Assembly (NCBI RefSeq): GCF_055900595.2
Contig: NZ_CM148325.1
DNA: 64,000 nt
Reading direction: 5' to 3' (one strand)
Part shown: positions 1 through 64,000 of the stretch, piece after piece
Numbering within the stretch: the first letter of the stretch is position 1
Layout: each line of letters opens with the position of its first letter
The notes under the pieces: model-generated
The model's input: only the letters and a program-made list of their open reading frames with translations
Database searches by the model: none
Told to the model about the DNA's origin: nothing
Made by a program: the position numbers and the translations under genes

Positions 1-1203
1 GAATTTAACCGCCAGCTGTCGCTGACGGGGCATTATGCCGGAGTCACTGCCGGGCAGCTGTGGACGCTCAGTCGTGCTATTTCCGGGAATGGTATCACGC
101 AACATGCTGCAGCCGGTGCGCTGGCTCAGGTGGTGGGGAGTGGTGCATTTCGTGGAAACGATATCGGTATGGTGGCGAGAGCTGCCGCACAGATGGAGCG
201 ATCGGTTGGCCAGTCGGTCAGCGATACCATAAATCAGTTTAAGCGGCTGAAGGATGATCCTGTAAATGCCGCGAAGTCTCTGGACAATGAGCTGCATTTT
301 CTTACTGCCACTCAGCTTGAGCAGATACGCGTCCTTGGAGAGCAGGGGCGGTCCAGTGATGCGGCACGGATAGCCATGTCTGCACTGGCAGAGGAAACCG
401 GTCGGCGTACTGCGGATATTGATAATAACCTCAATGCGCTGGGCAGTACGCTGCAAACTTTGTCTGACTGGTGGAAGCAGTTCTGGGATGCGGCCATGAA
501 TATTGGTCGTGAAGATTCGCTGGATGCGCAGATTGCCACTTTGCAGGAGAAAGTGTCGCGGGCGAAAAGACTCCCCTGGACGGCATCATCTTCTCAGGTT
601 GAATACGATCAGCAGCGTCTTAACGATCTTCAGGAGAAAAAACGCCAGAAGGATTTGCAGGATGCAAAAGAGCAGGCAGAGCGGAATTATCAGGAGCAAC
701 AGAAACGCCGTAATGCTGAAAATGCTGCACTGAACCGGATGAATGAAACGGAAGCTGCACGACATCAGCGTGAAATTGCGCGTATTAATGCCATGCAGTA
801 CGCCGATCAGGCTGTCAGGGATGCGGCGATACAACGTGAAAATGAACGTTACGAGAAAGCCCTGGCATCCGGTAAGAAAAAAACACGCGAAACCCGTAAT
901 GATGAGGCCACCCGGTTATTGCTGCAGTACAGTCAGCAACAGGCACAGGTGGAAGGACAGATTGCTGCTGCCAGACAGTCAGCAGGCATTGCCACGGAAA
1001 GGATGACAGAAGCGCATAAACAGCTCCTGGCTCTGCAGCAGCGCATCAGCGACCTGGACGGGAAAAAACTGACGGCAGATGAAAAGAGTGTGCTGGCCCG
1101 TAAAGATGAACTGATTCAGGCACTGACGCTGCTGGATGTAAAACAGCAGGAGCTTCAGAAACAGACGGCACTCAACGAGCTGAAGAAAAAACAATTCAGC
1201 TGA
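1..1203 (+). CDS. phage tail tape measure protein (lambda gpH-like), 5' end outside window; reading frame ends at 1201-1203
   Basis: Frame 1 is open from base 1; translation is coiled-coil and Gln/Ala-rich like lambda H; gene order H-M-L-K-I-J follows. Confidence 0.8.
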   Translation, partial: EFNRQLSLTGHYAGVTAGQLWTLSRAISGNGITQHAAAGALAQVVGSGAFRGNDIGMVARAAAQMERSVGQSVSDTINQFKRLKDDPVNAAKSLDNELHFLTATQLEQIRVLGEQGRSSDAARIAMSALAEETGRRTADIDNNLNALGSTLQTLSDWWKQFWDAAMNIGREDSLDAQIATLQEKVSRAKRLPWTASSSQVEYDQQRLNDLQEKKRQKDLQDAKEQAERNYQEQQKRRNAENAALNRMNETEAARHQREIARINAMQYADQAVRDAAIQRENERYEKALASGKKKTRETRNDEATRLLLQYSQQQAQVEGQIAAARQSAGIATERMTEAHKQLLALQQRISDLDGKKLTADEKSVLARKDELIQALTLLDVKQQELQKQTALNELKKKQFS

Positions 1204-1265
1204 CCAGTCAACTGGCTGAAGAAGAGCGCGCTCAGCGTCAGCAACATGACCTGGATATCGCCACG

Positions 1266-2117
1266 GTGGGTATGGGTGATCAGCAGCGACAGCGATATCA
1301 GGTACAACTGAGTCTTCGCCAGAAATACCAGCAACAGCTGGAGCAGTTGAGGCGGGATAGTGAGCAGAAAGGGACATATAACACGGATGACTACAGAAAG
1401 GCCGAGCAGGCGCTGACGGAGAGCCTGAACCGACAACTGAATGAGAATCGCCGTTACTGGCAACAGCTTGAAGTTGTGCAGGGTAACTGGAAAAACGGAG
1501 TCCTGCGTGCATTTCAGGATTTTACCGTGGATGCAGATAATACGGCAGAAACAGCAGAACAGGTGTTCTCGTCAGCCTTCAGCAACATGGGAAATGGCCT
1601 GGCAACTTTTGTCACTACCGGCAAACTCAATTTCAAATCCTTCACCTCTTCTGTGCTGTCAGATATGGCGAAAATCCTGGCGCAGGCAACCATGATGAAA
1701 TCGATAAAAGGGATTGGCAGTGTACTGGGATTTGATCTCAGCAGCCTTTCCCTGAATGCCAATGGGGGGATTTATCAGTCTGCTGATTTGAGTCGTTACA
1801 GTGGCACGGTGGTTAACCGTCCGACGTTTTTTGCTTTTGCAAAAGGCGCGGGTGTGATGGGGGAAGCGGGACCTGAAGCCATTCTGCCATTGCGTCGTGG
1901 TGCTGACGGTAAGCTGGGGGTTGTGGCGGATATTGGGGGTTCAGGTATGGCGATGTTTTCCCCGCAGTACAACATCGAGATCAATAACGATGGCACGAAC
2001 GGGCAGATAGGTCCGGCTGCCCTGAAGGCGGTTTATGACCTCGGGAAAAAAGCGGCAGCGGACTTTATGCAACAGCAGGCCCGTGATGGTGGTCGGTTAA
2101 GTGGAGCATATCGGTAA
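1266..2117 (+). CDS. tape measure protein C-terminal portion (continuation of gpH in another frame)
   Basis: C-terminus INNDGTNGQIGPAALKAVYD...RDGG matches the lambda H C-terminus; frame is open from ~1110, overlapping the upstream segment, so one gene is split by a frameshift. Confidence 0.8.
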   Translation: MGMGDQQRQRYQVQLSLRQKYQQQLEQLRRDSEQKGTYNTDDYRKAEQALTESLNRQLNENRRYWQQLEVVQGNWKNGVLRAFQDFTVDADNTAETAEQVFSSAFSNMGNGLATFVTTGKLNFKSFTSSVLSDMAKILAQATMMKSIKGIGSVLGFDLSSLSLNANGGIYQSADLSRYSGTVVNRPTFFAFAKGAGVMGEAGPEAILPLRRGADGKLGVVADIGGSGMAMFSPQYNIEINNDGTNGQIGPAALKAVYDLGKKAAADFMQQQARDGGRLSGAYR

Positions 2118-2446
2118 TGGAGACGTTTCACTGGAAAGTGCGCCCGGATATGAATGTGGTATCAGAGCCGAAAGTGGTGACAGTGAAGCTGGGCGATGGT
2201 TATGAACAGCGTCGTGCGGCGGGACTGAATAACCAGTTGTCGACTTACAGCGTGACGATACGTGTTCGTAAATGTGAACACCCATCTTTAAAAGCCTTTC
2301 TGGAACGGCACGGTGGCGTCCGTGCATTTCAGTGGACGCCACCTTATGACTGGAAACCGATCAGGGTGGTTTGTCGTAAATGGTCGGCAAGCGTGGGGGC
2401 GCTGTGGGTAACCATAACGGCAGATTTTGAACAGGTCGTGGCATAG
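2117..2446 (+). CDS. M: phage minor tail protein M
   Basis: 109 aa, METFHWKVRPDMNVVSEP..., same length and sequence pattern as lambda gpM; start overlaps H stop. Confidence 0.9.
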   Translation: METFHWKVRPDMNVVSEPKVVTVKLGDGYEQRRAAGLNNQLSTYSVTIRVRKCEHPSLKAFLERHGGVRAFQWTPPYDWKPIRVVCRKWSASVGALWVTITADFEQVVA

Positions 2447-2455
2447 GAGGCTCTG

Positions 2456-3154
2456 ATGCAGGATATTCCACAGGAAACACATCATGAGACGACACGCCTC
2501 ACTCAGTCAGCCCAGGTGGTGCTCTGGGAAATCGATCTGACAGAGGTCGGTGGTGAACGTTATTTTTTCTGTAATGAGCAGAACGAAAAAGGTGAGCCGG
2601 TTACCTGGCAGGGGCGGCAGTATCAGGCATACCCCATTCAGGGGACGGGATTTGAACTGAACGGCAAGGGCAGTGCTGCCCGTCCGACACTGACGGTTTC
2701 TAACCTGCACGGAATGGTCACCGGGATGGCGGAAGACCTGCAGAGTCTGGTCGGCGGAACGGTGGTCAGGCGTAAGGTTTACGCCCGTTTTCTGGATGCG
2801 GTGAACTTCGTCAACGGAAACAGTGACGCCGATCCGGAGCAGGAGGTGATCAGCCGCTGGCGCATCGAGCAGTGCAGCGAACTGAGCGCGGTCAGTGCCT
2901 CTTTTGTACTGTCCACGCCGACGGAAACGGACGGTGCTGTTTTTCCGGGACGTATTATGCTGGCCAACACCTGCACCTGGACCTATCGCGGCGATGAGTG
3001 CGGTTATAGCGGTCCGGCGGTCGCGGATGAATATGATCAGCCGACGTCCGATATCACGAAGGATAAATGCAGCAAATGCCTGAGCGGCTGTAAGTTCCGC
3101 AATAACGTCGGCAACTTTGGCGGTTTTCTTTCCATTCACAAACTTTCGCAGTAA
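2456..3154 (+). CDS. L: phage minor tail protein L
   Basis: 232 aa, MQDIPQETHHETTRLTQS..., lambda gpL-like with C-terminal Cys cluster. Confidence 0.9.
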   Translation: MQDIPQETHHETTRLTQSAQVVLWEIDLTEVGGERYFFCNEQNEKGEPVTWQGRQYQAYPIQGTGFELNGKGSAARPTLTVSNLHGMVTGMAEDLQSLVGGTVVRRKVYARFLDAVNFVNGNSDADPEQEVISRWRIEQCSELSAVSASFVLSTPTETDGAVFPGRIMLANTCTWTYRGDECGYSGPAVADEYDQPTSDITKDKCSKCLSGCKFRNNVGNFGGFLSIHKLSQ

Positions 3155-3158
3155 TTCC

Positions 3159-3902
3159 ATGACAGAGACAGAATCAGCGATTCTGGCGCACGCCCGGCGA
3201 TGTGCGCCAGCGGAGTCGTGCGGCTTCGTGGTGAGAGCGCCGGAGGGGGAAAGATATTTCCCCTGCGTGAATATCTCCGGTGAGCCGGAGGCGTATTTCC
3301 GGATGTCGCCGGAGGACTGGCTGCAGGCAGAGATGCAGGGTGAGATTGTGGCACTGGTCCACAGTCACCCCGGTGGTCTGCCCTGGCTGAGTGAGGCCGA
3401 CCGGCGGCTGCAGGTGCAGAGTGATTTGCCGTGGTGGCTGGTTTGCCGGGGAGCGATTCACAAGTTCCGCTGTGTGCCACATCTTTCCGGGCGGCGCTTT
3501 GAGCACGGGGTGACGGACTGTTACACGCTGTTCCGGGATGCTTACCATCTGGCGGGGATTGAGATGCCGGATTTTCATCGCGAGGATGACTGGTGGCGTA
3601 ACGGTCAGAATCTCTATCTGGATAATCTGGAGGCCACAGGGCTGTATCAGGTGCCGTTGTCAGCGGCGCAGCCGGGCGATGTGCTGCTGTGCTGTTTTGG
3701 TTCATCGGTGCCGAATCATGCCGCCATTTACTGTGGTGACAGCGAGCTGCTGCACCATATTCCTGAACAACTGAGCAAACGAGAGAGGTACACCGACAAA
3801 TGGCAGCGACGCACACACTCCCTCTGGCGTCACCGGGCATGGCACGCATCTGCCTTTACGGGGATTTACAACGATTTGGCCGCCGCATCGACCTTCGAGT
3901 GA
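3159..3902 (+). CDS. K: phage tail tip assembly protein K (MPN/JAMM plus NlpC/P60 domains)
   Basis: HSHPGG JAMM motif and DCYTLF catalytic Cys region; lambda gpK-like. Lambda K is annotated from the internal Met (here 3303); 3' end overlaps I as in lambda. Confidence 0.85.
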   Translation: MTETESAILAHARRCAPAESCGFVVRAPEGERYFPCVNISGEPEAYFRMSPEDWLQAEMQGEIVALVHSHPGGLPWLSEADRRLQVQSDLPWWLVCRGAIHKFRCVPHLSGRRFEHGVTDCYTLFRDAYHLAGIEMPDFHREDDWWRNGQNLYLDNLEATGLYQVPLSAAQPGDVLLCCFGSSVPNHAAIYCGDSELLHHIPEQLSKRERYTDKWQRRTHSLWRHRAWHASAFTGIYNDLAAASTFE

Positions 3903-4447
3903 AAACGGGGTCCGAAGCCATCCGGGCGCTGGCCATGCAGATCCCGGCGTTTCGTCAGAAACTGAGCGACGGCTGGTACCAGGTACGCATTGCCGGGCGT
4001 GATGCCGGTGAAACCGAATTGTCTGCCCGTCTTAATGAGCCGCTGGCAAATGGTGCCGTGATCCACATCGTGCCGCGTCTGGCGGGAGCTAAAAGTGGCG
4101 GTGTGTTTCAGGTGGTGCTGGGGGCGGCGCTGATTGCGGTGGCATGGTGGAACCCTGTGGGCTGGCTGGGAGCCGCGGCTGTATCGGGTATGTATGCGGC
4201 AGGGGCCAGTATGATCCTGGGCGGAGTGGCGCAGATGCTGGCACCGAAAGCCAGGACGCCCACGGCAGCAAGTACAGATAACGGCAAACAGAACACCTAT
4301 TTCTCCTCACTGGATAACATGGTTGCCCAGGGCAATGTTCTGCCCGTTCTGTACGGTGAAATGCGCGTGGGGTCGCGGGTGGTCTCTCAGGAGATCAGCA
4401 CGGCAGACGAAGGGGATGGTGGTCAGGTTGTGGTGATTGGTCGCTGA
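3800..4447 (+). CDS. I: phage tail assembly protein I
   Basis: MAATHTLPLASPGMARICLYGDLQRFGRRIDLRV... near-identical to the lambda gpI N- and C-termini. Confidence 0.9.
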   Translation: MAATHTLPLASPGMARICLYGDLQRFGRRIDLRVKTGSEAIRALAMQIPAFRQKLSDGWYQVRIAGRDAGETELSARLNEPLANGAVIHIVPRLAGAKSGGVFQVVLGAALIAVAWWNPVGWLGAAAVSGMYAAGASMILGGVAQMLAPKARTPTAASTDNGKQNTYFSSLDNMVAQGNVLPVLYGEMRVGSRVVSQEISTADEGDGGQVVVIGR

Positions 4448-4507
4448 TGAAAAACGTTTTATGTGAAACCGCCTCCGGGCGGTTTTGTCGTTTATGGAGC
4501 GTTAGGA

Positions 4508-7500
4508 ATGGGTAAAGGCAGCAGTAAGGGGCATACTCCGCGCGAAGCGAAGGACAACCTGAAGTCCACGCAGTTGCTGAGTGTGATCGATGCCATCAGC
4601 GAAGGGCCGGTTGAAGGTCCGGTAGATGGATTAAAAAGCGTGCTGCTGAACAGTACGCCAGTGCTGGACATTGAGGGGAATACCAACATCTCCGGCGTCA
4701 CGGTGGTGTTCCGGGCCGGTGAGCAGGAGCAAACACCGCCGGAGGGATTTGAATCCTCCGGCTCCGAGACGGTGCTGGGTACGGAAGTGAAATACGACAC
4801 GCCGATCACCCGGACCATCACGTCGGCAAACATTGACCGACTGCGTTTTACCTTCGGCGTGCAGGCACTGGTGGAAACCACCTCAAAGGGGGACAGGAAT
4901 CCGTCGGAAGTCCGCCTGCTGGTTCAGATACAACGTAACGGTGGCTGGGTGACGGAAAAAGACATCACCATTAAAGGCAAAACCACCTCACAGTATCTGG
5001 CCTCGGTGGTGGTGGGTAACCTGCCGCCGCGCCCGTTCAATATCCGGATGCGCAGGATGACGCCGGACAGCACCACAGACCAACTGCAGAACAAAACGCT
5101 CTGGTCGTCATACACCGAAATCATCGATGTGAAACAGTGCTACCCGAACACGGCACTGGTTGGCGTGCAGGTGGACTCGGAGCAGTTCGGCAGCCAGCAG
5201 GTGAGCCGTAATTATCATCTTCGCGGGCGCATTCTGCAGGTGCCGTCGAACTATAACCCGCAGACGCGGCAATACAGCGGTATCTGGGACGGAACGTTAA
5301 AACCGGCATACAGCAACAACATGGCCTGGTGTCTGTGGGATATGCTGACCCACCCGCGCTACGGCATGGGGAAACGTCTTGGTGCGGCAGATGTGGATAA
5401 ATGGGCGCTGTATGTCATCGGCCAGAATTGCGACCAGTCGGTGCCGGACGGCTTTGGCGGTACGGAGCCGCGCATCACCTGTAACGCTTACCTGACCACA
5501 CAACGTAAGGCGTGGGATGTGCTCAGTGATTTCTGCTCGGCGATGCGCTGTATGCCGGTATGGAGCGGGCAGACGCTGACGTTCGTGCAGGACCGACCGT
5601 CGGATAAGGTGTGGACCTATAACCGCAGTAATGTGGTGATGCCGGATGATGGCGCGCCGTTCCGCTACAGCTTCAGCGCCCTGAAAGACCGCCATAATGC
5701 CGTTGAGGTGAACTGGATTGACCCGGATAACGGCTGGGAGACGGCAACAGAGCTTGTGGAGGACTCGCAGGCCATTGCCCGTTACGGTCGTAACGTCACG
5801 AAGATGGATGCCTTTGGCTGTACCAGCCGGGGGCAGGCACACCGCGCCGGGCTGTGGCTGATTAAAACGGAGCTGCTGGAAACGCAGACGGTGGACTTCA
5901 GCGTGGGTGCCGAAGGGCTTCGCCATGTGCCGGGCGATGTTATTGAAATCTGCGATGATGACTATGCCGGTATCAGCATCGGTGGTCGCGTGCTGGCGGT
6001 GAACAGCCAGACCCGGACGCTGACGCTCGACCGTGAAATCACGCTGCCATCCTCCGGCACCACGCTGATAAGCCTGGTTGACGGTGAGGGTAATCCGGTC
6101 AGCGTGGAGGTCCAGTCCGTCACCGACGGCGTGAAGGTGAAAGTGAGCCGTGTTCCTGACGGCGTTGCTGAATACAGCGTGTGGGGGCTGAAGTTGCCGA
6201 CGTTGCGCCAGCGCCTGTTCCGCTGCGTGAGTATCCGTGAGAACGACGACGGCACGTATGCCATCACTGCCGTGCAGCATGTACCGGAGAAAGAGGCCAT
6301 CGTGGATAACGGGGCGCACTTTGACGGTGACCAGAGCGGCACGGTGAATGGTGTCACGCCGCCAGCAGTGCAGCACCTGACCGCAGAAGTCACTGCAGAC
6401 AGCGGGGAATATCAGGTGCTGGCGCGATGGGACACACCGAAGGTGGTGAAGGGCGTGAGCTTCCTGCTTCGCCTGACCGTGGCAGCGGATGACGGCAGTG
6501 AGCGGCTGGTCAGCACGGCCCGGACGACGGAAACCACTTACCGCTTCACACAACTGGCTCTGGGGAACTACAGGCTGACAGTCCGGGCAGTAAATGCGTG
6601 GGGGCAGCAGGGCGATCCGGCGTCGGTATCGTTCCGGATTGCCGCACCGGCAGCGCCGTCGCGGATTGAGCTGACGCCGGGCTATTTTCAGATAACCGCC
6701 ACGCCGCATCTTGCGGTTTATGATCCGACGGTACAGTTTGAGGTCTGGTTCTCGGAAAAACGGATTGCTGATATCAGGCAGGTTGAAACCAGCGCGCGTT
6801 ATCTTGGTACGGCGCTGTACTGGATAGCCGCCAGTATCAATATCAAACCGGGTCGTGATTATTACTTTTATATCCGCAGTGTGAACACCGTCGGCAAATC
6901 GGCATTCGTGGAGGCTGTTGGTCGGGCGAGCGATGATGCGGAAGGTTACCTGGATTTTTTCAAAGGCCAGATAACCGAATCCCATCTCGGCAAGGAGCTG
7001 CTGGAAAAAGTCGAGCTGACGGAGGATAACGCCAGCAGACTGGAGGAGTTTTCGAAAGAGTGGAAGGACGCCAGTGATAAGTGGAATGCCATGTGGGGCG
7101 TCAAAATTGAGCAGACCAAAGACGGCAAACATTATGTCGCGGGTATTGGCCTCAGTATGGAGGATACAGAGGAAGGCAAACTGAGTCAGTTTCTGGTTGC
7201 CGCCAATCGTATCGCGTTTATTGACCCGGCAAACGGGAATGAAACGCCGATGTTTGTGGCGCAGGGCAACCAGATATTCATGAACGACGTGTTCCTGAAA
7301 CGCCTGACGGCCCCCACCATTACCAGCGGCGGTAATCCTCCGGCATTTTCCCTGACACCGGATGGGCGGCTGACGGCGAAAAATGCCGATATCAGCGGTA
7401 ACGTGAATGCGAACTCCGGGACGCTCAACAACGTCACGATTAACGAGAACTGTCGGGTTCTGGGAAAACTGTCCGCGAACCAGATTGAAGGCGATCTCGT

Positions 7501-7903
7501 TAAAACAGTGGGCAAAGCTTTCCCCCGGGACTCCCGTGCACCGGAGCGGTGGCCATCAGGGACCATTACCGTCAGGGTTTATGACGATCAGCCGTTTGAC
7601 CGGCAGATTGTTATTCCGGCGGTGGCATTCAGCGGCGCTAAACATGAGAGAGAGCATACTGATATTTACTCCTCATGCCGTCTGATAGTGCGGAAAAACG
7701 GTGCTGAAATTTATAACCGTACCGCGCTGGATAATACGCTGATTTACAGTGGCGTTATTGATATGCCTGCCGGTCACGGTCACATGACGCTGGAGTTTTC
7801 GGTGTCAGCATGGCTGGTAAATGACTGGTATCCCACAGCAAGTATCAGCGATTTGCTGGTTGTGGTGATGAAGAAAGCCACCGCAGGCATCAGTATCAGC
7901 TGA
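4508..7903 (+). CDS. J: phage tail tip host-specificity protein J
   Basis: 1131 aa starting [24 protein letters not shown], collinear with lambda gpJ throughout; the ORF track start at 4463 is an upstream extension. Confidence 0.95.
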
Positions 7904-7921
7904 ATTTTATAACCCATATAC

Positions 7922-7946
7922 GGGCGCCAGAAATGGCGCCTTTTTT
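7922..7946 (+). terminator. rho-independent terminator after J
   Basis: GGCGCC-agaaat-GGCGCC stem followed by TTTTTT. Confidence 0.7.
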
Positions 7947-7970
7947 ATTGCAGAAAAGCGAGAGGTAATT

Positions 7971-8570
7971 ATGCGTAAAGTTTGTGCAGCCATTTTGTCC
8001 GCAGCCATCTGTCTGTCCGTATCCGGTGCGCCTGCATGGGCATCTGAACATCAGTCCACGCTGAGCGCGGGGTATCTTCATGCCTCGACGAACGTTCCCG
8101 GCAGCGATGATCTTAACGGGATTAACATGAAATACCGTTATGAGTTTACGGACACACTGGGGCTGGTGACGTCATTCAGCTATGCAGGAGACAAGAATCG
8201 CCAGCTTACCCGTTACAGCAATACCCGCTGGCATGAAGATTCCGTGCGTAACCGCTGGTTCAGCGTGATGGTGGGGCCGTCTGTGCGCGTGAATGAATGG
8301 TTCAGCGCGTATGCGATGGCGGGTATGGCTTACAGCCGTGTGTCGACTTTTTCCGGGGATTATCTCCGCGTAACTGACAATAAGGGGAAAACGCACGATG
8401 TGCTGACCGGAAGTGATGACGGTCGCCACAGCAACACGTCTCTGGCGTGGGGAGCTGGCGTGCAGTTTAACCCGACCGAATCCGTGGCCATTGATATTGC
8501 TTATGAAGGCTCCGGCAGTGGTGACTGGCGCACTGACGGTTTCATCGTGGGTGTCGGTTATAAATTCTGA
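7971..8570 (+). CDS. lom: outer membrane protein Lom (Ail/Lom family, prophage-encoded)
   Basis: 199 aa with signal peptide [24 protein letters not shown] and beta-barrel pattern ending ...GVGYKF, as in lambda Lom. Confidence 0.9.
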
Positions 8571-8597
8571 TTAGCCAGGTAACACAGTGTTATGACA

Positions 8598-8622
8598 GCC
8601 CGCCGGTTCAGGCGGGCTTTTT
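8598..8622 (+). terminator. rho-independent terminator after lom
   Basis: GCCCGCC-ggttca-GGCGGGC stem followed by TTTTT. Confidence 0.75.
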
Positions 8623-9330
8623 GTGCACAGAAAACCCCCAGCTAGGCTGGGGGTTCCGGAAAGCTTTCAGCTTTGAGCCAGTTATTAAAACCCCTTTTGA
8701 TTTGTTAAAACACCTTGCGGTCTGGCAACTGCAAGTGTCAAACAAGAAATCAAAAGGGGGTCCCAATGGGGGACGAAAAGAGCTTAGCGCACACCCGCTG
8801 GAACTGTAAATATCACATAGTTTTTGCGCCGAAATACCGAAGACTGGCGTTTTACGGAGAGAAGCGTAGGGCGATAGGCAGTATTTTGAGAAAGCTGTGT
8901 GAGTGGAAAAGCGTACGGATTCTGGAAGCAGAGTGCTGCGCAGATCATATCCATATGCTTGTGGAAATCCCACCCAAAATGAGCGTATCCGGCTTTATGG
9001 GATATCTGAAAGGGAAAAGCAGTCTGATGCTTTACGAGCAGTTTGGGGATTTGAAATTCAAATACAGAAACAGGGAGTTCTGGTGCCGAGGGTACTATGT
9101 CGATACGGTGGGTAAGAACACGGCGAAGATACAGGACTACATAAAGCACCAGCTTGAAGAGGATAAAATGGGGGAGCAGTTATCGATTCCATATCCGGGC
9201 AGCCCGTTTACGGGCCGTAAGTAACGAAGTTGAATGCAAATGTCAGATCGTATGCGCCTGTTAGGGCGCGGCTGGTAACAGAGCCTTACAGGCGCATTTG
9301 AAAAACCTCCGGCTATGCCGGAGGATATTT
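8623..9330 (+). mobile_element. IS200 insertion sequence (IS200/IS605 family); ends approximate
   Basis: Contains a tnpA matching IS200 Y1 transposase; left-end hairpin CCCCCAGC-tagg-CTGGGGG upstream of tnpA; ~0.7 kb, the expected IS200 size. Confidence 0.8.
8766..9224 (+). CDS. tnpA: IS200 transposase TnpA (HUH/Y1)
   Basis: 152 aa MGDEKSLAHTRWNCKYHIVFAPKYRR...HIHMLVEIPPK, the HUH motif and IS200 TnpA signature. Confidence 0.95.
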   Translation: MGDEKSLAHTRWNCKYHIVFAPKYRRLAFYGEKRRAIGSILRKLCEWKSVRILEAECCADHIHMLVEIPPKMSVSGFMGYLKGKSSLMLYEQFGDLKFKYRNREFWCRGYYVDTVGKNTAKIQDYIKHQLEEDKMGEQLSIPYPGSPFTGRK

Positions 9331-9345
9331 ATTTGTGGAGTGGAT

Positions 9346-11751
9346 ATGGCAGCAGTAAAAATCTCAGGTGTGCTGAAAGATGGTGCGGGAAAACCAATAC
9401 AGAACTGCACTATTCAACTGAAGGCAAAGCGTAACAGCACCACGGTACTGGTGAACACGGTGGCTTCTGAAAATCCGGATGAAGCCGGACGTTACAGCAT
9501 GGATGTTGAGTATGGCCAGTACAGCGTCACCCTGCTGGTTGAAGGTTTTCCGCCTTCACATGCCGGGACCATTACCGTCTATGAAGGCTCCAGACCAGGT
9601 ACGCTGAATGATTTTCTCGGTGCCATGACGGAAGATGATGTCATGCCGGAGGCATTGCGTCGTTTTGAGGCAATGGTGGAAGAAGTGGCACGCAACGCCG
9701 AAGCCGCCTCTCAGAGCGCAGCGGCGGCAAAGAAATCCGAAACTGCAGCGGCATCATCAAAGAACGCGGCGAAAACCTCAGAAACGAATGCAGCTAATAG
9801 TGCACAGGCGGCAGCGACCTCAAAGACTGCATCGGCAAACTCCGCGACAGCAGCCAAAAAATCAGAAACCAACGCGAAAAATAGCGAGACAGCCGCAAAG
9901 ACGAGCGAAACCAACGCAAAGTCCAGCCAGACGGCAGCGAAAACCAGCGAAACGAATGCCAAAGCCAGTGAAACTGCGGCAAAAAACAGCCAGGTTGCAG
10001 CAGCCCAAAGCGAGAGCGCGGCAGCCGGTTCTGCGACTTCAGCAGCTGGATCAGCAACTGCTGCGGCTAACAGCCAGAAAGCTGCGAAGACGAGTGAAAC
10101 TAACGCAAAGTCCAGCCAGACGGCAGCGAAGACCAGCGAAACGAATGCCAAAACCAGCGAAACTGCGGCGAAAAACAGTCAGGATGCAGCAGCCCAAAGC
10201 GAGAGTGCTGCAGCTGGTTCTGCAAGCGCGGCGGCTGCTTCTGCCACTGCATCAGCTAACAGTCAAAAAGCAGCAAAAACCAGTGAAACCAACGCAAAGG
10301 CGAGCGAGACTGCGGCGGCGAACTCGGCGCAAGCATCGGCAGCAAGCCAGACAGCAGCTAAAGCAAGTGAAGACGCAGCCAGAGAGTATGCAAGCCAGGC
10401 AGCGGAGCCGTATAAACAAGTTTTGCAGCCGTTGCCCGATGTGTGGATACCGTTTAATGATTCACTGGATATGATTACGGGCTTTTCGCCATCATATAAA
10501 AAAATTGTTATTGGCGACGATGAAATAACAATGCCTGGCGACAAGATTGTAAAGTTTAAACGCGCATCGAAAGCAACTTACATTAATAAATCTGGTGTGC
10601 TGACAGAGGCTGCCATTGACGAGCCACGATTTGAACGTGATGGCCTGCTTATTGAGGGGCAAAGAACTAACCTGCTAATCAATTCAACAAATCCGACTAA
10701 ATGGAACAAGTCGTCAAATATGATCTTAAGTGCATCAGGTGTAGATGATTTCGGATTCCAGTACGCAAAATTTACATTAAAACCAGAAATGGTAGGGCAA
10801 ATTTCAGCGATTAACATAGTAACCGTTTCCGGCAGTAAAGGTTTTGATGTAACAGGCGGAGAAAAGTATGTAACCATATCATGCAGGGTGCAAAGTGGCA
10901 CTCCAAATTTAAGATGCCGATTACGATTTGAAAACTATGATGGTTCTACCTACACATTCTTAGGTGACGCTTACTTAAATACGACAGATTTATCTATTGA
11001 TAAGACGGGTGGTGCCGCTAATCGCATTACTGCAAGGGCTGTTAAAGATGAAGCAAGCAAATGGATCTTTTTTGAGGCGACAATTAAGGCACTTGATACA
11101 GAAAATATGATAGGTGGAATGGTTCAGTATGCCCCGGCAAAAGGAGTGGGCACTGGCGCGGATGATTATATTTATATTGCGACCCCTCAAGTTGAAGGTG
11201 GGGCGTGCGCTTCATCGTTTATTATAACAGGCGCATCCCCTGTAACACGCGCCAGCGATATTGTGACGGTCCCCATTTCTCTAAATTGGTGCAATCCCGC
11301 TATTAGTTCATTAGCAGAAGTTAATACCAATTGGGATGAATCGCCAAACAAAGAAGGTAGCGCACGTATTCTTAATATTTCCACTACGGGAGATACAACT
11401 GAAATTGCAGATGAAAGTTATATGTATTTGGGGTATACATCTTTGGGAGCACGCGCAATCATTACAAATGGTAAAGGCACTAAAATAGAATATAAAAGCG
11501 TTATAGAACGACCAGAGAGAAAAAGCATTATCGGCTTTAGATTCACAGAAAGTCGAGAATTGTGTGTTGTGGTTAACGGTAATATTGGTGCTAAGGTAGT
11601 TTCTCCTTATAAAAAACACAAATATACAGGAGGCTTCATTAATATTGGTGGTCAATCATCATCCGGCAACCGTCACCTATTTGGACACGTTCGAAATCTG
11701 CGTATTTGGCACAAGGCATTGACTGATGCTCAGATGGGGGAGTCAATCTAA
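9346..11751 (+). CDS. stf: side tail fiber protein (lambda Stf-like N-terminus, Ala/Ser/Thr-rich repeat shaft, divergent AT-rich C-terminal domain)
   Basis: N-terminus MAAVKISGVLKDGAGKPIQNCTIQLKA... matches lambda Stf; shaft has repeated KTSETNAK units; C-terminus ends GHVRNLRIWHKALTDAQM, resembling a LamG/concanavalin-like fold. Confidence 0.85.
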   Translation: MAAVKISGVLKDGAGKPIQNCTIQLKAKRNSTTVLVNTVASENPDEAGRYSMDVEYGQYSVTLLVEGFPPSHAGTITVYEGSRPGTLNDFLGAMTEDDVMPEALRRFEAMVEEVARNAEAASQSAAAAKKSETAAASSKNAAKTSETNAANSAQAAATSKTASANSATAAKKSETNAKNSETAAKTSETNAKSSQTAAKTSETNAKASETAAKNSQVAAAQSESAAAGSATSAAGSATAAANSQKAAKTSETNAKSSQTAAKTSETNAKTSETAAKNSQDAAAQSESAAAGSASAAAASATASANSQKAAKTSETNAKASETAAANSAQASAASQTAAKASEDAAREYASQAAEPYKQVLQPLPDVWIPFNDSLDMITGFSPSYKKIVIGDDEITMPGDKIVKFKRASKATYINKSGVLTEAAIDEPRFERDGLLIEGQRTNLLINSTNPTKWNKSSNMILSASGVDDFGFQYAKFTLKPEMVGQISAINIVTVSGSKGFDVTGGEKYVTISCRVQSGTPNLRCRLRFENYDGSTYTFLGDAYLNTTDLSIDKTGGAANRITARAVKDEASKWIFFEATIKALDTENMIGGMVQYAPAKGVGTGADDYIYIATPQVEGGACASSFIITGASPVTRASDIVTVPISLNWCNPAISSLAEVNTNWDESPNKEGSARILNISTTGDTTEIADESYMYLGYTSLGARAIITNGKGTKIEYKSVIERPERKSIIGFRFTESRELCVVVNGNIGAKVVSPYKKHKYTGGFINIGGQSSSGNRHLFGHVRNLRIWHKALTDAQMGESI
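9860..10330 (+). repeat. tandem imperfect coding repeats (~186-bp units) in the tail fiber shaft
   Basis: Protein repeats SQKAAKTSETNAKSSQTAAKTSETNAK(A/T)SETAAKNSQ...AAAQSESAAAGSA occur at least twice, nearly identical. Confidence 0.7.
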
Positions 11752-12032
11752 TGAAAGATTTAACACTCAAATTTGCCGACAGGGCCGACTTTTCGGCTTT
11801 TATGGGAAGTATTGGCTATTATAATGACGAGTCGATGCAGGATGATATTCTGATTGATGTGATAGGTAACGTGTACAAAGAAACCGGAGAGCTGACTGAA
11901 GATGGCGAACCGGTATGTGTTAAGGAAGATGGATATTTTGTAAACGTGCGCATCATTAAGGATACGCAAATATCGTCATTATTCGATGAATACGCGGTTG
12001 CTGTTGAGCATCAACTTCGTGGCTGGATGTGA
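11751..12032 (+). CDS. hypothetical protein (93 aa) immediately downstream of tail fiber; possible fiber assembly/accessory protein
   Basis: ATG overlaps the stf stop (TAATG); acidic 93-aa product; same low-GC block as the fiber C-terminus. Confidence 0.5.
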   Translation: MKDLTLKFADRADFSAFMGSIGYYNDESMQDDILIDVIGNVYKETGELTEDGEPVCVKEDGYFVNVRIIKDTQISSLFDEYAVAVEHQLRGWM

Positions 12033-12041
12033 GGTAGAGAA

Positions 12042-12746
12042 ATGGCTACATCAACAGTAATTCCGGGAGACATCACCACGCTGAAGGGAGATGTTAGTAA
12101 AGCAAAGGAAGATATTTCCTCTATTAACGGAAAAGTATCAACGCTTCAGACTGATATGGCCAGTGCAAAGCAGGATATCAGCACCAGATACACAAAAACT
12201 GAAGTTGATAATAAGCTGAAAAACAAAGTGGAAGTGAACGATCTGGAAAGTGGTCGTTATGGCGGAGATTTTTACCCGCTGACTGGCCGTGAAGCGTTTT
12301 ATTTATGGGGATTGGGCACAACTACAGCGGCGGCAAATCTTTATCTTAATCCTGACCCTGCAATTTCGTCTGTGCTGCGGTCAACATCGTCTATCCGCTA
12401 TAAACATTCAGTAGAGACGATAGATTCAGAGCACGCCGATCTCATTTTCAGGATGCGCCCTGTGTGGTACAGGTCGCAATGCGAAAATGACAGGCGTGAC
12501 TGGGGATTCTATGGATTGATTGCCGAGGAAGTTGGAGAAATTGCCCCTCAGTTTGTTCACTGGCGACCAGCCAACGAAGATGATGCACCGGAAACCATTT
12601 CCAGCAATGGCCTTGTTGCCGAAGGTGTAATGTACGAACGTCTGGTTGTTCCACTGATTCACCATATCCAGAAGCTGACTGAAAGAGTTGATGAACTTGA
12701 GTCAGAATTAAAGTTGTTATCCGTTTCCCGAAGCGATATCGGATAA
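12042..12746 (+). CDS. coiled-coil protein with C-terminal intramolecular-chaperone (peptidase S74-like) domain; tail-fiber-related
   Basis: N-terminal heptad-like coiled coil; C-terminal SSIRYKHSVETID...LIFRMRPVWYR...GFYGLIAEEV resembles the self-cleaving chaperone domain of endosialidase-type fibers. Confidence 0.6.
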   Translation: MATSTVIPGDITTLKGDVSKAKEDISSINGKVSTLQTDMASAKQDISTRYTKTEVDNKLKNKVEVNDLESGRYGGDFYPLTGREAFYLWGLGTTTAAANLYLNPDPAISSVLRSTSSIRYKHSVETIDSEHADLIFRMRPVWYRSQCENDRRDWGFYGLIAEEVGEIAPQFVHWRPANEDDAPETISSNGLVAEGVMYERLVVPLIHHIQKLTERVDELESELKLLSVSRSDIG

Positions 12747-12756
12747 AGGAGGCGTA

Positions 12757-13050
12757 ATGGATATAACACCTTTCCTTCATGCACTTTGTGCTGTGGCTGC
12801 GCAGGTACTGGTTGGTCTTTTTACCGGAAACTGGGCTTACGGGGCGATAGCTGGTTGTACGTTCTTCATTGCGCGTGAACATACCCAGGCAGAATATCGC
12901 TGGATTGAAATGTTCGGGCATGGCAAGCGTATGAATATGCCGTGGTGGGGCGGTTTTGATCCGCGTGCGTGGGATGTGGCAAGCCTGATGGATTTTGCTG
13001 TGCCGGTGGTGGCGTGTCTGCTGGTCTGGCTGTTGGTTAATCGTGGGTGA
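12757..13050 (+). CDS. small membrane protein (97 aa, two predicted TM segments), function unknown
   Basis: Hydrophobic N- and C-terminal segments; RBS AAGGAGG upstream; tightly packed after the preceding ORF. Confidence 0.5.
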   Translation: MDITPFLHALCAVAAQVLVGLFTGNWAYGAIAGCTFFIAREHTQAEYRWIEMFGHGKRMNMPWWGGFDPRAWDVASLMDFAVPVVACLLVWLLVNRG

Positions 13051-13060
13051 AAAAAGGTGA

Positions 13061-13180
13061 GCTGTATATGCAACGGAGGAAGAAACCTCGTTGCGGGAAG
13101 CCTTGAAGAAGTATCGGGTGTTGCTGAACCGTGTTGATACGTCAACTGCACAGGATATTGAATGGCCAGCACTGCCGTAG
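13061..13180 (+). pseudogene. tfa: tail fiber assembly protein (Tfa) 3' remnant
   Basis: Translates to [36 protein letters not shown], the conserved Tfa C-terminus (as in K-12 TfaQ/TfaR), with no upstream coding part. Confidence 0.75.
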
Positions 13181-13277
13181 GGTAAAACATATAAATTCTA
13201 TAATTAGATGTATCTTTCCATTTACGGCAAGGAAGGGGGCTTGGAAGACGTAAGGCATCTCACACCGAGATTATTTT

Positions 13278-13868
13278 TTATATGTCAGGTGTCTGAAGTT
13301 TTGCTTTGGCTCTTAAAATGGTTTGCCGCGAGGTTTTGAATTCCCGGGCAATGGCACTTATACTTACACCTGACTTAATCCGTTCGAATACCACCTGTTT
13401 CTGTTCTTCATTTAACACAGGTGGTCGACCAAAACGTTTCCCTGCGCCCCGGGCTCTTACTATCCCGGAATGAGTGCGTTCAAGTAAAAGGTCTCGTTCA
13501 AATTCAGCGACTGCTGAAATTACTTGCATCATCATTTTTCCTGTTGGACTGGTCAGGTCAATGCCCCCCAATGCTAAGCAATGCACTCTGATACCTGTTT
13601 CGGTCAGTTGTTCCACTGTTTTCCTGATATCCATTGCATTACAACCAAGGCGATCCAGTTTTGTCACAATCAATTGATCACCACATTTCAGGCGAGCAAG
13701 CAACCGGTTAAAACCAGGACGCTCACTGGTTGCTGCTGAGCCGCTAATGTGTTCTTCGATTATTTGCTGAGGTTTGATTTTAAAACCTGCACTTTCGATT
13801 TCCCGGCGTTGATTTTCGGTGGTCTGATCCAGCGTTGATATCCGACAGTAAGCAAAAATTCGAGACAT
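13278..13868 (-). CDS. pin: serine recombinase / DNA invertase (PinQ/PinR-like)
   Basis: 196 aa [29 protein letters not shown]... resolvase/invertase fold with catalytic Ser and C-terminal HTH; position next to tfa and ydfK matches K-12 pinQ. Confidence 0.9.
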
Positions 13869-14184
13869 AGTGAGACTCTATACGAAATTGGTGTTCATAT
13901 CATAATGCATCTCAGAAAATAATTTTGATTATTTTTGTGCATGTTTGTATGTACACGTTCGAAAATAAACGAATGCGTATGCAACCCCGTAATTTTGGTG
14001 AGACCCAAAATCGATTTTGTGAAAAATGGCTTTAACTCGGTTTGTTTTTCGAGTTCCGGGCGGACTCAAGGAAGAAGAATAGTGTTGCGTGTTATTTTAA
14101 CCAGATTTCAAGTTGTTTGGTCGTGGAAAAGTGGAGCAAAATGTTGTTAAAGTGGAAAAATGATAAAAAAGTAAGTTTATTATA

Positions 14185-14418
14185 TTACATTTTACCATTT
14201 AAATTTTGGTTGTCTTTAAGAACTGATATCGCTGTTTGTAATAATTCTTTGTTATCCAGCCATGATTTTTTCTTTATGTTTCCTTCAATGTAATCAAGCA
14301 ATGTTCTGGTATTGATAGGTCTTCCCTGTTTTGCTACTTCCACTACAGCATCCCCTAGGATAATTCTGACTTCAGGAAGCTGCGCAGGGAACCACTTTAG
14401 GGTGTCTTTTGATTTCAT
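14185..14418 (-). CDS. ydfK: YdfK/YnaE family prophage protein (cold-shock-induced, DUF1737-like)
   Basis: MKSKDTLKWFPAQLPEVRIILGDAVVEVAKQGRPINTRTLLDYIEGNIKKKSWLDNKELL... matches K-12 YdfK; RBS AAGGA upstream of this start, so the longer ORF-track start at 14451 is rejected. Confidence 0.8.
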   Translation of the reverse strand: MKSKDTLKWFPAQLPEVRIILGDAVVEVAKQGRPINTRTLLDYIEGNIKKKSWLDNKELLQTAISVLKDNQNLNGKM

Positions 14419-15203
14419 GAATATATTCCTTAAAATATTATTGATTTTCATTGCGATATTGTATGTCTGATTCAGGATATGTTGACTTATACATCGGTTT
14501 TGTCTGGGTTATTGGATATGCCAATCCCTAATTTTATTAGAGCATGACTAAAAATGCTGAATATGATAAGGAGCGAAGTGATTATCAGTATGCTGTTCAT
14601 ATAGCCTCGAATTATTAATGTGTTATATATGATATAGTTGACAATTTTTATCCTGGGTGTTCTTAAAGTTCGTAGATAAACATTGTCGTTTCAGGTATAC
14701 AGGAATGCTAACAGATGGCGGCAAAAATCAGGCGGTTTATGGCGCAAGCTGAAGTGGCAACTGCAAACTATCTTATGCAGAGACTCTACACGGATTGGGT
14801 TTAAAAGTATACATAGATAACAGTTTTTATCTGAAGAAGAAAAATATCAAGGTGATATAGCCTATATGCCTTTGATGCGGAGGAATGAATGTGATGGGAG
14901 TGATGTATCTGAATAGTTGAAAAACCGCAGACACGCCTTATGCAAGAACGTGCTGCGGTTGGCTGGTAAATTTTTCGATAGTGCGAGTATTGAATGATTT
15001 CCAGCCGTTATTGATTTTACGCGTAACTCCATGAAAAAACTACTTATCTGTTGAGGAGTTTTTTTGGGGCATATATGGGACAGAAATAGGCCCCAGATAG
15101 ACACTGAGATCGAACTTAGGATGCTTTTTAAAAAATGCAACTATCTGAAAAAACCTAGAAAACGCCAAGGAAACCACAGGATGGGAAAAAACACCTGTGA
15201 ATC

Positions 15204-16487
15204 ATGGATTTCCAGTTATATTCGCTCGGCGCAGCGTTAGTGTTTCATGAAATATTTTTTCCTGAATCATCAACGGCAATGGCGTTAATTCTGGCAATGG
15301 GAACCTACGGTGCAGGTTATGTGGCGCGTATTGTCGGAGCATTTATTTTCGGCAAAATGGGCGACAGAATCGGGCGTAAAAAAGTGCTCTTTATTACCAT
15401 CACTATGATGGGGATCTGTACCACCTTAATTGGTGTGCTGCCGACCTATGCACAAATTGGTGTGTTTGCGCCAATTTTGCTGGTGACGCTGCGTATTATT
15501 CAGGGGCTGGGGGCAGGCGCGGAAATTTCCGGTGCCGGTACGATGCTGGCGGAATATGCGCCAAAAGGTAAGCGCGGAATTATCTCCTCATTTGTTGCTA
15601 TGGGGACTAACTGCGGAACCTTGAGCGCAACGGCAATCTGGGCCTTTATGTTCTTCATTCTCAGTAAAGAGGAACTGTTGGCGTGGGGATGGCGTATACC
15701 GTTCCTGGCGAGCGTTGTCGTGATGGTCTTTGCTATCTGGTTGCGTATGAATCTGAAAGAAAGCCCGGTCTTTGAGAAGGTTAACGACAGCAACCAACCG
15801 ACAGCAAAACCTGCACCTGCTGGTAGCATGTTCCAGAGCAAATCCTTCTGGCTGGCAACAGGGCTGCGTTTTGGTCAGGCTGGTAACTCAGGTTTAATTC
15901 AGACTTTCCTTGCAGGCTATTTAGTGCAGACGTTATTGTTTAACAAAGCAATTCCAACAGATGCATTGATGATCAGTTCGATTCTCGGCTTTATGACCAT
16001 TCCGTTCCTTGGTTGGTTATCCGATAAAATTGGTCGCCGGATCCCGTATATTATTATGAATACCTCTGCGATTGTGCTGGCGTGGCCAATGCTTTCTATC
16101 ATCGTAGATAAAAGCTATGCCCCGAGCACCATTATGGTTGCACTGATTGTGATTCATAACTGTGCGGTGCTGGGATTATTTGCTCTGGAAAACATTACCA
16201 TGGCAGAAATGTTCGGCTGTAAAAACCGCTTTACCCGGATGGCCATTTCTAAAGAAATTGGTGGTCTTATCGCTTCCGGTTTTGGTCCTATCCTGGCGGG
16301 TATTTTCTGCACCATGACGGAATCCTGGTATCCGATCGCCATTATGATCATGGCATATTCAGTGATTGGTTTAATCTCTGCGCTGAAAATGCCAGAAGTG
16401 AAAGACCGTGATTTAAGTGCACTGGAAGATGCCGCGGAAGATCAACCGCGTGTTGTAACAGCTGCGCAACCTTCAAGAAGTCTGTAA
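15204..16487 (+). CDS. ydfJ: MFS metabolite:H+ symporter YdfJ, N-terminally truncated at the prophage junction
   Basis: 427-aa ORF matching K-12 YdfJ (MDFQLYSLGAALVFHEIFF...); begins within TM2 of an MHS-family transporter, so the 5' part is missing. Confidence 0.85.
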   Translation: MDFQLYSLGAALVFHEIFFPESSTAMALILAMGTYGAGYVARIVGAFIFGKMGDRIGRKKVLFITITMMGICTTLIGVLPTYAQIGVFAPILLVTLRIIQGLGAGAEISGAGTMLAEYAPKGKRGIISSFVAMGTNCGTLSATAIWAFMFFILSKEELLAWGWRIPFLASVVVMVFAIWLRMNLKESPVFEKVNDSNQPTAKPAPAGSMFQSKSFWLATGLRFGQAGNSGLIQTFLAGYLVQTLLFNKAIPTDALMISSILGFMTIPFLGWLSDKIGRRIPYIIMNTSAIVLAWPMLSIIVDKSYAPSTIMVALIVIHNCAVLGLFALENITMAEMFGCKNRFTRMAISKEIGGLIASGFGPILAGIFCTMTESWYPIAIMIMAYSVIGLISALKMPEVKDRDLSALEDAAEDQPRVVTAAQPSRSL

Positions 16488-16494
16488 ATCCTCC

Positions 16495-16526
16495 ATCCCT
16501 TCTCTTACCGGAGAGGGGATTTTTTA
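16495..16526 (+). terminator. rho-independent terminator after ydfJ
   Basis: ATCCCTTCTC-ttaccg-GAGAGGGGAT stem followed by TTTTT. Confidence 0.6.
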
Positions 16527-16576
16527 TTCATATAACAAAACATGCAGCTTGCCATATTTAAATTTAAGGAATTGTT

Positions 16577-18037
16577 ATGGGAAATAATTTGTTATCAGCA
16601 AAAGCGACGCTCCCTGTTTATGATCGTAATAACCTGGCCCCAAGAATTGTTCATTTAGGCTTTGGTGCATTTCACCGTGCGCATCAGGGCGTGTATGCCG
16701 ATATTCTTGCTACGGAACATTTCAGTGACTGGGGATATTATGAGGTCAATTTAATCGGCGGCGAACAGCAAATTGCCGATTTACAACAGCAAGATAATCT
16801 TTATACCGTTGCGGAAATGTCGGCCGATGCGTGGACGGCTCGCGTCGTTGGCGTCGTTAAAAAAGCCTTGCACATACAAATAGATGGCTTAGAAACCGTG
16901 CTGGCTGCGATGTGTGAACCGCAAATCGCGATTGTCTCTCTGACAATCACCGAAAAAGGGTATTTCCACTCTCCGGCGACCGGACAGTTAATGCTCGATC
17001 ACCCGATGGTCGTTGCCGACGTGCAAAATCCCCACCAGCCGAAAACTGCAACAGGGGTGATTGTTGAGGCGCTGGCTCGCCGTAAAGCGGCAGGACTTCC
17101 CGCATTTACCGTCATGTCATGTGACAACATGCCAGAAAACGGTCATGTTATGCGTGACGTTGTCACTTCCTACGCGCAAGCTGTTGATGTAAAACTGGCA
17201 CAATGGATCGAAGAAAACGTGACTTTCCCATCAACAATGGTGGACCGTATTGTGCCCGCAGTGACGGAGGATACGCTGGCGAAAATCGAACAACTTACCG
17301 GTGTGCGCGATCCTGCTGGCGTTGCCTGTGAACCTTTCCGCCAGTGGGTAATAGAAGATAACTTTGTTGCCGGACGTCCGGAATGGGAAAAAGCGGGAGC
17401 CGAACTGGTTAGTGATGTGCTGCCTTATGAAGAGATGAAGTTGCGCATGCTCAACGGCAGTCATTCATTCCTGGCGTATCTGGGGTATCTTGCCGGATAT
17501 CAGCACATTAATGACTGCATGGAAGATGAACATTATCATCATGCAGCGTATGCCTTGATGTTGCAGGAACAAGCGCCCACGCTGAAAGTGCAGGGCGTTG
17601 ATTTGCAAGATTACGCTAACCGATTAATTGAACGCTATAGCAACCCGGCGCTACGTCATCGAACCTGGCAGATTGCGATGGATGGCAGCCAGAAATTGCC
17701 ACAGCGGATGTTGGATTCTGTTCGCTGGCATCTGGCGCATGACAGCAAGTTCGATCTGCTGGCGCTGGGCGTCGCGGGTTGGATGCGTTATGTCGGTGGT
17801 GTTGATGAACAGGGAAATCAGATAGAAATCAGTGACCCACTGTTACCTGTTATTCAGAAGGCAGTACAAAGTAGTGCTGAAGGGAAAGCGCGCGTCCAGT
17901 CATTGCTGGCGATTAAGGCGATCTTTGGTGATGATTTACCGGGCAATAGCTTGTTTACTGCAAAAGTGACGGAAGCGTACTTGTCTTTATTAGCGCATGG
18001 CGCAAAAGCGACCGTGGCGAAATATTCCGTGAAGTAA
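16577..18037 (+). CDS. ydfI: mannitol dehydrogenase family oxidoreductase YdfI
   Basis: 486 aa; N-terminal [10 protein letters not shown] Rossmann motif of the mannitol dehydrogenase family; K-12 synteny. Confidence 0.9.
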
Positions 18038-18044
18038 AAAAAGC

Positions 18045-18065
18045 AATGCCGCCATCGGCGGCATT
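18045..18065 (-). terminator. stem-loop terminator downstream of ydfZ (between convergent ydfI and ydfZ)
   Basis: AATGCCGCC-atc-GGCGGCATT perfect hairpin flanked by an A-run on plus, i.e. a U-run on the minus transcript. Confidence 0.6.
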
Positions 18066-18072
18066 CACACGC

Positions 18073-18276
18073 TTAGTTCATGCCGAGACGAATCAGGTCC
18101 AGAGGTGCCAGTTTCTCTTCACAACCTTCAACAACTACGGTTTTTCCGCGGCGGATTTGCTCAGCGGTCAGACCTTCAGTATCAATCGACAGGATCTTGC
18201 CAGTGTGACCGGTGCCGCTAACCATAACACGGCTGCCAGTGGTGATTGCGTTACGGTTACGATCGTAGGTCGTCAT
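18073..18276 (-). CDS. ydfZ: selenium-binding protein YdfZ
   Basis: 67 aa [67 protein letters not shown], identical in pattern to K-12 YdfZ. Confidence 0.9.
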
Positions 18277-18452
18277 AGGTGTTTTCTCCTTTCTGATTTA
18301 CAGTCGAAGCCCACGTAACGGGCGCAATATAAATACTCCTGTCGAGTGAAATATTTTTTGTTTTTGATCAAGCTCACATCTTTTTTGATGCATGCATGAG
18401 CCATATGACGGAGGGAAAAACTCTCACCCCGGATGGGATGAGAGGAAATGAA

Positions 18453-19139
18453 TTACTCTTCGCTAAACCAGTCGCTGTTTTCCTGGCGGATCTGGCGCAC
18501 GGATTCGCTGATTTCCTGCAAATGTTGCGTCATTGCACGTTCTACCGCATCGCCATCACGTTTTTGCAGGGCAGAGAAAATATCAAGATGCTGGCGTAAC
18601 AGCATTTCTGGTGGAGAAACGTGGTCGAAACTCATATAGCGCACGCGATCAACGGTCGCTTTCAGGTTCTCAATGGTATCCCACGCCAGTTGACAGTCGG
18701 CAATCTGCGTCAGGAGTTGATGGAAGTTGTCATCAAGTTCAAAAAAATCATCCAGTTGCTTGCGCTCAATGGCAATGCGTTGCTGGTGAAGATTTTGTTC
18801 CAGTTGGTAGCACTGGCTTTCGGTAATCATGCTCGCCGCCCGACGCGCCACCGCGCACTCAATGGCCTGACGGATAAAACTGCAGTTGCGCACCTGGGCC
18901 ATGGAAATTTTGTTGACGTAGCTGCCACGCTGCGGACGAATTTGAATCAGGCCGTTTTCCGCCAGTTTAATAAAGGCTTCACGAACCGGCTGGCGTGACA
19001 CATTGAAACGAACAGAAACTTCTTTTTCCGACAACGGTGTGCCTGGTGCAATCAGGCAATGGACAATGTCGCGGCGAAGAATACGATAAATCTGCTGATT
19101 GACAGGCTGTGTGGGATTAAGTTGCGTTTCGACGGTCAT
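18453..19139 (-). CDS. ydfH: GntR/FadR-family transcriptional regulator YdfH
   Basis: 228 aa with N-terminal winged-HTH (GntR) and FCD domain; K-12 synteny. Confidence 0.9.
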
Positions 19140-19227
19140 TCGTTCTTGCTTGTGAGTGAGTTAACTGCATGAGTCTACCACTTTTTTGTGACAAGCAATA
19201 ACCCGGCAGTTACGCCGGGTATAAAAA

Positions 19228-19974
19228 TTACTGACGGTGGACATTCAGTCCGGCATAGCTTTGGGTAACCGGCATCATTTCCAGGGTATTGATATTGACG
19301 TGAGCAGGCAGCGTTGACACCCACCAGACGGCTTCGCTGACATCTTCTGGCGTCAATGCAACTGTGTTTTGATAGGTTTTTTCCGCTTTACCGTCATCAC
19401 CTTTAAAGCGGACATTGGAAAACTCGGTGCCACCCACCAGTCCCGGTTCGATGTCTGTGACACGTACTGCCGTACCGTGCAGATCTGTGCGTAGATTAAG
19501 GCTGAACTGACGAACAAACGCTTTCGTCGCACCATAAACGTTACCACCAGCATACGGCCAGCTGCCTGCCGTGGAGCCAATGTTAATGATATGACCATGA
19601 TTACGTTCAACCATACCCGGTAAGACGGCCCGCGTCATATATACCAGGCCTTTGTTGTTGGTATCAATCATCGTTTCCCAGTCTTCAACGCTGGCTTTAT
19701 GCGCAGGCTCCATGCCCAGCGCCAGACCGGCATTGTTTACCAGGATATCAATATTGCACCACTCGGCAGGAAGCGATGCCAGCATCTCTTCAATAGCGGC
19801 GCGATTACGAACGTCCAGTTGGGCGATATACAGATTATCACCCAGTTCGTCTTTTAACTCCTGCAACCGCTCCTGGCGACGGCCAGTGGCGATAACTTTA
19901 TGCCCTTGTTGAATAAAACGACGAGTAATGCATTCACCAAAACCTGCCGTTGCTCCAGTTACTAAAACGATCAT
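19228..19974 (-). CDS. ydfG: NADP-dependent 3-hydroxy acid dehydrogenase YdfG (SDR family)
   Basis: Starts MIVLVTGATAGFG (SDR glycine motif); 248 aa; the ORF-track start at 19989 is an extension. Confidence 0.9.
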   Translation of the reverse strand: MIVLVTGATAGFGECITRRFIQQGHKVIATGRRQERLQELKDELGDNLYIAQLDVRNRAAIEEMLASLPAEWCNIDILVNNAGLALGMEPAHKASVEDWETMIDTNNKGLVYMTRAVLPGMVERNHGHIINIGSTAGSWPYAGGNVYGATKAFVRQFSLNLRTDLHGTAVRVTDIEPGLVGGTEFSNVRFKGDDGKAEKTYQNTVALTPEDVSEAVWWVSTLPAHVNINTLEMMPVTQSYAGLNVHRQ

Positions 19975-20110
19975 CTCACTGTTCCTCAACGCTTTTGTGT
20001 GTCAATAACATAGCACGTGATGCTTAAGAGCGGGTAATACTGGTTTGCAAGATTGCACTCCGTTATCAGTAAGCCTACGCTATGGAACACCTCGCGTTCA
20101 GGAGAAGAAA

Positions 20111-22156
20111 ATGACAACAATGAATCCTTTCCTTGTGCAAAGCACACTGCCGTATCTGGCTCCCCATTTTGATCAAATTGCCAATCATCACTATCGACCG
20201 GCATTTGATGAGGGAATGCAGCAAAAGCGGGCCGAAATTGCCGCCATTGAGCTCAACCCGCAAACACCTGATTTCAACAATACTATTCTGGCACTGGAGC
20301 AGAGTGGGGAACTGCTGACCCGCGTCACCAGCGTTTTTTTTGCGATGACTGCGGCGCATACCAATGATGAATTACAGCGTCTTGATGAGCAGTTTTCCGC
20401 TGAACTGGCAGAACTGGCTAATGATATCTATCTGAACGGTGAATTATTCGCGCGAGTAGATGCTGTCTGGCAGCGCCGTGAATCCGAGGGGCTTGATAGT
20501 GAATCCATTCGCCTGGTGGAGGTTATTCATCAACGTTTTGTCCTTGCCGGAGCCAAACTTGCACAAGCTGATAAAGCAAAATTAAAAGTTCTTAATACAG
20601 AAGCTGCGACCCTGACCAGCCAGTTTAACCAGCGGTTACTTGCGGCAAATAAATCCGGCGGTCTGGTTCTGGACGATATTGCGCAACTGGCTGGGATGAG
20701 CGAGCAGGAGATTGCGCTGGCGGCAGAGGCGGCTCGCGAGAAAGGTCTGGATAACAAATGGCTTATTCCGCTGCTGAATACCACCCAGCAACCGGCGCTT
20801 GCTGAACTGCGCGATCGCGCGACGCGTGAAAAACTATTCACTGCGGGCTGGACTCGGGCAGAAAAAAATGACGCTAACGATACCCGTGCCATTATTCAAC
20901 GGCTGGTGGAGATCCGCGCGCAGCAGGCAAAACTGCTTGGTTTCCCTCATTATGCTGCATGGAAAATCGCCGATCAGATGGCAAAAACGCCTGAAGCAGC
21001 ACTCAACTTTATGCGGGAAATTGTCCCGGCCGCGCGTAAGCGAGCAGACGATGAACTTGCGTCTATTCAGACGGTTATTGAAAAGCAGCAAGGCGGATTT
21101 ATCGCCCAGCCTTGGGACTGGGCATTTTATGCCGAACAGGTACGGCGAGAGAAATTTGATCTTGATGAGGCGCAGCTCAAGCCATATTTTGAATTAAACA
21201 CGGTATTGAATGAAGGTGTATTCTGGACCGCGAATCAGCTCTTCGGTATTAAGTTTGTCGAACGTTTTGATATTCCTGTCTACCATCCTGACGTTCGTGT
21301 GTGGGAAATTTTTGATCATAATGGCGTGGGGCTGGCGTTATTTTACGGTGATTTCTTCGCCCGTGATTCAAAAAGCGGCGGTGCATGGATGGGCAATTTT
21401 GTTGAGCAATCAACGCTGAATGAAACGCATCCGGTAATTTATAACGTCTGCAATTATCAGAAACCCGCTGCCGGTGAACCTGCGTTGTTACTCTGGGATG
21501 ATGTGATAACCTTATTCCATGAATTTGGTCATACGCTGCACGGCCTTTTTGCCCGCCAGCGTTATACCACGCTTTCCGGTACCAACACGCCGCGTGATTT
21601 TGTCGAATTTCCATCGCAAATCAACGAACACTGGGCAACGTATCCGCAGGTATTCGCTCGCTACGCCCGGCATTATCAGAGCGGGGCAGCAATGCCTGAC
21701 GAACTGCAACAGAAAATGCGTAAAGCCAGCCTGTTCAACAAAGGGTATGAGATGAGCGAACTGCTTAGCGCCGCACTTCTCGATATGCGCTGGCATTGCC
21801 TGGAAGAAAACGAAGCAATACAGGATGTCGATGATTTCGAATTGCGGGCGCTGGTGGCGGAAAATATGGATCTTCCTGCTATACCGCCACGCTATCGCAG
21901 CAGTTATTTCGCCCATATTTTTGGTGGCGGATATGCCGCAGGTTATTACGCTTATCTGTGGACGCAAATGTTGGCCGATGATGGTTACCAGTGGTTTGTT
22001 GAGCAGGGCGGATTAACGCGTGAAAATGGGAGGCGTTTTCGCGAGGCGATCCTTTCCAGAGGTAACAGCGAAGATCTGGAACGCCTGTATCGACAATGGC
22101 GCGGTAAGGCTCCTCAGATTATGCCGATGCTGCAACATCGTGGCTTGAACGTATAA
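20111..22156 (+). CDS. dcp: dipeptidyl carboxypeptidase II (peptidase M3)
   Basis: 681 aa MTTMNPFLVQSTLPYLAPHF... with HEFGH zinc-binding motif; RBS GGAGAAG upstream of 20111. Confidence 0.95.
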   Translation: MTTMNPFLVQSTLPYLAPHFDQIANHHYRPAFDEGMQQKRAEIAAIELNPQTPDFNNTILALEQSGELLTRVTSVFFAMTAAHTNDELQRLDEQFSAELAELANDIYLNGELFARVDAVWQRRESEGLDSESIRLVEVIHQRFVLAGAKLAQADKAKLKVLNTEAATLTSQFNQRLLAANKSGGLVLDDIAQLAGMSEQEIALAAEAAREKGLDNKWLIPLLNTTQQPALAELRDRATREKLFTAGWTRAEKNDANDTRAIIQRLVEIRAQQAKLLGFPHYAAWKIADQMAKTPEAALNFMREIVPAARKRADDELASIQTVIEKQQGGFIAQPWDWAFYAEQVRREKFDLDEAQLKPYFELNTVLNEGVFWTANQLFGIKFVERFDIPVYHPDVRVWEIFDHNGVGLALFYGDFFARDSKSGGAWMGNFVEQSTLNETHPVIYNVCNYQKPAAGEPALLLWDDVITLFHEFGHTLHGLFARQRYTTLSGTNTPRDFVEFPSQINEHWATYPQVFARYARHYQSGAAMPDELQQKMRKASLFNKGYEMSELLSAALLDMRWHCLEENEAIQDVDDFELRALVAENMDLPAIPPRYRSSYFAHIFGGGYAAGYYAYLWTQMLADDGYQWFVEQGGLTRENGRRFREAILSRGNSEDLERLYRQWRGKAPQIMPMLQHRGLNV

Positions 22157-22200
22157 ACACAACCAATGGCTGTCCTGGAGATATCGCCAGGCCAGCCTGG

Positions 22201-22719
22201 TTATAGCAGTAATTGCAGCAGCTGGGCGAGGGCAAACCTCACCGCTAAAGCTAATACCGTTTCGCAGTCGCCAGCAAAATGCATAACCGCAGTGTAGTTC
22301 TGGCCTTTAATATGCCACGCGAACCAGACGGTACCCGCTGGCGTACCATCTTCACCGCCCTCCGGTCCGCCGTAGCCGGTAATGGCAATACTGACATCAG
22401 CATCCGCACGCTCTATGGCACCGGTTGCCATTTCTGCTGCCACTTTCTCACTCACCGCAGAATATCGTTCAAGAGATTGCTGGCTTACGCTGAGGATTTT
22501 CATCTTTGCCTGATCGGTGAAAGTAACAAAGCCTGCACCGTAAAATTTGGGTGTATCTTCAGCTGCACACAGGGCGCTAGCCAACTTACCGCCGGTGCAT
22601 GATTCGGCGGTAGTTAAGCGTAATTGATCCGCGATAAGTCTTTGACTCAACGCGGATGTCAGGTTTTCAATAGTGTCGGTATCTGCGAGTTGTACAATTT
22701 TATCTTTATTAATGTTCAC
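22201..22719 (-). CDS. ydeJ: CinA C-terminal domain family protein YdeJ
   Basis: 172 aa; matches K-12 YdeJ; synteny. Confidence 0.85.
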   Translation of the reverse strand: MNINKDKIVQLADTDTIENLTSALSQRLIADQLRLTTAESCTGGKLASALCAAEDTPKFYGAGFVTFTDQAKMKILSVSQQSLERYSAVSEKVAAEMATGAIERADADVSIAITGYGGPEGGEDGTPAGTVWFAWHIKGQNYTAVMHFAGDCETVLALAVRFALAQLLQLLL

Positions 22720-22994
22720 TGTTTTTTGTCCACGCTATTATATGTAAAGGTGATTTGCTTTTTCTGTATGCTCGTCCAATATAATAATTTTCAAACATAT
22801 AAATCCGATTATTCTGAAAATATGTTTAAGACTCTTCAATCTTCTTAACTTTAGTGAGTTAAATTCTCTGAATATTTGACAGCTAGTTGGCTGATTTTAA
22901 ATGCCTTATAACAATTGGCAGTATTCTTATTTGGCAATTATAAAAATAGCAACCAGACTTAATAAGTCAAACCAAACGCAATTAAGGAGTTAGT

Positions 22995-23387
22995 ATGAAA
23001 TTTCAGGCCATTGTATTAGCAAGTTTTCTTGTCATGCCTTATGCGTTGGCAGATGACCAGGGCGGTTTAAAACAGGATGCAGCGCCACCACCGCCTCATG
23101 CAATAGAAGATGGCTATCGCGGAACCGATGATGCAAAAAAAATGACCGTTGATTTCGCAAAAACCATGCACGATGGCGCTTCGGTTTCACTACGCGGTAA
23201 TTTGATTTCTCACAAAGGAGAGGACCGTTACGTTTTTCGCGATAAGAGCGGTGAAATTAATGTTGTTATTCCTGCGGCAGTCTTTGATGGACGAGAAGTT
23301 CAGCCGGACCAGATGATCAACATTAGCGGCAGTCTGGATAAGAAAAGCGCGCCGGCCGTCGTTCGGGTCACTCATTTGCAGAAATAA
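22995..23387 (+). CDS. ydeI: BOF/YgiW-family periplasmic OB-fold stress protein YdeI
   Basis: 130 aa with signal peptide [19 protein letters not shown]; K-12 synteny. Confidence 0.85.
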
Positions 23388-23641
23388 AAATAAATTAGCC
23401 TGATGGCCTGAACTACTGGGCCATTAGGGTATTGGGTTATGCTATTTGTCATCCTTTTAATTGCGATAATGCAGAGTTAATTTATAGAATTAAACACTTT
23501 TTTATCTGCTGATTTTGTTTTAAATCACAATGTTATCTCAGAGATGGCTCATAACTTCGGATTTCTATGAAAATATTGACGTAATTTTGCTTTTCTCTCG
23601 TTAGAATAGCGCGCACAAGGAACTGTGAAAAAGGAGTGGCA

Positions 23642-24532
23642 ATGATCAAGAAGACAACGGAAATTGATGCCATCTTGTTAAATCTCAATAAGGCTATCGA
23701 TGCCCACTACCAGTGGCTGGTAAGTATGTTTCACAGCGTGGTCGCGAGAGATGCCAGTAAGCCAGAAATAACGGATAACCATTCTTATGGACTGTGCCAG
23801 TTTGGTCGGTGGATTGATCATCTGGGGCCACTCGATAACGATGAATTACCTTACGTTCGGCTAATGGATTCTGCCCATCAACATATGCATAACTGTGGTC
23901 GGGAATTAATGCTGGCTATTGTTGAAAATCACTGGCAGGACGCGCATTTCGACGCCTTTCAGGAAGGGTTGCTTTCTTTTACTGCGGCATTAACCGATTA
24001 CAAAATTTATTTGCTGACGATCCGTAGCAATATGGATGTTTTGACGGGTTTGCCGGGTCGTCGGGTTCTTGATGAATCCTTTGATCATCAGTTACGCAAC
24101 GCTGAACCTCTGAATCTTTATTTAATGTTGTTGGATATTGACCGATTTAAATTGGTTAATGATACCTACGGGCATTTAATCGGCGATGTAGTATTACGCA
24201 CCCTGGCAACTTACTTAGCCAGTTGGACGCGCGATTACGAAACGGTTTATCGCTACGGTGGCGAAGAATTTATCATTATTGTGAAAGCGGCTAATGATGA
24301 AGAAGCATGTCGTGCAGGTGTCAGAATTTGCCAGTTAGTCGATAACCATGCCATCACACATTCTGAAGGGCATATCAACATTACCGTGACTGCTGGTGTG
24401 AGTCGTGCATTTCCTGAAGAGCCTCTGGATGTGGTCATTGGAAAAGCGGACCGGGCAATGTATGAGGGTAAGCAAACCGGAAGAAATCGCTGTATGTTTA
24501 TTGACGAACAAAACGTGATTAACCGAGTTTAA
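23642..24532 (+). CDS. dgcZ: zinc-sensing diguanylate cyclase DgcZ (YdeH)
   Basis: 296 aa MIKKTTEIDAILLNL... with GGEEF motif (RYGGEEF); CZB domain N-terminal. Confidence 0.95.
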   Translation: MIKKTTEIDAILLNLNKAIDAHYQWLVSMFHSVVARDASKPEITDNHSYGLCQFGRWIDHLGPLDNDELPYVRLMDSAHQHMHNCGRELMLAIVENHWQDAHFDAFQEGLLSFTAALTDYKIYLLTIRSNMDVLTGLPGRRVLDESFDHQLRNAEPLNLYLMLLDIDRFKLVNDTYGHLIGDVVLRTLATYLASWTRDYETVYRYGGEEFIIIVKAANDEEACRAGVRICQLVDNHAITHSEGHINITVTAGVSRAFPEEPLDVVIGKADRAMYEGKQTGRNRCMFIDEQNVINRV

Positions 24533-24574
24533 GCTCCGTTTAACATTCATTGAGAAAACTGATGCTACTGTGTC

Positions 24575-24675
24575 AACGATCCGTTATCAGTGCAGGAAAA
24601 TGCCTGTTAGCGTAAAAGCAAAACACAAATCTATCCATGCAAGCATTCACCGCCGGTTTACTGGCGGTTTTTTTT
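24575..24675 (+). ncRNA. mgrR: candidate MgrR small RNA (PhoP-regulated); start and strand are inferred
   Basis: Intergenic dgcZ-mgtS position matches the K-12 mgrR locus; strong plus-strand terminator (ACCGCCGG-uuua-CUGGCGGU plus U7) at 24649-24675; PhoP-box-like GTTTAA-n5-CATTGA near 24538-24554. Confidence 0.4.
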
Positions 24676-24683
24676 CGCCGTCA

Positions 24684-24722
24684 TAAAAATCAGGCCCCTT
24701 GTACACAGTTGTAACAAGGGGC
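24684..24722 (-). terminator. rho-independent terminator downstream of mgtS
   Basis: GGCCCCTTG...CAAGGGGCC hairpin with a U-run on the minus transcript. Confidence 0.6.
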
Positions 24723-24750
24723 CGGTTAGGTGAGGGATTATCTCCGTTCA

Positions 24751-24846
24751 TTAGTCATCCCATTTGTGGCTGAAATACGCGGCCAGAAAACCAGAAAATA
24801 AAATTATTCCCAGTACGGCCATAAAAACATTCATATTACCCAGCAT
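24751..24846 (-). CDS. mgtS: small membrane protein MgtS (YneM), 31 aa
   Basis: Minus strand translates exactly to MLGNMNVFMAVLGIILFSGFLAAYFSHKWDD*; RBS GGAGG upstream; too short for the ORF track. Confidence 0.85.
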   Translation of the reverse strand: MLGNMNVFMAVLGIILFSGFLAAYFSHKWDD

Positions 24847-24972
24847 TATTTGCCTCCGTTTATGGTGTGGTGTGTTTCCTCGCTTACCTTAATTTTCATC
24901 TCAATGAGAAAGATATTAGCAGAGGTAACCTAAACGAAGGCTGAATTAAATTTTTATTGTGTTCGACTTAAA

Positions 24973-26160
24973 TCAACAAAGCGCGGGCTGCCCCCACGGT
25001 CTTGCACGAATCCCTTTTAACATCAGCACCCACGCAGCAATGATCACCAACGCTAAGATGATAAACAGCGAGGAAGGCGGCAGGCTGGTTAGCACTACGC
25101 CACTCACTAATGGGTTAATCGCCGCACCAAGCCAGCCTAAAGACTGAGCGGAAAAATAGCTGGCTTTCATTCCTGCCGGCGCAATATGGTCAATCAACAT
25201 ATACTCGCCCGGCGCATAAATGATTTCACCGACAGTAAATACCGCAGCTGACATACCCCACAATAGCAGGCTGTTGCCGGAAAAAATAAAACCGACCAGC
25301 CCAATGACGAAACAGAGGGTGCCTGCTGTCATCAGCGCGCGGATGTTAGCCGGGTTAAGGCGGCGGCCCACGGAATATTGCAACGTAACCACCATGGCAG
25401 CATTCACCGGAAGAACAACCGCGACCACCTTTTCGGCAAAATCCCCATCAGCAATCACCATCACATATTGTGAAATGCATGAAGCAAATGCGCCGCTAAC
25501 AAAAGAAGCCAGAAAACCAGAGCAGGTAAACCACAACAGTGCTTTATCTTGTAATAAAACTTTCGGCGACCAGACACTGCCTGTTTCCGTGGCGATGATT
25601 TTCTCGCTGCGCTTTACCCAAATTTGAATGAAAAGCATGGGAAACGCGGAACAGATAGCTGCCAGCCAAAAGGGCAGATTGATGCTCTGCATCACCAACA
25701 GCGTGCCGAGCGGCGGACCGATGGTCCAGCCAATGTTGAGCATGGTGTAGTTGATTGAGAAGATTTTCGTTTTGCTGGTGGACGAAAGATTGTCGGCAAA
25801 CCAGGCTTTCAACACGGTAGCAAAAACGGAATAGGCGCAGTTAATAAGGGCAAAAAAGAGCACCACCAGCGTCACGTTATTCACTAAAGGAATGGCAATA
25901 AAACCGCTAGCGAAGGCGGTAATTGCCAGTAACATATAGCGTTTCTTGTCGAACTTATCCGCCAGGATACCAAAACCGAGGCTAAAAACGACGCCAATAG
26001 TGAGCGCAATTGTCATCGCATAACCGATTAGATCGACACTCAGGCTGTACTGGCGACTCAAGTAAATGGTCATAAATGGCAGCGTAGCGCCGCGTCCGAT
26101 GGTTAATAACAACGACGAGGCAAGAAGGGCGCTGGTAGAGCGTCGTAGGGATAAGTTCAT
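24973..26160 (-). CDS. ydeE: MFS efflux transporter YdeE (dipeptide exporter)
   Basis: 395 aa, 12-TM MFS pattern; K-12 synteny between mgtS and eamA. Confidence 0.9.
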   Translation of the reverse strand: MNLSLRRSTSALLASSLLLTIGRGATLPFMTIYLSRQYSLSVDLIGYAMTIALTIGVVFSLGFGILADKFDKKRYMLLAITAFASGFIAIPLVNNVTLVVLFFALINCAYSVFATVLKAWFADNLSSTSKTKIFSINYTMLNIGWTIGPPLGTLLVMQSINLPFWLAAICSAFPMLFIQIWVKRSEKIIATETGSVWSPKVLLQDKALLWFTCSGFLASFVSGAFASCISQYVMVIADGDFAEKVVAVVLPVNAAMVVTLQYSVGRRLNPANIRALMTAGTLCFVIGLVGFIFSGNSLLLWGMSAAVFTVGEIIYAPGEYMLIDHIAPAGMKASYFSAQSLGWLGAAINPLVSGVVLTSLPPSSLFIILALVIIAAWVLMLKGIRARPWGQPALC

Positions 26161-26354
26161 TTGTCTGTCCGGCAGTGCGTTTCGTTATGTTTTGTTTTAG
26201 AGATGTAAAGAAATAGCATGGCAAAAATCCGAAGTATAGCGACTTATTTGCGCATTAATGCCGTCGTAACCGGCGACTAACGAATCAACTGTTAAAGAAA
26301 AGTAAATTCAGCTAAGTTGATTGCTTACAAAAGATGAAATTCAGAGGCGGTAGA

Positions 26355-27254
26355 ATGTCGCGAAAAGATGGGGTGTTGGCGCTACTGGTAGTGGTCGTAT
26401 GGGGGCTAAATTTTGTGGTCATCAAAGTGGGGCTTCATAACATGCCACCGCTGATGCTGGCCGGTTTGCGCTTTATGCTAGTCGCTTTTCCGGCCATCTT
26501 TTTTGTCGCACGACCGAAAGTACCACTGAATTTGCTGCTGGGGTATGGATTAACCATCAGTTTTGCGCAGTTTGCCTTTCTGTTCTGTGCCATAAATTTT
26601 GGTATGCCTGCTGGGCTGGCCTCACTGGTATTACAGGCTCAGGCGTTTTTTACTATTGTGCTCGGTGCGTTTACTTTTGGCGAACGGCTGCACGGTAAGC
26701 AACTGGCGGGGATCGCGTTAGCGATTTTTGGCGTACTGGTGTTAATCGAAGATAGTTTTAACGGTCAGCATGTGGCGATGCTCGGCTTTATGTTGACCCT
26801 GGCGGCAGCATTTAGTTGGGCGTGCGGCAATATCTTCAATAAAAAAATAATGTCACACTCAACGCGTCCGGCAGTGATGTCGCTGGTCATCTGGAGCGCA
26901 TTAATCCCGATCATTCCTTTCTTTGTTGCCTCGCTGATTCTCGATGGTTCCGCAACCATGATTCACAGCCTGGTCACTATCGATATGACCACCATCTTGT
27001 CTCTGATGTATCTGGCGTTTGTGGCGACAATTGTTGGTTATGGGATCTGGGGGACGTTACTGGGACGCTATGAAACCTGGCGGGTTGCACCGTTATCGTT
27101 ACTGGTGCCCGTAGTAGGACTGGCAAGTGCAGCACTATTATTGGATGAACGCTTAACGGGTCTGCAATTCTTTGGTGCGGTGCTCATTATGACCGGGCTA
27201 TATATCAATGTGTTTGGTATGCGGTGGCGTAAAACCGTGAAAGTGAGAGGCTAA
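26355..27254 (+). CDS. eamA: cysteine/O-acetylserine exporter EamA (YdeD), DMT superfamily
   Basis: 299 aa MSRKDGVLALLVVVVWGLNFVVIKVG...; the ORF-track start at 26334 is an extension. Confidence 0.9.
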   Translation: MSRKDGVLALLVVVVWGLNFVVIKVGLHNMPPLMLAGLRFMLVAFPAIFFVARPKVPLNLLLGYGLTISFAQFAFLFCAINFGMPAGLASLVLQAQAFFTIVLGAFTFGERLHGKQLAGIALAIFGVLVLIEDSFNGQHVAMLGFMLTLAAAFSWACGNIFNKKIMSHSTRPAVMSLVIWSALIPIIPFFVASLILDGSATMIHSLVTIDMTTILSLMYLAFVATIVGYGIWGTLLGRYETWRVAPLSLLVPVVGLASAALLLDERLTGLQFFGAVLIMTGLYINVFGMRWRKTVKVRG

Positions 27255-27256
27255 AA

Positions 27257-27276
27257 GGCCCCGAGATGTCGGGGCC
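27257..27276. terminator. bidirectional stem-loop between eamA and marB
   Basis: GGCCCCG-agatgt-CGGGGCC hairpin right after the eamA stop. Confidence 0.5.
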
Positions 27277-27284
27277 AGAATAAA

Positions 27285-27503
27285 TTACATAGCGTGTTGA
27301 TTATAATAGGGCACGCCGAGCGCATCCGACTTATCACTGCCAGTACCCATGTGATTTAAATCAAACGGTGGTTGTTCCTGCGATGGGGGAACAACCACCA
27401 CATTGCCACAGGAAGTAACAACCGGCTGCGTGGTTTGTTCCGCAAAGCTCTGCGCAGAGAAGAGAATAAGCGCAGTTACCATTGCGGATAAAAGTGGTTT
27501 CAT
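27285..27503 (-). CDS. marB: multiple antibiotic resistance protein MarB
   Basis: 72 aa with signal peptide MKPLLSAMVTALILFSAQSFA; position downstream of marA. Confidence 0.9.
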   Translation of the reverse strand: MKPLLSAMVTALILFSAQSFAEQTTQPVVTSCGNVVVVPPSQEQPPFDLNHMGTGSDKSDALGVPYYNQHAM

Positions 27504-27534
27504 GATTGCCTCAGTGACGTTGTCACGTTATCAA

Positions 27535-27918
27535 CTAGCTGTTGTAATGATTTAATGGATGTAAAAAGCGCGATTCGCCCTGCATATTGGTCATCCGGTA
27601 TTTATGTGGCGGAACATCAAAGTAATTTTTGAAGGTTCGGGTCAGAGTTTGTTGCGACTCGAAGCCATATCGTTCTGCCAGATAGAGTATCGGCTCGTTA
27701 CTTTCCTTCAGCTTTTGCGCGATTTCCGTCATCTTACGGCTGCGGATGTATTGGCCTAATGAATGACCGGTTTCTTTTTTAAACATCCGTTGCAGGTGCC
27801 ATTTGGAGTAACCCGAACGCTCTGACACTTTCTCCAGTGACAGTGGCGATTCCAGGTTATCCTCGATCCAGTCCAAAATGCTATGAATGGTAATAGCGTC
27901 AGTATTGCGTCTGGACAT
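27535..27918 (-). CDS. marA: AraC/XylS-family transcriptional activator MarA
   Basis: 127 aa [62 protein letters not shown]...; the longer ORF-track start is rejected. Confidence 0.95.
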
Positions 27919-27937
27919 CGTCATACCTCTTTTTTGT

Positions 27938-28372
27938 TTACGGCAGGACTTTCTTAAGCAAATGCTCAAGTGTTGCCACTTCGTCCGCCGTCAGGTTTTT
28001 TGTTAATTCTTGATGCAGGTCCTGGCCAACTAATTGATGGCATTGTTCACATATTGCCGCGCCGCTGGTGGTAAGTTTTACCAGTACGCCGCGCTTATCA
28101 TTCGGGTTCGGCAACCTTTCCACCCAGCCTTTACAAACCAGGCGATCCAGCATACGGGTCAGCGCTCCCAGGTCGACCGACAACACTTTTTTCAGTTCAA
28201 CCGGAGTAATACACGACGCGCAGCGGATAGAGCAGAGCACCTTAAACTGTGCCGCGGTAATATCCAGCGGAGACAGATACTCGTTAAGCAGGCGATCTTT
28301 CTTCTGATTAACCATATGGATTAAGCGACCCAATGGAATAATTTCATTGAACAGATCGCTGGTACTTTTCAC
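27938..28372 (-). CDS. marR: transcriptional repressor MarR (GTG start)
   Basis: 144 aa (V/M)[51 protein letters not shown]... winged helix. Confidence 0.95.
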
Positions 28373-28583
28373 ATTAGTTGCCCTGGCAAGTAATTAGTTG
28401 CAGGGGATAATATTGCCCAGGCAAGTATAAGTCAAATGAATGAATTGACCGATGCCACGTTTTGCTAAATCGGTTCAAGTTTTGGTCAATGCGATTCAAG
28501 GCTAGCTAAAGAGTGACACTTTATCGTTGTTTACCCCTTATACTTTTCGCTGATAACCCAGATACACAGGATAACAACCACTA
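28373..28583. promoter_or_regulatory. marO operator/promoter region with two MarR-binding palindromes
   Basis: TTGCCctGGCAA at 28378-28389 and TTGCCcaGGCAA at 28413-28424, directly upstream of marR; divergent marC promoter. Confidence 0.8.
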
Positions 28584-29249
28584 ATGTTAGATTTGTTTAA
28601 AGCAATAGGCCTGGGGCTGGTGGTGTTACTGCCGTTAGCTAACCCATTAACAACTGTCGCGTTATTTCTTGGTCTGGCAGGCAACATGAACAGTGCCGAA
28701 CGTAATCGTCAGTCGTTGATGGCCTCGGTGTACGTCTTTGCCATCATGATGGTGGCGTATTACGCCGGGCAACTGGTGATGGATACATTTGGCATTTCGA
28801 TTCCCGGTCTGCGAATTGCAGGCGGCTTAATCGTCGCGTTTATCGGTTTTCGGATGCTCTTTCCGCAACAGAAAGCGATTGATTCACCGGAAGCGAAAAG
28901 CAAGTCGGAAGAGCTGGAAGATGAACCCAGCGCCAATATTGCCTTTGTACCTCTGGCAATGCCTAGTACCGCCGGTCCGGGAACCATTGCGATGATTATT
29001 AGCTCGGCGTCCACTGTGCGTCAGAGTTCAACCTTCGCTGATTGGGTACTGATGGCTGCGCCGCCGCTGATCTTTTTCCTGGTGGCGGTTATTTTGTGGG
29101 GAAGCCTACGCAGCTCTGGCGCAATTATGCGGCTGGTGGGCAAGGGGGGAATTGAAGCGATCTCCCGTCTGATGGGATTCCTGCTGGTATGTATGGGTGT
29201 GCAGTTTATTATTAACGGCATCCTGGAAATCATTAAAACGTATCATTAA
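28584..29249 (+). CDS. marC: inner membrane protein MarC (UPF0056/MarC family)
   Basis: 221 aa multi-TM protein [31 protein letters not shown]...; divergent from marRAB. Confidence 0.9.
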
Positions 29250-29273
29250 AAAAGGCCCGAATGGGCCTTTCAA

Positions 29274-30464
29274 CTATTGCGTCTGTTCTTCGAGTGTCAC
29301 TGGCCAGCGGCGAAAAATGATGATTGACCATATTAACGCGGCAAAAGCAGGCACCGCGCCCACATAACCAATCATCGACATTGACCAGTGCAGACTGACC
29401 TGATTACCTACCAACGCGCCAGCGCCGATTCCAATATTAAATATTCCCGAGAATAGCGCCATCGCGACGTCGGTGGCATCTGGTGCCAGCGCCAGCACTT
29501 TAACCTGCATACCAAGCCCGATGATCATCATCGCGATCCCCCAGAAAATACTCAGCACCCCGAGGTGTATTTCACTGTTCGCCGCAGGTAGCAGCAGTGC
29601 GAGGCACACCAGCAACAACGCAATCGCCGTACTCACCAACGCAGACGCATACTGATTACCCAGTTTACCGAAAATCACGCTGCCAATAATGCCCGCACCA
29701 CCGAGTAATAACAGTAATGCCGTGGCAAAGTTGGCGCTGAATCCCGCAATGTTTTGCACAAAAGGCTCGATATAGCTGTATGCCGTGTAATGGGCGGTGA
29801 CAACCACCACAGTTAACAAATAAATGCTCATCAATGCCGGGCGGCGGAACAATAGCGGAAGGCTTTTCAACGACCCTGAATGCTCGCTGGGGAGTAAGGG
29901 AAGTAACTTAATCAGGCACAGAAGGGTGATAAATGCCCCGATACCGATCGCGAAGAAGGTCATACGCCAACCGAAATACTGCCCCACAATGCGCCCGAGA
30001 GGTAAACCTAATACCATCGCCAGAGCTGTACCGGTGGCAATTAAACTCAATGCCTGTGCTCGCTTTCCGGCCGGAGCCATACGGATCGCCAGAGACGCCG
30101 TAATCGACCAGAAAATCGCATGTGCAAAAGCTACACCAATGCGACTGATCACCAGAACGGTAAAGCTCCACGACAAAAAAGACAGTACATGGCTGGCAAT
30201 AAACACCACAAACAGGCAGATCAGTAATTTGCGGCGTTCAACCTGGCTTGTCATTAGCATAAAAGGCAATGACATTAGCGCCACTACCCATGCATAAATG
30301 GTTAACATGATACCGACTTGAGCGGTTTGCATATGGAAACTTTGTGCGATGTCAGAAAGCAGGCCAACAGGGACAAATTCGGTAGTATTGAAGATGAAAG
30401 CGGCGACTGCCAGCGTAACGACCCGTAGCCACGCCACTTTGCGGGAAACAGTGTTTGTTGTCAT
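29274..30464 (-). CDS. sotB: MFS sugar efflux transporter YdeA (SotB)
   Basis: 396 aa 12-TM MFS; K-12 synteny. Confidence 0.9.
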
Positions 30465-30611
30465 AACAGATTATCGGGTGAGTTGCGAAAAGTAATGAAA
30501 TGATCTTAAAACGGTTAATGATGTGAATACAATGCATTTGTGATCTGGATCGCATTTCCATCTCTCTGACGGTTGTTCTGTCACGCGTCAGAGAGTTGTT
30601 AACATCACATT

Positions 30612-31727
30612 TTAATGACGATCAGGAAGGTCTGGCGTTTTGGTGGCTGATGGTAAAGGTGGCCTCACAGGGGAACGAGGCCTGTTGTCCAGTAGTTCTT
30701 CGTTACTAATTTTGGGCGGAATTTCATTTTTTACAAAAAGTTTTAAAATCTTGCGTGCCATACGATGGATACTTTTATCTTCACTTAATAATGCCGGTAT
30801 CAACACATCATTCAGGTCATTTTCATTAGGTTTCATAAAAATTTGAAAGTGCAATAACATATTTGTAAAAAATAAGAATAGACTCTGAAAGTGAGGTATT
30901 TCTTTGTTTGATAAAAGCGATAAAAAGCAGATACAAACTTCAGGTAGTACTTGTTTGTTAGAACCTAATGAATCCATGAGGTTTTGTAATAACTCCTCTT
31001 TTAATGGGTTATCCTTTATGTCGTAGATGGCGGTGATTAAGTTTGGGTTTTTATTCGCGAACCACCTGTGGACCTGCGGCTTATTCCATAGTCGTGGGAG
31101 TATGACAAAATTACCACGAGAGATAAAGTTCAGTACGAATAAATCAAACTGACGTAAGTAATCTGCAGCGGTATGATGCTCAGGAGGAAGAGGTTCAATA
31201 TGTGGAGTATGAGACCTTTTGATGGGGACGCCGGGGCTGATCATTGGAAATTGTTCAATAAAGTCATTAAGAAACAGAAAGAGCACACGCTCGACGCCGG
31301 TCTGAAAGGCCCGACCCATAGTGACAGGCTTTGGGTCGGGAGCACAATAAATATTAATTTCCCCATCGTGGCGAAAATTATCTAAATAAATAGGGCTTAA
31401 ATTTATTACTACCTGAAATTCAATGTTTTCTTTATGTCTTCCATTCTTAACAGGATAAGTGAGTTTAAATTGAACCTTTTCATTGTATAGCGTGTCGTTA
31501 TCTCGGAAAGTTGTCCTCTGTATATAAGATAGGTTATCAAGATTATTGAATATCTTTTTGGTGTTTGAATTGATGTTTAAAGACGTACGCCACTCCTCAT
31601 CACATATTATAATGCTGAGCGCATCAATAAAATCCTTCAAAACTTCTTTTACCTGAGGTGCAATATTGCGAACGGGAAAATCATCAGGAAGTGAGATGAA
31701 ATTGCTGATGCTTACTGGCGTAACCAT
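30612..31727 (-). CDS. yneK: uncharacterized protein YneK
   Basis: 371 aa, AT-rich; position between ydeA and yneJ matches K-12 yneK. Confidence 0.75.
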   Translation of the reverse strand: MVTPVSISNFISLPDDFPVRNIAPQVKEVLKDFIDALSIIICDEEWRTSLNINSNTKKIFNNLDNLSYIQRTTFRDNDTLYNEKVQFKLTYPVKNGRHKENIEFQVVINLSPIYLDNFRHDGEINIYCAPDPKPVTMGRAFQTGVERVLFLFLNDFIEQFPMISPGVPIKRSHTPHIEPLPPEHHTAADYLRQFDLFVLNFISRGNFVILPRLWNKPQVHRWFANKNPNLITAIYDIKDNPLKEELLQNLMDSLGSNKQVLPEVCICFLSLLSNKEIPHFQSLFLFFTNMLLHFQIFMKPNENDLNDVLIPALLSEDKSIHRMARKILKLFVKNEIPPKISNEELLDNRPRSPVRPPLPSATKTPDLPDRH

Positions 31728-31804
31728 ATTTGCCCCATATAGTCATAAGTCATCGGAACATCACTATATAGAGCATATGAGCTGCAAGAACTATCAAAAA
31801 TAGC

Positions 31805-32686
31805 TCATTGGGAAGACTGTTTTGCTGAGTCAGGCACATCGAGCAGTTGAATAAACGCTTCAAGAGGACGCGTTTTCGCACCGCGACGCCAGACCAGCCA
31901 GGTTGTTAACCAACGCCATTGCTCAGCCAACGGCCACGCTTCAACCTGGTGATGCCCCGGCATACTTTCCAGCATTGAGCGTGGGATAAGTGCAATGCCC
32001 GCACCTGCAACCACACAGGCTAACATACCGTGATACGACTCCATCTCATGGATGGTCCCCGGCGCTGCACCGTCGGCATGAAACCAGCTTTCAAAGTGGC
32101 GACGATATGAACAATTGGCACGGAATGCATAAATGTTACAGCCATTAACCTGACTGGCGCGGGTTACTGGTGCATGTCCTTGCGGCGTGACAATCATCAA
32201 CTCCTCGCGGTAGACCGGTATTCCATCAATAGCAGTATGGTTAATGGGCCCATCAATAAATGCCGCATTCAGTTTTCCCTCCAGCACACCTTCCAGCATG
32301 GTGCCGGAAGGACCGGTGGAAAGTGAAAACTGAATTTTGGGATAACGACGGTTATATTCCGCCAGCGTGGCCGGAATGCGCACTGCAGCGGTGCTTTCCA
32401 GCGAACCAAGAGAAAATAAACCTTGCGGCTCATCGCCAGCGACAACACTCCGCGCTTCATCCACTAACGCGAGAATTTGTTGGCTATAGCGTAAAAAGTT
32501 ATGCCCGGCAGGCGAGAGACGTAAACGCTGATTCTCGCGAATAAACAGATCAACCCCCAGTTCTGTTTCCAGCTGGCGTAGACGGGTAGTGAGATTCGAC
32601 GGGACGCGATGCACTTTTGCTGCAGCCTGGGTAATGCTGCCAGCTTCGGCAACCGCGTTGAACATCTCCAGTTGGGTCAGATCCAT
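31805..32686 (-). CDS. yneJ: LysR-family transcriptional regulator YneJ
   Basis: 293 aa with N-terminal LysR HTH ([40 protein letters not shown]); divergent from sad. Confidence 0.9.
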
Positions 32687-32786
32687 GGCATTCTCAATTC
32701 GTGAATAAGTGGCTTAATATTATTCATTTTCAAGCAAGAGTAAATCTGCGTATCTTTTTACCATAACCCATAAAGGAGATACCCCG

Positions 32787-34175
32787 ATGACCATTACTCC
32801 GGCAACCCATGCAATTTCGATAAATCCTGCCACTGGTGAACAACTTTCTGTGCTGCCGTGGGCTGGCGCTGACGATATAGAAAACGCACTTCAGCTGGCG
32901 GCAGCAGGCTTTCGCGACTGGCGCGAGACAAATATAGATTATCGTGCTGAAAAACTGCGTGATATCGGTAAGGCTCTGCGCGCCCGTAGCGAAGAAATGG
33001 CTCAAATGATCACCCGTGAAATGGGCAAACCGATCAACCAGGCGCGTGCTGAAGTGGCGAAATCGGCGAATTTGTGTGACTGGTATGCAGAACATGGTCC
33101 AGCAATGCTGAAAGCAGAATCTACGCTGGTGGAAAATCAGCAGGCGGTTATTGAGTATCGACCGTTGGGGACGATTCTGGCGATTATGCCGTGGAATTTT
33201 CCGTTATGGCAGGTGATGCGTGGCGCTGTTCCCATCATTCTTGCAGGTAACGGCTACTTACTTAAACATGCGCCGAATGTGATGGGCTGTGCACAGCTCA
33301 TTGCCCAGGTGTTTAAAGATGCGGGGATCCCGCAAGGCGTATATGGCTGGCTGAATGCTGACAACGACGGTGTCAGTCAGATGATTAAAGACTCGCGCAT
33401 TGCTGCTGTCACAGTGACCGGAAGTGTTCGTGCGGGAGCAGCTATTGGCGCACAGGCTGGAGCGGCACTGAAAAAATGTGTACTGGAACTGGGCGGTTCG
33501 GATCCGTTTATTGTGCTTAACGATGCCGATCTGGAACTTGCGGTGAAAGCGGCAGTAGCCGGACGTTATCAGAATACCGGACAGGTTTGTGCAGCGGCAA
33601 AACGCTTTATTATCGAAGAGGGAATTGCTTCGGCATTTACCGAACGTTTTGTGGCAGCTGCGGCAGCCTTGAAAATGGGCGATCCCCGTGACGAAGAGAA
33701 CGCTCTCGGACCAATGGCTCGTTTTGATTTACGTGATGAGCTGCATCATCAGGTGGAGAAAACCCTGGCGCAGGGTGCGCGTTTGTTACTGGGCGGGGAA
33801 AAAATGGCTGGGGCAGGTAACTACTATCCGCCGACGATTCTGGCGAATGTTACCCCAGAAATGACTGCATTTCGGGAAGAGATGTTTGGCCCCGTTGCGG
33901 CAATCACTATTGCAAAGGATGCAGAACATGCGTTGGAACTGGCTAATGATAGCGAGTTCGGCCTTTCAGCGACCATTTTCACCACCGACGAAACACGGGC
34001 CAGACAGATGGCGGCACGTCTGGAATGCGGTGGCGTGTTTATCAATGGTTATTGTGCCAGTGATGCGCGAGTCGCCTTTGGTGGCGTGAAGAAGAGTGGC
34101 TTTGGTCGTGAACTTTCCCATTTCGGTTTACATGAGTTCTGTAATATCCAGACGGTGTGGAAAGACCGGATCTGA
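32787..34175 (+). CDS. sad: NAD+-dependent succinate-semialdehyde dehydrogenase Sad (YneI)
   Basis: 462 aa aldehyde dehydrogenase with catalytic Cys (VCAAAKR) and ELGG motif. Confidence 0.95.
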
Positions 34176-34238
34176 CGCTACATATTCAGCTCTGATATAC
34201 TCGCAGGTCTTTTCAGACCTGCGGTCCAGGAGTAGAAA

Positions 34239-35165
34239 GTGGCAGTCGCCATGGATAATGCAATTTTAGAAAACATCTTGCGGCAAGTGCAGCCGCTCAT
34301 TGGTCAGGGTAAAGTCGCGGATTATATTCCGGCGCTGGCGACGGTTGATGGTTCCCGACTGGGCATAGCTATCTGTACCGTTGACGGACAGCTTTTTCAG
34401 GCCGGAGACGCACAAGAACGTTTTTCCATTCAGTCTATTTCCAAAGTGCTGAGTCTCGTTGTCGCCATGCGTCATTACTCCGAAGAGGAAATCTGGCAAC
34501 GCGTCGGCAAAGATCCGTCTGGATCACCGTTTAATTCCCTGGTGCAACTCGAAATGGAGCAGGGTATTCCGCGTAATCCGTTTATAAATGCCGGTGCGCT
34601 GGTGGTCTGCGATATGTTGCAAGGGCGCTTAAGCGCGCCACGGCAACGTATGCTGGAAGTTGTCCGCGGCTTAAGCGGAGTGTCTGATATTTCCTACGAT
34701 ACGGTGGTAGCGCGTTCCGAATTTGAACACTCCGCGCGAAATGCGGCTATCGCCTGGCTGATGAAGTCGTTTGGCAATTTCCATCATGACGTGACAACCG
34801 TTCTGCAAAACTACTTTCATTACTGCGCTCTGAAAATGAGCTGTGTAGAGCTGGCCCGGACGTTTGTCTTTCTGGCTAATCAGGGGAAAGCTATTCATAT
34901 TGATGAACCTGTGGTGACGCCAATGCAGGCGCGGCAAATTAACGCACTGATGGCGACCAGTGGTATGTACCAGAACGCGGGGGAGTTTGCCTGGCGGGTG
35001 GGACTACCAGCGAAATCTGGCGTCGGCGGCGGTATTGTGGCGATTGTTCCGCATGAAATGGCCATCGCTGTCTGGAGTCCGGAACTGGATGATGCAGGTA
35101 ACTCGCTTGCGGGCATTGCTGTCCTTGAACAATTGACGAAACAATTAGGGCGTTCGGTTTATTAA
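34239..35165 (+). CDS. glsB: glutaminase 2 GlsB (YneH)
   Basis: 308 aa glutaminase/serine-beta-lactamase-like fold; K-12 synteny. Confidence 0.9.
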
Positions 35166-35524
35166 TGCAGTCTCTCGATCCACTCTTCGCGCGTTTATCC
35201 CGTTCAAAATTTCGCTCTCGCTTTCGTTTGGGTGTGAAAGAGCGTCAGTATTGTCTGGAGAAAGGCGCGCCAGTCATCGAACAACATGCGGCGGATTTTG
35301 TCTCTAAACGTCTTGCTCCGGCATTACCGGCTAACGACGGTAAGCAAACCCCCATGCGCGGGCATCCGGTGTTTATCGCTCAGCACGCCACTGCAACCTG
35401 TTGTCGCGGTTGTCTGGCTAAGTGGCATAACATTCCGCAGGGTGTTTCGTTAAGCGAGGAACAACAACGTTATATCGTGTCGGTAATCTATCACTGGTTG
35501 GTTATACAGATGAATCAGCCATGA
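35165..35524 (+). CDS. yneG: DUF4186 family protein YneG
   Basis: 119 aa; start overlaps glsB stop; K-12 synteny. Confidence 0.8.
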   Translation: MQSLDPLFARLSRSKFRSRFRLGVKERQYCLEKGAPVIEQHAADFVSKRLAPALPANDGKQTPMRGHPVFIAQHATATCCRGCLAKWHNIPQGVSLSEEQQRYIVSVIYHWLVIQMNQP

Positions 35525-35662
35525 TAATTGCGGAAAACGATAAAATAGCATTCCCAGGATATCTTTATTTGCCGCCGCTGTCAGCGAACATGCTATCCTT
35601 TATGAGAATTTACTTATTACGTTGAGATAATTGCCACCCGCAATTGTATGGACAGATAATTA

Positions 35663-37081
35663 ATGCATGTACAGCCCATTTCAACTTTCCGTTTGTTCCA
35701 GGAAGGTCATCTGCTACGTAATAGCATCGCTATTTTTGTGCTAACCACGCTGTTCTATTTTATTGGTGCAGAGTTACGGCTGGTTCACGAACTTTCTCTT
35801 TTCTGGCCGCTGAATGGCGTAATGGCGGGGGTGTTTGCCCGCTATGTCTGGCTTAATCGACTGCATTACTATGCGATCAGTTATGTGGCAATGCTGGTTT
35901 ATGATGCCATAACCACCGAATGGGGGCTGGTTTCACTGGCTATCAATTTCTCCAATATGATGTTTATTGTTACCGTCGCCTTACTGGTCGCGCGGGATAA
36001 GCGTCTGGGGAAAAATAAGTACGAGCCAGTAAGTGCCTTACGGCTATTTAATTACTGTCTGATTGCCGCATTATTATGCGCTATTGTCGGGGCGATTGGT
36101 TCGGTCAGTATTGATAGTTTGGATTTCTGGCCTTTGCTTGCCGACTGGTTCAGTGAGCAATTCTCAACGGGCGTGTTGATCGTGCCTTGTATGCTGACGT
36201 TGGCAATTCCTGGAGTGCTGCCGCGCTTTAAAGCAGAACAGATGATGCCCGCTATCGCGCTTATTGTGTCGGTTGTTGCCTCGGTAGTCATTGGCGGAGC
36301 GGGGAGTCTGGCGTTCCCGCTGCCTGCATTAATCTGGTGTGCAGTGCGCTATACGCCGCAGGTAACATGTCTGTTGACCTTTGTCACCGGTGCGGTGGAA
36401 ATCGTACTGGTGGCAAATTCGGTGATTGATATCTCGGTCGGTTCGCCGTTCTCCATTCCGCAAATGTTCTCCGCACGTCTCGGTATTGCCACGATGGCGA
36501 TATGCCCAATTATGGTTTCTTTTAGCGTGGCAGCGATCAATTCGCTAATGAAGCAAGTTGCGCTGCGAGCCGACTTTGATTTTCTGACTCAGGTTTACTC
36601 ACGGTCCGGTCTTTATGAGGCGCTGAAAAGGCCATCGCTGAAACAGACACAACATCTGACTGTCATGCTGCTTGATATCGACTATTTCAAAAGCATTAAC
36701 GATAACTATGGACATGAATGTGGCGATAAAGTGTTAAGCGTGTTTGCCCAGCATATTCAAAAGATTGTCGGTGATAAGGGGCTGGTGGCGCGAATGGGCG
36801 GCGAAGAATTTGCTGTTGCAGTGCCATCGGTGAATCCTGTCGATGGTCTGCTAATGGCGGAAAAAATCCGTAAAGGCGTTGAACTGCAACCGTTCACCTG
36901 GCAACAAAAAACGCTTTATCTCACGGTAAGTATTGGCGTCGGTAGTGGTTGCGCATCGTACCGAACGCTGACCGATGACTTTAATAAATTGATGGTCGAA
37001 GCCGATACATGTCTGTATCGCTCGAAGAAAGATGGGCGCAACCGTACCAGCACTATGCGTTACGGTGAGGAAGTTGTCTGA
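35663..37081 (+). CDS. dgcF: diguanylate cyclase DgcF (YneF), membrane sensor domain plus GGEEF
   Basis: 472 aa with N-terminal multi-TM region and C-terminal GGDEF domain (RMGGEEF); exact start uncertain. Confidence 0.85.
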   Translation: MHVQPISTFRLFQEGHLLRNSIAIFVLTTLFYFIGAELRLVHELSLFWPLNGVMAGVFARYVWLNRLHYYAISYVAMLVYDAITTEWGLVSLAINFSNMMFIVTVALLVARDKRLGKNKYEPVSALRLFNYCLIAALLCAIVGAIGSVSIDSLDFWPLLADWFSEQFSTGVLIVPCMLTLAIPGVLPRFKAEQMMPAIALIVSVVASVVIGGAGSLAFPLPALIWCAVRYTPQVTCLLTFVTGAVEIVLVANSVIDISVGSPFSIPQMFSARLGIATMAICPIMVSFSVAAINSLMKQVALRADFDFLTQVYSRSGLYEALKRPSLKQTQHLTVMLLDIDYFKSINDNYGHECGDKVLSVFAQHIQKIVGDKGLVARMGGEEFAVAVPSVNPVDGLLMAEKIRKGVELQPFTWQQKTLYLTVSIGVGSGCASYRTLTDDFNKLMVEADTCLYRSKKDGRNRTSTMRYGEEVV

Positions 37082-37307
37082 CATCTTTATTCATTCAGAG
37101 CGTTTTAAATACAATGTGTTCTACCACTTTATGTTCCAAGAAAAGGCGTATTTCCTCGATTAAACCATGATCCGCGCCACACTTTTCTCATAAAACTGCT
37201 CATTAATCATCAGGAGTTGATCAAAACAGGGGTTCGGCGTATTAAAGTTTGCTAACCTGTCGTACCAATTCAAACAGGTTGTATGACTAATCAGAAGGGA
37301 ACCCATT

Positions 37308-38759
37308 GTGAAAACACTAAATCGTCGCGATTTTCCCGGTGCACAGTATCCAGAACGTATCATTCAGTTTGGTGAAGGTAACTTCCTGCGCGCCTTTGTT
37401 GACTGGCAAATCGATCTCCTGAATGAGCACACCGATCTGAATTCTGGCGTGGTCGTTGTTCGTCCGATTGAAACTTCATTCCCGCCGTCATTGAGCACGC
37501 AGGATGGTCTGTACACCACCATTATCCGTGGTTTGAATGAGAAGGGGGAGGCGGTCAGCGACGCGCGTCTGATTCGCTCGGTTAATCGTGAAATCAGCGT
37601 CTACAGTGAATACGATGAATTCCTGAAACTGGCGCACAACCCGGAAATGCGCTTTGTTTTCTCTAACACCACCGAAGCGGGTATCAGCTACCATGCGGGC
37701 GATAAATTCGATGACGCGCCAGCGGTAAGTTATCCGGCAAAACTGACCCGTCTGCTGTTCGAACGTTTTAGCCATTTCAACGGAGCGCAGGATAAAGGTT
37801 GGATCATCATCCCATGTGAACTGATCGACTATAACGGCGATGCACTGCGTGAACTGGTGCTGCGCTACGCGCAAGAGTGGGCACTACCAGAAGCATTTAT
37901 TCAATGGCTGGATCAGGCTAACAGCTTCTGTTCTACGCTGGTGGACCGTATCGTTACCGGTTATCCGCGTGATGAAGTGGCTAAACTGGAAGAAGAACTG
38001 GGTTATCACGATGGTTTCCTCGACACCGCTGAACACTTTTACCTGTTTGTGATTCAGGGGCCGAAATCCTTAGCGACTGAGCTGCGTCTGGACAAATATC
38101 CGCTCAACGTGCTGATTGTTGACGATATTAAACCGTATAAAGAGCGCAAAGTGGCAATCCTCAACGGTGCACACACGGCGCTGGTGCCGGTGGCGTTCCA
38201 GGCCGGGCTGGATACTGTAGGTGAAGCGATGAACGATGCTGAAATTTGTGCATTCGTTGAAAAAGCCATCTACGAAGAGATTATTCCGGTACTGGATTTG
38301 CCTCGTGATGAACTGGAATCTTTCGCCAGTGCAGTCACCGGACGTTTCCGTAATCCGTACATCAAGCATCAGCTGCTGTCTATCGCGCTTAACGGTATGA
38401 CCAAGTTCCGCACCCGTATCCTGCCGCAACTGCTGGCAGGGCAGAAGGCAAACGGCACCCTTCCGGCGCGCCTTACTTTCGCATTAGCGGCATTGATTGC
38501 GTTTTATCGCGGTGAGCGTAACGGAGAAACATATCCGGTACAGGACGATGCCCACTGGCTGGAACGTTATCAGCAACTCTGGAGCCAGCATCGTGACCGT
38601 GTTATCGGCACCCAGGAACTGGTTGCTATTGTGTTGGCTGAAAAAGACCACTGGGAGCTGGACCTGACGCAAGTGCCTGGTCTGGTCCAGCTGGTTGCTA
38701 ATGACCTGGATGCAATTCTCGAAAAAGGAATGCGCGAAGCTGTACGTCCGTTGTGCTAA
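37308..38759 (+). CDS. uxaB: altronate (tagaturonate) oxidoreductase UxaB
   Basis: 483 aa mannitol dehydrogenase family [30 protein letters not shown]... Confidence 0.95.
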
Positions 38760-38766
38760 TACTCTG

Positions 38767-38794
38767 AACCCGGTTTCGACCGGGTTTCTTATTT
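38767..38794 (+). terminator. rho-independent terminator after uxaB
   Basis: AACCCGGT-ttcg-ACCGGGTT stem followed by a T-rich tract. Confidence 0.7.
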
Positions 38795-38955
38795 CACTAT
38801 ATTAGTTACAACATCCTATGTGCCTTTATCATTAACAGGTGCCACATGCAGCACCTGTTAATGTTGTAAGCTTATAGGTAATTTGTAAGTAGTGTCTTGA
38901 GAATGTGATCGTAATCACGTTTAATAGGGCGACTTTTACACGCCTGAAGATAACC

Positions 38956-39870
38956 ATGATCGTTCGTCCACAACAACACTGGCTGCGCCGTATTTTTGTC
39001 TGGCACGGTTCAGTATTATCCAAGATATCCTCACGCTTACTACTTAATTTTCTCTTTTCTACTGCCGTTATTTTCATGCTGCCCTGGTACACGCATCTGG
39101 GTATTAAATTTACCCTCGCACCATTCAGCATTCTCGGTGTCGCCATCGCCATTTTTCTTGGTTTTCGTAATAATGCCGGGTACGCCCGTTACGTTGAAGC
39201 GCGAAAACTTTGGGGGCAGTTGATGATTGCCTCACGGTCGTTACTGCGCGAGGTAAAAACGACATTGCCGGATTCGGCAAGTGTAAGGGAGTTTGCACGG
39301 CTGCAAATCGCCTTCGCCCACTGTTTACGCATGACATTACGCAAACAACCACAGGCGGAAGTGCTGGCACATTATCTCAAGACTGAAGATCTTCAGCGTG
39401 TACTGGCTTCAAACACTCCAGCTAACCGTATTTTGTTGATAATGGGGGAGTGGTTGGCGGTTCAGCGACGCAATGGACAGCTTTCAGATATCCTGTTTAT
39501 TAGCCTCAACGATCGGCTTAACGATATTTCAGCGGTTCTGGCAGGCTGCGAGCGCATTGCCTACACGCCAATTCCCTTTGCCTACACCCTGATTTTGCAT
39601 CGTACCGTTTATCTGTTTTGTATCATGCTGCCGTTCGCGCTGGTCGTGGACCTGCATTACATGACGCCATTTATCTCTGTGCTGATTTCCTACACTTTTA
39701 TTTCGCTGGATTGTCTGGCGGAAGAGCTGGAAGATCCGTTCGGTACTGAAAACAATGATTTACCGCTGGATGCCATCTGCAACGCTATTGAAATTGACCT
39801 GTTACAGATGAACGATGAAACAGAAATTCCAGCAAAAATTCTTCCCGATCGTCATTACCAGCTGACGTAA
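38956..39870 (+). CDS. yneE: bestrophin-family inner membrane protein YneE
   Basis: 304 aa from MIVRPQQHWLRRIFVW...; the ORF-track start at 38905 is an extension. Confidence 0.85.
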   Translation: MIVRPQQHWLRRIFVWHGSVLSKISSRLLLNFLFSTAVIFMLPWYTHLGIKFTLAPFSILGVAIAIFLGFRNNAGYARYVEARKLWGQLMIASRSLLREVKTTLPDSASVREFARLQIAFAHCLRMTLRKQPQAEVLAHYLKTEDLQRVLASNTPANRILLIMGEWLAVQRRNGQLSDILFISLNDRLNDISAVLAGCERIAYTPIPFAYTLILHRTVYLFCIMLPFALVVDLHYMTPFISVLISYTFISLDCLAEELEDPFGTENNDLPLDAICNAIEIDLLQMNDETEIPAKILPDRHYQLT

Positions 39871-39873
39871 TAT

Positions 39874-40632
39874 TTACTCCGTACGCCGGGCAACAATAAA
39901 CAGACGCGGAAATGCCAGCAGTATCTGTCCGTTCTCTTGCAGTGGATACTGCTCTTCCAGCATCTGATGGTAGCGCGTAACAAAATGCTGCTGTTCGCTC
40001 TCGGTCAGATCCTGTAACCACGGACGTAATCCAGTGGCGGTCACCCAGTCAATAATCGCCTGGTGCGACGGCATCTGGTGATAGTAAGTGGTTCGCCAGA
40101 TATCGACCTCGCATCCGGCTTCACTCAAAATATCGTAGTAAGCATGAACGCCAGCCAGCGGCTCACGCCCGCGATCCGGGTAGTTTTGTTTCCAGGCGAC
40201 TTCGCGCATGAGCACATGGGTAGGCTCCAGCCAGTTATCCGGCATTTGTACCGCCAGCACGCCCTGCGGACTGAGTAACGAAACCAGATGAGGGAACAGT
40301 TCGTAATGGTCGGGCAGCCATTGCAGCGAGGCATTAGCAAAAATCAGATCGAGTGCCTGTTCCGGTTGCCAGTTGCGGATGTCTGCTTCCACGAACTGGC
40401 AGTCTGGCAAAGCACTGCGCGCTTCAGCAATCATCGCCGGAGACGAGTCGATGCCTGTTATCCTGGCCGCAGGCCAACGTTGATGCAGCAGGGCGGTGCT
40501 GTTACCTGGGCCACAGCCAAGATCGGCAACGTATTCGATATTCTCCAGCGGCACTCTGGCAAGCAGCTCCACCGCCGGACGCGATCGTTCAGCGGCAAAG
40601 TGCAGATATAAAGAGGGGTTCCAGTCAGACAT
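39874..40632 (-). CDS. tam: trans-aconitate 2-methyltransferase Tam
   Basis: 252 aa SAM-dependent methyltransferase with [10 protein letters not shown] motif. Confidence 0.95.
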
Positions 40633-40688
40633 TTATTTACTCCCGTCAGTGCGTTACCCCAATTGTAGATAAAACTGATAAATTCGCC

Positions 40689-40979
40689 TCACGGCATCAC
40701 CCCATTGAACACACGTTTTTTACGCGGCCCGGTCATTAAAGATTCCAGTTTCTTGACACAGGTTTTGTAGTGGGGCGTGGTTTTATGGAACGCCACTGCG
40801 TCTTCATCTTTATAGGCTTCGTAGATATAAAAGCGCGAATTAACTTCCGGGTCCTGTAAGACATCGAAGCGCAAATTGCCTTCTTCCTGGACCGAGCCCA
40901 GATGATTCTGGCGAAAAACCTCGATAAACTCGTCAACCTTGTCTTCATGAACGTTAATTTCAACCAGTGTGACGTGCAT
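40689..40979 (-). CDS. lsrG: autoinducer-2 degrading protein LsrG
   Basis: 96 aa [29 protein letters not shown]... (ABM monooxygenase-like); last gene of the lsr operon. Confidence 0.95.
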
Positions 40980-41002
40980 GATTCTTCTCCTTAAATCCGC
41001 AG

Positions 41003-41878
41003 TTACTGTTTTTCACTCAGATAGAGTTCATATGCCCGATCAGCCGTTTCGTTATGGTGTACCACCGCCTGTACGGCTTTCATCATCGCCACCGGATGGT
41101 CAGACTGGAAAATATTACGCCCCATATCCACACCAGAAGCGCCCTGATCGATAGCCTGCCAGCACATTTCCAGCGCCTCGCGCTCCGGTAATTTTTTACC
41201 GCCAGCAATAACAATGGGTACCGGACATCCGGCAACAATCCGTTCAAAACCTTTATCGACATAATAAGTTTTGATAATCTGCGCCCCCATTTCAGCGGCG
41301 ATTCGGGTAGCCAGCGAGAAATAACGTTGGTCGCGCACCATATCTTTGCCCACGCCAGTCACGGCCATGGTCGGCATTCCTACTTTCATTCCGGCATCGA
41401 CCAGCTGAATAATATTTTTAATCGACTGATGTTCATATTCGCTGCCGATATAAACCTGCGCCGCCACCGCGCAACTGTTCAGGCGCACGGCGTCATCCAT
41501 CGATAACGCCACGGCTTCATTACTTAATTCCGCCAGAATAGAGTTCGCACCAGACGCCCGCAGTACCACCGGCTTATTGGTCGCCGGGGGAACTACGCTG
41601 CGCAAAATGCCGCGCGTACACATTAATACATCGGCATGTTCAAACAGCGGGGCGATATTTATATCGATGCGTTCTAGTCCGGTAGTCGGCCCCTGAAAAT
41701 AACCATGGTCAAAGGCCAGCATCACGGTTTTACCCGTTTTCGGATTAAAAATCCGCGATAAGCGTGACTGCATTCCCCAATCCAGCGCACCGCAACCTTT
41801 CAGGGTAAAAGGGATATTTTGTTGCGGTTGATCGGTGCGAAAATCTTTACCATCTTTAATATCGTCTAAATCTGCCAT
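41003..41878 (-). CDS. lsrF: aldolase-like AI-2 processing protein LsrF
   Basis: 291 aa class I aldolase family; lsr operon synteny. Confidence 0.95.
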
Positions 41879-41904
41879 AACGTACTCCGGTTAAGTAATG
41901 CACA

Positions 41905-42927
41905 TCAGAAATCGTATTTGCCGATATTCTCTTTGTTGAATATCACGCGCTCCGGTAACAGTACGATGCCATTACCATCCGCTTCGTAGTCATAGCCCTG
42001 AACGCTGTTTGGCGAGACTTCAACCTGACCTACGCCCTGAATATTCAGCTTGTCGCCCGTTTTCATTGATCCTTTTTTCAATAATGCATCCGCGACATAA
42101 ACTGAAATTTTGCCTTGCTGAACCACATCCCACAGGCCAAATTCTTTCACCGTGCTGCGCTCTACATACGGACGCATCACGTTTGGCGTACTGAATCCGA
42201 CAATCGCAACTTTGTCATTTTTCAGGTTTTCTGCGGCTTGTGCGGCAGCGGGCAGGGCGTTGGCGTCCGGGGCGATAATGGCGTCGAGATCGCTATAGGC
42301 TTTTAATATTCCTTCTGCGGTTTGTAACGATTTAGTGGCATCGTTATAGCCAAACTGCGTAGTGACAATTTCCCAGCCTGGATGGTCTTTGGCGATTTTC
42401 GCTTTCGCCTCTTTCACCCACTGGTTTTGGTCCGTAACGGTGGGGCTTGAGTAGAAAAACGCGACTTTGGCTTTGTCTTTATTCACCTGACGCGCCGCCA
42501 TATCCACCAACATACCTCCCAACTGGGCGGGCGTTCCCTGATTAATGTAGTAAGAGCGGCACTCCGGTTTGGTATCAGAGTCCCAGGTCAGCACTCTCAC
42601 GCCACGTTGCATGGCGCGTTTCAGTGCCGGACACAAGCCATCAGGCGAAACCGCAGAAACGATAATGGCGTTATACCCCTGATTGACGAAGTTATTAATC
42701 AACTGTACCTGACCAGAAACACTGGGTTCTGTCGGCCCGTCGTAGGTCACATCAACGCCCAGCTCTTTACCCGCTTGTTGTGCGCCGTTGCCACCGCTGG
42801 TAAAAAATCCCACGCCAACCAGTTTGGGAATAAAAGCAATACGCTCTGCGGCCTGCACATTCATAGAGATTGCGGCAATGCCAAGAGCGCTAAGTAAGGC
42901 GATTTTCTTAAAGCGATAAAGTGTCAT
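41905..42927 (-). CDS. lsrB: AI-2 ABC transporter periplasmic binding protein LsrB
   Basis: 340 aa with signal peptide [26 protein letters not shown]; sugar-binding protein fold. Confidence 0.95.
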
Positions 42928-42938
42928 GAAGATATCCT

Positions 42939-43931
42939 TTATGGCAATGGGTTATTGGCCCGACGCGCCAGCCACTCTTTAATTTGCTGGCGATGCAGGC
43001 TAACGGAACGACCTACGACAACGACGATAAGCAGCGCACCGGAAAGGGCGCTGGACACCTGATTTGGCACTCCTGCCATTTGCAAACCTTGTTGCAAATA
43101 TCCCACTAGTAAAACCGCAATGGCGGTGCCGATAATGGAACCGGAACCACCATAAATATTGGCACCGCCAAGCACCACGGCGGTGATGGCGGGCATCAGA
43201 AACGACGCACCGAGATCGGAACGTGCTGAACCAAAATACGATGCCAGCAGCACAGCGGCGACCGCAGACGCCAGCCCCGTCATGGCATAGAGCGCACATA
43301 AGGTGCGGTTAACTTTAATCGCGCTATAAAGCGCCACGCGCGGGCTTTGCCCAATCAAAAACACATTACGTCCGGCATGGGTTTTATGCAGCCAGAGCCA
43401 GAAAACGAGGAGACATATCAGAAAGATAATCAGCGGAACGGGTAGTCCCAGCACATCCAGGTTAGCGAAATCTGTAAACGCCATCGGGAATCCACCAATA
43501 CCTTCGTACCCCGTCGCTCCGGCCATCCCGGAAAGCAGCAGAGCGCTTCCGGCAAACAGATACAGCGTGCCAAGCGTAATCACCAGCGGGTTAACTTTGG
43601 TATAGATAATTAATCCGGCGTTAATCAGCCCGCACAATGCGCCGAGCAGAAAGGTCAGAAGAATCGCCAGCGGCATCGGCACGCCGCTTTGAAACAGTAC
43701 GCCTAATGCAATGGCGCACAAGCCGATGGTCGAGCCAAACGAAATATCGATCCCGCCACTGACAATCACCATCGTCAGCGGTAGGGCGACAATGCCAATG
43801 CAGATAAAGTCACTGGTGCTGAACAGCAACATATTGAGATCTAACATCCGCGGGTTAATTGCACCAAATGCGACAATCTCAATCACGAGCAGTGCGGCAA
43901 GAGCTAGTTCCCAACCGTAGCGAATACGCAT
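42939..43931 (-). CDS. lsrD: AI-2 ABC transporter permease LsrD
   Basis: 330 aa multi-TM ABC permease; lsr synteny. Confidence 0.95.
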
Positions 43932-44959
43932 TACGCGGCCTCCCGTTTTTTACCTGACGAAGCGGGTTTAACGGATGGCGGTGGCGTCATAAAGCGGGCA
44001 TATTTTTGCCGCCGCAGATTACGTTCCAGCGCACAACGCAGGCGTCCATCAAACACCAGCACCGCCAGCAGAACCAGGCCCGCGATAAAATCATTCCACC
44101 ATGCCGGAATGCGCAACAGCACCAGTACACTATCGATCTGCGTCAGGAACCATGCGCCGAGTACCGCACCGATGATCGCACCGGAACCGCCGAGCAAACT
44201 AATACCGCCCAGCACGCAGGCTGCAATCGCTTTCATCTCCAGCCCGGTACCGGTCTGGTTGGGAATAAAACCGATCTGCGAAGCAAACACAATCCCCGCC
44301 AGTGCCGCCATGCAGCCGTTCAACGAAAATGCCACAATTCGAATGGCTTCCGTACGAACGCCCAGTTGACGAGCGCCCTGCAAATTATCGCCCGTGGCAT
44401 AAAAACTGCGTCCAAACGCCGTCTTCGCCAGCAGCCAGGCCATAAATGCCACCAGAATTATCGTCAACCAACCAATTGCTGAAACGCCAAACAGCAGCGG
44501 GGCGGAGAGTTGTTTCAGTTCGGCGGGTAACCCCTCAATCCATTTACCGCCAGTCCACAGCAACATGATGCCCCTGTACAATCCTAATGTACCGAGCGTG
44601 GCAACAATGGCAGGGATCTTTAGCCACGCGACCAGGACACCGTTGAAAAATCCCGCGAGCAAACCAAGCAGTAAAGTCGCGACACAAGCAACAGGTAGTG
44701 AATACCCCGCGTTCAGTAACATTCCCAACAGCACTGCGCACATTCCGGTAATCGAACCTACCGAAACATCGATATTGCGCGTGAGCATCACCAGCGTCGC
44801 GCCCATTGCCAGCAGGATCAGGATTTGCGCGCTGCTATAAACCATGGTCAGCGTTTGCATACTTAAATACTGGCGGTCGAGAAAACCGGGTAATACAAAC
44901 AGCAACACCACCGCCAGCAGTGCCGTGATTTCACGGTTGTTCTGGATAAACTTCAGCAT
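43931..44959 (-). CDS. lsrC: AI-2 ABC transporter permease LsrC
   Basis: 342 aa multi-TM ABC permease; stop overlaps lsrD start. Confidence 0.95.
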
Positions 44960-46488
44960 GATGCCTCCTGACGCTGACTATCGCCGAAGGCAACGCGCAT
45001 AATGGTCTCGACATTAATATCGCGTCCGGTCAGTGCAGAGTGGGCAATTTCGCCCTGATGCATCACATATACGCGATCTGCCATCAGTTCGATCTCTTCC
45101 AGATCAGAGGAGATAAGCAGCACAGCCACATTTTGTGCGGCGATGCTGCGCAACAGCTGGTAGATATCATTACGGGCCGAGACATCCACGCCGCGCGTCG
45201 GCTCATCGACAATCAAAACTTGCGGCGAAGCTTCCAGACATTTGGCAATCAGGATTTTTTGCTGGTTGCCGCCGGATAAGGTCCGCGCAGCTTGTTCCGG
45301 TTGGTTAAATTTAATATTCAGCGCCCGACGATAACGTTCCAGTGTGGCGTTATCTTTCGCGGTTTTCGCCCAGAATCCACGAAGGTTATGAGTAAGGGCG
45401 CAGACATTCCAGGCCAGCGAAGCATCGAGATTCAGTCCGGATGACTGGCGATCTTCCGGCAGATAAACCAGACCGCGCAGTAAACGTTCTCCAGTGGATA
45501 ATCTATTGATCTCTTTACCATTCAGCATAATGCGTCCGCCACGCAAAGTACGCAGACCATAGAGCGTCTCGGCCAGTTCTGTGCGTCCGGCCCCCACCAG
45601 CCCAGCCAGACCCAGAATTTCTCCGGCATTAAGCGTCAAGCTGACATTCATAAAACCTTCGCCGGTCAGGTTTTCCAGTGTCAGCACCGGCGTTCCGGCG
45701 GCATGTTGTGGGCGGTTGCCAGGTAACTCCAGCCATAATTTTTGGCTGGCAGAGAGCGATTTTTCCCGTAGCGCTGGCGTGATGGCCTGAATAATGTCGT
45801 CGGTAGACAGTTCGCTGGTTTTGCCGCTTAAGGCGATGGTTCCGTCGCGCATCACGCTAATTCGATCGGCAATCTGGCGAATTTCCGGCAGCTTATGCGA
45901 GATAAAAACAATACCCACGCCAGTAGCAAGCAACTCTTGCAAGCGACTAAACAAACGTTCGGTTTCGGCGGGGGTAAGCGAGGCGGTAGGTTCATCGAGG
46001 ATCAGAATCCGCGAGTCGCGCATCAGCCCGCGGAGGATTTCCACCATTTGGCGATCGGCGACATCCAGCGATCCTGCCAGACTATGCAGATCAAACTGGC
46101 AGCCCAGCGCCGCCAGCAAGTTCTTCAGTTTCTGCATGGAGAGCTGTTTTTTTGCCAGCCCAAACAGAATGTTTTCTTTTATCGACAGGCTTGGGAAAAG
46201 CAGCGGTTCCTGGGGAACGAGATAAATACCCAACTGATGAGCATGAACTGGCGTTAATCTGGTGTAGTTGTTGCCCCCAATCTCCAGCGTACCGCTATCA
46301 GCAGGGGTAATACCGGCAATGATCTTCATTAACGTCGATTTACCGGCACCATTGCCGCCAAGCAGGGCGTGGACTTCCCCCTGATGCAACGTAAAATCGA
46401 TGCCTTTCAGGACATTAACCCCTGAATACTGTTTATAAACCGAGCGGGCGCAAAGTAGCGGTAACGCGCGGGTATCACTCGTTAGCAT
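44953..46488 (-). CDS. lsrA: AI-2 ABC transporter ATP-binding protein LsrA
   Basis: 511 aa from [23 protein letters not shown]...; two Walker A motifs (GGNGAGKST and GLVGAGRTE); the ORF-track start at 46575 is an extension. Confidence 0.95.
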
Positions 46489-46737
46489 GTTTCCCCCGTT
46501 CAGTTTTGCAGGTGAGTTTTGAACAAATGTATTTCTGCTTTCAATTTGTTCATAAACCTTAGGTGGACATTGCACATATTTCCGACGAATAGATCACAAT
46601 TTATGCTATTTTGATTTTCACGGTTGCGTTTGTTCATGCTCGTAGAGTCAAACTGTGGTTGCTATCACAGATATAAATGCGCAAGAACTGAACAATTGCA
46701 TTAAAGATTTAAATATGTTCAAAGTGAAGAATGAATT
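46489..46737. promoter_or_regulatory. divergent lsrA/lsrR promoter region (LsrR and CRP control region)
   Basis: AT-rich intergenic region between divergent lsrACDBFG and lsrRK, as in K-12. Confidence 0.6.
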
Positions 46738-47691
46738 ATGACAATCAACGATTCGGCAATTTCAGAACAGGGAATGTGTGAAGAAGAACAGGTCGCGCGG
46801 ATCGCGTGGTTTTACTATCACGACGGGCTGACCCAGAGCGAGATCAGCGAGCGTCTCGGGCTGACTCGCTTGAAAGTGTCGCGATTACTGGAAAAAGGGC
46901 ATCAGTCCGGCATTATTCGCGTGCAGATTAATTCTCGCTTTGAAGGCTGTCTGGAATATGAAACTCAATTACGTTGTCAGTTTTCGCTGCAACATGTCCG
47001 GGTGATCCCTGGGCTTGCGGATGCTGATGTCGGCGGGCGACTAGGGATAGGCGCGGCGCATATGTTGATGAGTTTACTTCAACCACAACAGATGCTGGCG
47101 ATTGGTTTTGGCGAGGCAACCATGAATACGCTGCAACGCTTAAGTGGTTTTATTTCGTCGCAGCAAATTCGCCTGGTCACGCTCTCCGGTGGCGTCGGTT
47201 CTTATATGACGGGTATCGGGCAGCTTAATGCGGCGTGCAGTGTGAATATTATTCCGGCTCCGCTGCGGGCATCCTCCGCTGACATTGCCCATACGCTAAA
47301 AAATGAAAATTGCGTCAAAGATGTTCTGTTAGCCGCACAAGCTGCGGATGTGGCGATTGTCGGCATTGGGGCCGTGAGTCAACAAGACGACGCGACGATC
47401 ATTCGCTCCGGTTATATCAGCCAGGGCGAACAGTTAATGATTGGTCGAAAAGGGGCGGTTGGCAACATCTTAGGCTACTTTTTTGATGCAAAAGGTGACG
47501 TTGTCACGGATATCAAAATACATAACGAACTGATTGGCTTACCTTTAAGCGCGCTGAAGACCATTCCCGTCCGGGTTGGCGTGGCAGGGGGAGAAAATAA
47601 AGCCGAAGCCATTGCCGCTGCAATTAAAGGCGGCTATATCAACGCACTGGTTACCGATCAGGACACAGCAGCGGCGATTTTACGTAGTTAA
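46738..47691 (+). CDS. lsrR: lsr operon repressor LsrR (SorC family)
   Basis: 317 aa with N-terminal HTH ([21 protein letters not shown]). Confidence 0.95.
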
Positions 47692-47769
47692 ATTTGCATG
47701 ACCTTATTACCGGGAATGATGGAGAACGTATAGAGGAACAGACAGAACGCATAAGCCGAGGATAATCTA

Positions 47770-49362
47770 ATGGCTCGACTCTTTACCCCTTCAGAATCAA
47801 AGTACTACCTGATGGCGCTGGATGCAGGCACCGGAAGTATTCGGGCTGTGATATTCGACCTGGAAGGCAATCAAATAGCAGTGGGACAGGCGGAGTGGCG
47901 GCATCTGGCAGTACCGGACGTTCCTGGTTCTATGGAATTTGATCTCAACAAAAACTGGCAACTGGCATGTGAGTGTATGCGCCAGGCGCTGCACAACGCC
48001 GGCATAGCCCCGGAGTATATCGCTGCCGTTTCGGCATGTTCGATGCGCGAAGGCATTGTTTTATATAACAATGAAGGAACACCGATCTGGGCCTGCGCCA
48101 ATGTGGATGCCAGAGCGGCGCGCGAAGTTAGCGAACTTAAAGAACTGCACAACAATACCTTTGAAAACGAAGTTTATCGCGCCACCGGACAAACGCTGGC
48201 TTTAAGCGCTATTCCCAGATTACTTTGGCTGGCGCACCATCGTTCTGATATCTACCGACAGGCGTCGACCATCACCATGATCAGCGACTGGCTGGCCTAT
48301 ATGCTCAGCGGTGAACTGGCGGTGGATCCCTCTAACGCTGGCACCACGGGACTTCTTGATCTAACCACCCGTGACTGGAAACCTGCATTGCTGGATATGG
48401 CCGGACTGCGGGCCGATATTCTTTCTCCTGTCAAAGAAACCGGCACATTGCTGGGCGTGGTAAGTTCACAAGCGGCGGAACTCTGCGGTCTGAAGGCGGG
48501 CACTCCGGTGGTCGTTGGAGGAGGCGACGTGCAACTTGGTTGCCTGGGGTTAGGCGTTGTCCGTCCGGCACAAACCGCTGTTCTTGGCGGTACATTCTGG
48601 CAGCAAGTTGTAAACTTAGCCGCGCCGGTGACAGACCCAGAAATGAACGTGCGCGTTAATCCTCATGTTATTCCTGGCATGGTACAAGCTGAATCTATAA
48701 GCTTTTTTACCGGACTCACCATGCGCTGGTTCCGCGATGCTTTCTGTGCCGAAGAAAAACTGATTGCCGAACGTTTAGGCATCGACACCTATACGTTGCT
48801 GGAAGAGATGGCAAGTCGTGTGCCGCCTGGGTCGTGGGGCGTAATGCCGATATTCTCCGACAGAATGCGCTTTAAAACCTGGTATCACGCTGCGCCTTCC
48901 TTTATTAATTTGTCTATTGATCCGGATAAATGTAACAAAGCGACATTGTTCCGTGCGCTGGAAGAAAATGCGGCGATTGTATCAGCGTGTAACTTGCAGC
49001 AAATCGCTGATTTCTCGAATATTCATCCTTCATCGTTAGTCTTTGCAGGCGGAGGTTCAAAAGGGAAATTATGGAGTCAAATTCTCGCTGATGTCTCGGG
49101 ATTACCCGTCAATATTCCGGTGGTCAAAGAAGCCACCGCATTAGGATGTGCCATTGCAGCTGGCGTCGGTGCCGGAATTTTTTCATCAATGGCAGAAACC
49201 GGAGAACGCCTGGTTCGCTGGGAACGGACGCACACACCAGACCCGGAAAAGCATGAACTTTATCAGGATTCACGCGATAAGTGGCAGGCTGTTTATCAGG
49301 ATCAGCTGGGGCTGGTTGATCATGGACTGACGACGTCGTTATGGAAAGCGCCTGGGTTATAG
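47770..49362 (+). CDS. lsrK: autoinducer-2 kinase LsrK (FGGY carbohydrate kinase)
   Basis: 530 aa [30 protein letters not shown]... FGGY kinase family. Confidence 0.95.
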
Positions 49363-49370
49363 TTTCATTG

Positions 49371-49406
49371 ACAGCCACATCATGATGACTGTGGCTGTTA
49401 GTTTTT
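49371..49406 (+). terminator. rho-independent terminator after lsrK
   Basis: ACAGCCACA-tcatgatgac-TGTGGCTGT stem followed by TAGTTTTT. Confidence 0.7.
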
Positions 49407-49891
49407 GAGTATTGGTATTCTTATTTCCCTTCTTTAGAGCTGGCTTGTTAAATGCCAGCTTGCAGATTCATCGTTCCATCACCAGTACTATATTCAAGGG
49501 AAAATTGCTATTTTTCTTAAAGCATTAAGCATAACCCTTATTTTATAGCGAATATTCCTAAAGGCATTAATGGATGAAAAAGGGTTTTAATAAACTTCTG
49601 TTTTTAGCAATTAGTGCTATTCTTTGTTAAATATGATGATGATAATCTTCTTATTGAAAGAAACAGTTTTCTTATTAAGCAACAATAACTCATGGTTCAT
49701 TTTTAAATAAAATAAGAACTATGCAATTTTTAATCTATCGATTCGAAAGTATTAGCAAATTAGCCAAATTGACACCTTCCCACCTCCAACCAACACTCAA
49801 TACAGACCTCTGACAACTTAATAAGTTTCATTTTTAACGTCTGATGACTCATCTCTTTCGTGGCTGTATTGTTTGTATATGGAGCGTTTAT

Positions 49892-52800
49892 ATGAATAGA
49901 ATCTATCGCGTGATATGGAATTGCACCCTACAGGTATTTCAGGCCTGCTCGGAATTAACTCGCAGGGTAGGTAAAACATCAACGGTTAATTTGCGTAAAT
50001 CCTCTGGATTGACAACGAAATTCAGTAGATTGACGCTGGGTGTTTTGCTGGCACTAAGCGGTTCAGCGTCTGGTGCGAGTCTGGAAGTTGATAATGGTCA
50101 GATTACCAATATTAATACTGATGTTGCTTACGATGCCTACCTGGTTGGGTGGTATGGCACTGGAGTGCTTAATATTTTGGCTGGCGGTAATGCCTCCTTA
50201 ACCACTATTACTACCAGCGTCATTGGTGGTAATGAGGACTCAGAGGGCACCGTTAACGTTTTGGGTGGCACCTGGCGATTGTATGATAGCGGAAATAATG
50301 CAAGGCCTTTAAATGTGGGTCAATCCGGAACGGGGACGCTGAATATTAAACAGAAGGGTCACGTTGACGGAGGATATTTAAGGATAGGTTCTTCGACAGG
50401 AGGCGTCGGGACGGTCAATGTTGAAGGAGAGGACTCGGTTCTGACGACCGAATTATTCGAAATAGGGAGTTACGGTACAGGCTCATTAAATATTACGGAT
50501 AAGGGTTACGTCACGAGTTCAATAGTCGCCATTGTAGGATATCAGGCGAACAGTAATGGTAAGGTTGTCGTTGAAAAGGGTGGCGAGTGGCTAATAAAAA
50601 ATAATGATTCCTCAATTGAATTTCAAATTGGTAATCAAGGGACGGGCGAAGCAACTATTCGCGATGGGGGGCTAATTACGGCTGAAAATACGATTATCGG
50701 TGGCAACCTCACCGGTATCGGAACCCTGAATGTGCAGGATCAAGACTCTGTCATCACGGTACGCAGACTCTATAATGGATATTTCGGTAATGGCACAGTC
50801 AATATTTCCAATAATGGACTGATTAATAATAAAGAATATTCATTGGTGGGCGTTCAGGACGGGTCCCACGGTGTCGTCAACGTGACCGATAAAGGGCATT
50901 GGAATTTCCTCGGAACGGGCGAAGCTTTCCGCTATATCTATATCGGTGATGCTGGCGACGGTGAACTTAATGTCTCGAGTGAAGGCAAAGTAGATTCGGG
51001 AATTATCACTGCGGGGATGAAAGAAACAGGCACAGGCAACATTACTGTTAAGGATAAGAACTCCGTTATCACTAATCTCGGAACTAATCTTGGTTATGAC
51101 GGCCACGGCGAAATGAATATCAGTAATGAGGGGGTTGTTGTCAGCAACGGAGGAAGCTCACTCGGTTATGGAGAAACCGGCGTCGGGAAGGTTAGCATCA
51201 CCACGGGGGGGATGTGGGAGGTCAATAAGAATGTCTATACCACTATTGGTGTTGCGGGCGTCGGAAACCTCAATATCAGCGATGGCGGTAAGTTCGTATC
51301 GCAAAATATTACTTTTTTGGGCGATAAAGCAAGCGGTATCGGCACACTGAACCTGATGGATGCGACATCATCGTTCGATACTGTAGGTATCAATATCGGT
51401 AATTTTGGTAGCGGCATCGTAAATGTCAGTAATGGTGCCACCCTTAATTCAACGGGCTATGGATTTATCGGAGGAAATGCCTCCGGTAAGGGGATAGTTA
51501 ATATTTCAACGGATAGTCTCTGGAATTTAAAAACGTCATCTACTAACGCCCAATTGCTACAGGTCGGTGTATTAGGCACGGGTGAACTGAATATTACCAC
51601 CGGAGGTATAGTTAAAGCGCGTGATACACAGATAGCTCTCAATGACAAAAGTAAGGGCGACGTGCGGGTGGATGGGCAGAACTCTCTTCTTGAAACATTC
51701 AATATGAACGTAGGGACGACTGGCACAGGTACGTTAACCCTGACGAATAACGGCACGCTGAATGTCGAAGGTGGAGAAGTTTACTTAGGTGTTTTTGAGC
51801 CTGCTGTAGGAACGCTAAACATTGGTGCTGCCCACGGTGAGGCTGCGGCAGATGCCGGGTTTATCACCAATGCGACGAAGGTGGAGTTCGGTCTTGGCGA
51901 AGGCGTTTTTGTCTTTAATCACACCAATAACAGCGATGCCGGTTACCAGGTCGACATGCTGATTACAGGTGACGATAAAGACGGAAGAGTGATGCATGAT
52001 GCAGGCCATACTGTGTTCAATGCAGGGAATACTTATAGCGGTAAAACGCTGGTCAATGACGGCCTCCTGACTATTGCGTCACATACGGCAGATGGGGTAA
52101 CAGGCATGGGTTCGAGTGAAGTAACCATTGCAAGCCCCGGTACGCTCGACATTCTCGCATCAACGAACAGCGCAGGAGATTACACGCTGACCAATGCGCT
52201 CAAAGGCGATGGCTTGATGCGAGTGCAGCTGTCATCCTCCGACAAAATGTTTGGCTTTACCCATGCAACAGGAACTGAATTCGCCGGTGTTGCCCAACTG
52301 AAAGACAGTACCTTCACACTGGAACGCGACAACACCGCTGCGCTTACTCACGCGATGCTTCAGTCTGACAGTGAAAATACCACATCGGTAAAAGTGGGAG
52401 AGCAATCCATTGGTGGACTAGCCATGAATGGCGGTACGCTCACTTTCGATACGGATATACCTGCTGCGACGCTTGCGGAGGGATATATCAGCGTCGATAC
52501 ACTGGTTGTCGGCGCGGGTGACTACACCTGGAAAGGCCGTAACTATCAGGTAAACGGGACGGGCGACGTGCTTATCGACGTGCCTAAACCGTGGAATGAT
52601 CCCATGGCGAATAACCCTCTGACTACGCTCAATTTGCTGGAACACGATGATAGCCATGTCGGCGTTCAACTGGTGAAGGCGCAAACGGTTATTGGGTCGG
52701 GTGGCTCATTAACGTTACGTGATTTACAGGGTGACGAGGTGGAAGCGGACAAAACGTTACACATTGCACAAAACGGAACAGTGGTCGCCGAGGGTGATTA

Positions 52801-64000: not shown

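Follow-up and report, generated by a model that had tools for sequence, protein, structure and literature searches.

The window analysed here, 64,000 nt of E. coli DNA on contig NZ_CM148325.1 in assembly GCF_055900595.2, opens inside a prophage tail tape measure gene that is split between two reading frames. Such a split may reflect a genuine mutation that disables the tail, a homopolymer error in the assembly, a natural two-gene arrangement, or a site at which slippage restores the full-length protein. The question is which of these accounts for the break, and what it would mean for the prophage.

Reading frames and break site

The first base of the window corresponds to nucleotide 949 of a large plus-strand gene. 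Frame 1 contains no stop from base 1 to the TGA at 1201-1203, where the 3' end reads ...ALNELKKKQFS. Frame 3 carries stops at 1080, 1101, and 1107 and is open from 1110 to 2117, reading ...TIQLTSQLAEEERAQRQQ... and ...TIQLTSQLAEEERAQ... up to a TAA at 2115-2117 that overlaps the start of the next gene. Frame 3 is reached from frame 1 by a -1 shift, as if one base had been lost, and the AAAAAA run at 1186-1191 is the sole A6 run within the overlap of the two frames. A reading made earlier from the sequence alone (the sequence-only reading) had located the frame 1 stop, the opening of frame 3 from about 1110, and the break at this run, and all three positions hold. Adding one A yields ...LNELKKKTIQLTSQLAEEE..., which matches the sequence of intact homologues, and the junction of the two pieces falls between residues 713 and 714 of the intact protein. 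The parts of the gene present in the window are as follows.

1..1203, plus strand: 5' part of the tape measure gene, frame 1, with Pfam TMP_2 and TMP_4; called as a 716-aa gene in the near-identical loci L006-L015
877..883, plus strand: second A7 run of the same gene, intact in the window, used for comparison of homopolymer mutability
1186..1191, plus strand: A6 homopolymer and frameshift site; A7 in intact homologues
1191..2117, plus strand: 3' part of the tape measure gene, frame 3 (-1 relative to the 5' part), corresponding to intact residues 714-1021, with Tape_meas_lam_C

The complete truncated product has 716 aa, and the out-of-frame residues QFS precede the premature TGA. The 3' piece spans up to 308 aa. 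Its first in-frame start is the GTG at 1266, from which gene finders call a 283-aa ORF; no start codon precedes this GTG, and no obvious ribosome-binding site was seen on inspection by eye. Even if produced, the 3' piece would not be joined to the N-terminal piece.

Gene identity and genomic context

The gene belongs to the gpH-type tape measure family, and the one family feature that it lacks is a single continuous ORF. Its N-terminal piece matches the Pfam families TMP_2 (8.2e-34) and TMP_4 (3.1e-17), its C-terminal piece matches Tape_meas_lam_C (7.9e-23), and the intact homologue carries all three domains in that order. The intact protein aligns to lambda gpH with 26% identity over 797 columns (E 3e-51), together with an N-terminal match, and the C-terminal stretch NGQIGPAALKAVYD..., located downstream of the break, also aligns to lambda gpH. 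Both segments are collinear with gpH, as the sequence-only reading had proposed, and with one intact 1021-aa homologue.

Gene order supports the same assignment. The gene lies between the G/T chaperone genes, which were read in the near-identical loci L006 and L014, and the M-L-K-I-J series. The genes that follow it in the window are all full length.

2117-2446, plus strand: tail gene M
2456-3154, plus strand: tail gene L
3159-3902, plus strand: tail gene K
3800-4447, plus strand: tail gene I
4508-7903, plus strand: tail gene J
7971-8570, plus strand: lom

The sizes of M, L, K, I, J, and lom are those annotated in strain THO-008. The prophage as a whole is mEp460/lambda-like and is inserted in ydfJ (the Qin site). 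Relatives of the mEp460 type share the flanking order G, T, H, M, L, K, I, J, lom with the window-type locus. In these relatives the intact protein (WP_001587081.1 type, 1021 aa) is encoded by one ORF, and the window CDS with one A added corresponds to its residues 317-1021. The window differs in having A6 for A7, which splits the ORF into a 716-aa piece and a piece of at most 308 aa.

Several other features of the window were recorded. An IS200 copy occupies 8626-9327, after the lom terminator and ahead of the side tail fibre gene, and is absent from this place in THO-008 and EC42405; its ORF at 8766-9224 matches Pfam Y1_Tnp (7.9e-37). The tail-fibre region at 9346-13868 comprises an 801-aa fibre gene with a phage_tail_N domain, a 234-aa protein with a Peptidase_S74 domain, and a minus-strand pin-type invertase (13278-13868), and its counterpart in THO-008 is annotated as partly degenerate. 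At position 24667, in the mgtT region, the window has T8 and EC42405 has T9; mgtT is annotated as frameshifted in EC42405, and the window agrees with THO-008, where it is annotated as intact. An ECSE_1600-type autotransporter of 1822 aa (49844-55312) is intact in the window and has an internal stop in EC42405. The exact window autotransporter protein was found on only 2 public contigs, and the host lineage is therefore rarely sampled.

The intact gene in relatives

Within the gene, alignments of the window with THO-008 and EC42405 contain a single gap, with GAAG-AAAAAAC in the window and GAAGAAAAAAAC in the relatives. Run length counted directly is 7 in five related loci (L001, L002, L004, L005, and L026) and 6 in the window. 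Insertion of one A makes the protein identical to the THO-008 tape measure across the portion present in the window. An A7 run within a single 3066-nt ORF of 1021 aa occurs in E. coli F9792, EC42405, THO-008, and S88 and in phage mEp460_ev081, and the intact gene is annotated in these relatives as a phage tail tape measure protein.

The broader survey gives the same picture. Among complete E. coli genomes, 1807 records contain the 81/82-nt segment around the run; the A7 82-mer is exact in 1214 of those records, and the A6 version is exact in one. That record is strain 204446, for which the RefSeq annotation reads 'frameshifted'. Pattern scans of IMG/VR returned no A6 match and three A7 matches, too few to inform. 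The sequence-only reading had allowed that homologues might show a genuine two-gene arrangement here. Given 1214 exact A7 records against one A6 record, homologues do not have such an arrangement, and all functional-phage relatives examined have one ORF. A two-gene arrangement among homologues was discarded on these grounds. S88 and APEC O1 were also considered as A6 carriers, on account of a match given as 100% over an equal span, and rejected, as S88 has A7 and reaches the same span through a T8/T7 offset.

Deletion or sequencing error

A single-base length difference within a homopolymer is the kind of change that sequencing and assembly can produce, and the sequence-only reading had attached this caveat to its claim. 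Public assemblies were used as a stand-in for resequencing through exact-protein look-ups. For the exact 716-aa truncated product, the assembly collection gave 85 index blocks and 67 contigs, which come from NCBI, ENA, and Logan. The exact 283-aa downstream ORF has 179 such blocks, compared with 2363 blocks and at least 1000 contigs for the intact protein on this haplotype. These contig and block counts are not counts of independent isolates, since the same isolate may recur as a submitted and as a Logan assembly. Ten loci were fetched, and all ten have A6 at the same place and an identical 63-nt gap between the two called genes. One of them (L014) matches the window without a difference across 4554 nt (100% identity), and another (L006) is 99.975% identical, with 2 of 8000 positions differing. 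Two further loci (L011 and L012) stand on contigs with SPAdes-style names.

The window also appears clean elsewhere. Over about 51 kb aligned with relatives, no other frame-breaking indel is present; the remaining gaps are intergenic or compensating, apart from one at which it is the relative that is frameshifted. Additional frameshifts in K and I of the A6 loci were followed up and set aside as gene-caller differences, with K and I broken only in long-read assemblies; in A6 loci free of other frameshifts, K and I are intact.

The alternative, that the run is a homopolymer sequencing or assembly error and that the true genome carries A7 and an intact gene, draws on more than the nature of the change. 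The same A6 is seen in 204446, L009, and L010, which are long-read assemblies rich in frameshifts, and the differences between one A6 locus (L013) and S88 amount to a single SNP and two homopolymer lengths. In the error-rich long-read assemblies L003, L009, and L010, which have many additional indels, the A6 may indeed be technical. For the window, an error is nonetheless unlikely. Its allele recurs on contigs from three sources, including SPAdes-style and Logan run assemblies and DNA identical to the window, and its sequence is unlike that of L009 and L010, which show 13-14 gaps in 7.4 kb. The caveat is thereby largely answered, and the deletion is very probably real and inherited. The locus has the features of a pseudogene, namely a one-nucleotide length change relative to intact orthologues with a premature stop, and an allele repeated in independent assemblies. 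More generally, exact-protein look-ups across public assemblies can serve as a substitute for resequencing when a homopolymer frameshift is being judged.

Probable consequence for the prophage

What is observed is the deletion itself, which intact relatives lack and independent assemblies carry. The proposed mechanism is a heritable 1-bp deletion by strand slippage, which shortened A7 to A6 in the tape measure gene of this mEp460/lambda-like prophage. Translation would then end three codons past the run and give a 716-aa N-terminal fragment without the last 308 residues (714-1021). Among the lost parts would be Tape_meas_lam_C and the conserved C-terminal helix. Structural work on lambda shows that gpH residues 818-842 form this helix as a coiled coil of three chains, which the gpI trimer holds within the lumen of the tail tip, and that the tail tube polymerises around a gpH oligomer that sets tail length (PMC10721106). 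The alignment of gpH with the intact homologue places the helix in the portion downstream of the break. A tape measure must be one continuous chain from the tip to the end of the tube, and normal tails should therefore not form. By this reasoning the prophage should be unable to build working tails and would be tail-defective. We regard the whole explanation, a genuine heritable A7 to A6 deletion that truncates the tape measure and renders the prophage tail-defective, as likely.

Because the remainder of the tail module has stayed intact, the defect would be recent or, in principle, leaky. For annotation, the two ORFs are best treated as parts of a single tape measure pseudogene with a frameshift, and the prophage as probably incapable of producing infectious particles, even though it may still kill the cell on induction and may still donate genes by recombination. 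Beyond annotation, the importance of the lesion is small.

Origins and mutability of the A tract

Across the final 2 kb of the gene, seven window-type A6 loci are identical to the window, and relative to THO-008 they have two marker SNPs in common. Among themselves they differ only by clustered patches in K/I and J. This pattern fits one mutation inherited in a prophage family with later exchange of patches, and recurrence of A6 on the common haplotype could also be at play.

A further A6 locus, L013 (GCA_903975405.1), belongs to another background. Over 9.6 kb, it differs from the S88/APEC O1 prophage only by A6/A7, T8/T7, and one SNP, with the homopolymer differences at positions 647 and 5920. 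The comparison indicates either that the frameshift arose there independently or that the sequencing method tends to miscount homopolymers. If the A6 on this S88-type prophage is taken as read, the allele would therefore have arisen at least twice. Other length variants were also found. On the same protein haplotype, one contig has A8 at the 1186 site. Public contigs with A6 number 67 for the 1186 site and 4 for the other A7 run (877-883). Two further runs of the gene, both A6 (gene positions 1585 and 2011), were tested as well, and length variants of these were absent from public contigs. Strand slippage at the longest homopolymers of the gene, with one allele amplified by descent, would give such a pattern.

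Possible reversible switching or leaky rescue

The same variation could be read as phase variation, with the A7/A6 tract acting as a reversible switch for tail production. A6, A7, and A8 alleles do exist on one protein haplotype, and A6 seems to have arisen at least twice, in window-type and S88-type prophages. The tract is short for a contingency locus, however, and the off allele is found in just 1 of 1807 complete-genome records. Moreover, the marker SNPs common to the window-type A6 loci are explained equally well by a single inherited event, and no benefit to host or phage is evident. Such a switch is very improbable.

A different alternative accepts the deletion and supposes that the break is leaky. 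If tRNA-Lys slipped back by one nucleotide on AAA AAA, or if RNA polymerase inserted an additional A, there might be enough full-length protein for some infectious particles. A -1 shift on the run would yield ...KKKTIQL..., the same as in the intact protein. Furthermore, every short-read A6 locus has the other tail genes of the module intact, and prophages distinguished by patches in K, I, and J continue to carry the allele. The local signals argue against efficient rescue. The zero-frame context is G_AAA_AAA_C, with no X_XXY_YYZ heptamer and only an A_AA.A tetramer. In E. coli, tetramer motifs without a stimulator gave a mean of 0.147% frameshifting against a background of 0.112%, and A_AA.A was the weakest of six tetramers responsive to a pseudoknot (PMC4066793); a site of this type would thus operate near background (about 0.15% vs 0.11%). 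No stimulatory RNA structure was found in the 70 nt downstream, whose minimum free energy of -17.7 kcal/mol (z -0.27) is equalled or bettered by 71 of 200 shuffled sequences. The two-ORF state is also unconserved, as the counts of exact A7 and A6 records indicate. None of the three marks of programmed -1 frameshifting (heptamer, stimulatory structure, conserved two-frame arrangement) is therefore present.

Transcriptional slippage fares no better. Selection against slippage-prone A/T runs is evident at about 9 nt in many genomes (PMC1088944), and we take such selection as the mark of efficient transcriptional slippage. The run at the break has 6 nt, too short by this threshold of about 9 or more. 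Surplus truncated protein could also disturb assembly. Since the signals of efficient recoding are missing, any rescue by slippage should be at background level, and a leaky break that yields infectious particles is quite improbable. A combined proposal holds that the A7 tract is a recurrent, reversible hot spot that toggles between tail-proficient and tail-defective states, or that background -1 slippage keeps the A6 form weakly infectious. Background slippage, if true, would explain the intact rest of the tail module; we nevertheless give this proposal very little credence.

Comparison with known systems

Lambda gpH (853 aa) is a collinear homologue of the gene and has the C-terminal NDGTNGQIGPAALKAVYD motif and Tape_meas_lam_C in common with it. 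The intact homologue is 168 residues longer than gpH, DNA similarity to lambda is limited to about 61 nt, and the window copy is broken, with the 716-aa product lacking the C-terminal segment NDGTNGQIGPAALKAVYD... conserved with gpH. The nearest counterpart of the lesion itself is the pseudogene CXW77_RS25210 of E. coli 204446, which shares the A6 at this position and carries a frameshift annotation. The 204446 prophage is 96.8% identical to the window. Its neighbouring genes T and K are also annotated as frameshifted, and for this reason its lesion may be technical.

The closest textbook parallel is the stf gene of lambda PaPa, in which a single-base frameshift likewise splits a lambdoid tail gene. 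Hendrix and Duda reportedly described in 1992 that this change gives two ORFs and leaves laboratory lambda without side tail fibres. The consequences differ: plaques can form without stf, whereas tails cannot be assembled without the tape measure. The stf disruption of laboratory lambda is also mentioned in the structural study of its tail (PMC10721106).

Programmed -1 shifts on slippery runs offer another comparison. Lambda G/GT, encoded just upstream of H among the tail-assembly genes, and dnaX (A_AAA_AAG) both involve a -1 shift on a slippery run. The break in the window is not to be mistaken for the programmed G/GT shift that neighbours tape measure genes on their upstream side. Those sites are conserved and canonical, and that of dnaX is stimulated; the window site is neither conserved nor canonical and has no stimulator.

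A literature search for tape measure frameshifts in defective prophages of E. coli found nothing specific. The window locus is an ordinary case of prophage pseudogenisation at a mutable homopolymer, of the kind that RefSeq flags routinely. In phage vB_EcoS-606R10 (ON470578.1, L025, 542-3618), a homologous tape measure gene is split elsewhere, near residue 328.

Follow-up and report, generated by a model that had tools for sequence, protein, structure and literature searches.

Target-site duplications are normally absent in insertion sequences of the IS200/IS605 family. The single-strand mechanism of two members, IS608 and ISDra2, has been described, and this strand-specific 'peel and paste' proceeds through a circular single-stranded DNA intermediate (PMC5027513). 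The left-end hairpin of IS200 is a published bidirectional terminator (PMC4513863, PMC5435999). In the same element a stem in the 5'UTR of tnpA sequesters the tnpA Shine-Dalgarno (SD) sequence, the Y125F mutant of TnpA is catalytically dead, and the RNA STnc490/art200 is antisense to the tnpA 5'UTR, opposite to the strand of the Rfam model (PMC4513863). The copy described here resembles Salmonella IS200, E. coli IS200C and Yersinia IS1541 in its length of about 0.7 kb, in its 152-amino-acid tnpA product with the HUH motif and Y125, in its perfect left-end hairpin, SD-sequestering 5'UTR stem and right-end hairpin, and in having neither inverted repeats nor a target duplication.

This copy lies in a stretch of 64,000 nucleotides (the window) of contig NZ_CM148325.1, assembly GCF_055900595.2, which contains exactly one IS200 and no further copy elsewhere in its 64 kb. 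The window has a lambda-like gene order: tape-measure fragments, M, L, K, I, J, lom, IS200 and an stf-like gene, with a single ORF (8766-9224, + strand) between lom and stf. We are highly confident that the locus is occupied by an intact 711-bp insertion sequence of the IS200 group, distinct from the IS200C lineage, which sits behind the lom terminator and is most likely nearly neutral. Its features are given below.

4463-7903: J, lambda-like tail region.
7971-8570, + strand: lom, Ail/Lom outer-membrane protein gene upstream of the insertion (Pfam Ail_Lom, E 9.3e-120).
8597-8622, + strand: intrinsic terminator of lom, with an 8-bp GC-rich stem (8597-8618) and a T5 tract (8618-8622) (terminator scan, folds).
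8623-9333, + strand: IS200-group insertion sequence, 711 bp, lineage 'A', GTGCACAG...GATATTTATT (comparison of occupied and empty sites).
8633-8655, + strand: perfect left-end hairpin, AACCCCCAGC-TAG-GCTGGGGGTT (folds, Rfam alignment).
8685-8774, - strand: feature described in PMC4513863, placed by homology only, mapped from the tnpA start at 8766.
8691-8759, + strand: stem-loop of the tnpA 5'UTR, predicted to sequester the tnpA SD sequence AAGGGGGT (8754-8761) (single-stranded DNA fold, z = -6.05; Rfam STnc490 structure).
8766-9224, + strand: tnpA, intact, Y1 HUH transposase of 152 amino acids (ORF list, Pfam, NCBIfam).
9252-9297, + strand: inverted repeat, long but imperfect, in the non-coding part of the right end, ATGCGCCTGT...ACAGGCGCAT (single-stranded DNA fold, z = -4.81).
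9306-9333, + strand: right-end hairpin CCTCCGGC-TAT-GCCGGAGG (9306-9324) with the T-rich tail ATATTTATT (terminator scan, fold).
9334-9348, + strand: displaced T of the original T6 (9334), stf ribosome-binding site (RBS) GGAG (9337-9340) and ATG (9346).
9346-11751, + strand: stf-like side tail fibre gene, intact ORF of 801 amino acids (Pfam phage_tail_N, E 5.5e-67; ORF list).

The tnpA product matches Pfam Y1_Tnp with an E-value of 7.9e-37 (126.5 bits; cut-off 23) and the NCBIfam equivalog transpos_IS200 with 144 bits (cut-off 55), and its closest solved structures are all TnpA proteins of IS200/IS605, namely 2EC2 (2.4e-23), ISHp608 2A6M (3e-19) and ISDra2 2XM3 (5e-16). The catalytic residues, as read from the translation, are kept (HUH motif H61-I-H63 and Tyr125). 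Within the 711 bp tnpA is the only family-matched ORF, and there is no tnpB. Rfam family STnc490 (RF01405), the left-end RNA family of IS200, is matched over its full length (1-124) at 8633-8756 with 146.4 bits, against a gathering score of 56. This match is on the + strand, sense to tnpA, and includes the left-end hairpin; the strand of the Rfam model does not settle which RNA would actually be made at 8633-8756. Secondary Rfam matches (Ysr202, ST7-AS1_2, BASRCI337 and a second STnc490 at 9304-9420) fell far under their gathering scores and were dismissed.

The hairpins at the left and right ends fold with z-scores of -4.4 and -4.8, respectively, and the former is presumed to be the hairpin bound by TnpA. 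The right-end hairpin is kept in Yersinia and Edwardsiella, and a Vibrio variant shows a compensatory change in the stem; together with its tail it looks like a terminator and would re-form the element's own target. The ends of the element, GTGCACAGAAA... and ...GGATATTTATT, are non-complementary, so that terminal inverted repeats are lacking. The following characters of the IS200 group of the IS200/IS605 family are recognized: a Y1 TnpA, subterminal hairpins at both ends, no duplication, tnpA as the only gene, and left-end RNA elements, the IS200-specific ones being predicted at 8633-8756. The original prediction, an IS200 complete with its tnpA gene and left-end hairpin, is borne out by Pfam, NCBIfam, Rfam and the 711-bp empty-site comparison, and both ends are defined. 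This copy is probably still mobile, and recent activity is suggested because copies that match it at 711 of 711 positions stand at two different loci on the chromosomes of other strains.

Empty lom-stf sites exist in many E. coli genomes and phages. Two that are 99.3% identical, in E. coli SMS-3-5 and phage PhiR46_1, have the junction GGGC-TTTTTT-GTGGAGTGGATATGG. The occupied junction of CFT073, PRO_A-1407 and W46 reads TTTTTT-(GTGCACAG...GATATTTATT)-GTGGAG, whereas that of the window reads TTTTT-(same 711 bp)-T-GTGGAG, i.e. T5/IS/T instead of T6/IS. The inserted length is exactly 711 bp, with a register ambiguity of 1-2 nt because TT precedes both junctions. Of the span 8623-9330 initially assigned to the element, the start is correct and the end falls 3 bp short of 9333. 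A target-site duplication had also been expected, and none exists on comparison of the empty with the occupied lom-stf site, using IS200-free relatives. A TTGTG repeat at lom-stf was rejected as a duplication, being a coincidence of the flank and the IS ends that is missing at ren-ninB; at ren-ninB occupied sites were compared, with the lambda sequence taken as the empty one. Target duplication is an unsuitable criterion for validating IS200 copies.

The lom terminator lies immediately 5' of IS200, its U-tract is kept in the window, and it is unchanged, with T6, in the two empty sites. Its downstream context is barely altered because the IS starts with GTG, as does the displaced flank. From the 3' end of IS200 it is 4 nt to the stf RBS and 13 nt to the stf ATG. 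The element thus occupies the position first proposed for it, just past the lom terminator (T5 to 8622) and just ahead of the stf RBS (GGAG, 9337-9340) and ATG.

The one-T register is the sole part of the junction private to the window: it was found in none of the 5,426 complete E. coli genomes, where full-length matches to the right junction are all 69/70 with one gap. We consider it rather unlikely that T5/IS/T represents a homopolymer assembly error and not a separate insertion or a local re-insertion. Both differences do fall within runs of T, the PRO_A-1407 copy has an identical IS body, and the window also has a tape-measure frameshift at an A run. However, two errors would have to compensate each other for the sum to remain at six Ts, only five single-base gaps separate 24 kb of the chromosome from a relative with 1.1% mismatches, and a gain or loss of one T at right ends is also seen in tandem Y. 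pestis junctions and between PhiR63_2 and ev058. The same figure of five single-base gaps in 24 kb led us to reject systematic assembly error as a general explanation.

All twelve IS200 copies compared are 711 bp long, and they form two lineages (A and C) that are 28-31 substitutions (about 4%) apart and whose TnpA proteins have four amino-acid differences. The window copy is identical (711/711) to those of PRO_A-1407 (lom-stf), N3 (behind ybiJ) and Nord1 (behind fdnI). The lom-stf copy of CFT073 belongs to the other lineage (IS200C), with 28 differences from the window copy, and its nearest relative, with two differences, is the copy behind the ren-ninB terminator in phage Lambda_ev058. The lom-stf copy of W46 is a mosaic of lineage A in the 5' part and lineage C in the 3' part (positions 551-667), showing that recombination between IS200 lineages occurs.

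These copies bear on the number of insertions. It is somewhat doubtful that there was a single ancestral insertion, spread with the prophage tail module, in which the lineage differences arose by gene conversion between IS copies. The junction T6/IS/GTGGAG is exactly common to CFT073, PRO_A-1407 and W46, and the W46 mosaic shows inter-lineage recombination of the kind required. Against this, the A and C copies differ at 28 positions across the whole element while the lom-stf flanks differ by only 3-10 per 250 nt, the window copy is placed one nucleotide to the left, and the target rule described below predicts repeated hits, the fdnI and ren-ninB terminators also being occupied in several records. 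From these sequence comparisons we conclude that the lom-stf spacer has been hit at least twice.

When a single genome of each species was scanned for the left-end hairpin of 23 nt, 116 independent left-end flanks with 16 variants of the left-end sequence were obtained, from hosts that include Y. pestis (IS1541), Vibrio, Brenneria, Edwardsiella and several metagenome-assembled genomes (MAGs). A perfect-stem hairpin (at least 5 bp, at least 3 of them G-C) with a T-rich tail ending at the IS boundary is present in 89 of the 116 flanks (77%), compared with 1.2% of random positions, 8.1% of T-rich positions and 8.8% (481/5,471) of T-rich positions outside long ORFs (Fisher 1e-66). With mismatches tolerated, the last 40 nt fold at -10 kcal/mol or lower in 111 flanks (96%) versus 11.7% of T-rich positions (176/1,500; p 4e-85). 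At the 116 sites T occupies position -5 in 111, -4 in 97, -2 in 114 and -1 in 103, position -3 being variable, and the resulting logo resembles the element's own terminus, TTATT. The left end is oriented towards the T-tract in every one of the 116 sites, which is indirectly consistent with single-strand transposition.

The E. coli sites that obey this rule are ybiJ, fdnI, the gpT/tape-measure junction, ren-ninB and one site in strain 83972. In a prophage of E. coli CD45, IS200C is located within the late operon, between the gene for tail assembly protein T and the tape-measure gene, after a hairpin and T-tract. Two deposited phage genomes carry IS200 directly after the ren-ninB hairpin and T-tract, a hairpin whose position we take to be that of tR2 on the lambda map. 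Head-to-tail tandem copies of IS1541 in Y. pestis NCTC5923 have the right end joined exactly to the left end, ...GGATATTTATT(T)/GTGCCCAG..., give or take one T, and thus the right end acts as a target. The sequence of the tandem junction is also that expected for a circular transposition junction, and its one-T variation parallels the junction in the window.

At three loci the left-end hairpin is present, but about 700 nt further on no canonical right end follows, so that the element there may be truncated, may consist of a left end alone or may be a longer relative. The identical 23-nt hairpin was also found, often at contig ends, in MAGs assigned to Bacillota, Saccharibacteria, Elusimicrobiaceae, Desulfovibrionaceae (Mailhella) and Oxalobacter, reflecting either very wide horizontal spread or binning artefacts.

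We tentatively propose that the IS200 group may be terminator-homing: on single-stranded DNA the transposase would select a stable hairpin with a TTNTT-like T-tract that mimics its own right end (hairpin plus ...TTATT). Such homing would explain why, across many bacterial lineages, about 96% of copies abut intrinsic terminators, why phage terminators (lom, ren-ninB, gpT/H) are hit repeatedly, and why tandem copies exist. The association with terminators could partly reflect selection against insertions elsewhere rather than the specificity of the transposase. Among new IS1541 insertions in natural Y. pestis, five of six are intergenic and the sixth lies at residue 88 of 91 (PMC3281092, Table 3), which argues that the bias arises at insertion and not solely by later selection. 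We infer that the target preference is mechanistic and not selective in origin.

The terminator-adjacent rule is the more interesting by-product of this analysis and is partly anticipated in the literature, a preprint having reported at the family level that terminator-like sequences are the most over-represented ones upstream of IS200/IS605 elements (10.1101/2025.07.22.666184). No statement of the rule at the level of the junction was found in the open full-text literature, older subscription-journal papers on IS200 and IS1541 aside. The order of hairpin, T-tract and left end is useful for annotating both IS200 ends and terminators and, if mechanistic, helps to account for a nearly dormant transposon being maintained at high copy number while doing little harm. 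If homing is true, lytic growth would be the one phase in which the protective left-end terminator is overridden in copies that sit behind terminators within N- or Q-antiterminated operons. Single-stranded and replicating phage DNA is then abundant, and this would offer an opportunity for expression of the IS and its spread with the phage.

The effect of the insertion on stf depends on how the late operon is transcribed. Lambdoid late operons are transcribed by a Q-modified, terminator-resistant polymerase; for this prophage, whose Q gene would lie outside the window, the lambda-like order of the genes is the ground for assuming Q antitermination. Even without the IS, the spacer has the lom terminator, no further from or nearer to the RBS, and thus stf always depended on read-through. 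Both points make it quite unlikely that the insertion is polar, in the sense that stf is cut off from late-operon transcription by the IS and the fibre is silenced or strongly reduced through the left terminator, the right hairpin with its T tail, and occlusion of the RBS. The left-end hairpin does stop about 85% of ordinary impinging transcripts (PMC5435999), and in the terminator scan both strands of the right-end hairpin score as terminator-like. Nevertheless, two phage genomes tolerate an identically oriented IS200 in the N-antiterminated pR operon, where it follows the ren-ninB terminator. A 10-bp helix (four G-U pairs) is predicted between the IS tail AUAUUUAUUU and GGAGUGGAUAU, which includes the stf SD and AUG, and in the predicted RNA ensemble the unpaired probability of the SD/AUG is 0.01-0.23 with the IS, compared with 0.2-0.8 in the empty site; however, the isolated helix is worth just -3.2 kcal/mol.

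The stf ORF and RBS are intact in the window, stf is annotated as intact in PRO_A-1407, and the 5' part of stf in W46, of which the first 355 nt were examined, carries no pseudogene flag. None of the 233 phage records having a lom-stf junction holds IS200 there, which could speak for a polar effect but is not significant when only about 1% of junctions are occupied; in the phage collection three records have any IS200. A simple scan for sigma-70 promoters at 7800-9500 gave none, and it also misses the known lom and tnpA promoters. Silencing of stf by IS200 is unlikely, the fold predictions suggest that some reduction of its expression may occur, and we infer that the insertion is nearly neutral for stf.

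The insertion can be accounted for by the following steps. IS200 would have transposed by the single-strand 'peel and paste' of its family, without target duplication, its left end being attached to the 3' side of a short target. This target is the T-tract after a GC-rich hairpin (an intrinsic terminator), as at almost all sites examined, and a preference of this kind would have brought the element into the 64 bp between lom and stf of a lambdoid prophage, right after the terminator of lom. The insertion disrupts neither this terminator nor the RBS or ORF of stf, and the right end, with its hairpin and T-rich tail, gives stf a near-original upstream context. Little or no consequence for the prophage is most likely, because late transcription would be Q-antiterminated and already reading through the lom terminator. 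For the window itself the import is small: a known element at a known type of site, probably harmless to the prophage.

Several other features of the prophage and its host were observed. The reading frame of the tape-measure gene is broken: frame 1 runs off the window start and ends at 1203, frame 3 is open at 1110-2117, and the switch occurs near the A-run GAAGAAAAAACAA at about 1170-1185. This is a probable frameshift; tail assembly of the prophage may already be defective, possibly making the question of stf moot. The tape-measure allele of the window is 24-29% identical, as protein, to that of PRO_A-1407. In stf, the region 9700-10500 encodes a long run of near-repeats rich in Ala, Ser, Thr and Lys (...AAKTSETNAKSSQTAAKTSETNAK...), and long spurious ORFs occur there in other frames and on the opposite strand. 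An S74 'chaperone of endosialidase' protein (12042-12746) has 234 amino acids versus 346 in PRO_A-1407 (9453-10493 of its locus), so that the allele is shorter or has suffered an internal deletion. Immediately beyond the fibre genes, in an arrangement like that of Pin/Gin/Cin systems, there is a serine recombinase/DNA invertase gene (Pfam Resolvase and HTH_7; 13281-13868, - strand), and a search for inverted repeats that would bound an invertible fibre segment gave nothing convincing. The prophage adjoins a truncated ydfJ (15204-16487), the position of Qin in K-12. The host chromosome (14000-38000) is 98.9% identical to one bovine strain (EC42405) and about 96.5% identical to most complete E. 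coli; judged by these identities, the host is a divergent Escherichia lineage and not K-12.

The core of IS200 (8660-9290) matches 2,604 of 5,426 complete E. coli genomes (about 48%), 2,063 of them near full length, with a median of two copies per genome and a maximum of 35. K-12 W3110 and DH5alpha match the flanks only and are thus without IS200. Among the 5,426 genomes, the lom-IS200-stf arrangement was recognized in 151 with a 1,508-nt query, of which the IS makes up less than half, and in 139 with the 70-nt right junction. Carriers include CFT073 and the ST131 strains EC958 and JJ1886, where RefSeq annotation is already in place. The element and its lom-stf insertion are therefore already known and annotated (about 150 complete genomes), and an earlier report of the insertion was not found in the full-text literature. 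IS200 had been proposed as a rare strain marker: the lack of IS200 in K-12 is confirmed, but an element present in about 48% of E. coli, with the same insertion in some 140-151 genomes, is not rare. The lom-stf spacer is a recurrent target and hence of little value for marking a strain; with two IS lineages and two junction registers, the arrangement is homoplastic and unsuitable on its own as a lineage marker.

Compared with its nearest relatives, the window copy is about 96% identical to RefSeq-named IS200C copies and 91% identical to a Salmonella houtenae copy, and its 23-nt left-end hairpin is identical to that of IS1541. It differs from IS200C in belonging to a sub-lineage 28-31 substitutions (4%) away, and is thus not nearly identical to the RefSeq/PGAP-annotated copies of that element; PGAP labels the copies identical to it merely as 'IS200/IS605 family' transposase. 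The inserted length is 711 bp here and 707 bp for Salmonella IS200 (PMC4513863), a difference that we attribute to differing definitions of the ends, because the Salmonella copy aligns without net indels.

With IS608 of H. pylori and ISDra2 of D. radiodurans the element shares a homologous Y1 transposase, subterminal hairpins, insertion 3' of a short target beside the left end, and the lack of a duplication. However, IS608 and ISDra2 also carry tnpB and have the defined targets TTAC and TTGAT, whereas IS200 has a T-rich, TTNTT-like target that is preceded by a hairpin and is similar to TTATT, the terminus of its own right end. An A-run is located 5' of the foot of both hairpins (cagAAAAcccc and ttgAAAAAcctcc); this is suggestive only, as a hint of guide-sequence pairing.

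Bacterial group IIC introns home to terminator stem-loops. Among insertion sequences, ISPpu9 targets REP sequences (PMC8450116). Like the group IIC introns and the ISPpu9-like elements, IS200 occupies a structured, intergenic and mostly harmless site and is shielded from outside transcription. The enzymes are unrelated, a retro-homing ribozyme with reverse transcriptase in the introns and DEDD or DDE transposases in the REP-targeting elements. Thus, the likeness of IS200 to elements that home to terminators or palindromes is one of strategy, not of ancestry.

Follow-up and report, generated by a model that had tools for sequence, protein, structure and literature searches.

Tip exchange in a lambda-type prophage side tail fibre: a sugar-binding-type two-domain head common to many Escherichia coli phages

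The side tail fibre (Stf) of phage lambda (Ur-lambda) is encoded at the same place as the gene described here, after J and lom, and has the same collar domain and the same kind of Ala/Ser/Thr repeat shaft; its C-terminal half (orf-314) is T4 gp37-like, binds OmpC and needs Tfa. Engineered lambda Stf chimeras are already in development for DNA payload delivery to chosen E. coli strains. The lateral fibres of T5-like and T1-like phages recognise O-antigen as a facultative first receptor (PMC8594841). In T5-like DT57C, a two-gene locus encodes the branched LtfA and LtfB, both thought to recognise O-antigens; the second protein is joined on through the first and has a conserved anchor at its N-terminus. 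Gp22 (bas32_0022) of the Tequintavirus IrisVonRoten was described in 2025 as a proximal lateral tail fibre to which the distal fibre Gp24 attaches, with a C-terminal galectin-like domain as a possible additional RBD (PMC11990801). JakobBernoulli and RuthEpting are related phages that get through the O16 O-antigen layer; their published receptor-binding tip belongs to an IMC-bearing coiled-coil fibre rather than to a lectin-like head. Outside tail fibres, the RcGTA head spike fibre Rcc01080 (GhsB), a single chain whose N-terminal Leu-Gly repeat anchors it to capsid pentons, binds capsular polysaccharide in tagged-protein assays (PMC10218006; PMC7296036).

The gene studied here codes for a side tail fibre. 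It belongs to a lambdoid E. coli prophage inserted at the Qin (ydfJ) site and lies on the + strand of the window, the 64-kb stretch of DNA that was analysed. Its ORF is intact and stops at 11751. The program-made frame opens at TTG 9298 (817 aa); the true start is the ATG at 9346, which is preceded by GGAG and matches the start of the RefSeq allelic fibre gene in a near-identical J-lom-IS200 backbone, giving a CDS of 801 aa plus stop (9346..11751) that matches phrog_1419 ('tail protein', E 0) over its full length. The N-terminus is the lambda-type collar/attachment domain (9352..9741), which matches the ~130-aa prophage tail fibre N-terminal domain PF08400 (Pfam phage_tail_N; E 5.5e-67, model positions 2–131 of 134); residues 3–95 correspond to the collar domain solved for Ur-lambda Stf (9E7M/9MGH, E 1.5e-49), and the DNA is 82% identical to lambda at 9329–9698. 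At the protein level, identity to lambda orf-401 is 61% across the N-terminal 285 aa and rises to ~85% for the first 120 aa. The shaft that follows (9700..10383, GC ~0.55) is Ala/Ser/Thr-rich, aligns with the orf-401 repeat region and is built of 21-nt repeat units and a 189-nt duplication (9841–10029/10030–10218). The collar would anchor the fibre to the tail as in Ur-lambda, and the shaft would form a coiled-coil trimer by analogy with Stf and LtfA structures.

Beyond the shaft, GC falls from 0.546 (9346–10383) to 0.414 (10384–11751) and GC3 from 0.49 to 0.34. The drop of 0.17 between adjacent 600-nt windows at 10,410 is the biggest anywhere in the 64 kb. The lambda Stf-type N-terminus, the repeat shaft and the AT-rich shift near 10430, all proposed in the earlier note, are borne out by these data (0.55 to 0.41 at ~10,400 in the GC plot). 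The AT-rich module comprises residues 362–801 (440 aa), from PLPDVW (10429) to ...GHVRNLRIWHKALTDAQMGESI (11748), which replaces the range of ~365–817 given before. Neither lambda Stf fragment is similar to it (orf-401; orf-314, by BLASTP), so that the claim of a ~430-aa domain unlike lambda Stf holds for the unlikeness; the single domain resolves into a conserved N-terminal segment and two separate beta-sandwiches, D1 and D2. The onset and N-terminal segment (10384..10671, module aa 1–81, PLPDVWIPFNDSL...), delimited by the GC step at 10,410 and by identity to 2G7b and EC195, is the most conserved block of the family; in the hypervariable D1 and D2 cores conservation is 0.12–0.4 per block.

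D1 (10540..11283, module aa 38–285) is a beta-sandwich of GTA head-spike-fibre type, predicted by AF2 with pLDDT above 90 (90.6 for the module, 85.6 for D2 alone), and its DNA is shared with EC195. It matches NCBIfam NF048003 (phage head spike fiber domain, GTA_spike_fiber) at 61.2 bits against a cut-off of 36 (E 1.8e-16, profile 1–181 of 182), and the family profile aligns with RcGTA Rcc01080 over ~240 residues (E 4.3e-38) and with Pa193 gp46/E217 gp45 (E 2.4e-14). The homology to Rcc01080, a head rather than a tail fibre, covers D1 only. A phmmer search of the module against PDB sequences returned the RcGTA fibre as its sole match; that chain gave no fold information because only residues 2–10 are resolved, the globular part being without experimental structure.

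D2 (11275..11748, module aa 283–440) is a LamG/Laminin_G_3-type jelly roll, allele-specific save for its last ~36 codons. Its predicted structure is two-sheeted and superposable on solved LamG, pentraxin or CBM40 domains, and a profile comparison of D2 against the PDB also counts in favour of the lectin-type fold. Sequence identity to LamG, pentraxin, CBM40 and BoNT HCN is just 9–20%, with no conserved Ca2+ or sugar-binding residues found. A Pfam scan of the whole fibre reported the N-terminal domain and not LamG; the signal came on scanning the module and its homologues separately, Laminin_G_3 (PF13385) being detected in 15 of 45 homologues at E<=0.001 (best 1.9e-11) and, below threshold, in the fibre itself (E 0.0027, 18.3 bits, model positions 93–149 only). 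The LamG-like C-terminus suggested earlier is thus upheld for D2, while the preceding ~245 aa form a different domain, of the GTA head-spike-fibre family. No internal duplication linking the two is detectable by sequence, hhalign giving no alignment of D1 with D2, and Pfam scans found no S74 intramolecular-chaperone tip of the T5 pb1/endosialidase type in this fibre.

The architecture is collinear with a large, ordinary Stf/Ltf family, the lectin-headed PHROG 1419, over the full length (1363 bits, residues 3–802 against profile 1–793 of 793). The fibre is an ordinary member of a database-known family, mosaic relative to lambda and otherwise not unusual. The module occurs in 216 phage records (sipho- and myoviruses) and 859 E. 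coli genomes, at the C-terminus in every case, in proteins of 438–1481 aa. Kindred fibres of the family belong to Drexlerviridae, Queuovirinae, Dhillonvirus, Vequintavirinae and lambdoid phages such as 2G7b; those of EC195 and IdasGreatGrand are 70–73% identical over the module. The C-terminus of IrisVonRoten Gp22 is collinear with it, at 50% identity over all 440 aa; the attachment domain is lambda-type (PF08400) here and T5 LtfA-type in the Gp22 family.

Pairwise comparisons delimit the junctions. DNA homology to lambda is limited to 9329–9698 and 13069–13170. The lambdoid phage 2G7b is 97.5% identical at 9329–10671, 89% at 11643–12101 and 96% at 12756–13167, with nothing between, and the Drexlerviridae phage EC195 is 87% identical at 10384–11267. 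A search for donors, which the earlier note had recommended, showed that over its initial 838 nt the AT-rich part is 86–88% identical to genes for lateral or side tail fibres in lytic Drexlerviridae, Queuovirinae and T5-like phages. No donor can be named for the D2 allele, because no sequenced phage exceeds 68% DNA identity to it (best 65–68%, KookSpook and PhiR46_1). On these alignments the mosaic is layered: a lambda-like collar, a repeat shaft, a D1 core common to T1-like and T5-like lytic phages (87% DNA identity) and a D2 allele of its own. The patchy identity to lambda, 2G7b and EC195 indicates independent variation at three places, the D1 core, D2 and the distal part of gene 3, on backbones that are near-identical elsewhere, a pattern to be expected of specificity determinants. 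Of the horizontally swapped receptor-binding module proposed earlier, replacement of the tip is confirmed by these junctions, while the receptor-binding role of the head is one that we infer.

Three conserved ORFs follow on the + strand. Gene 2 (11751..12032, phrog_1361), whose start overlaps the fibre stop (TAATG), encodes a 93-aa candidate adaptor or chaperone, 37–94% identical across EC195, 2G7b and BUCT632; it matched no solved relative and no NCBIfam family. Its homologues occur in 179 phage records and lie right after the fibre in all matches listed. Gene 3 (12042..12746) encodes a second, short fibre protein of 234 aa, recognised by Pfam Peptidase_S74 (E 2.2e-5), by the phrog_3299 C-terminus and by alignment with its counterparts of 174, 345 and 579 aa in EC195, 2G7b and BUCT632. 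It consists of an invariant N-terminal peptide (MxTxTVIPxDIxxLK), a short coiled coil and an S74 intramolecular-chaperone domain (aa 116–172, motif SSIRYK); in the counterparts the N-terminus is invariant and the middle wholly different. A 97-aa hydrophobic ORF (12757..13050, phrog_1443; 96% DNA identity with 2G7b over 12756–13167) ends the cassette. At the right-hand replacement junction lies the 3' remnant of a lambda-type tfa (tail fibre assembly; 13069..13180, 92% identical to the end of lambda orf-194), of which only the last ~100 nt are left and which a 99.7%-identical genome annotates as 'tail fiber assembly protein, missing N-terminus'. A lambda Stf/Tfa-type tip, meaning the orf-314 region with an intact tfa, is therefore not present at the locus. 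Switching of fibre tips by the adjacent pinQ invertase (13278–13868), in the manner of Mu Gin, P1 Cin and e14 Pin, was considered and rejected because no inverted repeats flank the cassette, no AAACCNNGGTTT-type (gix-like) core occurs in the region and tfa is only a stub.

The order fibre/small gene/second fibre is kept in lambdoid, T1-like, T5-like and rV5-like phages, Gp22-type loci sharing both the small gene and the second S74 fibre, and one conserved unit (89% to 2G7b) runs from the D2 C-terminus through gene 2 into the N-terminal part of gene 3. Given the conserved 93-aa gene and the second S74 fibre gene after it, this protein probably forms the proximal arm of a fibre that is two-part or branched, with the second fibre attaching to it. 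DT57C differs in that LtfA ends in an S74 chaperone domain instead of a lectin-type head, and the descriptions of its fibres consulted here do not mention the intervening 93-aa gene; IrisVonRoten carries a T-shaped 574-aa distal protein in place of the 234-aa minimal version found here.

Beyond the gene anatomy, fold, homologies and mosaic junctions established above, we consider it probable that the locus encodes a lambdoid side fibre with a lectin-type two-domain head that binds surface glycans reversibly and travels as a portable cassette. Each chain would end in a globular head of two beta-sandwich domains replacing the lambda T4-gp37-like, Tfa-dependent tip. By analogy with related domains, the head would most likely bind surface polysaccharide (O-antigen or capsule) reversibly, with specificity set by the variable D1 and D2 cores, and would thereby concentrate the virion on the cell before J meets its outer-membrane receptor. 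The cassette (head, 93-aa gene, S74 second fibre and 97-aa gene) would have replaced everything from the lambda-type N-terminus to the end of tfa, and conserved linker segments would let its pieces reassort among coliphages, both temperate and lytic. The O-antigen and capsule types that a phage can pass depend on its side and lateral tail fibres. The locus offers a clean natural recombination map of three variable cassettes (D1 core, D2 and distal fibre) with conserved linkers between, and ties a very common, putative lectin-type head on tail fibres to the GTA head spike, which binds capsule. Its use lies in annotation and in the choice of fusion points rather than in a new biological principle.

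Because the adaptor-like gene and the second fibre gene come next, the head may serve as an accessory binder, as a branch point or as both, and its role could be mainly structural given that the tip of JakobBernoulli and RuthEpting sits on an IMC-bearing coiled-coil fibre like gene 3. On a rival reading, the head would be chiefly a docking hub for the invariant N-terminal peptide of the S74 fibre, perhaps through the 93-aa adaptor, with specificity in the distal fibre and the lectin-type fold a mere scaffold. The conserved gene order, the unit spanning D2 to gene 3, the gene 3 proteins with their invariant N-termini and entirely different middles, the published models attaching the IrisVonRoten distal fibre to Gp22 and the DT57C precedent all point this way. 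However, D1 and D2 cores that are hypervariable between near-identical backbones are unexpected in a pure scaffold for an invariant peptide, the RcGTA D1 homologue binds glycan without any second fibre, and gene 3 is a stub leaving ~115 aa after S74 cleavage, a poor sole receptor binder; we hold this explanation unlikely. Somewhat more plausible, if still doubtful, is a dual-purpose branch node. Its variable D1/D2 faces would bind glycans, and the second, S74-matured fibre would be held by its invariant N-terminal peptide, the contacts coming from the conserved segments at both ends of the head together with the 93-aa protein. Were this true, the side fibre of lambdoid prophages would be branched in T5/DT57C style and have up to three specificity cassettes, each open to exchange independently of the others, and D1 would be an ancient portable module of GTA head spikes, Pbunavirus baseplate wedges and coliphage fibres.

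That the head is instead a polysaccharide-degrading enzyme (a depolymerase or lyase) could be read from the family-invariant charged or polar residues of D1 (R67, E69, E76, N81, Q254 and E256), but these sit in conserved framework blocks at both D1 ends that are common to the GTA fibre. The best structure and sequence matches are non-catalytic (CBM40, BoNT HCN, pentraxin, LamG, AbnA domain 4 and a baseplate wedge domain), and Pfam and NCBIfam gave no glycosidase or lyase family, which makes catalysis very improbable. A separate matter, bearing on expression in this strain and not on protein identity, is whether the gene is a silent relic: with IS200 directly upstream, between lom and the fibre start, in a possibly defective prophage, it may be unexpressed. 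The tfa stub beside an apparently orphan pinQ, and a near-identical genome that annotates the same fibre as a pseudogene, fit such decay. Against it, J, lom and the fibre all have intact frames, as do the three ORFs beyond, the fibre stop overlaps the gene 2 start as in a working operon, and phage isolates such as 2G7b carry the same cassette type; we regard silence as improbable. The lom-IS200-stf junction recurs in 152 genomes and is therefore stably inherited, its closest match, NZ_CM136170.1, which served as a mosaic comparison, having a different integration site and a different distal cassette.

The window opens, in its first 13,200 nt, with the right-hand end of a lambdoid prophage, tail genes included: J (4463/4508-7903) is followed by lom (7971-8570), an IS200 tnpA on the plus strand (8767-9225), the side tail fibre gene, three small genes and a stub of tfa. 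What follows is shown by a genome that shares 99.7% identity with 9329-15000, where ydfK, ynfT and a truncated form of ydfJ come next; the prophage thus sits at the Qin attachment region of E. coli. Beyond it, the window holds ordinary chromosomal genes (dcp, mar, lsr, hipBA). The fibre coding sequence spans 9346-11751 (801 aa), because the ATG at 9346 is preceded by GGAG and the RefSeq annotation of an allelic fibre gene on a near-identical J-lom-IS200 backbone uses the same start; the 817-aa open reading frame of a mechanical ORF list begins at a TTG upstream.

As an earlier note on this DNA had proposed, the fibre keeps a lambda-like Stf N-terminus (PF08400, E 5.5e-67; lambda orf-401, 61% identity over 285 aa; solved Ur-lambda collar domain, E 1.5e-49), which leads into a repeat shaft built of 21-nt units and a 189-nt duplication. 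The C-terminal part is, as likewise claimed, unlike lambda Stf: neither lambda Stf fragment shows similarity to the last 440 aa (10429-11748; the module). The turn to AT-rich DNA, placed by the note at ~10430, was recovered as a fall in GC from 0.546 upstream of 10384 to 0.414 from there to the stop, with GC3 falling from 0.49 to 0.34. Between adjacent 600-nt windows, no other drop in the 64-kb window is as large as this one, whose maximum is at 10,410.

By homology, the module occurs widely: among 1.84 billion representative proteins searched, 2,804 were relatives at E ≤ 0.001; in full-coverage relatives (438-1481 aa) it is always C-terminal, and the terminal motif GHxRNxRIWHxALTDxQ is kept throughout. 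The fibre tail aligns weakly with the last third of Pfam Laminin_G_3 (E 0.0027), a profile matched at E ≤ 0.001 by 15 of 45 homologues (best 1.9e-11). The earlier reading of a LamG-like tip held, except that the module is not a single domain and comprises two beta-sandwich domains, D1 and D2 (together, the head), with no mutual sequence similarity. Against solved structures, the D2 profile matches a LamG-type S-layer domain (5.8e-5) and BoNT/D (3.5e-4), and it also matches pentraxins and CBM40; the terminal motif, which the note had called typical of concanavalin/LamG-like jelly-rolls, sits on the matching C-terminal stretch in both D2-profile alignments listed. D1 (module residues ~38-285; 10540-11283) belongs to NCBIfam NF048003, named 'phage head spike fiber domain' (61.2 bits, cut-off 36). 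Two solved chains are matched by the family profile: Rcc01080, the head spike fibre of the Rhodobacter capsulatus GTA (E 4.3e-38), and residues ~197-394 of the baseplate wedge protein Pa193 gp46 / E217 gp45 (E 2.4e-14).

A 93-aa gene (11751-12032), whose start codon overlaps the stop of the fibre (TAATG), lies directly 3' of the fibre gene in all matches listed; its homologues occur in 179 phage records and the module in 216, with equal host and taxon spread. Next comes a 234-aa second fibre (12042-12746), comprising an N-terminal peptide invariant among counterparts (MxTxTVIPxDIxxLK), a short coiled coil and a Peptidase_S74 intramolecular-chaperone (IMC) domain (aa 116-172, E 2.2e-5). Counterparts have 174 aa in the Drexlerviridae phage EC195, 345 aa in the lambdoid phage 2G7b, 579 aa in T5-like BUCT632 and 574 aa in the Tequintavirus IrisVonRoten; a 196-aa 'tail fiber protein' of rV5-like CarlMeissner is likened to them by position and annotation only. 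Judged from such comparisons, head, small gene and second fibre form a portable three-part cassette of siphoviruses and myoviruses.

The second fibre is encoded here by an unusually short gene, and predicted S74 self-cleavage (SSIRYK, ~aa 116-121) would leave only ~115 aa. All 234 aa match the C-terminal 238 of the 1,385 positions of fibre profile phrog_3299, which suggests interconversion between the two-gene layout and one long fibre. A strongly hydrophobic 97-aa ORF (12757-13050; phrog_1443) ends the cassette; with GC of 0.53, above its neighbours, and 96% DNA identity in 2G7b, it looks like a small membrane protein travelling with the fibre genes. The 3' stub of a lambda-type tfa (13069-13180) adjoins an intact serine invertase gene, pinQ (13278-13868, minus strand). 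Neither flanking inverted repeats nor crossover cores of the gix type were found there, and the invertase appears to have been orphaned by cassette replacement.

Relative to lambda, which matches the fibre start (9329-9698, 82% DNA identity) and the tfa 3' end (13069-13170, 92%), the interval ~9700-13069 is entirely replaced. 2G7b matches 9329-10671 (97.5%), 11643-12101 (89%) and 12756-13167 (96%), with no detectable similarity to the window between these segments, and a prophage sharing the J-lom-IS200 backbone (~92% overall identity) repeats the pattern. Conserved intervals are module codons 1-81, a junction block (the last ~36 D2 codons, the 93-aa gene and the first ~20 codons of the second fibre) and the 97-aa gene; the D1 core and most of D2 are variable, as is the second fibre in its distal part. 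EC195 matches 10384-11267 (87%), ending at the D1/D2 boundary, and at the protein level is ~93% identical in D1 and ~35% in D2. The donor search that the note had suggested returned lytic-phage fibre genes: over its first 838 nt, the AT-rich region matches those of 22 Drexlerviridae, Queuovirinae and T5-like Markadamsvirinae at 78-88% identity (best 86-88%). No phage relative of the D2 allele was found above 68% DNA identity; of the 59 complete E. coli genomes that cover at least 80% of the query, however, 25 or more carry the allele at ≥99.8% identity, and part of the module is matched in 859 of 5,426 genomes. The low GC fits a module circulating among AT-richer lytic phages, and the GC step is the shaft/module boundary, not the latest crossover. 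The fibre is mosaic relative to lambda, and the proposal of a horizontally swapped module is supported in refined form, with receptor binding as its probable role.

In the 2025 BASEL paper (PMC11990801), IrisVonRoten Gp22 is modelled as a proximal fibre to which a distal T-shaped receptor-binding protein, Gp24, attaches. The Gp22 C-terminus is 50% identical to the module across all 440 residues, so such a structure has already been described, as a prediction. We consider an assembly of collar anchor, shaft, glycan-binding accessory head and S74 second arm the probable reading. The collar domain would fix the fibre to the tail in Ur-lambda style, the repeat shaft would lengthen it, and the lectin-type head would act as an accessory receptor-binding domain with reversible binding to O-antigen or capsule; a second arm, distal or branching, would be formed by the S74 fibre encoded downstream. 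The proposed glycan binding has three supports: the fold class; the homology between D1 and the GTA head spike fibre, a protein shown by tagged-protein assays to bind capsular polysaccharide (PMC10218006); and the fact that the D1 and D2 cores are hypervariable among phages that otherwise hardly differ.

The conserved gene order and junction block would also suit a head that is mostly a docking hub, with specificity residing in the second fibre, and in published models it is coiled-coil fibres with an IMC that bear the receptor-binding tip. This main rival is rather doubtful, however, since the head itself is variable and the second fibre is here merely a stub. An enzymatic role of the head seems very improbable beside the accessory glycan-binding one.

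By full-length match to phrog_1419, the fibre belongs, as an ordinary member, to a large family already annotated in databases; the allele is new and uncharacterised, its kind is known, and the lectin-like tip of the family is already in print. Automated annotation of the family is inconsistent: among near-identical genomes, the same fibre is annotated as a pseudogene without its C-terminus in NZ_AP022536.1 (locus 7917-9920), and in NZ_CP054353.1, where an IS1 splits it, the two parts are labelled 'phage tail protein' and 'phage head spike fiber domain-containing protein'.

The IS200 element (8623-9328) fills the exact gap between lom and the fibre start, 8622 being joined to 9329 in IS200-free genomes, and a GC-rich hairpin with a T-run (9309-9340) lies at its downstream end, just ahead of the fibre ATG, where it might stop late-operon read-through into the fibre genes. 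With the IS200 immediately upstream, the fibre operon may be silent in this strain. The lom-IS200-stf junction occurs in 152 complete E. coli genomes, in some of which a prophage at another chromosomal site carries it with a different fibre cassette. Two further sharp GC drops, nearly as large as that in the fibre (0.16-0.17, adjacent 600-nt windows), lie at ~22,430-22,620 and 49,360. Collinearity with THO-008 places them close to the interval dcp/ydeI and close to where a large autotransporter gene of the ECSE_1600 family starts; this autotransporter gene is frameshifted in THO-008.

Follow-up and report, generated by a model that had tools for sequence, protein, structure and literature searches.

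A 189-nt tandem duplication, probably old and occasionally lost, in the predicted coiled-coil shaft of a lambda Stf-type side tail fibre

The side tail fibre gene considered here lies in a window of 64,000 nucleotides, meaning the whole stretch of DNA that was analysed, and it raises the question whether the repetitive appearance of its shaft reflects a true tandem repeat at the DNA level and, if so, how old the repeat is and whether it makes the length of the fibre variable. A sequence-only reading had proposed near-identical tandem repeats of about 186 bp in the fibre shaft at 9860-10330, with a capacity for length variation and unreliable short-read assembly across the region. The evidence assembled below points, with high probability, to an old in-frame tandem duplication of 189 nt, or 9 heptads, in the Stf-type coiled-coil shaft of a lambdoid E. 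coli prophage, with rare losses of a unit through unequal exchange or slippage.

The gene occupies 9346-11751 on the plus strand and codes for 801 amino acids; its open reading frame and PF08400 N-terminus place it among the lambda-Stf-type side tail fibre genes. Its correct start codon is the ATG at 9346 (MAAVKISG..., MAAVKISGVLKDG...), and the fibre N-terminus is identical to that of the annotated tail protein of phage IdasGreatGrand, while the TTG at 9298 given in the list of open reading frames is wrong. A profile search recovered PF08400 ('Prophage tail fibre N-terminal') at E 5.5e-67, with 224 bits against a cut-off of 26.6. Attachment of the fibre to the tail is the role of the N-terminal collar domain (9352-9630, plus strand, aa 3-95). 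This domain aligns with a 94-residue chain named 'Tail fiber protein' in PDB 9E7M/9MGH at E 8.4e-49. These entries represent the tail tip complex of Ur-lambda with the collar domain of its side tail fibre (Ur-lambda cryo-EM paper, PMC12617516), and the PF08400 and 9E7M matches together mark the collar as homologous to gpStf residues 1-91. Towards the other end of the protein, a C-terminal 'phage head spike fiber' domain (10648-11253, plus strand, aa 435-636) was assigned to the NCBIfam family NF048003, GTA_spike_fiber, at E 1.8e-16 and 61 bits against a cut-off of 36. It is presumed to be the receptor-binding part, and it lies outside the repeat.

The position of the gene is also that of a lambdoid late operon. 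On its 5' side lies a complete J gene (4463-7903), followed by Ail/Lom (7971-8570), and this order of J, lom and fibre is common to lambda, IdasGreatGrand and E. coli Ch1. An IS200 element (8623-9333) sits between lom and the fibre gene in this window. The complete genome closest to the fibre locus is that of E. coli Ch1 (99.7% identical), in which the locus adjoins pinQ, ydfK, ynfT and a truncated ydfJ, neighbours that therefore indicate a lambdoid prophage at the Qin site. No family match to a Tfa assembly chaperone was found among the open reading frames downstream of the fibre gene. An invertible fibre segment under the control of the downstream serine recombinase was considered and dropped, since the search for its inverted repeats returned just weak pairs of 16-23 nt at 73-88% identity.

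Between the collar and the C-terminal half stretches the shaft, some 35 heptads of the form S-x-x-A-A-x-x without interruption (9658-10401, plus strand, aa ~105-352), predicted to be alpha-helical. Serine occupies one core position in 32 of the 35 heptads and alanine the position four residues on in 31, and the dominant periods along the shaft are 7.0 and 3.5. The composition is rich in Ala, Ser, Thr, Lys and Glu, and Tandem Repeats Finder (TRF) detects nested sub-periodicities of 21 and 42 nt; the shaft is thus a hierarchy in which heptads of 7 aa (21 nt) combine into double heptads of 14 aa (42 nt). An AlphaFold2 single-sequence model of the monomer places helix at residues 99-227 and 235-356 with pLDDT of ~70-89, whereas confidence is low outside the helix (mean pLDDT of the model, 64.8). 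The break between the two helices, at 228-234, coincides with the Gly-containing tail of the first repeat copy. It is probably a fold-back artefact of the model, because full-length predictions for Ur-lambda show a similar fold-back for which the tomograms of the authors give no support (PMC12617516). Helicity and heptad register are both supported, and with the alignment to the lambda shaft they fit a long proximal shaft of alpha-helical coiled coil after a short linker. In Ur-lambda, gpStf residues 102-393 form a trimeric proximal coiled coil (PMC12617516), and by analogy the present shaft would be trimeric as well; a homotrimeric fibre present in four copies per virion may likewise be taken over from Ur-lambda (PMC12617516). 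The claim that the repeat lies in a fibre shaft is therefore borne out by the PF08400 match, the 9E7M collar, the position after J and lom, and the identity to lambda orf-401 described below.

Several searches converged on a direct repeat in this part of the gene. TRF reported a tandem array at 9883-10317 with a period of 189, 2.3 copies and 83% matches, and a second repeat search returned two copies of 189 nt at 83%. BLAST of the gene against the window aligned 9880-10128 with 10069-10317 at 83.5%, and in a scan of all offsets 189 alone stood out, its top 120-nt window reaching 92.5%. Copy A extends over 9886-10074 (plus strand, aa 181-243; 63 aa, 9 heptads) and copy B over 10075-10263 (plus strand, aa 244-306). 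They are followed by a weaker and more diverged partial copy C (10264-~10316, plus strand, aa 307-323), whose identity is 73% with the first part of B and 70% with that of A. A direct repeat is thus present where one had been proposed, and the peptides quoted for it occur in the translation, yet two details had to be corrected: the period is 189 nt (63 codons, 9 heptads) instead of about 186, and the copies are not near-identical. A and B agree at 160 of 189 positions (84.7%); they reach 92% over the best 126 nt, and their longest stretch free of mismatches measures 29 nt. The agreement is concentrated in a core at 9913-9980 of copy A (plus strand; partner in B, 10102-10169) that contains the 29-nt run and is identical at 65 of 68 positions, compared with 21 of 27 and 74 of 94 in its flanks. 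Clustering of this degree was reached in 233 of 20,000 shuffles that preserved codon position, which hints at past local gene conversion.

A repetitive protein sequence may by itself produce a degree of likeness in the DNA, and two controls bear on this. Other in-register offsets (multiples of 21 nt) in the same shaft, scored over 189 nt, gave a mean identity of 49% and a maximum of 61%. Codons re-drawn for both protein sequences from the codon usage of the shaft, in 2000 draws, gave an expected 68.4 ± 2.8%, and no draw went beyond 76%. At 84.7%, the identity of A and B lies above either control, and the two copies therefore share descent at the DNA level; amino-acid similarity in the place of nucleotide identity, which the sequence-only reading had named as grounds for giving up the repeat, is not what was found. 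The view that there is no true DNA repeat, and that low-complexity, codon-biased heptads have converged at the level of protein or composition, can appeal to the Ala/Ser/Thr/Lys/Glu richness of the whole shaft and to its 21- and 42-nt sub-periodicities, but it is refuted by an identity at offset 189 that stands far above the maximum of 61% for the other in-register offsets and the 68 ± 3% that the protein alone would lead one to expect. Nor is the repeat an assembly artefact, since units A and B are also present in isolated phages and in complete genomes numbering in the hundreds.

Two diverged direct repeats within a phage fibre gene might also recall the template and variable repeats of a diversity-generating retroelement, or another form of hypermutation targeted to a receptor-binding protein; this we regard as next to impossible, since 8 of the differences involve adenine in copy A, 6 involve it in copy B and 15 of the 29 involve no adenine at all, 21 of the 29 affect the third base of a codon, most of them silently, and the repeats belong to the structural shaft and not to the C-terminal binding domain. 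The retroelement pair was rejected on this mutation spectrum, in which the mismatches are not confined to adenine, and no reverse transcriptase was found in the neighbouring open reading frames that were scanned.

The same differences speak to the age of the duplication. Between A and B, 17 codon differences are synonymous and 8 non-synonymous, and the Nei-Gojobori estimates are 0.72 for dS and 0.058 for dN, a ratio of 0.08. Judged from these substitutions, the duplication is old and both copies are held by purifying selection at the protein level. A comparison of four two-unit alleles (the window, IAI39, UTI89 and FDAARGOS_1283) gives the same impression: the A copies are 98.9-100% alike and the B copies 93.7-99.5%, while A against B always falls at 84-85%. 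Across these four alleles 22 differences between the units are fixed, and A groups with A and B with B. Such orthology across strains implies that the duplication is older than the divergence of these alleles and that A and B, taken as a whole, are not undergoing homogenisation.

Natural alleles with a single unit do exist. The shaft of phage IdasGreatGrand lacks exactly 63 aa and is otherwise ~97% identical, and the identical loss of 189 nt, leaving one unit, is found in E. coli AVS0655, CB209 and MSB1_4I. At the fixed sites the single unit of these three strains carries the A state at the 6 sites on the left and the B state at the 16 on the right (AAAAAA|BBBBBBBBBBBBBBBB). The unit of IdasGreatGrand shows the same switch from A to B, with one site in neither state and one A/B interleave nearby. 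In all four one-unit alleles the switch is bracketed by 9912 and 9981 and falls inside the high-identity core, and the 189-nt deletion can slide by 29 nt. A chimera of this kind, A on the left and B on the right, bears the mark of unequal homologous exchange or slippage in a two-unit parent, and the proposal that the repeat allows length variation is upheld by these alleles, each of which lacks exactly one 189-nt unit. The chimeric pattern also suggests the direction of the change, from two units to one by deletion. The one-unit alleles form no clade: among 10 mosaic sequences compared flank by flank, the nearest relative of a one-unit allele is a two-unit allele, twice with 0 differences. The loss may be recurrent, or it may have had a single origin and been spread by recombination.

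The opposite polarity has to be weighed at this point, namely that the one-unit shaft is ancestral, that a duplication, or an unequal exchange involving diverged alleles, turned it into the two-unit form, and that the present one-unit alleles never were duplicated. The shaft of lambda, which is without a long DNA-level tandem repeat, speaks for this order of events, and from it one may conclude that the duplication is lineage-specific and once arose from a one-unit state. For the present-day one-unit alleles, however, this account is highly improbable. A lineage that never duplicated would be expected to show A and B states in random mixture, whereas these alleles are A at 6 of 6 sites on the left and B at 16 of 16 on the right, and the sequences nearest to them in the flanks, or identical there, belong to two-unit alleles. 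Deletion from an old two-unit shaft remains the preferred reading.

The distribution of the alleles shows how far the copy number varies. The best 120 protein clusters comprise 110 with two units and 10 with one; a cluster with three is absent. At least 80% of the segment 9600-10480 is held by 967 of 5426 complete E. coli genomes, and in an even sample of the matches all 12 that cover the full query measure 881 nt. When an artificial query of three units was run on the complete E. coli genomes, the top 30 matches likewise all spanned 881 nt; such a query joins pieces that reuse the same bases of a record, and two-unit loci also reach 100% coverage with it, so that the lack of three-unit alleles rests on the protein census and on the spans of the complete-genome matches. 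In the comparison across strains that had been proposed as a check, alleles of one and of two units do exist, but the locus is not very variable and the two-unit form dominates.

These observations bear on a stronger form of the length-variation claim, in which near-identical repeats would form a hypervariable switch of fibre length, much like a contingency locus, and would regularly collapse in short-read assemblies. The occurrence of one-unit alleles in one phage and several genomes, and the interleaving of one- and two-unit alleles in the flank comparisons, which is compatible with recurrence, lend it something. It is nevertheless unlikely, for the units are not near-identical as those of a VNTR or contingency locus would be (84.7%, and at most 29 nt in a row without a mismatch), the copy number does not vary widely (one or two units in the sample census), and the orthologous A and B units with their 22 fixed differences give no sign of ongoing homogenisation or expansion. 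As to assembly, no k-mer of at least 31 nt from 9860-10330 recurs anywhere in the window, and over 100 draft-assembly proteins marked 'partial' span both units and stop further on, at aa 412-690. These endpoints lie in the C-terminal half, which is mosaically common to co-resident prophages; genomes with any match have a median of 2 matching places and a maximum of 13. The warning that short-read assemblies are unreliable at the repeat is not supported, given that k-mers of this length are not repeated and draft proteins cross both units.

Smaller changes of length were found as well, and those in complete genomes again amount to whole heptads. A shaft form shorter by 21 nt appears in 7 complete-genome records, with an intact coding sequence in strain 203740, and a form shorter by 84 nt, in EFF60, is bordered by the direct repeat AACAGCCAG of 9 nt, the gene being fragmented in that record. 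Proteins from draft assemblies also include indels that are not multiples of 7 aa (-4, -12, -30 and -41). These are given less weight here: either the conservation of whole heptads is a tendency and not a rule, or they are assembly errors. Recurrent whole-heptad indels (-21, -84 and -189 nt), generated through microhomology or the core, could be taken to mean that shaft length is an adaptive, tunable trait, selected to match the reach of the fibre to the thickness of O-antigen or capsule in association with particular C-terminal modules, with the 68-nt core kept, for example by gene conversion, as a handle for recombination. We consider it unlikely that this is so.

In the preferred reading, that of an old duplication with rare loss, the sequence of events would be as follows. 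One unit is exactly 9 heptads, and because it is a whole number of them, its gain or loss would keep the register of the Ser/Ala core and alter the length of the shaft alone. With the textbook rise of 0.1485 nm per residue, one unit would correspond to ~9.4 nm of a shaft of ~36 nm (63 × 0.1485 nm). Purifying selection at the protein level would retain both copies while they diverge mostly at synonymous sites. The 68-nt core with its exact match of 29 nt would permit occasional unequal homologous exchange or replication slippage, either of which could drop one unit and give rise to the natural one-unit alleles. Such a mechanism of recombination is conjectural, as is any influence on adsorption.

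Length polymorphism in fibre shafts made of structural repeats is a well-known, ordinary and expected feature, and no new mechanism is called for. The gain from the present analysis lies mostly in annotation and engineering, in that it supplies the true start of the gene and the exact anatomy of a repeat region that can be assembled at k of at least 31. It also provides a clean natural case of deletion by unequal exchange within a coiled-coil fibre. Stf shafts in nature can do without 9, 4 or 1 of their heptads, which suggests that the shaft of chimeric lambda-Stf delivery particles could be shortened or lengthened in whole heptads.

Among known systems, the closest include the fibres of phages such as Escherichia phages 2G7b, Tritos and HannyBb (two units) and IdasGreatGrand (one), together with those of E. 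coli prophages, in which the shaft recurs at 92-98% DNA identity along with units A and B. Allelic fibres of E. coli prophages and phages carry either one unit or two, and they diverge further through smaller in-frame indels and through the receptor-binding modules at their C-termini; the breakpoints of the mosaic among them fall at query positions ~604, 894, 962, 1163, 1293 and 1329. In more distant fibres, such as the adenovirus fibre shaft and the long tail fibre of the T-even phages, the number of shaft repeats likewise sets the length and varies between relatives, yet their shafts have a beta structure (triple beta-spiral or beta-helix), while the one described here is an alpha-helical coiled coil. 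A literature search returned no prior description of this particular repeat, and the Ur-lambda structure paper (PMC12617516) alone was relevant to it.

With the Stf of lambda and Ur-lambda the present fibre shares the collar domain and the position of the gene after J and lom. Its likeness to lambda orf-401, the N-terminal part of Stf, amounts to 61% identity over aa 3-273 and extends into the shaft, where both have Ser/Ala heptads of the KTSETNA type. The differences concern the rest of the molecule. The lambda shaft is without a long DNA-level tandem duplication and measures 292 aa, against ~248 aa here, and the distal part of lambda Stf is gp37-like and requires Tfa, whereas the C-terminus of the present fibre consists of the NF048003 domain and not of a gp37-like tip with its Tfa. 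Such a swap of the distal module is compatible with membership in the family defined by the PF08400 N-terminus, in which the combination of gp37 tip and Tfa is not family-wide.

The differences between the two 189-nt tandem units of the fibre shaft, copy A (9886-10074) and copy B (10075-10263), are not evenly spread along the repeat. The middle 68 nt (9913-9980 in copy A versus 10102-10169 in copy B) are 96% identical while the flanks reach 78-79%, a degree of clustering that was matched by only 233 of 20,000 shuffles. This pattern in the nucleotide sequence suggests that local gene conversion has taken place between the copies in the past. The chromosome of E. coli CB209 (NZ_CM144249.1) holds a one-unit and a two-unit allele in separate prophages (1328788-1329479 and 1526285-1527165), thus leaving room for inter-prophage recombination. 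The majority of the database homologues of window 9346-10560 (protein clusters P0001-P0120) are "partial" proteins from draft assemblies, and since these end at residues 412-690, contigs break within the fibre gene's mosaic C-terminal half, not in the tandem repeat.

Upstream of the fibre gene, an IS200-type element of ~711 nt (8623-9333) has inserted downstream of lom and ahead of the fibre start codon. It points in the direction of the late operon, encodes a Y1 transposase (8715-9224, PF01797) and has no target duplication. Both phage IdasGreatGrand, whose fibre has the one-unit shaft, and E. coli Ch1, the closest complete genome to this locus, are devoid of the element, and their lom-stf gap is 64 nt. 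One terminator-like hairpin (8597-8618) is native, being present in the phage as well, and another lies at 9306-9324. The insertion may exert a polar effect on expression of the fibre. The fibre gene (801 aa) and J (1146 aa) are themselves intact ORFs in the window, unlike in E. coli Ch1, where the annotation gives J, the C40 peptidase and fibre genes (530-5272 and 6004-8007 of the locus) as pseudogenes, either frameshifted or incomplete.

Downstream, a separate ORF of 234 aa (12042-12746, plus strand), annotated in RefSeq as a "tail fiber domain-containing protein", carries a Peptidase_S74 "chaperone of endosialidase" domain (E = 4.7e-6), and the small ORFs on either side of it (11751-12032 and 12757-13050) gave no family match. 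A serine recombinase follows on the minus strand (13278-13868), annotated as pinQ in the near-identical Ch1 locus; a search for inverted repeats bounding an invertible fibre segment returned no convincing pair in window 9000-14500. In Ch1, pinQ is succeeded by ydfK, ynfT and a truncated ydfJ, an order which assigns the prophage to the Qin/ydfJ site.

Two long alternative-frame ORFs cross the repeat, one of 279 aa on the plus strand (9635-10474) and one of 146 aa on the minus strand (9711-10151). Neither is a gene; both arise as side effects of the codon-restricted heptad array. The same artefact has been annotated elsewhere, as orf206b in lambda and as a minus-strand "hypothetical protein" in E. 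coli EFF60.

What the first reader, a model, noticed from the sequence alone, without database searches (positions are those of the whole stretch)
11751..13060. Three-gene accessory cassette wedged between the tail fiber and a tfa remnant
Three co-oriented, tightly packed ORFs (93 aa overlapping the stf stop; 234 aa with a coiled coil plus an S74-type intramolecular chaperone-like C-terminus; 97-aa two-TM membrane protein) occupy the place where a canonical tfa gene should be. They share the fiber C-terminus' low GC and end exactly where the tfa 3' remnant begins. This could be a non-canonical fiber maturation set, a second short fiber, or a moron cargo such as superinfection exclusion or defence; the membrane protein in particular has no obvious tail function.
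Basis: partly seen in the sequence, partly recalled or inferred. Interest (0 to 1): 0.65.

Follow-up and report, generated by a model that had tools for sequence, protein, structure and literature searches.

The report
Two-part side tail fibre module
The three small genes after the prophage tail-fibre gene are a common, conserved fibre module found in many E. coli prophages and free-living phages: a small partner protein, a short second fibre with a self-cleaving folding domain, and a membrane protein of unknown role.

Summary
Three tightly packed, co-oriented ORFs (93, 234 and 97 aa) follow stf in a lambdoid prophage at the E. coli Qin site, and they end 20 bp before a tfa 3' remnant. The cassette is not unusual. 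The 234-aa gene is in 739 of 5426 complete E. coli genomes and the 97-aa gene in 1870. The same gene order occurs in plaque-forming lambdoid phages.

- **ORF93** belongs to a family that always directly follows a fibre gene ending in a LamG-like lectin domain. This holds in lambdoid, T1-like, 9g-like, T5-like and P1-like phages. Its fold has no solved relative. It is most likely that domain's chaperone or cap.
- **ORF234** is a minimal member of the distal-fibre family that includes IrisVonRoten Gp24. It has an invariant N-terminal motif, a coiled coil, and an S74 intramolecular chaperone with a Ser116/Lys121 dyad.
- **ORF97** (named Ybl63 in UniProt) is a three-helix membrane protein. It closes receptor-binding gene modules in very different phages. 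Its function is unknown and it matches no defence model.

The idea of an unusual wedged cassette is not. Interest is modest. The open questions are what ORF93 and ORF97 do.

The parts
8626..9327 (+). IS200/IS605-family insertion (tnpA ORF 8715-9224) between lom and stf. It is not part of the module but lies 18 nt upstream of the stf ATG.
   Evidence: NCBIfam transpos_IS200 E 2.8e-42. It is absent from the otherwise 99.7% identical locus of strain THO-008.
9346..11751 (+). stf, the proximal side tail fibre (801 aa from the ATG at 9346; the mechanical ORF starts at TTG 9298). It has an N-terminal anchor, an Ala-rich shaft, a conserved joint (10424-10722), a beta-sandwich receptor-binding domain (about 10816-11316) and a C-terminal LamG-like lectin domain (about 11557-11733).
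   Evidence: Pfam phage_tail_N, residues 19-148, E 5.7e-67. A solved tail-fibre N-terminal fragment, 9e7m, matches at E 8.8e-49. The C-terminal profile matches the RcGTA head-spike fibre 6tb9 at E 3.5e-10 and T7 gp17 at 0.0027. Laminin_G_3 is matched by 9 of 9 aligned homologues at E<=0.1, and by the window protein at 0.0016. The end motif RHLFGHxRNxRIWHKxLTDxQ is conserved in the eight fibres of lambdoid, T1-like, 9g-like and T5-like phages whose C-termini were read; the two P1-like fibres end in a related variant, NGH[LI]RN[LI]RIWH[KR]xL.
11751..12032 (+). ORF93 (phrog_1361), the small partner protein of LamG-ended fibre modules. It is probably a chaperone or cap.
12042..12386 (+). ORF234 residues 1-115, the predicted mature short distal fibre. 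It comprises the invariant N-terminal motif MATSTVIPxDIxxLK (12042-12086), a coiled-coil-like segment (to about residue 70) and a short tip of about 45 residues.
   Evidence: Alignment A1 includes IrisVonRoten Gp24, KarlJaspers, VogelGryff, ESCO3, HannyBb and PhiR49_1; residues M1, T3, T5, I7, P8, D10, I11, L14 and K15 are invariant. PHROG profiles 4563 and 19752 share residues 1-32 as their own N-termini. There is a P22 gp26 coiled-coil match.
12387..12746 (+). ORF234 residues 116-234, the S74-type intramolecular chaperone domain. Ser116 is encoded at 12387-12389 and Lys121 at 12402-12404.
   Evidence: Pfam Peptidase_S74, residues 116-172, E 2.2e-5. S116 and K121 are invariant in A1. The domain aligns to the C-terminal end of a solved L-shaped tail fibre, 8hqz_d, E 1.2e-7. 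phrog_3299 matches at its C-terminal end, E 2.3e-140.
12757..13050 (+). ORF97 (phrog_1443; 'Ybl63' in UniProt), a three-helix membrane protein with a very conserved loop, AREHTQAEYRWI...MPWWGGFD. Its function is unknown.
   Evidence: The AF2 model has pLDDT 91.5. Foldseek finds only its own family. It matches no Pfam, NCBIfam or PADLOC model. 29 columns are invariant across 21 sequences. It is in 1870 of 5426 E. coli genomes. It sits at the end of receptor-binding gene modules in lambdoid, P1-like, P2-like, P22-like and other phages.
13070..13180 (+). tfa 3' remnant, the last ~36 codons of a lambda-type tail fibre assembly gene.
   Evidence: It is a RefSeq pseudogene, 'tail fiber assembly protein, missing N-terminus'. 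The sequence was read. The remnant travels with ORF97 in phage 21, Lambda_4C10, 2G7b and PhiR49_1.
13278..13868 (-). pinQ, a serine DNA invertase. It is a neighbour and not part of the module.
   Evidence: RefSeq annotates it as pinQ. It matches NCBIfam serine recombinase models. No paired inverted crossover sites were found nearby.

Best explanation
The region is the distal end of a modular, two-part side tail fibre locus plus one attached membrane-protein gene. Stf is the proximal fibre. Its C-terminus carries a beta-sandwich receptor-binding domain followed by a LamG-like lectin domain, instead of the lambda-type tip that needs Tfa. ORF93 is translationally coupled to stf and is the dedicated partner of that LamG-ended module. 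Most likely it is a folding chaperone or tip cap that plays the role Tfa plays for lambda-type fibres (inferred). ORF234 is a minimal distal fibre. Its invariant N-terminal motif docks it on the Stf/ORF93 end (inferred from conservation and from the published IrisVonRoten model). Its coiled coil trimerises. Its C-terminal S74 domain folds the trimer and then cuts itself off at Ser116 using Lys121, which would leave a ~115-residue tip (inferred by homology). Longer alleles of the same gene (about 345-574 aa) carry real receptor-binding domains in the middle, so this gene slot is a host-range cassette. ORF97 is a separate unit. It is a three-helix inner-membrane protein of the Ybl63 family, read from the same late transcript, that terminates receptor-binding gene modules in many unrelated phages. 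Its most likely role is an envelope-directed accessory function such as superinfection exclusion or interference with surface-glycan receptors. This last point is a guess with low support. The whole block replaced a lambda-type stf tip plus tfa by an old recombination inside tfa.
For: - **Gene reality and abundance:**
- **Same order in phages:** PhiR49_1, HannyBb and 2G7b have stf-93-fibre2-97. Phage 21 and Lambda_4C10 have 93-97 without fibre 2. ESCO3, KarlJaspers, VogelGryff and IrisVonRoten have stf-93-fibre2. Of 80 IMG/VR loci, 68 have 93-F2-97 and 10 have 93-97. Fibre-2 lengths cluster at 227-234 aa (41 loci) and 345-346 aa (25 loci).
- **ORF93 pairs with LamG ends:** a conserved end motif, Laminin_G_3 in 9 of 9 homologues, and two LamG fibres each with its own ORF93 homologue in a P1-like element.
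- **Fibre 2 family:** an invariant N-terminal motif and an S116/K121 dyad, Pfam S74, and a solved relative in 8hqz. In all 11 phages that appear in both lists, fibre 2 starts just after the ORF93 homologue.
- **Literature:** lateral fibres can be made of two or more proteins (bioRxiv 10.1101/2021.03.08.434280). IrisVonRoten Gp24 is modelled as a distal fibre with an intramolecular chaperone, attached to proximal fibre Gp22, whose galectin-like domain protrudes at the C-terminus (bioRxiv 10.1101/2024.09.12.612763).
- **Mosaic joints:** 10424-10722, 11643-12101 and 12745-13167 are the conserved recombination junctions.
- **ORF97 context:**
Against: - No experiment or multimer model here shows that ORF93 binds Stf or that ORF234 attaches to it.
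- The mature part of ORF234 is very short and has no recognisable receptor-binding domain, so it may add little specificity.
- ORF93 has no similarity to any known fibre chaperone.
- ORF97 has no defence or exclusion homology and no promoter or terminator of its own.
- Some ORF97 homologues are not next to fibre genes: an Aeromonas chromosome and Aeromonas jumbo phage PS1.
- In this particular prophage an IS200 copy sits 18 nt upstream of stf and may reduce expression of the whole block.
Confidence: 0.7

Rival explanations
1. ORF234 is not a fibre. It is a trans-acting chaperone or transient cap for Stf: its S74-like domain would help trimerise or protect the Stf end and would not contribute a receptor-binding tip.
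For: Several phage records annotate the homologue as 'putative lateral tail fiber chaperone' or 'chaperone of endosialidase'. The mature part is only ~115 residues with no recognisable binding domain. Stand-alone chaperones that resemble intramolecular chaperone domains and act as transient caps have been described for Alteromonas phages (PMC10579305).
Against: The annotations follow the Pfam family name, not experiments. The protein has the full cis architecture: N-terminal attachment motif, coiled coil, tip, then S116/K121 at the junction. Longer alleles with the same ends carry large middle domains, and IrisVonRoten Gp24 is modelled as a T-shaped fibre with two binding domains. Phage 21 and 10 of 80 loci lack the gene but keep Stf and ORF93, so Stf does not need it.
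Confidence: 0.15
2. ORF234 is a decaying fragment, the left-over 3' end of a longer fibre gene, and the cassette in this prophage is non-functional debris.
For: ORF234 matches only the last ~240 positions of the 1385-position phrog_3299. The locus is mosaic and holds a tfa remnant. An IS200 copy lies just upstream of stf.
Against: The N-terminus is the genuine, invariant start of the family. dN/dS is 0.16. The same 234-aa form is in cultured phages PhiR49_1 and IdasGreatGrand. A 225-aa form is in the virulent T1-like phage KarlJaspers. The 227-234 aa class is the commonest in 80 loci. The gene is in 739 E. coli genomes at 90-100% identity.
Confidence: 0.05
3. ORF97 is a lysis-related membrane protein (holin, antiholin or lysis regulator) rather than an envelope or exclusion factor.
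For: It is small and has three hydrophobic helices. It is read with late genes. It lies directly upstream of holin-like or LydB genes in a Comamonas prophage and in a P1-like element.
Against: It matches no holin family. It lacks the charged C-terminal tail typical of holins (the comparison rests on general knowledge of holins). In most other phage types it is far from the lysis genes and next to fibre or tailspike genes. Its extreme loop conservation across hosts is unlike holins. The adjacency in P1-like elements may simply reflect where the P1-type lysis genes lie; this was not checked against a P1 genome here.
Confidence: 0.1
4. The three genes together form an anti-phage defence or superinfection-exclusion cassette carried as prophage cargo.
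For: The block sits at the end of the late operon near the prophage boundary, a usual place for cargo. One member is a membrane protein.
Against: No protein matches PADLOC. ORF93 and ORF234 occur in strictly virulent phages inside the fibre locus. ORF234 is a fibre protein by sequence. ORF93 is translationally coupled to stf.
Confidence: 0.03

Closest known systems
Lateral tail fibre locus of T5-like phage IrisVonRoten (Bas32): Gp22 proximal fibre, Gp23 (92 aa), Gp24 T-shaped distal fibre with an intramolecular chaperone
   Same: Gene order and spacing are the same. The proximal fibre ends in the same LamG/galectin-like motif. The small protein is an ORF93 homologue at 37-38% identity. The distal protein shares the invariant N-terminal motif and the S74 domain.
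   Different: Gp24 is 574 aa with two large receptor-binding domains, whereas ORF234 has almost no middle part. IrisVonRoten is a virulent 112-kb phage with no ORF97 gene. The small protein's role is not described in the passages of the papers retrieved by keyword search.
Short distal fibre of T1-like phages (for example KarlJaspers bas06_0035, 225 aa, annotated 'putative lateral tail fiber chaperone')
   Same: This is the closest protein to ORF234 outside lambdoid phages at 62% identity. It has the same minimal architecture and the same position after an ORF93 homologue.
   Different: The host phage is virulent. No ORF97 follows. The start overlaps the ORF93 homologue.
S74 intramolecular chaperone domains of the K1F endosialidase and the T5 L-shaped tail fibre pb1
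   Same: There is a Pfam PF13884 match, a Ser-x4-Lys dyad, a C-terminal position and a terminal helix.
   Different: In those proteins the domain follows a large fibre or enzyme. Here it makes up half of a 234-aa protein. Cleavage has not been shown.
Lambda Stf-Tfa (and Mu S-U, P2 H-G) fibre-chaperone pairs
   Same: A small gene immediately follows the fibre gene and is translationally coupled to it. ORF93 occupies the place of tfa, and a tfa remnant lies downstream.
   Different: ORF93 has no sequence or fold similarity to Tfa-type proteins. The fibre tip it accompanies is a LamG-like lectin domain, not the lambda-type tip.
Branched or multi-protein lateral fibres of T5-like phages (DT57C LtfA/LtfB; recalled from memory, and cited in the BASEL paper as 'two or more separate proteins')
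   Same: A second receptor-binding protein is attached to a first fibre.
   Different: As recalled from memory, DT57C LtfA carries its own intramolecular chaperone and LtfB attaches along it; this was not checked here (the solved fibre 8hqz_d, matched, may be LtfA, but the record does not name the phage). Here the proximal fibre ends in a lectin domain and only the distal protein has the chaperone domain.
Small inner-membrane cargo genes next to receptor-binding genes (P2 Z/fun, HK97 gp15, Pseudomonas D3 Iap; recalled from memory)
   Same: ORF97 occupies the same kinds of genome positions: after the fibre genes in P2-like phages, between tailspike and integrase in a P22-like phage, and at the end of the lambdoid late operon.
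   Different: There is no sequence similarity to any of them. No promoter or terminator of its own was found. It also occurs inside the tailspike cluster of a 154-kb Cobetia phage.

Membership tests
Peptidase S74 / intramolecular chaperone of fibres and endosialidases (ORF234) | Match to Pfam PF13884 | tested here: met
   Residues 116-172, model positions 1-57 of 58, E 2.2e-5.
Peptidase S74 / intramolecular chaperone of fibres and endosialidases (ORF234) | Catalytic Ser with Lys five residues downstream, at the start of the domain | tested here: met
   S116 and K121 are invariant in 7 homologues and align with the S...K of the solved fibre 8hqz_d.
Peptidase S74 / intramolecular chaperone of fibres and endosialidases (ORF234) | Autoproteolytic release of the domain after trimer folding | not testable with these tools
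   This needs protein expression with S116A and K121A mutants.
Two-part lateral/side tail fibre of the IrisVonRoten Gp22-Gp24 type | Proximal fibre with a prophage tail fibre N-terminal anchor and a LamG/galectin-like C-terminal domain | tested here: met
   phage_tail_N E 5.7e-67. Laminin_G_3 in 9 of 9 homologues, window protein E 0.0016. Shared end motif.
Two-part lateral/side tail fibre of the IrisVonRoten Gp22-Gp24 type | Distal protein with the conserved N-terminal motif and a C-terminal intramolecular chaperone, encoded after a 92-93 aa gene | tested here: met
   Alignments A1 and A2. Synteny.
Two-part lateral/side tail fibre of the IrisVonRoten Gp22-Gp24 type | Physical attachment of the distal protein to the proximal fibre in the virion | not testable with these tools
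   Only monomer structure prediction was available. It needs multimer modelling, cryo-EM or virion mass spectrometry.
Tfa-type tail fibre assembly chaperones (ORF93) | Sequence or fold similarity to Tfa / Caudo_TAP or other known fibre chaperones | tested here: not met
   No Pfam match even at E<=10. PHROG family of unknown function. No NCBIfam match. No fold or profile relative in the PDB. ORF93 may work like a Tfa but is not a member.
Tfa-type tail fibre assembly chaperones (ORF93) | Gene immediately downstream of, and coupled to, the fibre gene it serves | tested here: met
   TAATG overlap. One-to-one pairing with LamG-ended fibres.
Known anti-phage defence / exclusion proteins (all three ORFs) | Match to a PADLOC model | tested here: not met
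   No families at E<=0.1.
Moron (autonomous cargo unit) for ORF97 | Own promoter and terminator flanking the gene | tested here: not met
   There is no promoter-like site on the + strand upstream and no terminator-like site downstream. The gap to ORF234 is 10 nt. The consensus scans are crude, so this is weak negative evidence.
Moron (autonomous cargo unit) for ORF97 | Presence or absence independent of neighbouring structural genes, at known cargo hot spots | tested here: met
   The same gene (80-97% identity) follows different upstream genes in lambdoid and P22-like phages. More distant homologues occupy comparable positions in P2-like and P1-like elements. It is absent from virulent phages that carry the same fibre module.
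Holins (ORF97) | Match to a holin family and a charged C-terminal tail | tested here: not met
   No Pfam or PHROG holin match. The C-terminus is ...LLVNRG.

The most novel reading that the evidence does not exclude
ORF97 (Ybl63 family) is a new kind of phage factor linked to receptor-binding proteins. It would be a three-helix inner-membrane protein, with a conserved loop probably facing the cytoplasm, that acts on a conserved envelope pathway. It might, for example, block synthesis or export of the surface glycans that lectin-type fibres and tailspikes bind, or block DNA entry. The effect would be to prevent superinfection or the trapping of progeny. That would explain why it rides at the end of receptor-binding gene modules in sipho-, myo- and podoviruses of several proteobacterial genera, and why it is in about a third of E. 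coli genomes. Separately, ORF93 would define a new family of chaperones or caps for LamG-ended fibre modules.
Probability: 0.3. Interest if true: 0.6.

Novelty: new member of a known kind. Interest (0 to 1): 0.3.

Why it matters
The locus shows how lambdoid prophages build side tail fibres from swappable parts. The parts are a proximal fibre with a lectin end plus its small partner, an optional distal fibre with a self-cleaving folding domain, and a terminal membrane-protein gene. The conserved joints (10424-10722, 11643-12101, 12745-13167) are the natural cut points for engineering fibre chimeras for phage-based delivery or therapy. Such designs probably need ORF93 to be co-expressed. Two very common protein families have no tested function: ORF93, in at least 181 phage records, and ORF97, in 1870 of 5426 E. 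coli genomes. Both are cheap to test in phages that are already cultured.

Tried and rejected
1. **PKD-repeat hits to ORF93.** The representative-library search with the ORF93 profile returned large proteins with 5-9 matched stretches. On reading them they are PKD-type repeat proteins (VEIDWGDGS...HQYLDDNPSGT) and the match is a pattern or composition artefact. I dropped the idea that ORF93 is a repeated structural domain.
2. **Fold searches.**
   - ORF97: Foldseek against AFDB50 found only its own uncharacterised family.
3. **Family and literature searches.** PADLOC, NCBIfam and Pfam gave nothing for ORF93 or ORF97. Literature searches for 'Ybl63' and 'lateral tail fiber chaperone' found no papers.
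4. **Promoter and terminator scan of 11000-14000.** Nothing suggests separate expression of ORF97. The counts are at shuffle level.
5. **Inverted repeats that could be Pin crossover sites.** Only short, imperfect, chance-level pairs were found. There is no evidence of an invertible segment here.
6. **Bacillus phage hits to the ORF234 N-terminus.** They cover only residues 10-53, the coiled-coil part, in 'minor head protein' genes. I treated them as coiled-coil similarity, not homology of the attachment motif.
7. **The Eligo lambda-Stf engineering preprint.** It says nothing about accessory proteins of this type.

Full report
**Where we are.** The window carries a lambdoid prophage at the E. 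coli Qin site. The same 2-kb stretch is 100% identical in many E. coli chromosomes. There it is flanked by gpJ, lom and stf on one side and by pinQ, ydfK, ynfT and the interrupted ydfJ on the other.

The ORF list confirms four co-oriented genes:
- stf: the mechanical ORF is 9298-11751, and the real ATG is at 9346
- ORF93: 11751-12032
- ORF234: 12042-12746
- ORF97: 12757-13050

A tfa 3' remnant follows at 13070-13180, and pinQ lies on the other strand at 13278-13868.

**The observation.** It is correct in nearly every detail.
- The ORF93 ATG shares one base with the stf stop (TAATG).
- The next two genes follow after 9 and 10 nt, with GAGG and AGGAGG ribosome-binding sites.
- ORF234 has an N-terminal coiled-coil-like segment and a Peptidase_S74 domain at residues 116-172, E 2.2e-5.
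- ORF97 is a membrane protein. The high-confidence model (pLDDT 91.5) has three helices rather than two.

The low-GC claim holds for ORF93 (0.418) against the stf C-terminal half (0.412). It is weaker for ORF234 (0.455) and wrong for ORF97 (0.531).

The genes are under purifying selection. dN/dS is 0.09-0.48 against homologues in cultured phages.

**How common it is.**
- The 2-kb block is at least 80% covered in 293 complete E. coli genomes.
- ORF234 is in 739 of 5426 genomes. These include the B strain BLR(DE3).
- ORF97 is in 1870 of 5426 genomes, with up to 7 copies per genome.
- Cultured lambdoid phages have the same order. PhiR49_1 and IdasGreatGrand carry the 234-aa allele. HannyBb, Tritos and 2G7b carry a 343-345 aa allele.
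- Phage 21 and several lambda-like phages have stf, then an ORF93 homologue, then ORF97, with no second fibre.
- Among the 80 IMG/VR loci closest to ORF97, 68 read 93-fibre2-97 and 10 read 93-97.
- Fibre-2 lengths in those loci fall into two main classes: 227-234 aa (41 loci) and 345-346 aa (25 loci).

So this is a standard module and not a one-off insertion.

**The proximal fibre.** Stf has these parts:
- the lambda-type N-terminal anchor (Pfam phage_tail_N, E 5.7e-67; a solved N-terminal fragment matches at E 8.8e-49)
- an Ala-rich shaft
- a C-terminal module with two sub-domains

A profile of the C-terminal module from nine phages matches the distal domain of the RcGTA head-spike fibre (6tb9, E 3.5e-10). 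It matches T7 gp17 more weakly. The last ~60 residues match Laminin_G_3 in 9 of 9 members at E<=0.1.

The end motif RHLFGHxRNxRIWHKxLTDxQ is conserved in lambdoid, T1-like, 9g-like and T5-like fibres. The two P1-like fibres carry a related variant. The BASEL authors describe the homologous end of IrisVonRoten Gp22 as a galectin-like domain protruding from the fibre end.

**ORF93.** This family (phrog_1361) is found in 181 phage records. The groups represented are lambdoid, Drexlerviridae, Dhillonvirus, Queuovirinae, T5-like and rV5-like. In every locus I opened, it directly follows a fibre gene, with overlapping stop and start. In each of those loci where the fibre's C-terminus could be read (all but nimi, whose fibre gene runs off the locus), that fibre carries the LamG end.

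The clearest case is a Leclercia P1-like element. There, two successive LamG-ended fibre proteins are each followed by their own ORF93 homologue (E 1e-34).

ORF93 is kept where no second fibre exists, as in phage 21. Its partner is therefore the LamG-ended module, not fibre 2.

The predicted fold is a small alpha/beta sandwich (pLDDT 92.3) with no solved relative. It has no similarity to Tfa-type chaperones.

I therefore read it as working like a fibre chaperone or tip cap without belonging to any known chaperone family. A structural adaptor role is the main alternative. It is not excluded, because fibre 2 is only ever seen after ORF93.

**ORF234.** Seven homologues were aligned: PhiR49_1, HannyBb, the Nonagvirus ESCO3, the T1-like KarlJaspers, the Seuratvirus VogelGryff, the T5-like IrisVonRoten Gp24 and the window protein. 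The alignment shows three things:
- an invariant N-terminal motif, MATSTVIPxDIxxLK
- a variable middle
- a conserved S74 domain with invariant Ser116 and Lys121

The same Ser and Lys align with a solved L-shaped tail fibre, 8hqz_d. PHROG profiles of other fibre proteins share residues 1-32 as their own N-termini. So this is a true start and not a truncation.

IrisVonRoten Gp24 has been modelled as a distal T-shaped fibre, with its intramolecular chaperone, attached to the proximal fibre.

ORF234 and the 225-aa KarlJaspers protein (62% identity) are the minimal form. They consist of a coiled coil plus a ~45-residue tip ahead of the cleavage site. By homology, the domain folds the trimer and then removes itself, leaving about 115 residues. 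This step is inferred and not shown.

**ORF97.** The family (phrog_1443; 'Ybl63' in UniProt) has 29 invariant positions in 21 sequences down to 56% identity. They are concentrated in a loop, AREHTQAEYRWI...MPWWGGFD, that carries all five Lys/Arg residues lying between the hydrophobic helices. This suggests the loop is cytoplasmic. It has no Pfam, NCBIfam or PADLOC match. Its fold relatives all belong to its own family, which spans gamma-, beta- and alpha-proteobacteria.

Its position is consistent across different phages:
- the end of the lambdoid fibre module
- after the second ORF93 homologue in the P1-like element
- overlapping the fibre gene in an Aeromonas P2-like prophage
- overlapping the tail fibre assembly gene in Halomonas phage phiHAP-1
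- between the tailspike and integrase genes in the P22-like phage Gally
- after the J-like gene in a Comamonas prophage
- inside the tailspike cluster of the 154-kb Cobetia phage Carin-5
- as an unannotated remnant after a large gene at the end of its co-oriented gene block in phage HC6

There are exceptions: a lone chromosomal copy in Aeromonas and a copy in an Aeromonas jumbo phage.

It is 80-97% identical after quite different upstream genes in lambdoid and P22-like phages. Whatever it does is therefore not specific to one receptor. No promoter or terminator of its own was found. In this prophage it is most simply read from the late transcript.

I commit, at low confidence, to an envelope-directed accessory role: exclusion, or interference with surface-glycan receptors. 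A lysis-related role is the main rival.

**History of the locus.** Pairwise comparisons show conserved joints at 10424-10722 (start of the C-terminal Stf module), 11643-12101 (Stf end, ORF93 and the fibre-2 N-terminus) and 12745-13167 (ORF97 plus the tfa remnant). The segments between them are variable.

The ORF97/tfa-remnant junction is the same in phage 21, Lambda_4C10, 2G7b and PhiR49_1. The replacement of a lambda-type tip and tfa therefore happened once, long ago. Gally even carries about 94 nt of the S74 gene's 3' end upstream of its ORF97 copy. This shows the direction of one transfer.

**Verdict.** The cassette is a new member of a known kind, a multi-protein lateral/side tail fibre locus. 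The cargo reading remains plausible for the third. Interest is modest overall. The useful leads are the untested functions of ORF93 and ORF97.

Noticed in passing
window 8626-9327: An IS200/IS605-family element (tnpA 8715-9224; NCBIfam transpos_IS200 E 2.8e-42) is inserted between lom and stf, 18 nt upstream of the stf ATG. It is absent from the otherwise 99.7% identical locus of strain THO-008. It could block late transcription into stf and the cassette in this strain.
   Followed up: partly
L001 3947-6352 (NZ_AP022536.1), equivalent to window 9346-11751: RefSeq annotates stf in strain THO-008 as a pseudogene 'missing C-terminus' and leaves about 400 nt unannotated. The reading frame is nevertheless intact (801 codons, one terminal stop). 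This looks like an annotation artefact caused by the non-lambda C-terminal module.
   Followed up: yes
L018 892-5288 (Leclercia P1-like element): Two successive LamG-ended fibre genes (700 and 437 aa) are each followed by an ORF93 homologue, then by an ORF97 homologue, then by LydA/LydB-like genes. The second fibre begins at the sequence that forms the internal 'joint' of the window's Stf (PDVWxPxxDSL).
   Followed up: partly
L012 3907-4000 (phage Gally, P22-like): About 94 nt homologous to the 3' end of the S74 fibre gene (window 12663-12756) lie upstream of Gally's ORF97 homologue, downstream of an unrelated tailspike gene. This is a footprint of transfer from a lambdoid-type module.
   Followed up: partly
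L016 6001-6309 (Aeromonas rivipollensis chromosome): An ORF97-family gene stands alone in a non-phage context, between a pirin gene and a RIO1 kinase gene, with two lipid A acyltransferase genes nearby. It may hint at a cellular role for the family.
   Followed up: no
window 13278-13868 and surroundings: The pinQ invertase gene is intact, but no paired inverted crossover sites or alternative fibre segments were found nearby. The invertase appears to have no invertible segment in this locus.
   Followed up: partly
window 9650-10400: The Stf shaft is built of long Ala/Ser/Thr/Lys-rich near-repeats (SETNAKxSxTAAK...). They give internal 249-nt self-matches at about 83% identity and strong AT skew. 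They are a likely site of length variation by slippage or recombination.
   Followed up: no

Follow-up and report, generated by a model that had tools for sequence, protein, structure and literature searches.

A lambdoid prophage carries, between the last gene of a tail-fibre cassette and the DNA invertase gene pinQ, a short stretch resembling the end of a tail fibre assembly (tfa) gene, which raises the question of what this stretch is and how it came to lie there. The DNA analysed comprised 64,000 nucleotides of contig NZ_CM148325.1 (assembly GCF_055900595.2), hereafter called the window, which takes in the right end of a lambdoid prophage of the Qin type, integrated in ydfJ. Its genes follow each other in the order gpJ, lom, an IS200-type element, stf, three genes for proteins of 93, 234 and 97 amino acids, the tfa relic, pinQ, ydfK, ynfT, ydfJ and ydfI (Table 1). 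Identity to the RefSeq strain CFSAN061763 is 100% over positions 12700–13900 and 99.1% over 9328–19902.

Table 1. Features of the tail-fibre region and its surroundings, in window coordinates.
Feature	Position	Strand	Description
lom	7971–8570		
IS200-type element	8623–9328		Y1 transposase ORF ends 9224
stf	9343 (ATG)–11751	+	
stf, 5' part	9343–9741	+	conserved; Pfam phage_tail_N, stf residues 4–133
stf, distal part	9742–11751	+	replaced; KTSETNAK-type repeats, tip with GTA_spike_fiber-type domain
93-aa gene	11751–12032	+	PHROG 1361
234-aa short fibre gene	12042–12746	+	Peptidase_S74 intramolecular-chaperone domain, residues 116–172
97-aa gene	12757–13050	+	membrane protein with two TM segments; PHROG 1443; directly upstream of the junction in all loci seen
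Junction filler	13038–13055	+	end of the 97-aa gene with its last 4 codons altered (..VNRG, stop), then AAAAAG
Degraded, frameshifted tfa residue	13056–13069	+	equivalent to about codons 151–155, from alignment to intact tfaQ and longer relics
tfa 3' relic	13070–13180	+	last 36 codons and TAG of a TfaQ/lambda-type tail fibre assembly gene; pseudogene
Probable crossover interval, present prophage	13109–13140	+	invariant stretch coding for 10 residues
pinQ	13278–13868	-	serine DNA invertase, convergent with the relic; intact, 196 aa
ydfJ	15204–16487		5'-truncated

The initial annotation, made from the sequence alone, held that only the last ~36 codons of a Tfa-type gene are left at this place, after an accessory cassette and before pin. 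Translation of positions 13061–13180 on the plus strand gives 39 residues, of which residues 4–39 are the Tfa-homologous part. This part proved significantly similar to Tfa proteins in BLASTP alignments, with 34 identities over 36 residues to TfaQ (residues 156–191 of 191; 94%, E 9e-22) and 31 over 36 to lambda Tfa (residues 156–191 of 194; 86%, E 1e-19). The Pfam model Caudo_TAP (PF02413) was covered only at positions 95–130 of 131 (i-E 1.4e-13), and PHROG tail-fibre-assembly families matched with their C-terminal ends (E ~1e-12). Searching the whole 64-kb window by tblastn with full-length TfaQ and lambda Tfa returned residues 156–191 and nothing of residues 1–155. Moreover, in the RefSeq record NZ_CP042899, which is 100% identical, PGAP labels the same 111 bp 'tail fiber assembly protein; incomplete; missing N-terminus'. 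The claim was right on both counts, as to the remaining codons and as to their position between the 97-aa gene and pinQ.

The architecture of Tfa proteins is modular: the N-terminal domain, which binds the fibre, is variable, and the helical C-terminal domain is conserved (PMC9608196). In lambda, Tfa is a functional chaperone with its full length of 194 aa, whereas the relic corresponds to residues 156–191 of it and lacks the fibre-binding domain. A complete tfa ORF of ~190 codons, with a start and the N-terminal domain, is not present, the relic frame being closed upstream by an in-frame TGA at 13058–13060 and having no ATG or GTG start. A functional tfa, furthermore, adjoins its fibre gene, and here the relic is separated from stf by three unrelated genes (93, 234 and 97 aa). 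Positions 13070–13180 are confirmed as a dead, non-functional 3' fragment of a lambda-type tfa and no chance match. The fragment agrees with the definition of the tfaX type, that is, a tfa 3' end that has lost its 5' part and borders on unrelated DNA within the tail-fibre region of a lambdoid prophage, and it belongs to a common kind of relic that is already annotated as a tfa pseudogene.

The textbook-strain counterpart, tfaX (b0563) in the DLP12 prophage of K-12, is likewise a decayed C-terminal Tfa fragment downstream of other tail-fibre-region genes. It adjoins appY and ends ..SLLEA through a Trp-to-stop change. Unlike the relic, tfaX has its 5' breakpoint ~95 nt upstream of the conserved core (~40 nt here) and no 97-aa gene before it.

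A longer ORF in another frame, which the initial annotation had named as an observation that would speak against a tfa remnant, does formally exist, as a minus-strand ORF of 117 aa at 12837–13190, but it was judged to be a shadow ORF of the 97-aa gene and the tfa reading stood. This ORF has no PHROG match, carries no annotation in the RefSeq record of identical sequence, begins within Qin-specific DNA and varies in boundaries and length between contexts; it shares third codon positions with the 97-aa gene, and a substitution-pattern test cannot separate the two.

To what extent the resident tail-fibre module has been lost can be read from prophages in which stf and tfa are intact. Against 39 such loci (the stf–tfaQ locus of the NCTC10444 Qin prophage and 38 IMG/VR loci), homology to the window stops at 9698–9737, inside stf, and resumes at 13069/70, supporting the proposal of the initial annotation that a distal stf/tfa module was replaced. 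On the left, the limit falls at the end of the Pfam domain phage_tail_N ('Prophage tail fibre N-terminal'). The tfaQ–pinQ (Qin) and tfaR–pinR (Rac) loci of E. coli K-12 and its relatives are 98–99% identical to window positions 13070–14200, through the spacer, pin and ydfK, and have the same convergent arrangement. These loci keep a full 191-codon tfa directly after stf, whereas in the window codons 1–155 and the distal part of stf have given way to a cassette of ~3.3 kb, made up of a new stf shaft and tip, the 93-aa gene, the 234-aa S74 fibre gene and the gene of the 97-aa membrane protein.

The start of the 93-aa gene overlaps the stop codon of stf (ATGA), so this gene takes the position normally held by tfa. 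The gene is 87–100% conserved across cassettes that differ in stf tip and second fibre, and its product is a candidate for a dedicated chaperone or adaptor of this type of Stf fibre. Neither the relic nor the small cassette proteins had a match in NCBIfam. As a whole, the new fibre module is apparently independent of Tfa; the better argument for this comes from the S74 domain, and another from the prophage Tritos, whose whole genome contains only Tfa residues 156–191 by tblastn. Because side fibres are dispensable on K-12, which lacks O-antigen, plaques on this host do not prove that side fibres assemble free of Tfa. This holds for Tritos, which makes plaques on K-12 (PMC9928086).

Two parts of the cassette have relatives in other kinds of phage. 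At the DNA level, part of the stf tip (10423–11267) is 85–88% identical to lateral tail fibre genes of T1-like (tuinn, swan01) and T5-like (VSe12, BUCT632) phages, and judging by this sequence identity it would be a receptor-binding domain common to temperate lambdoid and virulent phages. The 97-aa gene lies directly 3' of receptor-binding protein genes in lambdoid siphoviruses including phage 21 (locus L165, 4001–4294), after the tailspike gene in the P22-like podovirus Gally (L166, 3501–3788), and after an S74 fibre gene in a dusA-integrated prophage (L054, 4002–4289). This moron-like position suggests the 97-aa gene as a candidate for a role in lysogenic conversion or exclusion. In the dusA-integrated prophage (E. 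coli 07B21CPO001; L054, 4397–6296), the 97-aa homologue has an internal stop and is followed by reverse transcriptase and SLATT-domain genes, a probable anti-phage defence pair, beside the integrase at dusA.

At the upstream junction, tfa homology extends in decayed form for ~14 nt beyond the relic, to about position 13056 (GGTGAGCTGTATAT- in the window versus GTAGATCTGGAAATC), and a 1-bp deletion at 13069/70 throws positions 13056–13069 out of frame. The order of elements is the stop of the 97-aa gene, AAAAAAG, GTGAGCTGTATAT, the 1-bp deletion and GCAACGG. Copies of the 97-aa gene that are not followed by a relic (IdasGreatGrand, L054) part from the window at 13038–13055 and end ..LIR before the stop and a hairpin, and the position of the original breakpoint is uncertain by ~15–20 nt (13038–13056). 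A search for the state before truncation, in which the 97-aa gene would be followed by an intact tfa, found none; in the relic-free copies of IdasGreatGrand, L054 and Gally the gene is followed by a hairpin and unrelated DNA. Frameshifting or readthrough from the 97-aa ORF into the relic at A AAA AAG was considered and rejected, as the heptamer lies 3' of the stop and the two frames are unconnected.

This junction is widespread. With positions 12990–13115 as megablast query and hits counted at coverage of at least 80%, it was found in 1,728 of 5,426 complete E. coli genomes (32%), with a median of 2 and a maximum of 5 copies per genome and ~3,270 copies in all; among them are Nissle 1917, APEC O1 and an E. 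coli B derivative. The exact junction 27-mer also occurs in 43 IMG/VR contigs, and the same junction is found in phage 21, in the LF82 prophage Tritos and in PhiR49_1. Phage 21 is a classical lambdoid phage isolated in the 1950s. Even the 1-bp deletion is identical in DLP12 prophages, in the appY and ybcY contexts, and in sit-linked prophages. The 97-aa gene stands before the junction in all 47 loci sampled, with an identity of at least 95%. Further upstream the loci vary, with the 234-aa fibre, a 346-aa fibre or no second fibre, and with several stf tips.

The two characterised phages illustrate this. Phage 21 (OL657228) and Tritos (OV696610) have the same organisation of stf, 93-aa gene and 97-aa gene and the identical junction. 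In Tritos, pin follows as well, and identity to the window is 99.3% over 12756–14200, but the second fibre is the 346-aa protein, not that of 234 aa, and the stf tip differs. Phage 21 is without the S74 fibre of 234 aa, and the sitABCD operon truncates its relic once more, at about position 13126.

What follows the junction is pin, appY (DLP12), ybcY (DLP12), sitD or other DNA, and with this context the relic differs at its distal end. At least eight distal end types were distinguished, each tied to the downstream gene. The end ..QDIEWPALP, followed by a stop as are the others, goes with pin; ..VAPDIEWLIQP goes with appY and is exactly the distal end of K-12 tfaX; ..APDIEWPTNPVRE goes with ybcY and is the end of K-12 tfaD; the further ends, of at least five types, include ..PEEPDTM, ..PVIPEV and ..PSQP. 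Over the distal 43 nt, relics are 0.98–1.0 identical to the intact tfa of the same context, compared with 0.56–0.67 to those of other contexts. As the distal ends match the local context, a single truncation followed by many homologous crossovers within the ~110 bp is the history to which they point. In this respect the recombination within tfa that the initial annotation had postulated is borne out. Since one and the same junction is joined to at least eight distal tfa ends, which vary together with the gene downstream, the truncation would be old, of single origin, and would travel with the cassette.

For the present prophage, the joint can be placed from the markers within the relic. Its proximal haplotype, G13090, G13095 and G13108, is common to cassette copies in ybcY contexts, and from G13141 on the sequence is of the Qin/pinQ type. 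Proximal ybcY-type markers combined with a distal Qin type place the joint between 13109 and 13140, an interval resting on six informative sites (three on either side), some of them polymorphic among cassette copies. A crossover within this interval, to judge from these sequence markers, probably put the cassette beside pinQ.

These results bear directly on the remaining claim of the initial annotation, namely that the truncation is the scar of a replacement in this prophage. According to that account, an illegitimate replacement or deletion within the present prophage lineage would have left its trace at 13056–13070, and the relic does lie precisely where the foreign cassette meets resident Qin DNA, the sequence from 13070 being 99% identical to tfaQ–pinQ. 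The claim is contradicted by the identical junction, 1-bp deletion included, in DLP12 and sit-linked prophages, in phage 21 and Tritos, and in about a third of complete E. coli genomes. An independent origin of the same breakpoint in all of these is implausible, and the differing distal ends argue against the idea that the other copies were recently passed on from a Qin prophage. That the scar arose in this lineage is therefore very unlikely, and a homology arm in repeated use is a more fitting description of the relic than a scar left by a single event.

The best explanation, which we hold to be very probably correct, is that the relic is the dead end of a tfa gene, acquired in an old fusion, and that the cassette has since been moved by homologous crossovers at both arms. 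An old illegitimate event would have fused the end of a Tfa-independent fibre cassette, with the 97-aa gene last, to about codon 151 of a tfa, and the 1-bp deletion would have come after the fusion. Homologous recombination could then carry the ~3.3-kb cassette from prophage to prophage, taking place on the right between the ~110-bp patch and a resident tfa, and on the left between conserved stf 5' ends (phage_tail_N). The present cassette would have arrived in this way in a Qin-type prophage at ydfJ, with the right crossover in the interval given above. As the ~110 bp code for the conserved C-terminal helical domain, a near-identical patch lies at the right end of the tail-fibre region in almost every lambdoid prophage; and since the relic is the coding DNA of this conserved part, it is the one sequence that a Tfa-less cassette can share with resident tfa genes. 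A point against the explanation is that the left arm, the 5' part of stf, is only 80–89% identical to the intact-tfa loci sampled.

In the mosaic-boundary or 'linker' model, short conserved patches flank the modules of lambdoid phages, and homologous recombination takes place at these patches. The junction described here resembles that model in that a short boundary patch is reused for crossovers and the same cassette appears in different contexts. It differs in that the patch is neither an intergenic linker nor the end of a functional gene, being instead a dead gene fragment that rides with the cassette. In any case, the process is ordinary phage mosaicism, fits the known mosaic evolution of lambdoid tail-fibre regions and has its counterpart in tfaX. 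We found no paper on the present junction in the literature on tfaQ, pinQ and stfQ or on exchange of lambdoid side-fibre modules.

Three further readings give the segment a function, or derive it from one. In the first, the relic would be a mini-gene from which a peptide of ~29 aa, the oligomerisation helix of the Tfa C terminus, is translated from TTG 13088. A GGAGG at 13075–13079 precedes this in-frame TTG by eight nucleotides, and PHROGs 2341 and 3792 are families of short proteins made up of the relic region. The Shine-Dalgarno-like motif and the TTG are, nevertheless, the Thr-Glu-Glu-Glu and Leu codons of tfa itself, there is no ATG or GTG, and one relic copy has CTG in place of the TTG. 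Nor has the coding sequence been kept intact across copies, as purifying selection would have it: the conserved Trp is Leu in the window, Arg in two other relic copies and a stop in a further copy and in K-12 tfaX, and three relic copies contain frameshifts. From the missing start codon, the Trp changes and the frameshifts it follows that the relic is without a product, and a functional mini-gene is extremely improbable.

As little credence can be given to the second reading, in which the segment acts as a small RNA (Rfam IS009) or as a 3'-UTR or terminator element of the late operon. Positions 13048–13146 match IS009 (RF02111) with 63.7 bits (E 5e-13), which is below the gathering threshold of 117, and only the two ends of the model align. 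The model contains no base pairs, and in K-12 (locus L164) it matches at 4857–5055 and 5899–6102, on the coding sequence of tfaD and more weakly on tfaX. Since IS009 maps within tfaD, the match in the window mirrors tfa homology, and the family detects tfa 3' ends and provides no evidence of a small RNA. The folding z-score of the segment (-0.68) was no better than that of shuffled sequences, no terminator-like sites were detected in 12600–14300, and promoter-like matches were only weak.

The third reading, that the relic was left over from a tail-fibre segment inverted by Pin, as in the G segment of Mu, the C segment of P1 or the P segment of e14, is hardly to be believed either, notwithstanding an invertase gene, pinQ, only 98 bp downstream of the relic. 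AAACCNNGGTTT is the crossover core of Gin/Hin/Pin-type invertases. Inverted repeats of the crossover-site type were absent from 7000–15200, so that an adjacent invertase is present here and flanking inverted crossover sites are not, and no AAACCNNGGTTT-like core was seen near pin, although a diverged site could escape this consensus. There is, moreover, no opposed set of fibre tips or tfa, all fibre genes lying on the plus strand, and the same relic occurs without pin, beside appY, ybcY and sitD. With no recognisable crossover sites or invertible segment nearby, and facing the fibre genes in convergent orientation as its counterparts do in K-12 Qin and Rac, pinQ looks like an orphan invertase.

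Returning to the relic as a homology arm, its persistence could be purely neutral. A more tentative proposal, which we regard as rather unlikely, is that the relic is kept because the 97-aa gene together with the dead tfa end forms a universal right-hand adaptor for cassette portability. If true, the adaptor would explain why a third of E. coli genomes have the junction, often with several prophages of one cell carrying it, and why the ~110 bp have not eroded; selection would then act at the level of the cassette, on a fragment that has no product.

In genome annotations the segment should appear as a tfa pseudogene fragment, and not as a gene, a small RNA or a sign of an invertible segment. 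The locus adds a well-replicated example of the movement of a host-range cassette, in which the mobile unit is bounded by the first 400 bp of stf and the last 110 bp of tfa and the right-hand patch serves even with a dead tfa. This may be of use in predicting or engineering tail-fibre swaps between lambdoid phages, and leaves current understanding unchanged.

The IS200-type element sits right after the terminator hairpin of lom, 15 nt upstream of the stf start, and contains an Rfam STnc490 match (8633–8756, 146 bits). It is absent from the near-identical CFSAN061763 and from all related phages examined, and it may separate stf and the cassette from late transcription.

Truncation of tfa has happened repeatedly, with at least eight independent truncation classes among the sampled IMG/VR loci that have the conserved core, and with two or three relics stacked in some loci. 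Prophage contigs with two to three Tfa C-terminal relics in a row are L088 (298–3409), L117 (10–1379), L063 and L137. One such relic forms an in-frame fusion with the N-terminal ~75 residues of a serine recombinase of the Pin type, 44% identical to PinQ; the junction reads ..VVLVVEAWKKYRV.., and this suggests deletions between invertase and tfa genes of the same orientation.

Follow-up and report, generated by a model that had tools for sequence, protein, structure and literature searches.

The pinQ/pinR-type recombinase gene of a Qin-type prophage in Escherichia coli is very probably the resolvase gene of a decayed, transposase-less Tn3-family element

The Din invertases, with Gin of Mu, Cin of P1, Hin of Salmonella and PinE of e14 as members, are serine recombinases that possess a pair of inverted 26-bp crossover sites (..AAACC NN GGTTT..) on either side of an adjacent segment, and a Fis-dependent recombinational enhancer with degenerate Fis sites, which usually lies within the 5' portion of the gene for the invertase. 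PinQ of E. coli, which had previously been uncharacterised and is 38% identical to PinE, has been described as inverting a segment of another prophage and not the DNA adjacent to its own gene (Kirigo et al., NAR 2025, PMC12529663). In the same study no inversions were found in Qin or Rac by BLAST, and inversion of the P segment of e14 rose from about 30% to about 88% when PinQ was produced. The absence of an invertible segment next to pinQ is already known from this work (PMC12529663). TIME-RES is a non-autonomous Tn3-derived element that consists of a resolvase gene and res only, enclosed by inverted repeats of the Tn3 family (Szuplewska et al. 2014, PMC4133298). For the Tn3 resolvase it has been demonstrated that the exchanges R71A and R71K abolish recombination and slow down cleavage about 1000-fold; mutants in the catalytic residues, including R71, keep their binding to site I, and the R71 mutants are described as not inert (PMC2794168).

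Our analysis of a pinQ/pinR locus leads to the conclusion that this gene is very probably the tnpR gene of an 834-bp, transposase-less Tn3-family element of the TIME-RES type, which was once inserted in a phage and is now a fossil. Neither the transposon origin nor the cysteine at a catalytic position was found in the searchable literature, and the transposon origin appears to be unreported.

The window, by which we mean the whole stretch of 64 kb that was analysed, belongs to the chromosome of E. coli. It includes the right end of a lambdoid prophage of the Qin type, which is inserted in ydfJ. The features of interest are listed in Table 1. A first-pass annotation of this DNA had described a serine recombinase gene next to fibre genes, with all ORFs from stf up to the recombinase on one strand. 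Both observations are correct, since the 196-aa ORF matches the Pfam families Resolvase (PF00239, E-value 2.5e-36) and HTH_7 (PF02796, E-value 3.8e-11), and all five features in question (stf, orf93, the S74 gene, orf97 and the tfa remnant) were recovered with the same strand. Homology to K-12 tfaQ begins at position 13069-13070 of the window. RefSeq gives the name pinQ to the same gene at identical E. coli loci, and the encoded protein is identical to PinR of K-12. The comparison with the pinQ/pinR loci that the annotation had proposed also revealed the same element, together with the same AGGAA duplication, in both Qin and Rac of K-12.

Table 1. Coordinates of the recombinase gene, the surrounding element and the neighbouring genes in the 64-kb window
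Feature	Position	Strand	Remark
J	4463-7903	+	
lom	7971-8570	+	
IS200-type transposase	8766-9224	+	
stf	9346-11751	+	
orf93	11751-12032	+	
Separate fibre-domain gene with Peptidase_S74 chaperone domain (S74 gene)	12042-12746	+	
orf97	12757-13050	+	
tfa 3' remnant, context outside the element	13061-13180	+	RefSeq: partial tail fiber assembly protein at identical locus
Target-site duplication AGGAA, copy beside IR-R	13230-13234	+	
IR-R, decayed Tn3-family repeat on the tnpR side, directly past the stop codon	13235-13272	-	
Recombinase gene (pinQ/pinR-type)	13278-13868	-	196 aa
Cys76 codon (equivalent of Tn3 R71)	13641-13643	-	Motif LDRLGCN
Catalytic Ser11 codon	13836-13838	-	
Remnant of res site III	13879-13898	-	Aligns with ATGTACACCCATTTCGTACA of intact res regions
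-10-like TATGAT, conserved	13899-13904	-	Aligns with TATAAT of intact res regions
Decayed res site II	13910-13942	-	MAFFT; 34 bp in intact relatives
Decayed res site I, presumed crossover site	13956-13981	-	28 bp in relatives; aligns with TGTCCGAAATCG-AC-CGGTTTCGGACA
IR-L, decayed Tn3-family repeat, about 50 bp beyond site I	14030-14068	-	
Target-site duplication AGGAA, second copy	14069-14073	+	
ydfK	14185-14451	-	
Truncated ydfJ	15204-16487	+	
ydfI	16577-18037	+	

In the databases the gene is labelled Pin or DNA invertase, and the first-pass annotation likewise started from the premise of a fibre invertase of the Pin/Gin/Cin type that needs an invertible segment. The data do not support this premise. 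The protein shares 38% identity with PinE, 36% with Gin and 31% with gamma-delta resolvase, whereas PinE and Gin are 78% identical to each other in the pairwise matrix. Taking an identity of about 60-80% between members as the yardstick of kinship within the Din family, the protein from the window falls outside. In contrast, the identity to TnpR proteins adjoining Tn3-family transposases amounts to 76-84% in the pairwise matrix. Among the proteins of solved structure, Gin gives a match of 105 bits and gamma-delta resolvase one of 82 bits, neither of which is close. On the DNA level, no homology of the recombinase gene to gin, cin or pin was found.

Relatives with 77-85% identity exist by the thousands in the protein database. 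They occur in Enterobacterales and Shewanella and many of them are plasmid-borne. The homologues on Klebsiella pKpN01-SIL (79% identity) and Serratia pSERAS01 (76%) are separated by about 120-160 bp from the gene of a Tn3-family transposase, and the Klebsiella transposase reaches 1204.8 bits on the model NF033527 (cutoff: 500 bits). Near these plasmid loci IS5075 and IS4321 are inserted, two insertion sequences that target terminal repeats of the Tn21 type. A more distant relative from an Erwinia phage (61% identity) lies between the terminase and portal genes and possesses a res-like array of its own. The protein from the window has the recognition-helix motif (S/T)RQT(I)LR in common with the transposon-borne relatives. 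CinH-RS2 of Acinetobacter pKLH2, a resolvase of 189 aa with a 119-bp site, is another protein that we suspect to be a possible relative.

The DNA around the gene points in the same direction. It forms an element of 834 bp (13235-14068) with the order inverted repeat, res, tnpR, inverted repeat, so that the gene is bracketed by terminal inverted repeats of the Tn3 type and, outside of them, by a 5-bp target duplication. The interval marked in the first-pass annotation (13181-13935) contains the whole gene but cuts through this element. The repeats belong to the type GGGG...TAAG with a length of 38 bp and are present at both ends in a decayed form. Compared to the intact 38-bp repeat GGGGTCCGCTTGGAAAACGGAAAATATCCCACGCTAAG of the E. 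coli plasmid pE371_1, IR-R has a 3-bp deletion and about 73% identity. IR-L agrees with the family repeat at 26 of 38 positions; it is the sole match with up to 13 mismatches in the 64 kb and is located exactly where the alignment predicts it. The overall identity of about 68-73% between the repeats of the window and the intact ones counts against the assignment. In its intact form or cut by IS5075, the same 38-bp repeat was detected at loci in Shewanella, Photorhabdus, Budvicia, Klebsiella and Enterobacter; the intact copies have 0-4 mismatches. Moreover, the element can be aligned over its full length with the IR-res-tnpR-IR element of pE371_1, which is intact, and the homology ends at the outer ends of both repeats. 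A transposase gene is absent, as there are only about 50-60 bp between IR-L and res.

The sequence TTCCT/AGGAA flanks each copy that we examined, namely those in K-12 Qin, K-12 Rac and phage HannyBb as well as the diverged copies L017 and L025. The presence of the same duplication around every copy points to a single ancestral insertion. An empty site, with the flanks joined around one AGGAA, was searched for in 5426 E. coli genomes and the phage collection, where no record spanned such a junction; the insertion is therefore deduced from the repeats and the duplication and was not seen directly. The intact copy on pE371_1 lacks a flanking duplication, so that a mobility of the mini-element as a unit is putative. 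A plasmid search with the pE371_1 element yielded 95 records that carry at least 80% of the query, with the 50-bp flanks dominating the matches. It could also be that a full transposon inserted and that tnpA was lost in place afterwards, but the internal junction of the plasmid copy recurs in the phage copies.

The res region was traced by comparison with homologues from eight sources with intact res (Erwinia, Shewanella, Photorhabdus, an Oxalobacteraceae MAG, Klebsiella, Enterobacter, Serratia and an E. coli plasmid). Upstream of these homologues, an array of TGT[AC]CGAAA half-sites is present within about 125 bp of the ATG. In the matrix derived from 46 half-sites the dinucleotide CG is invariant (46/46), and in most of the intact loci tested, a paired scan with this matrix finds one site of 28 bp and one of 34 bp. 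This corresponds to the geometry of site I and site II in Tn3/gamma-delta res. The functions of the subsites I, II and III are assigned by analogy only. The upstream region in the window aligns column by column with the eight intact res regions (MAFFT).

The array in the window is strongly degenerate. The scores of five of its six half-sites range from -3.5 to 4.9 bits, compared to 12.7-17.6 bits for five of the six in pE371_1. In detail, the half-sites of site I reach 3.5 and 4.9 bits (pE371_1: 17.0 and 17.6 bits) and those of site II about 0 bits (pE371_1: 12.7-16.1 bits). The promoter-proximal half-site of site III, CTATACGAAATT, is the sole one near the consensus (12.5 bits). A sigma-70 scan did not flag the conserved TATGAT as a strong promoter. 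Paired half-sites are absent from the 64-kb window, with shuffled sequence giving 0-2 of them, and nothing was found in cis that would support the proposal of the first-pass annotation that the recombinase might use cryptic sites. Its alternative proposal of an orphaned recombinase holds for a transposon resolvase, as the own cis sites are decayed and there is no partner site in the window, but not for a fibre invertase.

Phage-borne variants of the region form a graded series of decay, which leads from the intact plasmid copy over L025 and L024 to the window. The divergence of the non-coding parts from pE371_1 is about 30-35% and thereby near the raw synonymous divergence (dS about 0.6), a pattern that is expected of neutral decay. 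Judged by this divergence, the drift of the terminal repeats and of five of the six half-sites has been roughly neutral in rate.

The ORF itself is intact and, with dN/dS values of 0.14-0.36 that include comparisons among phage-context copies, under purifying selection. This fits poorly with a pure fossil and counts against the corresponding part of our conclusion. With regard to the catalytic set of Tn3 resolvase (Y6, R8, S10, D36, R68 and R71), the tyrosine, the first arginine, the serine and R68 are present, and D36 is replaced by glutamate as throughout the clade. At the position of R71 stands Cys76; the remaining core residues are present. An arginine is found at this position in 112 of 120 family representatives, and a cysteine occurs solely in clusters of the PinQ/PinR type. 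Since selection has kept the ORF intact despite the decayed cis sites and Cys76, the protein seems to be kept for a task independent of its own res. We infer that, in its present form, it is no longer capable of action in cis. Sequence-specific DNA binding or a weak activity in trans on foreign sites would, as we further infer, be the likeliest of the roles for which it is kept.

The following course of events would account for the locus. An ancestral lambdoid phage very probably received the element in its b region through a single transposition, accompanied by the 5-bp AGGAA duplication, with the landing point between the end of tfa and the ydfK module, and the element has very probably been inherited together with this module since then. 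In analogy to Tn3 and gamma-delta, the ancestral protein would have bound to three subsites upstream of its own gene, namely a site I of 28 bp, a site II of 34 bp and a site III overlapping the promoter. By the same analogy, it would have recombined directly repeated res at site I, thereby resolving cointegrates, and would have repressed its own promoter. Since the protein very probably never was a tail-fibre invertase, there is no invertible segment to be found, and the neighbourhood of the fibre genes is an accident of the landing place of the transposon.

The search for crossover sites agrees with this. The Din crossover consensus TTNTCNNAAACCNNGGTTTNNGANAA has no match with up to three mismatches in the 64-kb window, and in a positive control both pix sites of K-12 e14 were recovered with one mismatch each. 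The e14 repeat reported in the literature (CCTTCTCCCAAACCAA) is likewise without a match in the window when up to three mismatches are allowed. The first-pass annotation had seen no gix- or hix-like site near pin or inside stf, and this can now be extended to sites of the gix/hix/pix type in the whole 64 kb. Sets of fibre-tip and tfa genes in opposite orientation are present neither from stf up to the recombinase gene nor in the phages HannyBb and Turner, the two phage loci that we examined. Among the variants that lack a part of the locus, an insertion of IS1 or IS66 or a deletion (the sole copy without pin) was observed, and in none of them an inversion.

Between positions 7500 and 15500, the inverted repeats comprise nothing beyond short matches at chance level. 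Pairs with one arm near the gene, for instance 11868-11884 and 13943-13959 (17 nt, 88%), were discarded as they are no better than 84 pairs at chance level in 8 kb. An imperfect 26-bp palindrome of the kind that the first-pass annotation advised to look for, ACACGTTCGAAAATAAACGAATGCGT at 13948-13973, was considered as a candidate crossover site. This palindrome overlaps the decayed site I with its centre 2-3 bp off the dyad of the family, and in the alignment with the relatives its arms do not correspond to the family half-sites, so we regard it as coincidental.

The gene is widely distributed. Of 5426 complete E. coli genomes, 2750 contain it with at least 80% coverage, in most cases with at least 99% identity. 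Copies with 99-100% identity were found in eleven phage records representing ten different phages, among them mEp460_ev081, 2H10, Tritos, HannyBb, Turner and Kati, and viable lambdoid phages are among the carriers. In HannyBb and Turner the gene has the fibre genes on one side and the integrase or attachment region on the other.

The reported rise of P inversion on production of PinQ implies a recombinase activity despite Cys76 and thereby counts against the reading as a fossil. According to Kirigo et al. (2025, PMC12529663), PinQ/PinR is an invertase acting in trans, which would directly catalyse inversion at the pix sites of e14 and thereby lead to StfE2 and a block of T2, and this function would keep the gene under selection. 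In accordance with this, the effect of PinQ is gone in strains with deletions of stfP, stfE or e14, and deletion of pinQ sensitises the cells to T2 (PMC12529663). A direct comparison of the sequences also reveals that the half-sites of the family and those of the Din invertases share the core TCC.AAACC (TGTCCGAAACC versus TATCCAAAACC), and both the purifying selection on the ORF and the description of the R71 mutants of Tn3 resolvase as not inert are in line with a catalytic role. However, the pix half-sites reach just 1.0-2.2 bits on the matrix of the family, because the invariant CG is missing, and with 26 bp the Din sites are shorter than the 28-bp crossover site of the family. The cysteine at the R71 equivalent speaks against direct catalysis as well, since the loss of this arginine abolishes recombination by Tn3 resolvase. 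Furthermore, P is locked in one orientation in a pinE mutant that still contains pinQ and pinR (PMC12529663). The e14 prophage is absent from the window, and a pinE-like invertase gene with an adjacent site is found, at a coverage of at least 80%, in 1404 of the 5426 genomes, compared to 2750 for pinQ/R; these are separate counts and not a co-occurrence. On the sequence evidence, direct catalysis of PinQ at pix is doubtful, and we give it a weight similar to that of a DNA-binding role without catalysis.

Such a DNA-binding role would mean that the protein, after the loss of efficient catalysis, serves as a repressor or binds to the res sites of incoming related Tn3-family transposons or plasmids. 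The low dN/dS of a gene with decayed cis sites and Cys at the position of the catalytic Arg would be explained in this way, as would the recognition helix shared with transposon-borne relatives, and the site I binding of the catalytic-residue mutants of Tn3 resolvase provides a precedent. Enterobacterial plasmids often carry relatives with intact res, with 250 PLSDB records at 80-90% identity and 1529 records at 60-80% identity. By itself, however, DNA binding leaves the reported inversion phenotype unexplained, and we consider this role rather improbable. In a wider version, PinQ/PinR might be a domesticated resolvase kept for action in trans, be it as a DNA-binding regulator, by interference with related transposons or plasmids, or as a modulator of Din inversion (e14 P) in the form of an attenuated or partner-dependent recombinase. 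We put this version forward tentatively and with low confidence. If the last of these is true, a cross-talk of two families of serine recombinases would stand behind the phage-defence phenotype.

It is very unlikely that the protein still is an active resolvase which uses the res-like region upstream of its gene for the resolution of phage or prophage multimers or of tandem lysogens. A region homologous to res is kept in all phage-borne copies, and one half-site and the promoter-proximal part are near the consensus. However, the other five half-sites are degenerate, no paired site passes the scan, the catalytic arginine is a cysteine, and the non-coding divergence is what neutral decay would give.

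Least credible of all is a Din-family fibre invertase that lost its invertible segment when the fibre-tip cassette was replaced, as the stf/tfa neighbourhood, the tfa 3' remnant that attests to a cassette replacement, the better score of Gin among the solved structures and the database names are outweighed by the low identity to PinE and Gin, by the lack of any Din crossover site in the 64 kb in spite of a working control, by a gene that reads towards tfa, unlike pinE with its pix site just upstream of the start codon, by the Tn3-type repeats with their 5-bp duplication, and by relatives that reside beside Tn3 transposases or in contexts without fibre genes such as that between terminase and portal.

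The resolvase of a decayed Tn3-family element thus remains by far the most probable identity of PinQ/PinR. The consequences concern a gene that is present in about half of the complete E. coli genomes and in K-12, and whose labelling as a DNA invertase would have to be corrected. The transposon origin would also explain the long-standing puzzle of the missing segment. Since the phage-defence model of 2025 rests on PinQ as an active invertase, the identity as a resolvase bears on this model, too. In addition, TGT[AC]CGAAA can be offered as the predicted recognition half-site, and an element of the TIME-RES type would be documented as fixed inside a phage module.

A comparison with the known systems illustrates the position of the locus. 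With the Din invertases, the protein shares the superfamily, the GRPP motif for the minor groove, the core TCC.AAACC of the half-site, the neighbourhood of tail-fibre genes and the name. It differs from them in its low sequence identity of 36-38%, in the orientation and the flanks of the gene, in the linkage of its relatives to transposons and in the lack of a pair of 26-bp crossover sites and of opposed fibre/tfa sets.

The resemblance to the Tn3 and gamma-delta resolvases comprises the fold of a small serine recombinase with HTH_7, the location of res upstream of tnpR, the retention of Y6, R8, S10, R68 and other core residues, and, in the intact relatives, a site I of 28 bp and a site II of 34 bp. 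Differences are the identity of 31% to gamma-delta resolvase, the half-site TGT[AC]CGAAA and, in the window, the degenerate subsites and the cysteine in place of R71.

PinQ and PinR of K-12 Qin and Rac represent the same gene in the same 834-bp element with the same duplication. The prophage in the window is more complete, has another fibre-tip cassette, and only a 3' remnant of tfa adjoins the element.

TIME-RES, finally, belongs to another lineage, carries a TnpR of 309 aa and of the Tn5563 type and originates from Pseudomonas (PMC4133298), whereas the element described here has a TnpR of 196 aa and Tn21-like repeats, is putatively mobile, and in the window is a decayed copy that has become fixed within a phage module. 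Nevertheless, both have the order inverted repeat, res, tnpR, inverted repeat without a transposase gene, together with a 5-bp target duplication, and both correspond to a portable module for site-specific recombination (PMC4133298).

The side tail-fibre locus of the window is a mosaic. Its stf gene encodes an N-terminal domain, followed by long Ala/Ser/Thr-rich repeats (approximately 9700-10400) and a distinct C-terminal part. Downstream of stf, an S74 intramolecular-chaperone domain is encoded by an ORF of its own, accompanied by two small ORFs. At the end of the locus, 120 bp are left of a tfa gene that has been displaced, and homology to K-12 tfaQ sets in abruptly at 13069-13070. Between lom and stf lies an IS200-type element. 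In strain SJC33, whose locus is otherwise identical to that of the window, this element is missing and the gap from lom to stf measures only about 65 bp.

Positions of the features in the window and in the comparison loci
Feature	Locus	Position	Remark
IS200-type element	window	8600-9300	Y1 transposase, PF01797, E 7.9e-37
Side tail-fibre locus	window	9346-13180	
Mirror-symmetric res with paralogous recombinase genes	L012, Erwinia oleae	~1780-2070	
Recombinase relative	L004, Erwinia phage LS-2018a	7880-8606	61% identity
Element copy in phage context	L025, E. coli GCA_910593615.1	3799-4637	phage-type terminal repeats

A deletion variant occurs in the Rac-type prophage of E. coli 2017.04.02CC (L008), which has lost the recombinase gene together with every tail-fibre gene and retains the left terminal repeat. 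Homology restarts at window position 13878, which lies 10 bp upstream of the recombinase start codon and coincides with the edge of the remnant of res site III.

Relatives of the recombinase are also found in Erwinia. E. oleae possesses two divergent paralogous genes that share a single 28-bp site I between them, and the res is mirror-symmetric, with a 34-bp site II on either side of site I. The relative in phage LS-2018a has its own res-like array with the half-site variant TGTACTAAA; it is located immediately 3' of the terminase stop codon and is followed by a small two-gene module and then the portal gene. On its upstream side no terminal repeat is evident. The trematode Clonorchis sinensis has been listed among the carriers of PinR/Q at more than 90% identity (PMC12529663, 'PinQ recombinases are widespread'), which most likely reflects bacterial contamination of that assembly.

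The copy of the element in L025 combines features of the prophage and plasmid types. Its terminal repeats are of the phage type; the recombinase gene together with sites II and III is of the type present on the E. coli plasmid pE371_1 (95% identity), and the catalytic arginine is kept. This combination suggests an exchange between prophage and plasmid copies, through gene conversion or recombination.
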